This document shows positions 1-19,542 of a DNA stretch of 19,542 nucleotides, in pieces. Numbering within the stretch: the first letter of the stretch is position 1; every line of letters starts with the position of its first letter. A program made the translations under genes and the position numbers. Under the pieces are notes generated by a model. The model was not told the origin of the DNA and ran no database searches. It worked only from the letters and a program-made list of their open reading frames with translations. The DNA is from Candidatus Thorarchaeota archaeon (lineage in GTDB: Archaea; Asgardarchaeota; Thorarchaeia; Thorarchaeales; Thorarchaeaceae): contig PRDI01000128.1 of assembly GCA_003345595.1 (NCBI GenBank), forward strand, positions 1 to 19,542. Direction: 5' to 3'.

Positions 1-2
1 TG

Positions 3-332
3 GGCATAAAGGTCGATAATGATTCCGAAGGCGTGATGCAGGACACTCACTGGGCAAGCGGATACTATGGATACTTCCCGAGCTACGCCATGGGCAACGT
101 GTATGATGGGATGTATCTCGATGCTATCGCAAAGGCGGTCCCGGGATGGGAAGAGGATTTGGCCACCGGAAAGCTCGATAGGATACTGGGGTGGCTCAAA
201 GACAATGTTCACTCTAAGGCTTCCCTTTACGATCCCCGCGACTTGGCGCAGAAGGTGACTGGAAGTAGGCTCACTGCAAAGCCGTTCCTGGACTATGCAG
301 AGAAGAAGTATGCTAAGCTGTTCGGGTTCTAG
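3..332 (+). CDS. Carboxypeptidase, peptidase family M32 (Taq-like), C-terminal part; truncated at the window start
   Basis: Frame is open from position 3 (GIKVDNDSEGVMQDTHW). QDTHWASGYYGYFPSYAMG matches the M32 C-terminal QDxHW...GYFPxY motif. Ends with TAG at 330-332. Confidence 0.9.
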   Translation, partial: GIKVDNDSEGVMQDTHWASGYYGYFPSYAMGNVYDGMYLDAIAKAVPGWEEDLATGKLDRILGWLKDNVHSKASLYDPRDLAQKVTGSRLTAKPFLDYAEKKYAKLFGF

Positions 333-375
333 GACTGGAAGAGCCCTCATTGAACTCAACATCCAACCTTTCCCT

Positions 376-396
376 GCTGCCGCCTCATGCGGCGGT
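376..396 (+). terminator. GC-rich hairpin downstream of the M32 gene (possible terminator or stabiliser)
   Basis: GCTGCCGC-CTCAT-GCGGCGGT forms an 8-bp stem including G-U pairs. There is no U-tract after it. Confidence 0.3.
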
Positions 397-427
397 GTCT
401 ATCAACTGCATCCCATGCGCTCTAAGA

Positions 428-463
428 TTATAAGAGCCCTTCGGGTTCAATGAAGCTGGGGTG
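428..463 (+). promoter_or_regulatory. Archaeal TATA box and RBS for the 1282-aa gene
   Basis: TTATAA at 428-433, GGGGTG at 458-463, ATG at 472. Confidence 0.55.
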
Positions 464-471
464 TATTCGCA

Positions 472-3400
472 ATGCAGCATGCGGCATACCGAGGATTCTA
501 CATACTTCTGATTGTTGTGCTACTGGTATTGCCAAGTACAGGCCTGGCTCCCGCCAGCTTGCCAGCCAATAGGTCGGCGTCCAGTGTATCACAGGCTCTC
601 CGACAGGAGAGCAATGGAGAAGAGCCCATCTCGAAAGTGACGCAGTCGAAAGCCGGCGTGTACAAGACAGCCCTAGCAGACTTCGTGCTCACTACGTCAG
701 ACGGCTTGTCGGTGGTACTGGGTGACAATGGTGTCATCAAGTCGGTGACGATAGACGGCCAGACGATATCCGCGGGTACAGTGGAGCCATTTGCTGTCAC
801 TGACGCTAACACTGTGACCAGTGCTTCGATGGGTGGGACAGTGCAACAGGTGGGTCAGACGGTTCAGCAGACTGCGGTCAGACTGCAGTATGATCTCAAC
901 TTGACGTATATTGTTGAGGACAGCTACATCGAGATTGTAATCGAGGCAGACAATCAGTTGACGTCGGACAGGGCCGCCGACCTGAGCCTCAGAATGCCGG
1001 TCAGTCGGACCGGAGCTTCTTGGTGGCAAGGCCCCAACAGAAAGATCACTGTTTCTCCCTCCGGGGATTACAAGTACACGCATGCAATCACCAGCGAAGT
1101 GCCCTTCGGACACAACCTAATGTCCCTCCTTCCCTATTCCACTGTTTGTGTTGGAGACAAGGCATTGTGCATGGCAGTACTCCTCGACTGCCCCTCCGTT
1201 TTCTTCATGGGATACAACGCTCCCAAGCAGCATTTCTACTGCAACTACTCCATTGGGTTCAGTGATGCTCAGCTGCCGAGTCCCGGATTCGTTCGACTTG
1301 GGCTTATTCTCTACAAGGTAGAAGCAAGATGGGGCATAAGATCGGCCGCGTCAAGATACTATGAGTTCTTTCCAAGTTGGTTCTCATCTGATCGTGCCGT
1401 AGGAGGAGCAGAAGCCATAGATGGACCGCAGGCTGTCGTGGAATCCGGCATGCTGCGATACAAACACGCCGATCTCATAGGGTTACGCTACCCGTACGGA
1501 GCTGGGAACCTCTACGGGTGGGCCACGCCGCAGGATGGCTTCATCAACTCGGCCTATGGGGTCGGGAGCCTGCCCTACGTGAATCCCATTGGCCTTGGAA
1601 TCCTCTGTACTCAGACGCAGTACAACGCCAGAGACTATCTCGGAATCCTCAATGAGTATGCATCGTCCGCAGCAGAGATCAACAAAACTGCAGCGGCCTT
1701 CATCCGGAACACGTTGATATACAACAGGACAGGCCATGCACAGGTGGCCTGGAGCGGCGGTGGAGGATCTTACAAGGCAGAGTTCAGGTGCAATCCGATT
1801 CTCATAGGACACTCTTTAGCAGGACCTGTAGAGCCAGTGAGATCTGGCGAGGCGGCTCTTGCACAAGGGACAAGCGATGACATCGTCGTCAGAGACTTGC
1901 TGGACTGGTTCTCGAAGTGGATTGTGATGCCTAGCTACGAAGACTATGACCCCTATGGTGCCGGCCCAGTCGGAATCTTCTTCGACAACGTGGGGTGCGG
2001 GTCAGAGGATCTTAACCTCACCCATCGAGCGTACACTGGTATGCCTCTGAGCTACGTCTACAACGGAACTACTAGGGTTCCAGTATCAGTTGTCGGAAGC
2101 TCGCAAGTTGAACTGCTTAGAGCATTCAGAGCAGGGATGATGGCAGACTTCTACGGCGACATGACCATATACGGCAACCTCGGAGTCGCGTGGCCACAAG
2201 GCATGTATCAGGCAATATACCTTGACGCAGGTCTACAGGAACAGACTCTCTACCATTGGGGGTATGGTGGTGACAACTTCTTCAATTGGGAGATCGGTCT
2301 AACCTCTCGCTTCGCAATGTATCAAAAACCCATCTCAGGCATGGACTACTGTGCTGGATCGCCTGCATGGACAATTGATTCAGCAATGCGTTATCTGCAC
2401 TATGGAATGTATCCACTCATGACAGCCAACTACAGCAGAGATGACGCCCTCTACCAGAAGTATGTGCCGGTAGCCGATAGGCTCCAGAACGCTGGGTGGG
2501 GACCGATGACGTTTGCGTCAGTCAGTAATACGGCCTCACACTACATGACTATCGAGCGCTTCGGTCACTGGTATGCAGATAGCCTCCACTTTACCGTCCG
2601 GAACTGGAACAAGACAGCAGTCGAAGATGTGACTATCAGTATTGAGGCAGACAGTCTGGCCATACAGACTCCCGGGATGTACATCAGGGAACTCGTGCAG
2701 GACGAACCCATCTCCTATGCCGTGGCGAGTAACAGAATAACATTCACCGTCGACTTCGCCGTCAACGAAACGAAAGTGTTCAGGCTCTACAAACCAGCCT
2801 ATTCAGTTGTCGACTTGGTCTACGATGTGCCGAACCCGCTCAGGCCCACAGAGGTTCAGCTGATTGCTGTTGTGTCGCAAAACGTTCCCACCGGGGTCAG
2901 CCTGCCCGACGTCCAGTTCACTGAGAATGGCAGTCCACTGGCCGATGTCCCAAGCCACCGTTTCAACTCAACTTATCTTGTCGCTGGAGTCATTGTCGAC
3001 TTGGGAGCAGGCTCTCATCTTGTGGGTGCGCAAGTCATAGATACGACCCATGTTGTCGAGCCGCTATCATTGTTCAGCGCAACCCAAGCCGGCACAGCGG
3101 ATATCTCAATTACTTTGCCTCTTGACTGGCAGTATCGTGCCACAATCGCTGTTGACACGATGGGAATAGATAGGAACAGCGGCTACGCTAGAGTACCAAT
3201 AGACTTCGGGCAGATCAGAAACAAGCTTGGCATAACCCCTCATGTCAGCCTCCAATCACTCAGGCTAGTGGACGAAAAGAATGAATCCGTTGTGATCCAG
3301 TGGTTGCCCGACCCTGCAGATTCGGAACTGGGCGTGCTCGTGTTCCCCTTGATTCAGACTCTTGGCAGTACTGGGCCCCGTATCTTTCACCTCTATTTCG

Positions 3401-4320
3401 ACGATAGAAGCGGAACGCTCAAGCCATCTTCTTTGGCCGGGACTCCCTTCATGAGAATCAGTCGATTTGGGATCCAAATGGCGGACTCGACGATGGTCTT
3501 GATGTCACCCCTTGGGGCCAATGTGGAGCGGATTCAGAAAACACCCAACTGGGTATCATTCGGATATACTCTAGCAACGCAGAACCTCACCTCGTGGGAA
3601 GGACATCTGGGAGCGTACGAGAGATTCGGCACTAAGGTCATGTCATATGGTCCCCATGTCGTCACACTGCTCTTCAGCCATGGAGTCAATGGAGCATACT
3701 CAGAGTACGGTGCACAGGTGAACGTGTACGCAAACGGAGTGATTGAAACATGGGTTTCCGTGAACTACTCTTCGGAAGTCATGGACACCTTCGCTCTCTC
3801 TAGGCGATATGAGTATTGGGCACCTAGGACCGGTTATTACATGGGCCCAGGGGGAGTAGTCGTGACGATTCCATACGGTCAAGAAGTGAACCCAGTCACT
3901 GACTACACTGAGCCCTGGTTCGGGCAGAGGGACAGCTCAGGCCGCTACTCGTTCACCGTCGTGCTGAGTTCAGGACCTGCAGTGACATGGATCAAGACAC
4001 AGTACAGCGATGCGGATCTCGTCGCTTTCACCACCAGGACCTTCGCAGTCGGTGAAACGGTCACATATCATATGGTCCATGTGAGTGGAGTAGGTAGTGA
4101 GGATAGCGCCATCGCGAACACGCGTGCTTGGCTCAACATGACGTACAGTATCAAACCCGAGGTGCTTCAAACCAAACCCGATTTCATGCCTATCATCGTC
4201 ATAGTCGGCGCGGGGCTAGCGGTAGCTGCAGTCATTGGAGGCAGCCTGATCAACAGAAGACGTTCCAAGCTGGTGCCCACTTCGAGCGAAACCGGCGCAA
4301 GTGACAAAACTGCTGCTTAG
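472..4320 (+). CDS. Large secreted, C-terminally membrane-anchored glycoprotein; putative glycoside-hydrolase-like core plus Ig-like, DUF2341-like and beta-sandwich domains
   Basis: N-terminal hydrophobic signal (FYILLIVVLLVL). C-terminal TM helix (IIVIVGAGLAVAAVIGGSLI) followed by NRRR. At least 16 N-x-S/T sequons. GIFFDN / IYGN / LDAGLQE strand-end motifs resemble a GH (beta/alpha)8 barrel. DWQYRATIAVD...VPIDF...SLRLVD resembles the DUF2341 N-terminus. The ORF is certain; the function is inferred. Confidence 0.6.
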   Translation: MQHAAYRGFYILLIVVLLVLPSTGLAPASLPANRSASSVSQALRQESNGEEPISKVTQSKAGVYKTALADFVLTTSDGLSVVLGDNGVIKSVTIDGQTISAGTVEPFAVTDANTVTSASMGGTVQQVGQTVQQTAVRLQYDLNLTYIVEDSYIEIVIEADNQLTSDRAADLSLRMPVSRTGASWWQGPNRKITVSPSGDYKYTHAITSEVPFGHNLMSLLPYSTVCVGDKALCMAVLLDCPSVFFMGYNAPKQHFYCNYSIGFSDAQLPSPGFVRLGLILYKVEARWGIRSAASRYYEFFPSWFSSDRAVGGAEAIDGPQAVVESGMLRYKHADLIGLRYPYGAGNLYGWATPQDGFINSAYGVGSLPYVNPIGLGILCTQTQYNARDYLGILNEYASSAAEINKTAAAFIRNTLIYNRTGHAQVAWSGGGGSYKAEFRCNPILIGHSLAGPVEPVRSGEAALAQGTSDDIVVRDLLDWFSKWIVMPSYEDYDPYGAGPVGIFFDNVGCGSEDLNLTHRAYTGMPLSYVYNGTTRVPVSVVGSSQVELLRAFRAGMMADFYGDMTIYGNLGVAWPQGMYQAIYLDAGLQEQTLYHWGYGGDNFFNWEIGLTSRFAMYQKPISGMDYCAGSPAWTIDSAMRYLHYGMYPLMTANYSRDDALYQKYVPVADRLQNAGWGPMTFASVSNTASHYMTIERFGHWYADSLHFTVRNWNKTAVEDVTISIEADSLAIQTPGMYIRELVQDEPISYAVASNRITFTVDFAVNETKVFRLYKPAYSVVDLVYDVPNPLRPTEVQLIAVVSQNVPTGVSLPDVQFTENGSPLADVPSHRFNSTYLVAGVIVDLGAGSHLVGAQVIDTTHVVEPLSLFSATQAGTADISITLPLDWQYRATIAVDTMGIDRNSGYARVPIDFGQIRNKLGITPHVSLQSLRLVDEKNESVVIQWLPDPADSELGVLVFPLIQTLGSTGPRIFHLYFDDRSGTLKPSSLAGTPFMRISRFGIQMADSTMVLMSPLGANVERIQKTPNWVSFGYTLATQNLTSWEGHLGAYERFGTKVMSYGPHVVTLLFSHGVNGAYSEYGAQVNVYANGVIETWVSVNYSSEVMDTFALSRRYEYWAPRTGYYMGPGGVVVTIPYGQEVNPVTDYTEPWFGQRDSSGRYSFTVVLSSGPAVTWIKTQYSDADLVAFTTRTFAVGETVTYHMVHVSGVGSEDSAIANTRAWLNMTYSIKPEVLQTKPDFMPIIVIVGAGLAVAAVIGGSLINRRRSKLVPTSSETGASDKTAA

Positions 4321-4982
4321 GATCCAGTGGATCGGTGCTTCTCCGTGGTCCGAGTTTGGCCACTCGAAGGACGCTTCGGACCGGCATTCGAAGTCGCTCT
4401 TGCAGCGTCCCCGGCTCCAGAATCCAAGACCATCGAAGTAATCGATGTGAATGGATCACGGACTCTCTGTCCAGTCTGAAGATTCACAACCACAACTCCG
4501 ACGTTTCGTCGCCCCACTGCTATCTCAAGCGGCGAGTCTGCTGGAGGAAGCGGGTAGTGCGACTCATCAATCACGAAAACAGCAGGCATCAGTTCGCCCC
4601 TGAAAGCGTCTGCTGACATGACGAACCGTGCTGCATCACGCATTGAGTCTTCTCTGCTGGCGTCGGCAATCACCACAAGCCCGTGGAATCTTTGGAAGTA
4701 GTCAGACGGGGGCAAGATGTTGTACAGGCTCCACACCCATGGCCCATGTAGCTCAATCATCAGGTCAACCGGGACAGCATTGTCACCAGAACCGAATCTG
4801 ACTCTCTTCTTCCACTCATCCTTTGGGAATCCATTAATCCTGTATCCGTCCGGCGGTTCCTTCTCGTCTATGACACTTCCTTCGGCGAATGACATGCAAA
4901 GACGGTACCCCATCCAGACATCGCCAGCCACCGTCACACGGATTTTCTTGGTCGGATTGCGCGATCTCGACACGATTCCCAC
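4317..4982 (-). CDS. Degenerate Rab/Ras-like small GTPase-fold protein (pseudo-GTPase)
   Basis: KIRVTVAGD, YFQRFHGLVVIAD, SREDSMRD, MPAVFVID and VNLQTGQRVRDPFTSI align in order with Rab-like segments. No GxxxxGKS/T, DxxG, NKxD or SAK motifs. GTG start lies 16 nt after the upstream stop. Its TAA overlaps the TAG of the convergent gene. Confidence 0.65.
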   Translation of the reverse strand: MGIVSRSRNPTKKIRVTVAGDVWMGYRLCMSFAEGSVIDEKEPPDGYRINGFPKDEWKKRVRFGSGDNAVPVDLMIELHGPWVWSLYNILPPSDYFQRFHGLVVIADASREDSMRDAARFVMSADAFRGELMPAVFVIDESHYPLPPADSPLEIAVGRRNVGVVVVNLQTGQRVRDPFTSITSMVLDSGAGDAARATSNAGPKRPSSGQTRTTEKHRSTGS

Positions 4983-4998
4983 CCCACTGCGCCAACAC

Positions 4999-5469
4999 TC
5001 AATGCACGGGCTTGCGCTTCGGTTCGTCTGGCAAGAGGTCTAGCACGATCCTGACTGCATCTTTGACGAAACCAGTGCACAGGTCGCGAAACACTCTTTT
5101 CTTTTCGGCTTCACTATGCTGCACTGGGTCCCCCACATCAAAGCCGATCAATTCCTTACAGATGCAGGTGTTGTGCTTCTCCCTGAACTCATCTAGAAAG
5201 CGCTTGCCAATCTCGTATGTGGCCTTCTTGTGATCTTGGAATTCAGGAACCCGTGTTCCTTCAATCACGCCAATGGCCATTATTGCGCCAGTAACCGCTC
5301 CGCAGGTCTGTCCCTCTCGGGCTATGCCGCCGCCAAACCCTGCAGCAACCTTGGTGGCCTCGTTGAAGTAGAGCTTCTTCTGTTCAAGGAGCGACCTGAA
5401 CACTGACTGGGCACAGTTGTGATCTGAGCTGAAGTACTTCAGGGCACTCGCTACGGCATCCTCTACCAT
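4999..5469 (-). CDS. C_GCAxxG_C_C family putative redox-active protein
   Basis: NCAQS, GFGGG, TCGAVTG, TCICKEL and LCTGFV motifs. ATG at 5469 is preferred because GGTG lies just upstream (the ORF track starts at GTG 5481). Confidence 0.9.
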   Translation of the reverse strand: MVEDAVASALKYFSSDHNCAQSVFRSLLEQKKLYFNEATKVAAGFGGGIAREGQTCGAVTGAIMAIGVIEGTRVPEFQDHKKATYEIGKRFLDEFREKHNTCICKELIGFDVGDPVQHSEAEKKRVFRDLCTGFVKDAVRIVLDLLPDEPKRKPVH

Positions 5470-5562
5470 CTCGAACACCACTTAACCGAACTAACAGTGT
5501 TACAACCGGAGATATGTGTCTTGCCAATTTAACCGCCCACTCCCAACGAACCTGATTCTGGT

Positions 5563-6063
5563 TCATTTCCTCGAGGTCTTTCGCTTGCTCAAGGCCATCT
5601 CAGACCACTTTGCCGCGAGTTCATCACGACGCGGCTTGTAGACCTGTTCAAAGAACCCGCTCTGTGACATGAGAGTATCTCTGTCGAATTCCTGCATGAG
5701 TTCAATGGCTTCTGTCCAAGCCTCATCGAATCTATCACCGAACCGAGATCTGATCCTGGCGTTGAACTCCTCGTCGGTCTGCGTTTTTCCTCCGAATGTG
5801 AAACGTAGTGTATCCGGCTCCGATTCCGCTTTGTATGCCTTCTCATCGCCAAGGAAGAACTCCGTTGTCGATTCTCTGGCCGGTGCCGCCCCGGCCTCTC
5901 CTCTAGTCTTGGACTGCGGAGTTGACGCGAAACCCCTCTTTGCGGCAGCATAGAAGATAGCACGGTTTAGACCCCAGCTTCTTGCGGACCCTTCGTCAAG
6001 ACCCAGAACATGAGCACGTGCCGCCTGAAGAAGAGCCATGACTTGGAATCGGCCGACCGACAT
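5563..6063 (-). CDS. Conserved archaeal-type hypothetical protein
   Basis: The protein-like sequence begins at MSVGRFQVMALLQAARA...SWGLNRAIFYAAAKRGF (ATG 6063). The 17 upstream codons in the ORF track look like a spurious extension. Confidence 0.75.
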   Translation of the reverse strand: MSVGRFQVMALLQAARAHVLGLDEGSARSWGLNRAIFYAAAKRGFASTPQSKTRGEAGAAPARESTTEFFLGDEKAYKAESEPDTLRFTFGGKTQTDEEFNARIRSRFGDRFDEAWTEAIELMQEFDRDTLMSQSGFFEQVYKPRRDELAAKWSEMALSKRKTSRK

Positions 6064-6173
6064 GCGAGGCAAGACCTCCAGACAGACTGTGTGCCAAAAC
6101 AGATTGCACTGCATACTGATGAGGCTTCCGCATGCTTTGGACGCCTACTTATCACTCTGAGCTGGTTGCAGTT

Positions 6174-6917
6174 TCAGTACTCTACTAACTTGGCCAGTTT
6201 CCTTGCAGCGGCAACTGTGAACTCAAGCTCCTTTGGCAAGGGAGCAATGCCTTTGAACCGTGTTCGTTCGACGAAGGCGATGAGCATTGACCGAAGCTCC
6301 TTCGGGTCCCATTGGGCCATCTTCTCAACTGTATCTACGCCTGCGTCATAGTATAGTCTGGCACGGATGGCCTTCACACCGAAGATGCGTGACAGGTCCG
6401 ACATCTTGACTAGTTCCAGAATCGTTTCAGAGGGCACGCCGATCTGCCTAGACAGGGTTTCACGAGCCTTCGCAGTTCTGCCAACATTCAACATCTCATC
6501 AGCGCTTCTTATTCCGACGGACGCGAGAATCGTGATGAAGTCTGGCTTCACACCCAAGAACTTTGCAAGCCTGAATGGGGGCCGGGTGATCATACCTTCT
6601 CTAAGTTGGGCAGTCAGACGCTCCATCTCCTTCATCTCAGAAAAGGCGAAGTAGTAACGCAATGCCCAAAGATGAGTTTTGGCCGATCCTTCCGATTCGC
6701 GCTCGACCTGCTCAACGAACTGCTCGAGGTCCGTCGGCTGAGCTCTCTCCAACGTTCTGCCGTCCCTTTGGGTTCTTAGGAACTCCCCGAATTCTGCGAC
6801 AATACGAACGACTTCATTCTGGACTCTCTCAGTTCGGCCGCCACGTTTCAGGTACTTTCTAAACTCAAACTCATTCAGTGGAATATCGTAGCCTCCAACA
6901 GCTTTGACGCCGATCAT
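6174..6917 (-). CDS. DUF4332-like protein with an N-terminal helical (integrase SAM-like) domain and HhH-like repeats; probable nucleic-acid binder
   Basis: C-terminal LASVGIRSADEML...ELVKMSDLSRIFGVKAIRARLYYDAGVDTVEKMAQWDPKEL pattern. N-terminal F..YL...DL..F...ALRYYF pattern. Confidence 0.7.
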   Translation of the reverse strand: MIGVKAVGGYDIPLNEFEFRKYLKRGGRTERVQNEVVRIVAEFGEFLRTQRDGRTLERAQPTDLEQFVEQVERESEGSAKTHLWALRYYFAFSEMKEMERLTAQLREGMITRPPFRLAKFLGVKPDFITILASVGIRSADEMLNVGRTAKARETLSRQIGVPSETILELVKMSDLSRIFGVKAIRARLYYDAGVDTVEKMAQWDPKELRSMLIAFVERTRFKGIAPLPKELEFTVAAARKLAKLVEY

Positions 6918-6967
6918 GATGCTGGTAGCAAAGAAGGGTTGGTCACTTCACCAGCACCTACGCTCAT
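6914..6967 (-). CDS. Putative 17-aa bridging mini-ORF (MSVGAGEVTNPSLLPAS)
   Basis: GGAGG at 6977-6973 (overlapping the pmbA stop) lies 5 nt before ATG 6967. Its TGA overlaps the next ATG (ATGA). Too short for the ORF track. Confidence 0.35.
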   Translation of the reverse strand: MSVGAGEVTNPSLLPAS

Positions 6968-6976
6968 GCCCGCCTC

Positions 6977-8371
6977 CTAGCCTACGACGGTAAACCCATC
7001 GAAGACAAGGCTCGGCGAACGTACTCCGTACAGGCCCAGAGTGGCATTACTCCCGACACCATTGAGTTTCTTGAACCCATCATAGTAGTTGCCAGCAACA
7101 GACAAAGGCTGGAGGGGATAGCTTCTGCTCCCCTTCTCAATCAGATATACCCGGTTTGCCACAACGGAGAACTGACCCGTGCTCATCGTGCTATGGAAGA
7201 TGCCCATCGGATCGTCAGCAATCAGTATTCCCTTTCCATCAATTGACGAAACGAGTTGGTCATGAGTCTTTGTCCCGGGCGAAACCTCAAGGGCTTTGGC
7301 AGAGATTCCCGTCACGCTTTCATATGGAATTGGAGTCCCGAAAGGACCTCCGCCACGAGAGCAGTTGCCTGTCGACCCGACGCCAAACAATCGACCATAG
7401 TATGTGTTGAACAAGAAACCCTTCAGAATACCATTCTCGACTATGACATTTCTCATCTGGGGGTGGCCTTCGGCATCGACTGCTTCAGTGCCAAGACCAT
7501 CAGGTCGTTGGCCCTCGTCCACAAGTGTGAATCCCTCACCTGCAATGGCAGCTCCCATCATGTCACACAGAGGTGACGTGTGTTCCACCACTGCCCTTCC
7601 ATGTGCAGATTGACCTAGGCTCGAGAGAACGTAAGCCGCAGCAGCCTCAGGGCCCCATAGAGTGGGCAAGACTGATGTCAGTTCCAACTTCTTCGCATGA
7701 TGCTGTCCAACAGCCTCACTTGCCGCCTCTTTGCCTAGGCCCTCAGTGTGCAGGAGGCGATCACAAGCAGCATCATGCCTGTATGCTGTCTTCCGTTCAT
7801 CACCGTCAATCGACATGACGTACACCAAGCACCGATTCGACCCTGATCTTGATGCCTGCTGGACCCCACGAGAGTTTGCCACAGCGTAGCTGTCCCAAAG
7901 GACGCGACACTCAGCGGTCACGACTTTCACACGTGGATCAACGCTGCGAGCTTCTTTGGTCATATCTTGACAGTGCCGCATGAGCTCATCTACTTCGACG
8001 CCGAGTATGTTTCTGTTGAACTTGCATTCACGTCCGGCCTTCTTTGGATCGCAGAAGCCGCTGAACTTATCATCCTCCGCTGAAACGCTATTGACGACTG
8101 AGAGAGATTCTTCGACAGCCTTCTTGACCCGGGCCGTGGAGATTCCACTTGCACACGCAAAGCCCAACCGCTTTCCCTTGGCTACACGAACTGCGCATCC
8201 TGCAGCCACGCCGTCTTTTGCCGTAACCATGCCTTGATCGAGTTCAACACGTGAAACAGAGCCATAGTGCACATAGACCTCGAACTCAGCAGAACTGTCC
8301 TGCTTAGCTGCGAACTTCAGGCCGGTGTCGGCCACAGACAGTAGTTCATCCTTGATGCTCTCGTATTCCAT
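6977..8371 (-). CDS. pmbA: TldD/PmbA family protein, PmbA/TldE-type non-catalytic subunit
   Basis: AVRV..GKRLGFA, VDAEGHP, ENGILKGFLFN, STGN and TGQFSV motifs. No HExxxH. Directly downstream of tldD. Confidence 0.88.
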   Translation of the reverse strand: MEYESIKDELLSVADTGLKFAAKQDSSAEFEVYVHYGSVSRVELDQGMVTAKDGVAAGCAVRVAKGKRLGFACASGISTARVKKAVEESLSVVNSVSAEDDKFSGFCDPKKAGRECKFNRNILGVEVDELMRHCQDMTKEARSVDPRVKVVTAECRVLWDSYAVANSRGVQQASRSGSNRCLVYVMSIDGDERKTAYRHDAACDRLLHTEGLGKEAASEAVGQHHAKKLELTSVLPTLWGPEAAAAYVLSSLGQSAHGRAVVEHTSPLCDMMGAAIAGEGFTLVDEGQRPDGLGTEAVDAEGHPQMRNVIVENGILKGFLFNTYYGRLFGVGSTGNCSRGGGPFGTPIPYESVTGISAKALEVSPGTKTHDQLVSSIDGKGILIADDPMGIFHSTMSTGQFSVVANRVYLIEKGSRSYPLQPLSVAGNYYDGFKKLNGVGSNATLGLYGVRSPSLVFDGFTVVG

Positions 8372-8390
8372 TCTTGTTCATCCCCCAGTT

Positions 8391-9815
8391 CTATGCCTTT
8401 CCTCCGAACGTCACGTTGCCTATGACAATCTTGGGTCCTCCAAGTCCTACAGGCAAGGGGGACTGGTCGCCCTTTCCGCATCCACCAAAGTACCCTGATT
8501 GGATATGTAGGTCTCTCGTAGCACCCTCGACTCGAGTCAATAGTTCAAGTATGTTACCTGATAGAGCCACCTCCCTCAATGGATACTTGATCTCGCCATG
8601 TTCAACCCAGTAGCCTCGAACAGCAATGAAGAGAAACGAACCATTCCCCTCGACCTGTCCTCCCGATGATTGTATGGCGTAGACTCCCGTGTCTAGCTTC
8701 TCTAGTGCTTCTTGTTCGGAAAGGTTTCCGGGCATGAAGTACGTGTTGGTCATTCTGACAATGGGTGGAAAGACGTAGCTCACTGCTCGGCTGTTGCCGG
8801 TAGGCCTTTCAGAGAGCCGCTCTGCGGTCCCACGATTGTGTAAGTAGTGCAGGAGAACACCTTTGTCGAGAACCGTTGTCGAACTCCCCCTGACGCCCTG
8901 ATCGTCGAACGGCACCCACAGTCCACCAGTCTTTCTGATGTCCGGAAGCCCAGAGTCCAGAATAGATGCCTCTGGAGTGCCCAAGCGACTTCCAATCTTG
9001 TTAGTAAGAGGTGAGGCACCGGTGACAACGAAGTCCGCTTCACTCAGATGACCGAAGGATTCATGCGCCAGCACCCCTGCAAGCCTCTCATCAATCAGTG
9101 CCCGAAGATTCCCTGCGGGGCAGGGCTGGGCTTTGAGCTGCTCCTTAGCTCTGCTGCCGGCTTCACCCCCGACATCTTCTGGTGTGTTCCCTTTACTCTC
9201 GAAGTACTCGAGACCGAATGTTCCTCCGTTACCCTCTAGGCCGATTACCAGTGCTCCCGAGTCCGCCTTTGAGATGACGAAGCAACGCATGTCCGTCACT
9301 AAGTAGTTCCAGTCAACCGAACTCCCTTCGCTGTTGGTGAAAATCTTTCTGCCATGAAGCTCACCATACAGACCACGAACATTCTTAATATTGGCTCCGT
9401 GCTCTCGGGCCGCTTCAATGGTCCGATTCACGAGGTCTACCTTGTAAGCGAGGTCACGTTCGCTCGGGTGTATTTTGACTCGCAGTGTATCCGATGGAGC
9501 GCTCTTTGAAGGACTGCCTTTGGTGATCGGCAACCTGAGTTCGGCTGCGGGTGCAGAAGCCCTTGCCATCTTGAAGGCCTTCTGTGCGGCAGCCCGAACT
9601 TCCTTCATCGTGGAGCTCGCTGTGAACGAATAGCCTGACACTCCCTCAACGTAGCAGGTTATCCCGACACCCATTCGTGACTTCACCTGAATGTCCTTCC
9701 AAGTGTCGTCCGTCCTTTCGAGCGTCCGTAGAGTAAGGTCATCATACCGTGCGTCTACGAACTGCGCTCCGAGCTTTTCACCATACTCAACAGCTTTCTG
9801 CAGGACTTCGATCAA
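8391..9815 (-). CDS. tldD: TldD metalloprotease, catalytic subunit
   Basis: HESFGH (HExxGH) zinc motif, FDDQG, RMTNTY and C-terminal GGCGK metal-ligand Cys. TTG start with a GGAGAGAGG RBS. Confidence 0.92.
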   Translation of the reverse strand: MIEVLQKAVEYGEKLGAQFVDARYDDLTLRTLERTDDTWKDIQVKSRMGVGITCYVEGVSGYSFTASSTMKEVRAAAQKAFKMARASAPAAELRLPITKGSPSKSAPSDTLRVKIHPSERDLAYKVDLVNRTIEAAREHGANIKNVRGLYGELHGRKIFTNSEGSSVDWNYLVTDMRCFVISKADSGALVIGLEGNGGTFGLEYFESKGNTPEDVGGEAGSRAKEQLKAQPCPAGNLRALIDERLAGVLAHESFGHLSEADFVVTGASPLTNKIGSRLGTPEASILDSGLPDIRKTGGLWVPFDDQGVRGSSTTVLDKGVLLHYLHNRGTAERLSERPTGNSRAVSYVFPPIVRMTNTYFMPGNLSEQEALEKLDTGVYAIQSSGGQVEGNGSFLFIAVRGYWVEHGEIKYPLREVALSGNILELLTRVEGATRDLHIQSGYFGGCGKGDQSPLPVGLGGPKIVIGNVTFGGKA

Positions 9816-9854
9816 ATGCCTCTCTCCAAGTTGCGAAGGACATCCGAGCCTGCA

Positions 9855-9860
9855 TTTTAA
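9855..9860 (-). promoter_or_regulatory. Putative TATA box for tldD-pmbA
   Basis: TTAAAA on the minus strand, preceded by a purine-rich BRE-like GAAAAGA, about 40 nt before the TTG. Confidence 0.45.
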
Positions 9861-9886
9861 CCTAGTCTTTTCAGCCAGACGGTGAT

Positions 9887-10435
9887 TCAGCTCATGAACT
9901 CCGCGACCTCTTCCAGAGGCTTTCTAGTCATGGGCAGTGGCGAATTGGCTGGCCATCCAATGCTGACTGCGGCCGTCAACAGCCATGACTTGCCGAAATA
10001 GGCTCTGACTGCATCCGAGGCGTAGAAGATATCTCCTATCCACAAAGATCCTAGTCCAAGACTGTATGCCTTGAGTAGCATGTTCTGGATCGCAGCTGCC
10101 ACGCCATGGACCTCGGTTTCCCACCCTCTGGCACCTGCATTCCAGACGATGATTAGAACAGGGGCATGCTCCATGATATCACACGAACCGTATGCTGAAC
10201 CCATCGCAGGACTTCCGATACTGCGCTCGGTCTTCCTGAGCTCTTTTCGAAAGGAATTTGTGAACTTGCTTTTTGCCGCGCCCGTCAAGACTGTGAAACG
10301 CCATTGTTGCTCGTTCTTTGCTGAGGGCGCCCATGTCGCAGCTACAAGCACCTGCTTGACAAGGTCCATAGGTACCTCTCGTGTATAGTACTCCCTGATG
10401 CTACGTCGTCCTACGATTGCATCACCTAGTTCCAT
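9887..10435 (-). CDS. Nitroreductase family FMN-dependent oxidoreductase
   Basis: RRSIR, WAPSAKNEQQW, AAIQNMLLKAYSLGLGSLWIG, IGWP and RKPLEE motifs. Confidence 0.92.
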   Translation of the reverse strand: MELGDAIVGRRSIREYYTREVPMDLVKQVLVAATWAPSAKNEQQWRFTVLTGAAKSKFTNSFRKELRKTERSIGSPAMGSAYGSCDIMEHAPVLIIVWNAGARGWETEVHGVAAAIQNMLLKAYSLGLGSLWIGDIFYASDAVRAYFGKSWLLTAAVSIGWPANSPLPMTRKPLEEVAEFMS

Positions 10436-10458
10436 GCTTTTTCCATGAGAGCGAGGCC

Positions 10459-10464
10459 TTATAT
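10459..10464. promoter_or_regulatory. TATA-like element in the short divergent spacer between the nitroreductase and ICMT-like genes
   Basis: TTATAT/ATATAA lies 23 nt from the minus-strand ATG (leaderless spacing) and 35 nt from the plus-strand GTG at 10500. Confidence 0.45.
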
Positions 10465-10499
10465 CAGCTCGCTACAAATATCGTTTGAGGACTGTAACG

Positions 10500-11012
10500 G
10501 TGACACAGAGCCCAGACATTGCCCCGGGAGATAGAGACTTTATACAGTCGTTGGCGGCTGTACTCAATTTCGCAGTGATTCTGCCGATTGCCATGGTGAG
10601 CGGAAGCTACGGTATTGGACTCTGGGACTTCATCTTCGTGGCAATCGGAATTGGCTTGACAGTCAGATTCATCAGATACCTTTCTGCGGCATTCCAGTTC
10701 CGCGAAACGCATATCAAAGCTGAGAAAGCTGACAGATTTGTCACGGAGGGGATATACGGGAGAATCCGACATCCGGTTTCGGCGGCTCTGATGTACATGA
10801 ACATCGCCTATGTCTTCCTCTTCAGGTCTTTCAGTCTGATACCCGTCGTGCCGATATTCTGTGCAGTATACTACGCCCTTGCGAAGGCAAGAGAAAATGC
10901 ACTGATAGAAAGGTTTGGCGACAGGTACCGCAACTATATGCAGACTACTGGGATGTTTCGGGGAGGCAGTGGGTCCAGAGAGAGCAACCTGTCCGGCTAT
11001 GCGATCAACTGA
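10500..11012 (+). CDS. Isoprenylcysteine carboxylmethyltransferase (ICMT/STE14) / PEMT-like membrane methyltransferase
   Basis: Several TM segments plus FVTEGIYGRIRHP and RENALIERFGDRYRNY motifs. GTG at 10500 follows GAGG (alternative start: TTG 10485). Confidence 0.85.
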   Translation: MTQSPDIAPGDRDFIQSLAAVLNFAVILPIAMVSGSYGIGLWDFIFVAIGIGLTVRFIRYLSAAFQFRETHIKAEKADRFVTEGIYGRIRHPVSAALMYMNIAYVFLFRSFSLIPVVPIFCAVYYALAKARENALIERFGDRYRNYMQTTGMFRGGSGSRESNLSGYAIN

Positions 11013-11064
11013 CCGTGAGCTGCGACCTGAGGGCGATTTCAAGCTGGAGCCATCTGAAGCAAAC

Positions 11065-11958
11065 CTACTGTAGCTCCGCAATCTCTGGCGGCGGTATGAC
11101 AGCCTTTGAAACATCGTGGCCTGGACTCAGATACTCTACCGTGCCTGTGATGGCTCTGAGGTCGCCTCCTTGGCTCCTTATTCTGAAAGCGGCAACACCT
11201 ATTGTTCCCCCGTTGATGGTGCCAATCCGGTGCATCCTAAACGAACCTACGGACATATCAACGCCCAGAGGCAAGACGACCTCAACCACGACCATAGCAA
11301 TCGCAGCGCTCGACGTATTGTTGACTGCAACAGTCAACACATAGTCGTCCATCTTCTTCTCGATTTTCGAGGTGATCTTTACTTCGCTCTCAGGCACAGG
11401 CACTGGTACGGTCTTGGCCTGAGGAGCAGGTTTCTCGCTGGCCTTTGGAGTTTCAGACCATGCGGACCAAGTTCGACGCTGCGGCTCCCTTGCAGACTGT
11501 GCAGCAGGCGAAGACTGTGCAGCTCGTGTCGGCTGTGCAGTGCTCGCAGGTTGAGCGGTGCGTCTGGTTGGCGCCGCGCTCGGTGGGGCGCTTGTGGTCT
11601 TCAGGGTTGAAGACCCTGTCACAAAGGACAGCAAGTCTGGCCACTCATAGATGATGAATACTAATCCAGCCACGACCACGCACGCCCATGTCAAGGTCGA
11701 GATCACCATTGAACGAAAGCTGGGGTTCTCGAAGACCTGGATGACGGGCAGAATCAGATAGTCATATATCGGACCCAATGCAGCCCGGAGGTCGTCCCAG
11801 AACGTGAGCAAGAAGACTCCTGTAGACCCGTCCACGTTTGACAAAGAGCCACCGGGCATCGTCAACTGGAATGAATACTGCCACAGTACCTTTCCCAGCA
11901 CTGTCGTGATTACAGCGAGAACAGAGAAGGCCTTCAGGAAGACCCTCATCACGAACAC
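11065..11958 (-). CDS. Membrane protein: 2-3 hydrophobic segments, a Pro/Ala/Thr/Ser/Gln-rich linker and a C-terminal Ig-like beta-sandwich
   Basis: Hydrophobic N-terminal segments, then a low-complexity linker. C-terminal YVLTVAVNNTS..I..VVVEV.LP...IGTI.GG.....F.I....AITGTVEY shows an alternating beta-strand pattern. Confidence 0.7.
   Translation of the reverse strand: MFVMRVFLKAFSVLAVITTVLGKVLWQYSFQLTMPGGSLSNVDGSTGVFLLTFWDDLRAALGPIYDYLILPVIQVFENPSFRSMVISTLTWACVVVAGLVFIIYEWPDLLSFVTGSSTLKTTSAPPSAAPTRRTAQPASTAQPTRAAQSSPAAQSAREPQRRTWSAWSETPKASEKPAPQAKTVPVPVPESEVKITSKIEKKMDDYVLTVAVNNTSSAAIAMVVVEVVLPLGVDMSVGSFRMHRIGTINGGTIGVAAFRIRSQGGDLRAITGTVEYLSPGHDVSKAVIPPPEIAELQ
11495..11566. repeat. Four degenerate 18-bp tandem units coding (T/A)AQ(P/S)xx hexapeptides
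   Basis: Units start at 11495 GACTGTGCAGC, 11513 GACTGTGCAGC, 11531 GGCTGTGCAGT and 11549 GGTTGAGCGGT. Confidence 0.7.
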
Positions 11959-11977
11959 CTCAGCTCTAGATTATCAT

Positions 11978-12003
11978 GACTGGTTATTAAGCTTCATCCA
12001 GTC
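11978..12003. promoter_or_regulatory. Inverted repeat GACTGG-N14-CCAGTC enclosing a TATA-like TTAATAA (minus strand)
   Basis: Arms at 11978-11983 and 11998-12003. The AT box at 11984-11990 lies about 26 nt upstream of the 11958 start. Confidence 0.4.
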
Positions 12004-12037
12004 CAGCGCCTCCTAGCGAAAGGGTTTTCACCAATAT

Positions 12038-12059
12038 GGGGCAACTGCCCCTCAGTTGC
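12038..12059. promoter_or_regulatory. Two overlapping palindromes upstream of the radical SAM gene
   Basis: GGGGCA-AC-TGCCCC at 12038-12051 and GCAACTG-CCCCT-CAGTTGC at 12041-12059. Confidence 0.4.
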
Positions 12060-12088
12060 AGTCGTTTTCCTGGCGGAGCAGACAATGA

Positions 12089-12970
12089 ATGTTGGAGTAT
12101 GAAGGGTCAATATGGAGGCCACCCAGTGAAGCGCAGAGTCTGATTCTGCAGGCGACCGTTGGTTGTTCGCACAACGCCTGCACCTACTGCGTGTCCTACA
12201 AGGGAAAGCACTTCAGAGTGCGAGGAGTTGAGGGAATCAAGTCAGACCTAGCGCATTTGACAGCCATGCAGAAACGCACAGTCAAGAGAGTCTTCCTGGC
12301 AGATGGAAATGCTCTCACGATTGACACTGATGAGATGCTGGAGATACTTGCTGTTCTGAAGCAAGAGATACCGAGTCTTGAGAGGGTGGGCGTCTACGGA
12401 TACGCAAAAGATGTCCGGAGTAAGTCCATAGAGGAAATGAGGCAGATTCATTCATCTGGACTGGGTATTGCTTACTTTGGACTTGAAACCGGAGATGATG
12501 AGATACTCAGAGACGTACGCAAAGGCGTCAGCTCCGAAGAAAACGTTGCGGCCTGCAAGAAGATCCGCGAAGCTGGAATTCCAGTTTCCGTCACAATCAT
12601 TCTTGGTTTAGGCGGAAAAGGACTCTCCGAACGTCACGCAGTTCATACAGCAAGAGCACTGAACGAAATCGATCCAGAGTACGTGGGGGCATTAACCCTT
12701 ATGATACCGAGAGGCACCCCACTGTTTGACATGGTTCAACAAGGCGAGTTCGAGCCAATGGAGCCCTTTGACACGTTGAGAGAGCTCAGGCTACTCGTGG
12801 AAAACCTCGAACTAAGCGAATGTGTGTTCAGAACGAATCATGCGTCCAACTACTTCCCAATTGGAGGCACACTCAGCCACGACAAGGAGGCAATGCTCTC
12901 TGTGATTTCCAGAGTGGTATCTAGTGAGGACGAGTCCACTCTCAGACCGGGCTACCTCAGAGGATTATAG
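12089..12970 (+). CDS. Radical SAM protein (stand-alone COG1032-like, CX4CX2C)
   Basis: YEG.IWRPPSEAQSLILQATVGCSHNACTYC, VFLADGNAL, YFGLETG and FRTNHASNY motifs. Confidence 0.9.
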   Translation: MLEYEGSIWRPPSEAQSLILQATVGCSHNACTYCVSYKGKHFRVRGVEGIKSDLAHLTAMQKRTVKRVFLADGNALTIDTDEMLEILAVLKQEIPSLERVGVYGYAKDVRSKSIEEMRQIHSSGLGIAYFGLETGDDEILRDVRKGVSSEENVAACKKIREAGIPVSVTIILGLGGKGLSERHAVHTARALNEIDPEYVGALTLMIPRGTPLFDMVQQGEFEPMEPFDTLRELRLLVENLELSECVFRTNHASNYFPIGGTLSHDKEAMLSVISRVVSSEDESTLRPGYLRGL

Positions 12971-13114
12971 GCAACCTATCTATGGTGGAGCTGCTACGAT
13001 AGCTATAAGATGCAATGACAGCCAGAATCACTGAAATGCAACTCGTTGATTGGTGAGTGATGTACCACGGTCGACAAGATGTACGTAATAAGTTGCAGTA
13101 GAAACCTAACCAGT

Positions 13115-13480
13115 ATGGGCGTTTCGCATATTAGAACTGCAGTCGCCGGGCTTGAAGAATCCGTATTGTCTCTCGACTGGTCCAACTCCAAGCTCATGCC
13201 AGTGATTGCTAGCGAGAAGGTGGCTTTCGCGGCTGGAGAAACGAAGATCATAGAGATTAGACCAATACGGATTCCAGCATACTCGATGGTTGTTCAGTCG
13301 TTCTTCGGCGTGAATGGCGCAGTCCACTTACTGTGCCTCGGCGCTTCCCAGTTCAAGCCTTTCTCAGAGGACAGGATTGCAGAGATTGCTCAGCTTCAAT
13401 CAAGGATGAAGTGCTCAGTATTGCCATGGGATCTTCTGGGTCAAGTGATAGTTGTTCCCGGGAAGAGAAAACAGGAATGA
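13115..13480 (+). CDS. DUF22-like archaeal protein
   Basis: PVIASEKVAFAAGETKIIEIRPIRIP....V and DLLGQVIV match the archaeal DUF22 pattern as I recall it. Start is ATG 13115 or 13079. Confidence 0.7.
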   Translation: MGVSHIRTAVAGLEESVLSLDWSNSKLMPVIASEKVAFAAGETKIIEIRPIRIPAYSMVVQSFFGVNGAVHLLCLGASQFKPFSEDRIAEIAQLQSRMKCSVLPWDLLGQVIVVPGKRKQE

Positions 13481-13513
13481 CATGAGAAATCGGCCATGTC
13501 TACCACTACAGTA

Positions 13514-13828
13514 TCACAGAGAAACAATCATTTCGTACTTGTCCATTGCAAGGTCCACCATGTCCCCAAAGTCGACCAATGAAACGCCTGGAGTCAAGCG
13601 ACCTTCCAAGCCTCTTTCCTGAACGTGTGGCCTAGCCGCGTACACGGGCACGCCCAGCTTCATAACACCCTTCGAGCAGGGGTTGCCCTTGTCCGCCTGG
13701 AAGACACCGTCTTGAACCAGCAAGAGCCCTACCTCGTTTCCGCTCTTCTTAATGCCGTCAACTACTTCGAAGAGACTCTTACATTCGTCTGAGATCCAGA
13801 TGAGAACCTTCACCAACACCACCTTCAT
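13514..13828 (-). CDS. dsrH: DsrH/TusB family sulfur-relay subunit
   Basis: LLLVQDGV, VYA...VQERGL and VDFGDMVDL motifs. Its ATG overlaps the upstream TGA (TGATG). Confidence 0.8.
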   Translation of the reverse strand: MKVVLVKVLIWISDECKSLFEVVDGIKKSGNEVGLLLVQDGVFQADKGNPCSKGVMKLGVPVYAARPHVQERGLEGRLTPGVSLVDFGDMVDLAMDKYEMIVSL

Positions 13829-14178
13829 CAGAATGTTACTACAACCTCGTTCTGTGTCAGGATTTGCCCAACCTTGAGAGGATCGAGGATTTCGACACCC
13901 GGAATAAGCTCCCCGAGATTGATTCCGCGTTCTTCGAGTGACTTCTTGCTCACACAGACGCGGCCGCCAAACCCTTCGTATGTAGCCTTGAACATCTTGA
14001 TCGGTCGTTCATCCATAGCCTTCAACAATGAATAGACCCCGTCACCCACGAACAACATTGTCGGCTGGTGATCCATTCCGAACATGCCAACAGCCGCCCG
14101 CCAGCCCTCGAAGTTGATGATCTTTCCAAAAGGCTTGCTTCTAATCAAAACCAAGACCTTGCGCTCTTTGAACTCCAT
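13828..14178 (-). CDS. dsrF: DsrF/TusC family sulfur-relay subunit
   Basis: VLVLIRSKPFG...EG.R, LFVGDGVYSL and SLEERGI motifs. Confidence 0.8.
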   Translation of the reverse strand: MEFKERKVLVLIRSKPFGKIINFEGWRAAVGMFGMDHQPTMLFVGDGVYSLLKAMDERPIKMFKATYEGFGGRVCVSKKSLEERGINLGELIPGVEILDPLKVGQILTQNEVVVTF

Positions 14179-14189
14179 CTAGTATCCCT

Positions 14190-14555
14190 CTACAGCGTTA
14201 GCGTAATGAACCTGTCACATTCTCCAATAATCTGCGCGAATTCTGTCAGACTACTGACACCTACGCCACTGATGAAATCGCTCCCGTCCTGTGCGAATCC
14301 CCTTGCAGCTGTGCAGAGGCCACACGCCTGGAACTCCACTCCTGCGTCTGCAAGCTCCTGAAACATCTGATCCATCGGTCGTTCCGGGTCTGGGTCCTGT
14401 TTGAGCTTGGCATTATTGACGCCATCCACAAAAAGGAATACCTTCACCTTGTGACCCTTGCCGATGGCAGCCTTTGCCAACTCATAGAGCGTGCGACTGT
14501 TTTCGAATGTGTATGGCCCCGTCAACAAAAGGAGTCCAAGAGTCTTGCTCTGCAT
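14190..14555 (-). CDS. dsrE: DsrE/TusD family sulfurtransferase subunit
   Basis: TGPYT, VFLFVDGV and ACGLCTAARG motifs. The first Cys of the CxxC is residue 78, the same number as the catalytic Cys78 of DsrE/TusD. GAGGT RBS. Confidence 0.85.
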   Translation of the reverse strand: MQSKTLGLLLLTGPYTFENSRTLYELAKAAIGKGHKVKVFLFVDGVNNAKLKQDPDPERPMDQMFQELADAGVEFQACGLCTAARGFAQDGSDFISGVGVSSLTEFAQIIGECDRFITLTL

Positions 14556-14600
14556 CTACAGCGACCTCGTTTCTCATTGAAGGCGTCGTTGGGAGGTCCG

Positions 14601-14649
14601 TTAAAAACGAATCCATTCAGCTCAATCCCAATATTGAATAGCAGGATTG
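14601..14649. promoter_or_regulatory. dsrEFH TATA box (TTTTTAA, minus strand) and a 27-bp palindromic candidate operator
   Basis: TTAAAAA at 14601-14607. CAATCC-caa-TATT-g-AATA-gca-GGATTG at 14623-14649 has both arm pairs centred on 14636. Confidence 0.5.
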
Positions 14650-14696
14650 CGCATGCCTTGTCTGCTTGAGCTTCTTGACCTTCTGGGGAGCCTCAA

Positions 14697-15767
14697 ATGA
14701 ATAGGATAGCTGTGACCTACGAAACAAAGGACGGAGCAATCAGACAGATTGAGGTCGATACCGACGGTCGGATTGTAGACCTCAGTCGCCTGAGTGCTGT
14801 GAGCATCAACCTGACTCCTCTTGCCAATGCAGTGGGCATCGAGGAGCTGCAGCTCGCCTCGAACAAACTCAAGTCCATCGACCTCAGACCGCTGAGCAAA
14901 TGCGCGCGTCTTCAAGTCTTGAATCTGACGAAGAATAAAATCCAGCAACTGAGCCTACGAGGGCTCGAGGGGTGTATAGCTCTCAGAGAGCTGAACCTCG
15001 GTGGAAACGAGCTGAAGGTCCTGGACCTGTCACCCTTGTCCAGCTGCATGAACCTACAGAGGTTGAGGATGTTCGGCAATCAGATCGAGAAACTTGATCT
15101 CAAGCCGCTCTCCAAGTGCGACAAGCTTGAATACTTGGAGCTCGAGACCAATCATATCGAGTCCATAGACCTCGGGCCTCTGAAGAAATGTGTGAACTTG
15201 GTACAACTTAATCTCATGCATAATTCTCTGACATCTGTTGACCTGTCGGCACTGAAGCAGTGTCGCAAGCTCAAGTTCCTGTATCTTCATCACAATGCAC
15301 TCGGGTCGATAGACCTGGGCCCAGTCGAGCAGTGTGCAGACCTGACAATACTCAGAATAGGGAGCAACGAGATCAGGAACATTGACCTCGAACCGCTTGC
15401 CAAGTGTGCGAACCTGAGGCGACTTGAGCTGGCGATGAATGCTCTACAGACGCTGGACCTATCTCCCTTGGCAAGTTGTGCCGAACTGCGAGCACTCGAT
15501 GTAGCTGGAAATCATCTTACATCGATAGATCTCTCCCCTCTCTCGGACTGCAAGAATCTCGAGGAACTGTACTTGTTCAGCGATCATCCTCAGGAGAACC
15601 AGTTCACCGAGGTGGACGTGTCAGCACTCTTCGCATGCACGAACCTTGAAGATCTAGGAATGCCGGAATCTGTCGACCTGGTTGCTGAATCGTCACTGAA
15701 AGAACAAGAAAACATTCCCACTGCATTGCAGGAACTGATTGATGAAGCAAGAATATCTTGGACCTGA
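14697..15767 (+). CDS. Leucine-rich repeat protein with 24-aa Cys-containing repeats
   Basis: Ten consecutive 24-aa units (consensus IDLxPLxxCxxLxxLxLxxNxLxx), one 29-aa unit and one terminal partial unit. No signal peptide. Confidence 0.95.
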   Translation: MNRIAVTYETKDGAIRQIEVDTDGRIVDLSRLSAVSINLTPLANAVGIEELQLASNKLKSIDLRPLSKCARLQVLNLTKNKIQQLSLRGLEGCIALRELNLGGNELKVLDLSPLSSCMNLQRLRMFGNQIEKLDLKPLSKCDKLEYLELETNHIESIDLGPLKKCVNLVQLNLMHNSLTSVDLSALKQCRKLKFLYLHHNALGSIDLGPVEQCADLTILRIGSNEIRNIDLEPLAKCANLRRLELAMNALQTLDLSPLASCAELRALDVAGNHLTSIDLSPLSDCKNLEELYLFSDHPQENQFTEVDVSALFACTNLEDLGMPESVDLVAESSLKEQENIPTALQELIDEARISWT

Positions 15768-15771
15768 GCCG

Positions 15772-15874
15772 GTCATTGGCAGTTTGGCGCCAGATATATG
15801 TGCGCAGCCACGAATTGCCGCTACATATATATGCAGATAATATACGAGGTTATATTGTCGCGCCAGCCACTGAC
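15772..15874 (+). ncRNA. Candidate structured RNA element (three-way junction) filling the intergenic region between the LRR and small-ORF genes
   Basis: P1: GTCA/TGAC, TGGC/GCCA and TGGCGC/GCGCCA. P2: ATATATGT/ACATATAT plus GC/GC and GCAG/TTGC. P3: GATAATATA/TATATTGTC. Paired by eye. Confidence 0.4.
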
Positions 15875-15885
15875 GGTGGATGGCA

Positions 15886-16080
15886 ATGTCTTCCCGTGAA
15901 AAGGAAATGGCTCGTCTGGCTAAGCTCTATGCAGAGTACCTGAACGGCCCTATAGGCAAGGGGGTGCTTGACAGGCTGAAGGAAGGTGAGTCCTTCACGA
16001 TCCGCTCACAGGACGAGGTTCTTCGGTTCACGAAGCTTCGGGGCAAAGCCGTGGTCAATGTGATGAAGGGTTACCCATAG
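15886..16080 (+). CDS. Small (64-66 aa) hypothetical protein
   Basis: GGTGG RBS at 15875-15879 before ATG 15886 (alternative ATG 15880). Natural-looking helix-helix-beta3 sequence (ARLAKLYAEYL...ESFTIRSQDEVLRFTK..GKAVV). Confidence 0.7.
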   Translation: MSSREKEMARLAKLYAEYLNGPIGKGVLDRLKEGESFTIRSQDEVLRFTKLRGKAVVNVMKGYP

Positions 16081-16208
16081 GTATCTCACACCTGCAGCTG
16101 GCAGCACGTGTTTTCCGCTTTAAATGACCTATCTGCGCGATTGAGGAATAGTGCGGCTTAATCCGGTCGTTCCAGCTGCCATGCGCACTTCTAGCGGAAC
16201 TCCAGGGC

Positions 16209-16240
16209 GACCCACTGGGTCTGACACGCCATCTTTATGT
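16209..16240 (+). promoter_or_regulatory. Palindrome GACCCA-C-TGGGTC upstream of a TATA-like TTTATG
   Basis: Palindrome at 16209-16221, TTTATGT at 16234-16240, probable GTG start at 16275. Confidence 0.4.
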
Positions 16241-16274
16241 GAGAGCACTCGAGCATTCGACAGGGAATGCCAAA

Positions 16275-17186
16275 GTGACGCCTGCGCTCAGAAAAGCTGC
16301 CATAGGAAGAGGCCACTATGTCATCGGAGTACTTGTTGGGTCAGTGATTCTCGCTGTACAGCTCTACGTGAGCAGCTGGCGTCTAGACCTGCTGATCGAC
16401 TCACCGGCTCTGTTTCTGCTAACGGGACTCTCATCGTCCATTATGAAGTTTCTTTCTGGCATTGGTGTAATGCTGACATATGCATCATTCTGTAGTTTCG
16501 TATTCCGAAGAGCCTCAGACATGATGAGGAACAAGAGAGAAACCGCGACATACGTGAAAGCCCTGCTCTCTCTACCAGTGATTGCCATTGCAGGCTACGG
16601 GATAGTGAAGCTGTATGCATCCCTGATCTTGGGAGAAAGCTTGAACCTGGTCGAAACCTTGGTTTCCCTGTACGGGGTGTGGTCTGTGGTATTGATGGTA
16701 TACGTTATACCTGCTTTGAGGAGTACTGTGCGGCGTCAGGGCGACCAGGGAATCCTCGCCGACATGAAGAGCAGGTTAGGCAGAATGCGATACTCTCTGT
16801 GGAAGGAGTATCAGTTCAGGGTTAAGAAAGACTTTGGCAAGGTCTATGCCAAGGAGTTCGAACGCTATCACGACCGGGTTGAAATCATCAGGGGAGAGTT
16901 GAGCGGCCTCCTCCTTCTTCCTATGTGCATAGTACTGGCTGTCTTTCCGCCTCTGGCAGGTCTACTGTTTGTCTTGTGGTTGCGGATACTATCGTTTGAC
17001 AGATCCCCACTTTCAGGAGGTGAGAAGGCTCTACTAGTAGTTTCCTCACTAACCGTGCTCCTGATCTCAAGTGTAGTCTTTCTGTCGGTCGGGGCCTTGC
17101 CTATCATGAAGCTGCTCGGCGTTGCTTACGGACTGGGAATACTTGGAAGCATCTTGCTGCTTGCCTATGTCATAGCTAAGTCGTAG
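16275..17186 (+). CDS. Polytopic membrane protein of unknown function (~7-8 TM, charged central loop)
   Basis: Multiple hydrophobic segments flank a basic/aromatic loop (RMRYSLWKEYQFRVKKDFGKVYAKEFERY). Start is GTG 16275 or 16239. Confidence 0.75.
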   Translation: MTPALRKAAIGRGHYVIGVLVGSVILAVQLYVSSWRLDLLIDSPALFLLTGLSSSIMKFLSGIGVMLTYASFCSFVFRRASDMMRNKRETATYVKALLSLPVIAIAGYGIVKLYASLILGESLNLVETLVSLYGVWSVVLMVYVIPALRSTVRRQGDQGILADMKSRLGRMRYSLWKEYQFRVKKDFGKVYAKEFERYHDRVEIIRGELSGLLLLPMCIVLAVFPPLAGLLFVLWLRILSFDRSPLSGGEKALLVVSSLTVLLISSVVFLSVGALPIMKLLGVAYGLGILGSILLLAYVIAKS

Positions 17187-17266
17187 GTGAGAATCCTCAC
17201 TGGTAGGAATGAGAAGAACTGGCAATCATATGGTAAGCCAGTCGAGCGGCTCGTGCTCCGTCGACT
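17187..17266. terminator. Cluster of short hairpins between convergent genes
   Basis: GTGAG-AATC-CTCAC (17187-17200), ACTGGC..GCCAGT (17218-17242) and AGTCGA..TCGACT (17240-17266). Confidence 0.25.
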
Positions 17267-17274
17267 AGGACCAG

Positions 17275-18135
17275 TCACTGCATTTTGGCTTTCGACGTTA
17301 CGAAAACCAAGTACACGGCTTGATTCGCAACCGGTGTTCGCCATCGCAAGCATGTTTCGGCGCTCATCTTAATGCATGCCATGGCGTGAATGCCTGCAGG
17401 AGTGGTCAGCCGATAAGACGGCTTCAGGAAGTAGAAAATCCCACCCACTCTCAGCAGTCGTAGTCCTGAATCGATTATTGCCCTCTCGACCTCAGTGCGA
17501 TCGTAGAAGCGTGTCCAGACGGCCTTGCCAGTTTCTTTTGTCCGTATCTCCTTCCAGACTGATTCCTGCTGTTCCTGCCCATATTTCTTTGCCCTGAGGA
17601 TGTCATAACGATTCGAGCGGTTGGCAACTGAGAAAACCAACAGCCCGTCAGGTTGCAGCTTCTTCGTGACACCATTCAGAGTGGTTTGAAGGTCCACAAC
17701 ATGATTGAGTGTCCCGAACATGGAAACTGCGAGGTCAAAATCATCCGGCAGAGCTGACAAGTTCTGAATATCTGCCACGAGAAATGTGCAACGGGACTCT
17801 GCCCCGGCTTCGCTGGCCTTGTGCTGGGCCAGTGACACCATCTCAGGCGAGATGTCCACACCGACTACTCTGTGCCCTCTTCGTGCTAGTCTGACAGCTA
17901 GCGAACCTGTACCACATCCAAGATCAAGTATCTTCAGGTGTCCGCGTTTGGCATAGCCGTCGATGAGTGACCTCTCAACAGATCTCATGTATTCAATGCT
18001 AGAGTCACTGTACTTGATATCATACGAAGGAGCAAGAGCGTTGTAGAATTCGGTCACGTTCCTCTGTAGCGCATCACGCGTGGGTTGATGCAATCTTGTT
18101 CGCCCCGGCCGGGTCCCTAAGCTCGAGAGGCCCAC
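17275..18135 (-). CDS. Class I SAM-dependent methyltransferase (UbiG/Methyltransf_25-like)
   Basis: ILDLGCGTG, VVGVDISPEM, FDLAVS, LNHV and LQPDGLLVFS motifs. Start uncertain (GTG 18135 or TTG 18093). Confidence 0.9.
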   Translation of the reverse strand: MGLSSLGTRPGRTRLHQPTRDALQRNVTEFYNALAPSYDIKYSDSSIEYMRSVERSLIDGYAKRGHLKILDLGCGTGSLAVRLARRGHRVVGVDISPEMVSLAQHKASEAGAESRCTFLVADIQNLSALPDDFDLAVSMFGTLNHVVDLQTTLNGVTKKLQPDGLLVFSVANRSNRYDILRAKKYGQEQQESVWKEIRTKETGKAVWTRFYDRTEVERAIIDSGLRLLRVGGIFYFLKPSYRLTTPAGIHAMACIKMSAETCLRWRTPVANQAVYLVFVTSKAKMQ

Positions 18136-18157
18136 GTAAGTTACCCATCACAGTGAA

Positions 18158-18163
18158 TATAAA
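18158..18163 (+). promoter_or_regulatory. TATA box of the PDO gene
   Basis: TATAAA 35 nt upstream of ATG 18199, with a GGTGGA RBS between them. Confidence 0.5.
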
Positions 18164-18198
18164 CGGAATGACCCATCAGACCAGCTGGTGGAAGTGCG

Positions 18199-18846
18199 AT
18201 GGTCGTTGAGATTGACGAACAGACAAAGCAACAGGTTCGGCAGCTTTTCGAGAAGCTCGAGAATGAGGTGACGATACATCTCTTTACGCGCGATGAAGAG
18301 TGCCTCTTCTGTAATGAAACGAGAGAGCTAGTCACTAAGGTGGCGGAGCTGTCAGACAGGATCAAGGTCGTGCCGCACGAAGGCCCTCTCAAGAAGAGCA
18401 CATCGGCAATCTTCGGTGTTCAGCACCAACCCGCCTTCATGCTCTATGGAAAGGGGCCGTACAAGATCCGGTTCAACGGTATTCCAGCCGGCCATGAGTT
18501 CACTAGTCTAATCGCAGGGATCCTTGACGTATCAGCAAGCGCCGTTTCATTGCCCAAAGACATCATCGATGACATACAGGCGATCGACAAGCCGGTCCAC
18601 ATCAAGGTCTTCACAACACCTGAATGTCCGTACTGTCCATCTATGGTTCGGCTTGCCTGGCAGGCTGCCATCATCAACCCGCTGATAGAGGCCGAAGGTT
18701 TCGAGTCCTTAGAGTTCCAAGAGTTGGTCAAGTACTACAAGGTGCAGGGTGTTCCAAAGACCGTTGTCAATGAAACAGTGGCGATTGAGGGGCTCGTGCC
18801 TCCAGGAGAGTTCGTAGAGAAACTATACGAAGCAATCGGAAAGTGA
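18199..18846 (+). CDS. Protein disulfide oxidoreductase (PDO; two thioredoxin folds, AhpF N-terminal-like)
   Basis: CLFC and CPYC redox motifs, GIPAGHEF and VQGVPK. Confidence 0.92.
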   Translation: MVVEIDEQTKQQVRQLFEKLENEVTIHLFTRDEECLFCNETRELVTKVAELSDRIKVVPHEGPLKKSTSAIFGVQHQPAFMLYGKGPYKIRFNGIPAGHEFTSLIAGILDVSASAVSLPKDIIDDIQAIDKPVHIKVFTTPECPYCPSMVRLAWQAAIINPLIEAEGFESLEFQELVKYYKVQGVPKTVVNETVAIEGLVPPGEFVEKLYEAIGK

Positions 18847-18881
18847 GTCTGGAAACAGCGCGCATACGGATGTGCAAAACG

Positions 18882-19541
18882 TCAGACTGGCTCACTTTGC
18901 TGACAAGTGAAGACGAACTCCCTTTCGTTCACATATCGGTATGCCTGATATGCTGCGTGGACTGCTTCAGCCACGCCGGTTATTGCCTGTTTGAACTCGG
19001 TGTCAGTGACATCGCCGGCAGCAAAGACCCCAGGAACATTAGTTCGACTCGACCTGTCGATGATGATCTCACCCTTTGCATTTGTTGCCACGCCAACCTT
19101 CTTGGCAAGCTCTGAAACTGGAATTCCTCCAATCGCCACAAAGACCCCTTGAACGTCCAGGAGATCATTACCACCATAGGGTTTGTCAAGCCGGACAGCT
19201 CTTACGCTCTGATCACCGATGATGGCAGTCACGTTTGTCTTTGTGAGCACCTCAATCTTCGCTTCCTTCTTTATCCTTGCGCCATTGATGGGCTCCGGTC
19301 TTATCTTCTCCCCACGATAAATCATGTATACCTTGGGGCAATATCGTGCAAGGAGAAGTGCTTCTTTTGCGGCACTGTCGCTACCTCCTACCACAGCCAC
19401 AGTTCTATCTCTGAACAAAGGCGCATCGCACAGAGCACAGTAGCTGATTCCTTTGTTCTTGAACTCATTCTGGCCGGGCACGTCTAGCTCTCTATCTTTC
19501 ATTCCCGTGGCGACTAGTATGGATTTCGAAAGGAAGGTTTT
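18882..19541 (-). CDS. trxB: Thioredoxin reductase, C-terminal two-thirds; truncated at the window end
   Basis: The frame stays open to the edge (KTFLSKSILVATGMKDREL), so ATG 19502 is internal. GISYCALCD, VVGGSDSA, TNVPGVFAAGD and QAITGVAE motifs. Confidence 0.92.
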   Translation of the reverse strand, partial: KTFLSKSILVATGMKDRELDVPGQNEFKNKGISYCALCDAPLFRDRTVAVVGGSDSAAKEALLLARYCPKVYMIYRGEKIRPEPINGARIKKEAKIEVLTKTNVTAIIGDQSVRAVRLDKPYGGNDLLDVQGVFVAIGGIPVSELAKKVGVATNAKGEIIIDRSSRTNVPGVFAAGDVTDTEFKQAITGVAEAVHAAYQAYRYVNEREFVFTCQQSEPV

Positions 19542-19542
19542 G

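What the first reader, a model, noticed from the sequence alone, without database searches (positions are those of the whole stretch)
4317..4982. Rab-like pseudo-GTPase: fold signature kept, all nucleotide-binding motifs lost
Seen, in the order expected for a Rab/Ras fold: KIRVTVAGD (cf. KxxxxGD before the P-loop), YFQRFHGLVVIAD (cf. YYRGAHGIIVVYD), SREDSMRDAARFV (cf. TxxESFxxxxxW), MPAVFVIDESH (cf. PxxLVGNKxD) and VNLQTGQRVRDPFTSI (cf. ETSAKTGxNVxxxFxxI), then a disordered ~35-aa tail like a Rab hypervariable region but with no Cys for prenylation. G1 is shortened to GDVWMG with no GKS/T. G3 DxxG reads ELHG, G4 NKxD reads DESH and G5 SAK reads NLQ. Established: Asgard archaea have expanded small GTPases, and eukaryotes use nucleotide-free pseudoGTPases as scaffolds (e.g. 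CENP-M, p190RhoGAP pG domains). Inference: an intact, probably co-transcribed archaeal pseudoGTPase that standard annotation would call hypothetical.
Basis: partly seen in the sequence, partly recalled or inferred. Interest (0 to 1): 0.72.

Follow-up and report, generated by a model that had tools for sequence, protein, structure and literature searches.

The report
Thorarchaeal Ras-fold pseudoGTPase family
This gene of an uncultured Asgard archaeon (Thorarchaeota) encodes a protein with the fold of a Ras/Rab molecular switch, but every residue needed to hold GTP has been replaced; the same holds for its whole, strongly conserved family, so it is most likely a nucleotide-free adaptor, a kind of protein so far described by name only in eukaryotes.

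Summary
It belongs to a discrete family of about 118 sequence clusters. Full-length members were found in 26 of 60 genomes of one Thorarchaeota family and in 0 of 191 other genomes of the phylum.

A family profile matches Rab1/Ras (E 4e-10) and the genome's own canonical Ras-like GTPases (HHalign 97.6%). The AlphaFold2 model (pLDDT 83) superposes on N-Ras and Rabs at Z 18-20.

No member has the P-loop Lys; among the 100 clusters readable there it is Phe or Tyr in 99 and Leu in one. DxxGQ reads ELHGP, and NKxD and SAK are gone. These replacements are themselves nearly invariant, and dN/dS is 0.03-0.2 (window core 0.13). The 33-aa tail is lineage-specific, disordered and neutral (dN/dS about 1), so it is not a Rab-like anchor.

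One correction: G1 is not shortened. It keeps the canonical length.

Best reading: a nucleotide-independent Ras-fold adaptor (class-i pseudoGTPase) whose remodelled P-loop/switch face is the working surface. The partner is unknown, and nucleotide binding could not be tested here. Novelty: a new variant of a known kind.

The parts
4317..4973 (-). CDS of the Ras-fold pseudoGTPase (218 aa from GTG 4973; alternative GTG 4982 gives 221 aa; stop 4317-4319)
   Evidence: Open frame. The identical 218-aa protein is on record as P0002. Family alignments. Core dN/dS 0.13.
4978..4985 (-). G-rich Shine-Dalgarno-like stretch 4-5 nt before GTG 4973
   Evidence: Read from the sequence. Relatives carry GGAGG 7-9 nt before their start codon. 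This is inference only.
4902..4925 (-). G1 (P-loop) equivalent GDVWMGYR, residues 17-24: canonical length, Lys to Tyr, Ser/Thr to Arg, bulky residues at the Ras Gly12/Gly13 positions
   Evidence: At the Lys position, 100 clusters read F 52, Y 47, L 1, K 0.
4806..4829 (-). Switch I / start of beta2 equivalent (FPKDEWKK); family motif WPxDEWxK, with no Thr35-type residue conserved
   Evidence: Invariant or nearly invariant P50, D52, E53, W54, K56.
4680..4754 (-). G3 / switch II equivalent, residues 74-98: ELHGPWVW..LY....P.DYF.RF.G. This is the most conserved stretch of the family, with a 4-residue insertion relative to Rab1.
   Evidence: ELHGPWVW occurs in 109 of 115 clusters. E74, H76, G77, W79, W81, P89, Y92 and R95 are invariant. 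Strand beta3 ends at residue 75.
4557..4568 (-). G4 equivalent DESH in place of NKxD
   Evidence: Profile alignment to Rab1 and family alignment.
4476..4484 (-). G5 equivalent NLQ in place of SAK; the following TGxxV..xF of Rab-type helix alpha5 is kept
4320..4418 (-). Disordered Ser/Thr/Gly/Arg/Lys-rich C-terminal tail (residues 186-218), without Cys
   Evidence: pLDDT 47-60. dN/dS 0.98 over 30 codons. Median tail in the family is 9 residues; only the window's subclade has 36-39.
4999..5481 (-). Upstream gene on the same strand, 17-26 nt away: C_GCAxxG_C_C putative redox-active protein. Probably co-transcribed with the pseudoGTPase in this genus.
   Evidence: PF09719, E 4.5e-29. The same order is seen in two congeneric genomes.
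5563..9815 (-). Rest of the same-strand array: TldD/PmbA pair (8391-9815, 6977-8371), DUF4332 protein (6174-6917) and a 183-aa protein of no known family (5563-6114)
   Evidence: A TldD/PmbA pair lies upstream of the family gene in 8 further loci.

Best explanation
The gene encodes a member of a Thorarchaeota-restricted family that descends from the Asgard Ras-like (RasL) small GTPases. The family kept the G-domain fold and lost every determinant of guanine-nucleotide and Mg2+ binding. It is most likely a class-i pseudoGTPase: a monomeric, nucleotide-free Ras-fold module that cannot switch.

The former P-loop / switch I / switch II face has been rebuilt into a new, almost invariant, aromatic-rich surface (WPxDEWxK, ELHGPWVWxLY, PxDYFRRF). 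That surface is proposed to bind a partner protein constitutively, as CENP-M and the p190RhoGAP pG domains do in eukaryotes.

Shown: fold, homology, family-wide motif replacement, purifying selection, taxonomic range. Inferred: absence of nucleotide binding, and that the rebuilt face is the functional surface. Unknown: the partner.
For: Homology. The family profile matches Rab1A at E 3.6e-10. Three of nine members reach Pfam Ras. HHalign against the genome's own canonical RasL set gives 97.6%.

Fold. pLDDT 83 with the canonical strand/helix order. Foldseek finds K-Ras, Rab1 and Thor-Rab. VIA Z is 16-20 to Ras/Rab/Rho, above Arf (13.7), Rag (14.1) and MglA (12.7).

Motif loss. 0 of 118 clusters have GxxxxGK[ST]. 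The Lys position is F or Y in 99 of 100. ELHGPWVW is nearly invariant. NKxD and SAK are replaced in all 36 aligned members.

Selection. dN/dS is 0.13 for the window core and 0.03-0.2 in eight other pairs.

Where the conservation lies. [quoted passage not shown]

Discrete family. Members score at least 200 bits on the family profile, while canonical GTPases of 251 genomes of the phylum score at most 47.5 bits and only over the C-terminal half. The family is one clade against the RasL paralogues, SH-aLRT 100.

The genome keeps about 25 PF00071 matches, 12 of them strong, so this is an added, specialised paralogue.

Contigs of an RNA library (wetland metatranscriptome) cover 407 of the 666 nt at 100% identity. 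This is a weak hint of expression only.
Against: Nucleotide binding was not measured, and loss of motifs is an inference from canonical GTPases.

In 72 of 100 clusters the Ser at the Ras Ser17 position is kept, and the Glu at the Asp57 position and the Gly at Gly60 are invariant. A divalent-cation or phosphate-type site could therefore persist.

No partner is identified. Gene neighbourhoods differ between clades, and most members have 75-165 nt of upstream spacer with their own SD and, in several loci, a terminator-like hairpin before it. Neighbours therefore give little functional guidance.

AF2 confidence in the switch regions does not show that the pocket is filled, and no coordinates were available to inspect it.
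Confidence: 0.72

Rival explanations
1. The protein is still a nucleotide-dependent switch (or NTP-binding protein) that holds GTP, ATP or another phosphorylated ligand in a non-canonical way through the rebuilt P-loop. An aromatic residue would stack on the base, and Ser plus Glu would keep the Mg2+.
For: The P-loop keeps its canonical length and both flanking Gly residues in most members. Ser is kept at the Ser17 position in 72 of 100 clusters, and Glu74 and Gly77 are invariant. The strongest conservation lies exactly around the former nucleotide site.
Against: The P-loop Lys is absent in every member. Acidic or bulky residues occupy the Gly12/Gly13 positions (GDEELG..; GDVWMG.. in the window). 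NKxD and SAK, which hold the guanine base, are both gone in all members. In the window's own protein the Ser is Arg.
Confidence: 0.12
2. The former Mg2+/phosphate site has become a site for a transition metal or another small ligand (invariant Glu74 and His76, with Ser/Asp nearby). The family would act in metal homeostasis, for example as a sensor or chaperone connected with Feo iron uptake and the DtxR-type repressor.
For: In the largest clade (21 of 36 aligned members) the gene lies 75-155 nt downstream of FeoA, split FeoB, a FeoC-like gene and a DtxR-like repressor, all on the same strand. The other clades sit beside metallopeptidases: a TldD/PmbA pair and an M32 carboxypeptidase. About 24 of 118 clusters end in a Cys-x-Cys motif. 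His76, at the Ras Ala59 position, would point to the gamma-phosphate site (established Ras geometry; inference).
Against: The feo context is confined to one clade, so it counts as one evolutionary event. The gene has its own spacer and SD. Asp18 is simply inherited from canonical GDxxVGK[ST] P-loops. Cys26 maps to a buried alpha1 position. No coordinates were available to test the geometry. The window's own locus has no feo genes.
Confidence: 0.08
3. The ORF is a decaying, non-functional remnant of a Ras-like gene, or an annotation artefact.
For: No Pfam or NCBIfam hit for the window protein. The window's subclade sits on a long branch.
Against: Intact frames in 35 species-level loci and 118 clusters. 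dN/dS 0.03-0.2. The replaced motifs are themselves invariant. The fold is predicted with confidence.
Confidence: 0.01

Closest known systems
Asgard Ras-like (RasL) small GTPases, e.g. Thorarchaeota SMTZ1-45 'Thor-Rab' (PDB 7EZB; PMC10933270)
   Same: Same fold and the same lineage. The window's genome holds about 12 strong canonical copies. Foldseek matches 7ezb at E 3e-10, and the profile-profile match is 97.6%. Like Thor-Rab, the family has no Cys-bearing C-terminal extension for prenylation.
   Different: Thor-Rab binds GDP/GTP with a classical P-loop (PMC10933270). Here G1-G5 are all replaced, switch II carries a 4-residue insertion, and the family forms its own clade on a long stem.
CENP-M (eukaryotic kinetochore pseudoGTPase; cited in PMC10211241)
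   Same: A small stand-alone Ras/Rab-like G-domain that has lost its nucleotide-binding motifs and is thought to act purely as an assembly scaffold. This is the closest functional analogy (class i: no nucleotide binding).
   Different: Eukaryotic, with a known partner complex (CENP-H/I/K). No sequence relationship beyond the superfamily was tested or seen here. CENP-M was not among the listed structural matches; this does not exclude similarity.
p190RhoGAP pG1/pG2 pseudoGTPase domains (Stiegler & Boggon 2017, cited in PMC10211241)
   Same: A G-domain fold with degenerate G motifs and no nucleotide binding, retained under selection as a protein-interaction module. The N-terminal p190 GTPase domain 6d4g appears at Z 12.8.
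   Different: These are domains inside a large eukaryotic multidomain protein, whereas this is a single-domain archaeal protein.
Unannotated or divergent Asgard Ras-superfamily sequences in Vargova et al. (bioRxiv 10.1101/2024.02.28.582541)
   Same: That survey reports 124 Asgard Ras-superfamily sequences left unannotated. It describes them as rapidly evolving derivatives or as taxon-specific novel groups 'yet to be investigated'. This family fits that description.
   Different: The family is not named or described there. Its signature motif was not found in the held part of their tables, but that file is cut, so it cannot be said whether members were listed.

Membership tests
Ras superfamily small G domain (fold and homology level) | Six-stranded sheet with five helices in the order b1-a1-b2-b3-a2-b4-a3-b5-a4-b6-a5 | tested here: met
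   DSSP of the AF2 model. Foldseek TM about 0.8 to K-Ras and Rab. VIA Z 19.8, 158 residues at 2.3 A, to N-Ras.
Ras superfamily small G domain (fold and homology level) | Statistically significant sequence-profile similarity to Ras/Rab | tested here: met
   Family profile against Rab1A, E 3.6e-10. HHalign against the genome's own RasL paralogues, 97.6%, E 3e-12. The window protein alone does not reach Pfam PF00071; 3 of 9 relatives do.
Functional small GTPase (molecular switch) | G1 P-loop GxxxxGK[ST] | tested here: not met
   The window reads GDVWMGYR. 0 of 118 clusters are canonical, and Lys is replaced by F or Y in 99 of 100.
Functional small GTPase (molecular switch) | G3 DxxG(Q) with the Mg-linked Asp and the catalytic Gln | tested here: not met
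   ELHGP: Asp to Glu, Gln to Pro, Gly kept. Nearly invariant in the family.
Functional small GTPase (molecular switch) | G4 [NT]KxD and G5 SAK guanine-base contacts | tested here: not met
   DESH and NLQ in the window; VD[RK]S and xLN in most relatives.
Functional small GTPase (molecular switch) | Binds and hydrolyses GTP | not testable with these tools
   Needs purified protein (mant-nucleotide, ITC, HPLC).
Rab family proper | C-terminal Cys motif for geranylgeranylation after a hypervariable linker | tested here: not met
   No Cys in the 33-aa tail. The tail is lineage-specific and neutral. A different subclade ends in CGC[TSAV] directly after alpha5.
Rab family proper | Specific phylogenetic affinity to Rabs and RabF motifs | tested here: inconclusive
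   Rab1 is the best sequence match, but Ras, Rab and Rho are tied structurally. YFRRF resembles the YYRGA of RabF4, and the other RabF motifs are replaced. Asgard RasL are not specifically Rabs according to 10.1101/2024.02.28.582541.
PseudoGTPase, class i (no nucleotide binding) | G-domain fold, loss of the G motifs, and retention under purifying selection | tested here: met
   fold; motifs; dN/dS 0.03-0.2.
PseudoGTPase, class i (no nucleotide binding) | Experimentally nucleotide-free | not testable with these tools
   Inference from the loss of Lys16, Ser17 (in the window), NKxD and SAK.

The most novel reading that the evidence does not exclude
The rebuilt P-loop/switch pocket is not merely dead. 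It would be a new ligand site (invariant Glu-x-His at the old Mg2+/gamma-phosphate position, Ser/Asp nearby, a C-terminal Cys-x-Cys in one subclade) that senses or hands over a divalent metal. That would make this a Ras-fold metal sensor or chaperone working with the Feo / DtxR iron-uptake genes next to which most family members lie: a G domain re-purposed from nucleotide to metal.
Probability: 0.08. Interest if true: 0.8.

Novelty: new variant of a known kind. Interest (0 to 1): 0.5.

Why it matters
Asgard archaea are studied for their eukaryote-like expansion of small GTPases. So far these have been treated as switches, and the divergent ones were set aside as unclassified.

This family shows that in at least one Asgard lineage a Ras-like paralogue was converted into a strongly conserved, motif-less G domain. 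That is the same evolutionary route that produced eukaryotic pseudoGTPases such as CENP-M and the p190RhoGAP pG domains. No paper in the searched library links pseudoGTPases with Asgard archaea.

It gives a small, soluble-looking and well-defined target (about 185 aa in most members) for asking two questions: what a nucleotide-free Ras fold does in a prokaryote, and which surface it uses.

Its narrow range (a few genera of one family) means it says little about the ancestor of eukaryotes.

Tried and rejected
(1) Homodimer test. Complex prediction with two copies of residues 1-190 and alignment A3 scored 0.00, verdict 'no answer'. It is neither support for nor evidence against dimerisation.

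Contexts were taken from the genome search and genome-contig loci instead.

(3) Partner from gene context. Two conserved contexts were found: FeoA, FeoB, FeoC and DtxR upstream in one clade; a TldD/PmbA pair upstream with a convergent M32 carboxypeptidase in the others. Each maps to one or two clades. The gene usually has 75-165 nt of spacer, its own GGAGG, and in five loci a hairpin plus T-run after PmbA. I therefore do not claim a partner.

(4) HHalign places the family's VWEL on the canonical IWDL and so shifts G3. I rejected that register because the model ends beta3 at Glu74-Leu75, which puts ELHG on DxxG.

(5) Vargova et al. tables. The accession KXH74129 and the signature motif were not found, but the stored file is cut, so no conclusion follows.

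(6) RNA evidence. Only contigs of one metatranscriptome library cover parts of the gene. DNA carry-over cannot be excluded, and parts without cover mean nothing.

(7) Apparent N-terminally truncated members (L017, L022, L024; database forms of 126-158 aa) are not truncated. L024 reads through from a CTG at the usual start position behind GGAGG.

(8) No coordinates of the model could be read in the script box, so the pocket geometry was not inspected.
Full report
**The object.**
The minus-strand ORF 4317..4982 is open. It gives 221 aa from GTG 4982. The identical protein on record starts three codons later at GTG 4973 (218 aa, P0002), behind a G-rich SD-like stretch. I use the 218-aa numbering below.

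Its stop overlaps by 4 nt the stop of a convergent 1282-aa gene (472..4320). It lies 17-26 nt behind a C_GCAxxG_C_C gene, at the end of a six-gene same-strand array: a TldD/PmbA pair, a DUF4332 protein, a 183-aa protein of no known family, C_GCAxxG_C_C, and this gene. Neither Pfam nor NCBIfam recognises the protein.

A single-sequence search of PDB already puts Rab1A and Arf1 among the best, non-significant, matches, at the right positions.

With relatives the signal becomes significant. A nine-member profile matches Rab1A at E 3.6e-10 and lists 562 small-GTPase chains, and three of the nine members reach Pfam Ras on their own. A 36-member profile aligns to 11 canonical Ras-like GTPases of the same genome with HHalign probability 97.6%, E 3e-12, over 169 columns from beta1 to alpha5.

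**Fold.**
AlphaFold2 on the 36-row alignment gives pLDDT 83 and pTM 0.77, with the canonical b1-a1-b2-b3-a2-b4-a3-b5-a4-b6-a5 order. Foldseek against PDB returns only small GTPases, including K-Ras, Rab1 and Thorarchaeota Rab 7ezb, at E about 1e-10 and target-normalised TM about 0.8.

An independent scan of 48,161 representative chains gives Z 19.8 to N-Ras (158 residues, 2.3 A). Z is 16-18.8 to M-Ras, Rab27, Rab28, Rab32 and RhoA. That is above Arf6 (13.7), RagD (14.1) and MglA (12.7). The protein is therefore a derivative of the Ras/Rab/Rho-like branch, called 'RasL' in Asgard surveys (10.1101/2024.02.28.582541), rather than specifically a Rab.

**Who has it.**
Record titles of 35 species-level loci name Candidatus Thorarchaeota almost throughout. 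The rest read 'uncultured archaeon' (once 'uncultured bacterium') or, once, Promethearchaeota. A profile search of 5.8 billion proteins finds 115 clusters. Every organism named by a source is Thorarchaeota, apart from one Promethearchaeota entry and one entry labelled subsurface metagenome. Nearly all are called 'hypothetical protein', and one is 'GTPase domain-containing protein'.

In 251 genomes of the phylum the profile score is bimodal. 26 genomes, all from the window's taxonomic family (26 of 60), have a full-length match of at least 200 bits. Everything else, including 191 genomes of other families, scores at most 47.5 bits and only over the C-terminal half; those are ordinary small GTPases. 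A single-sequence HMMER scan of 1.84 billion representatives found only the family itself.

On a tree the family is one clade against the canonical paralogues (SH-aLRT 100). It has three subclades, and the window sits in a fast-evolving one. The window's genome has one copy, beside about 25 PF00071 matches.

**The motifs.**
- G1 is not shortened. GDVWMGYR occupies the same eight positions as GxxxxGK[ST].
- Among the 118 clusters examined none has a canonical G1. Of the 100 that can be read there, the Lys position is Phe (52), Tyr (47) or Leu (1). The Ser/Thr position is Ser in 72 but Arg in the window's subclade.
- Most members read GDEELG[FY]S, which puts acidic residues at the Ras Gly12 and Gly13 positions.
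- G3 DxxGQ is ELHGP, and ELHGPWVW occurs in 109 of 115 clusters. NKxD and SAK are replaced in all 36 aligned members.
- The replacements are themselves conserved. 23 of the 26 invariant or nearly invariant columns lie in the P-loop, switch I (WPxDEWxK) and switch II (ELHGPWVWxLY, PxDYFRRF) equivalents.
- Switch II is four residues longer than in Rab1. Fittingly, the best structural match is an N-Ras with a switch II duplication.

**Selection.**
Against the 79%-identical orthologue, dN/dS is 0.13 for the 185-codon core and 0.98 for the 30-codon tail. Eight other pairs across the family give 0.03-0.2.

The tail is predicted disordered. It exists only in the window's subclade: the median length after alpha5 is 9 residues, against 36-39 here. 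So the core is a maintained, working protein, and the tail is a lineage-specific, unconstrained appendage, not a counterpart of the Rab hypervariable region.

**Context.**
Two neighbourhoods recur.

- In the largest clade the gene follows FeoA, a split FeoB (G-domain protein plus membrane protein), a 162-aa protein, a FeoC-like protein and a DtxR-type repressor, all on the same strand.
- In the other clades, the window's included, it follows a TldD/PmbA pair and, in most of these loci but not in the window, faces an M32 carboxypeptidase.

Each context maps to one or two clades. The upstream spacer is usually 75-165 nt with a GGAGG before the start, and five loci have a hairpin plus T-run after PmbA. 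Most members therefore look like separate transcription units. Only in the window's genus is the gap short enough (17-48 nt) to suggest co-transcription, with the C_GCAxxG_C_C gene. I draw no partner from this.

**Expression.**
The DNA is found in wetland metagenomes of several studies. Contigs of one wetland metatranscriptome library cover 4177-4428, 4476-4626 and 4839-4990 at 100% identity, as well as parts of the DUF4332 and TldD genes. This is a weak hint of transcription, because DNA in the library cannot be excluded.

**Mechanism.**
Established knowledge of Ras-type G domains says that Lys16 and Ser17 hold the beta-phosphate and Mg2+, that Asp57 and Thr35 hold the Mg2+, and that NKxD and SAK hold the guanine. 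With Lys16, NKxD and SAK gone in every member, and bulky or acidic residues at positions 12 and 13, canonical nucleotide binding is very unlikely (inference).

The face that normally reports the nucleotide state carries the family's strongest conservation and three invariant Trp. The most economical reading is a frozen, constitutive interaction surface on a nucleotide-free G domain, that is, a class-i pseudoGTPase acting as adaptor (confidence 0.72).

The rivals are a non-canonical nucleotide or phosphate binder (0.12), a metal or small-ligand site tied to iron uptake (0.08), and a decaying gene (0.01, refuted by the conservation).

**Comparison and novelty.**
It works like CENP-M and the p190RhoGAP pG domains (PMC10211241). 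It descends from the Asgard RasL GTPases, whose canonical Thorarchaeota member has been crystallised with GDP (PMC10933270). It fails every motif test for a functional GTPase and the Cys-tail test for a Rab.

No paper in the searched library mentions pseudoGTPases together with Asgard archaea, and the two papers that mention them with archaea are general reviews. The large Asgard GTPase survey left 124 sequences unannotated, describing them as rapidly evolving derivatives or taxon-specific groups still to be studied. I rate this a new variant of a known kind, of moderate interest. The family is cleanly defined and conserved, but narrow in range and without a known partner.

Noticed in passing
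L043:5977-6525 and about 24 of 118 family clusters (e.g. P0055 = KXH74129.1 of Thorarchaeota SMTZ1-45): One subclade of the family ends, directly after helix alpha5, in ..EEICGC[TSAV]. This is a conserved C-terminal Cys-x-Cys-x, reminiscent of Rab CXC/CaaX lipidation motifs or of a metal-binding CxC. The window's protein has no such motif.
   Followed up: partly
L012, L015, L020, L021, L030, L032, L033, L043 (upstream 4-5 kb of the family gene): Thorarchaeota feo cluster with FeoB split into a 271-aa G-domain protein and a 439-aa membrane protein. It is followed by a 162-aa protein of no Pfam family, a FeoC-like protein and a DtxR-type repressor; the pseudoGTPase gene comes next, on the same strand.
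   Followed up: partly
L024:5960-6060 (also L017, L022, L005): Family genes that gene callers truncate to 126-158 aa read through from a CTG at the position where relatives have GTG, TTG or ATG, 7 nt behind GGAGG. The family uses mostly non-ATG starts, and in these loci possibly CTG.
   Followed up: partly
L018, L028, L037, L038, L040 (about 60-120 nt upstream of the family gene): A GC-rich hairpin followed by a T-run directly after the PmbA gene, then a conserved ATCGAAT..CTTTTCAG block. This looks like a terminator followed by the family gene's own promoter region.
   Followed up: no
window 472-4320 (+): A 1282-aa protein with a signal peptide and a C-terminal membrane anchor and no Pfam or NCBIfam hit, convergent with the pseudoGTPase gene and overlapping it by 4 nt at the stops. 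A congeneric genome (L006) has the same arrangement. In another genus (L004, L005) a 421-448-aa secreted, anchored protein with weak beta-propeller hits follows the family gene on the same strand.
   Followed up: no
window 5563-6114 (-): A 183-aa protein of no known family, conserved in the genus (L003, L006), sits between the DUF4332 gene and the C_GCAxxG_C_C gene in the same-strand array.
   Followed up: no
window 13514-14555 (-) and 14697-15767 (+): A DsrE / DsrE-F / DsrH-like trio (sulfur-relay TusBCD type) lies next to a 356-aa leucine-rich-repeat protein. Further on are a radical SAM protein (12089-12970), a nitroreductase (9887-10435), a methyltransferase, a thioredoxin-fold protein and a pyridine-nucleotide disulfide oxidoreductase.
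   Followed up: no
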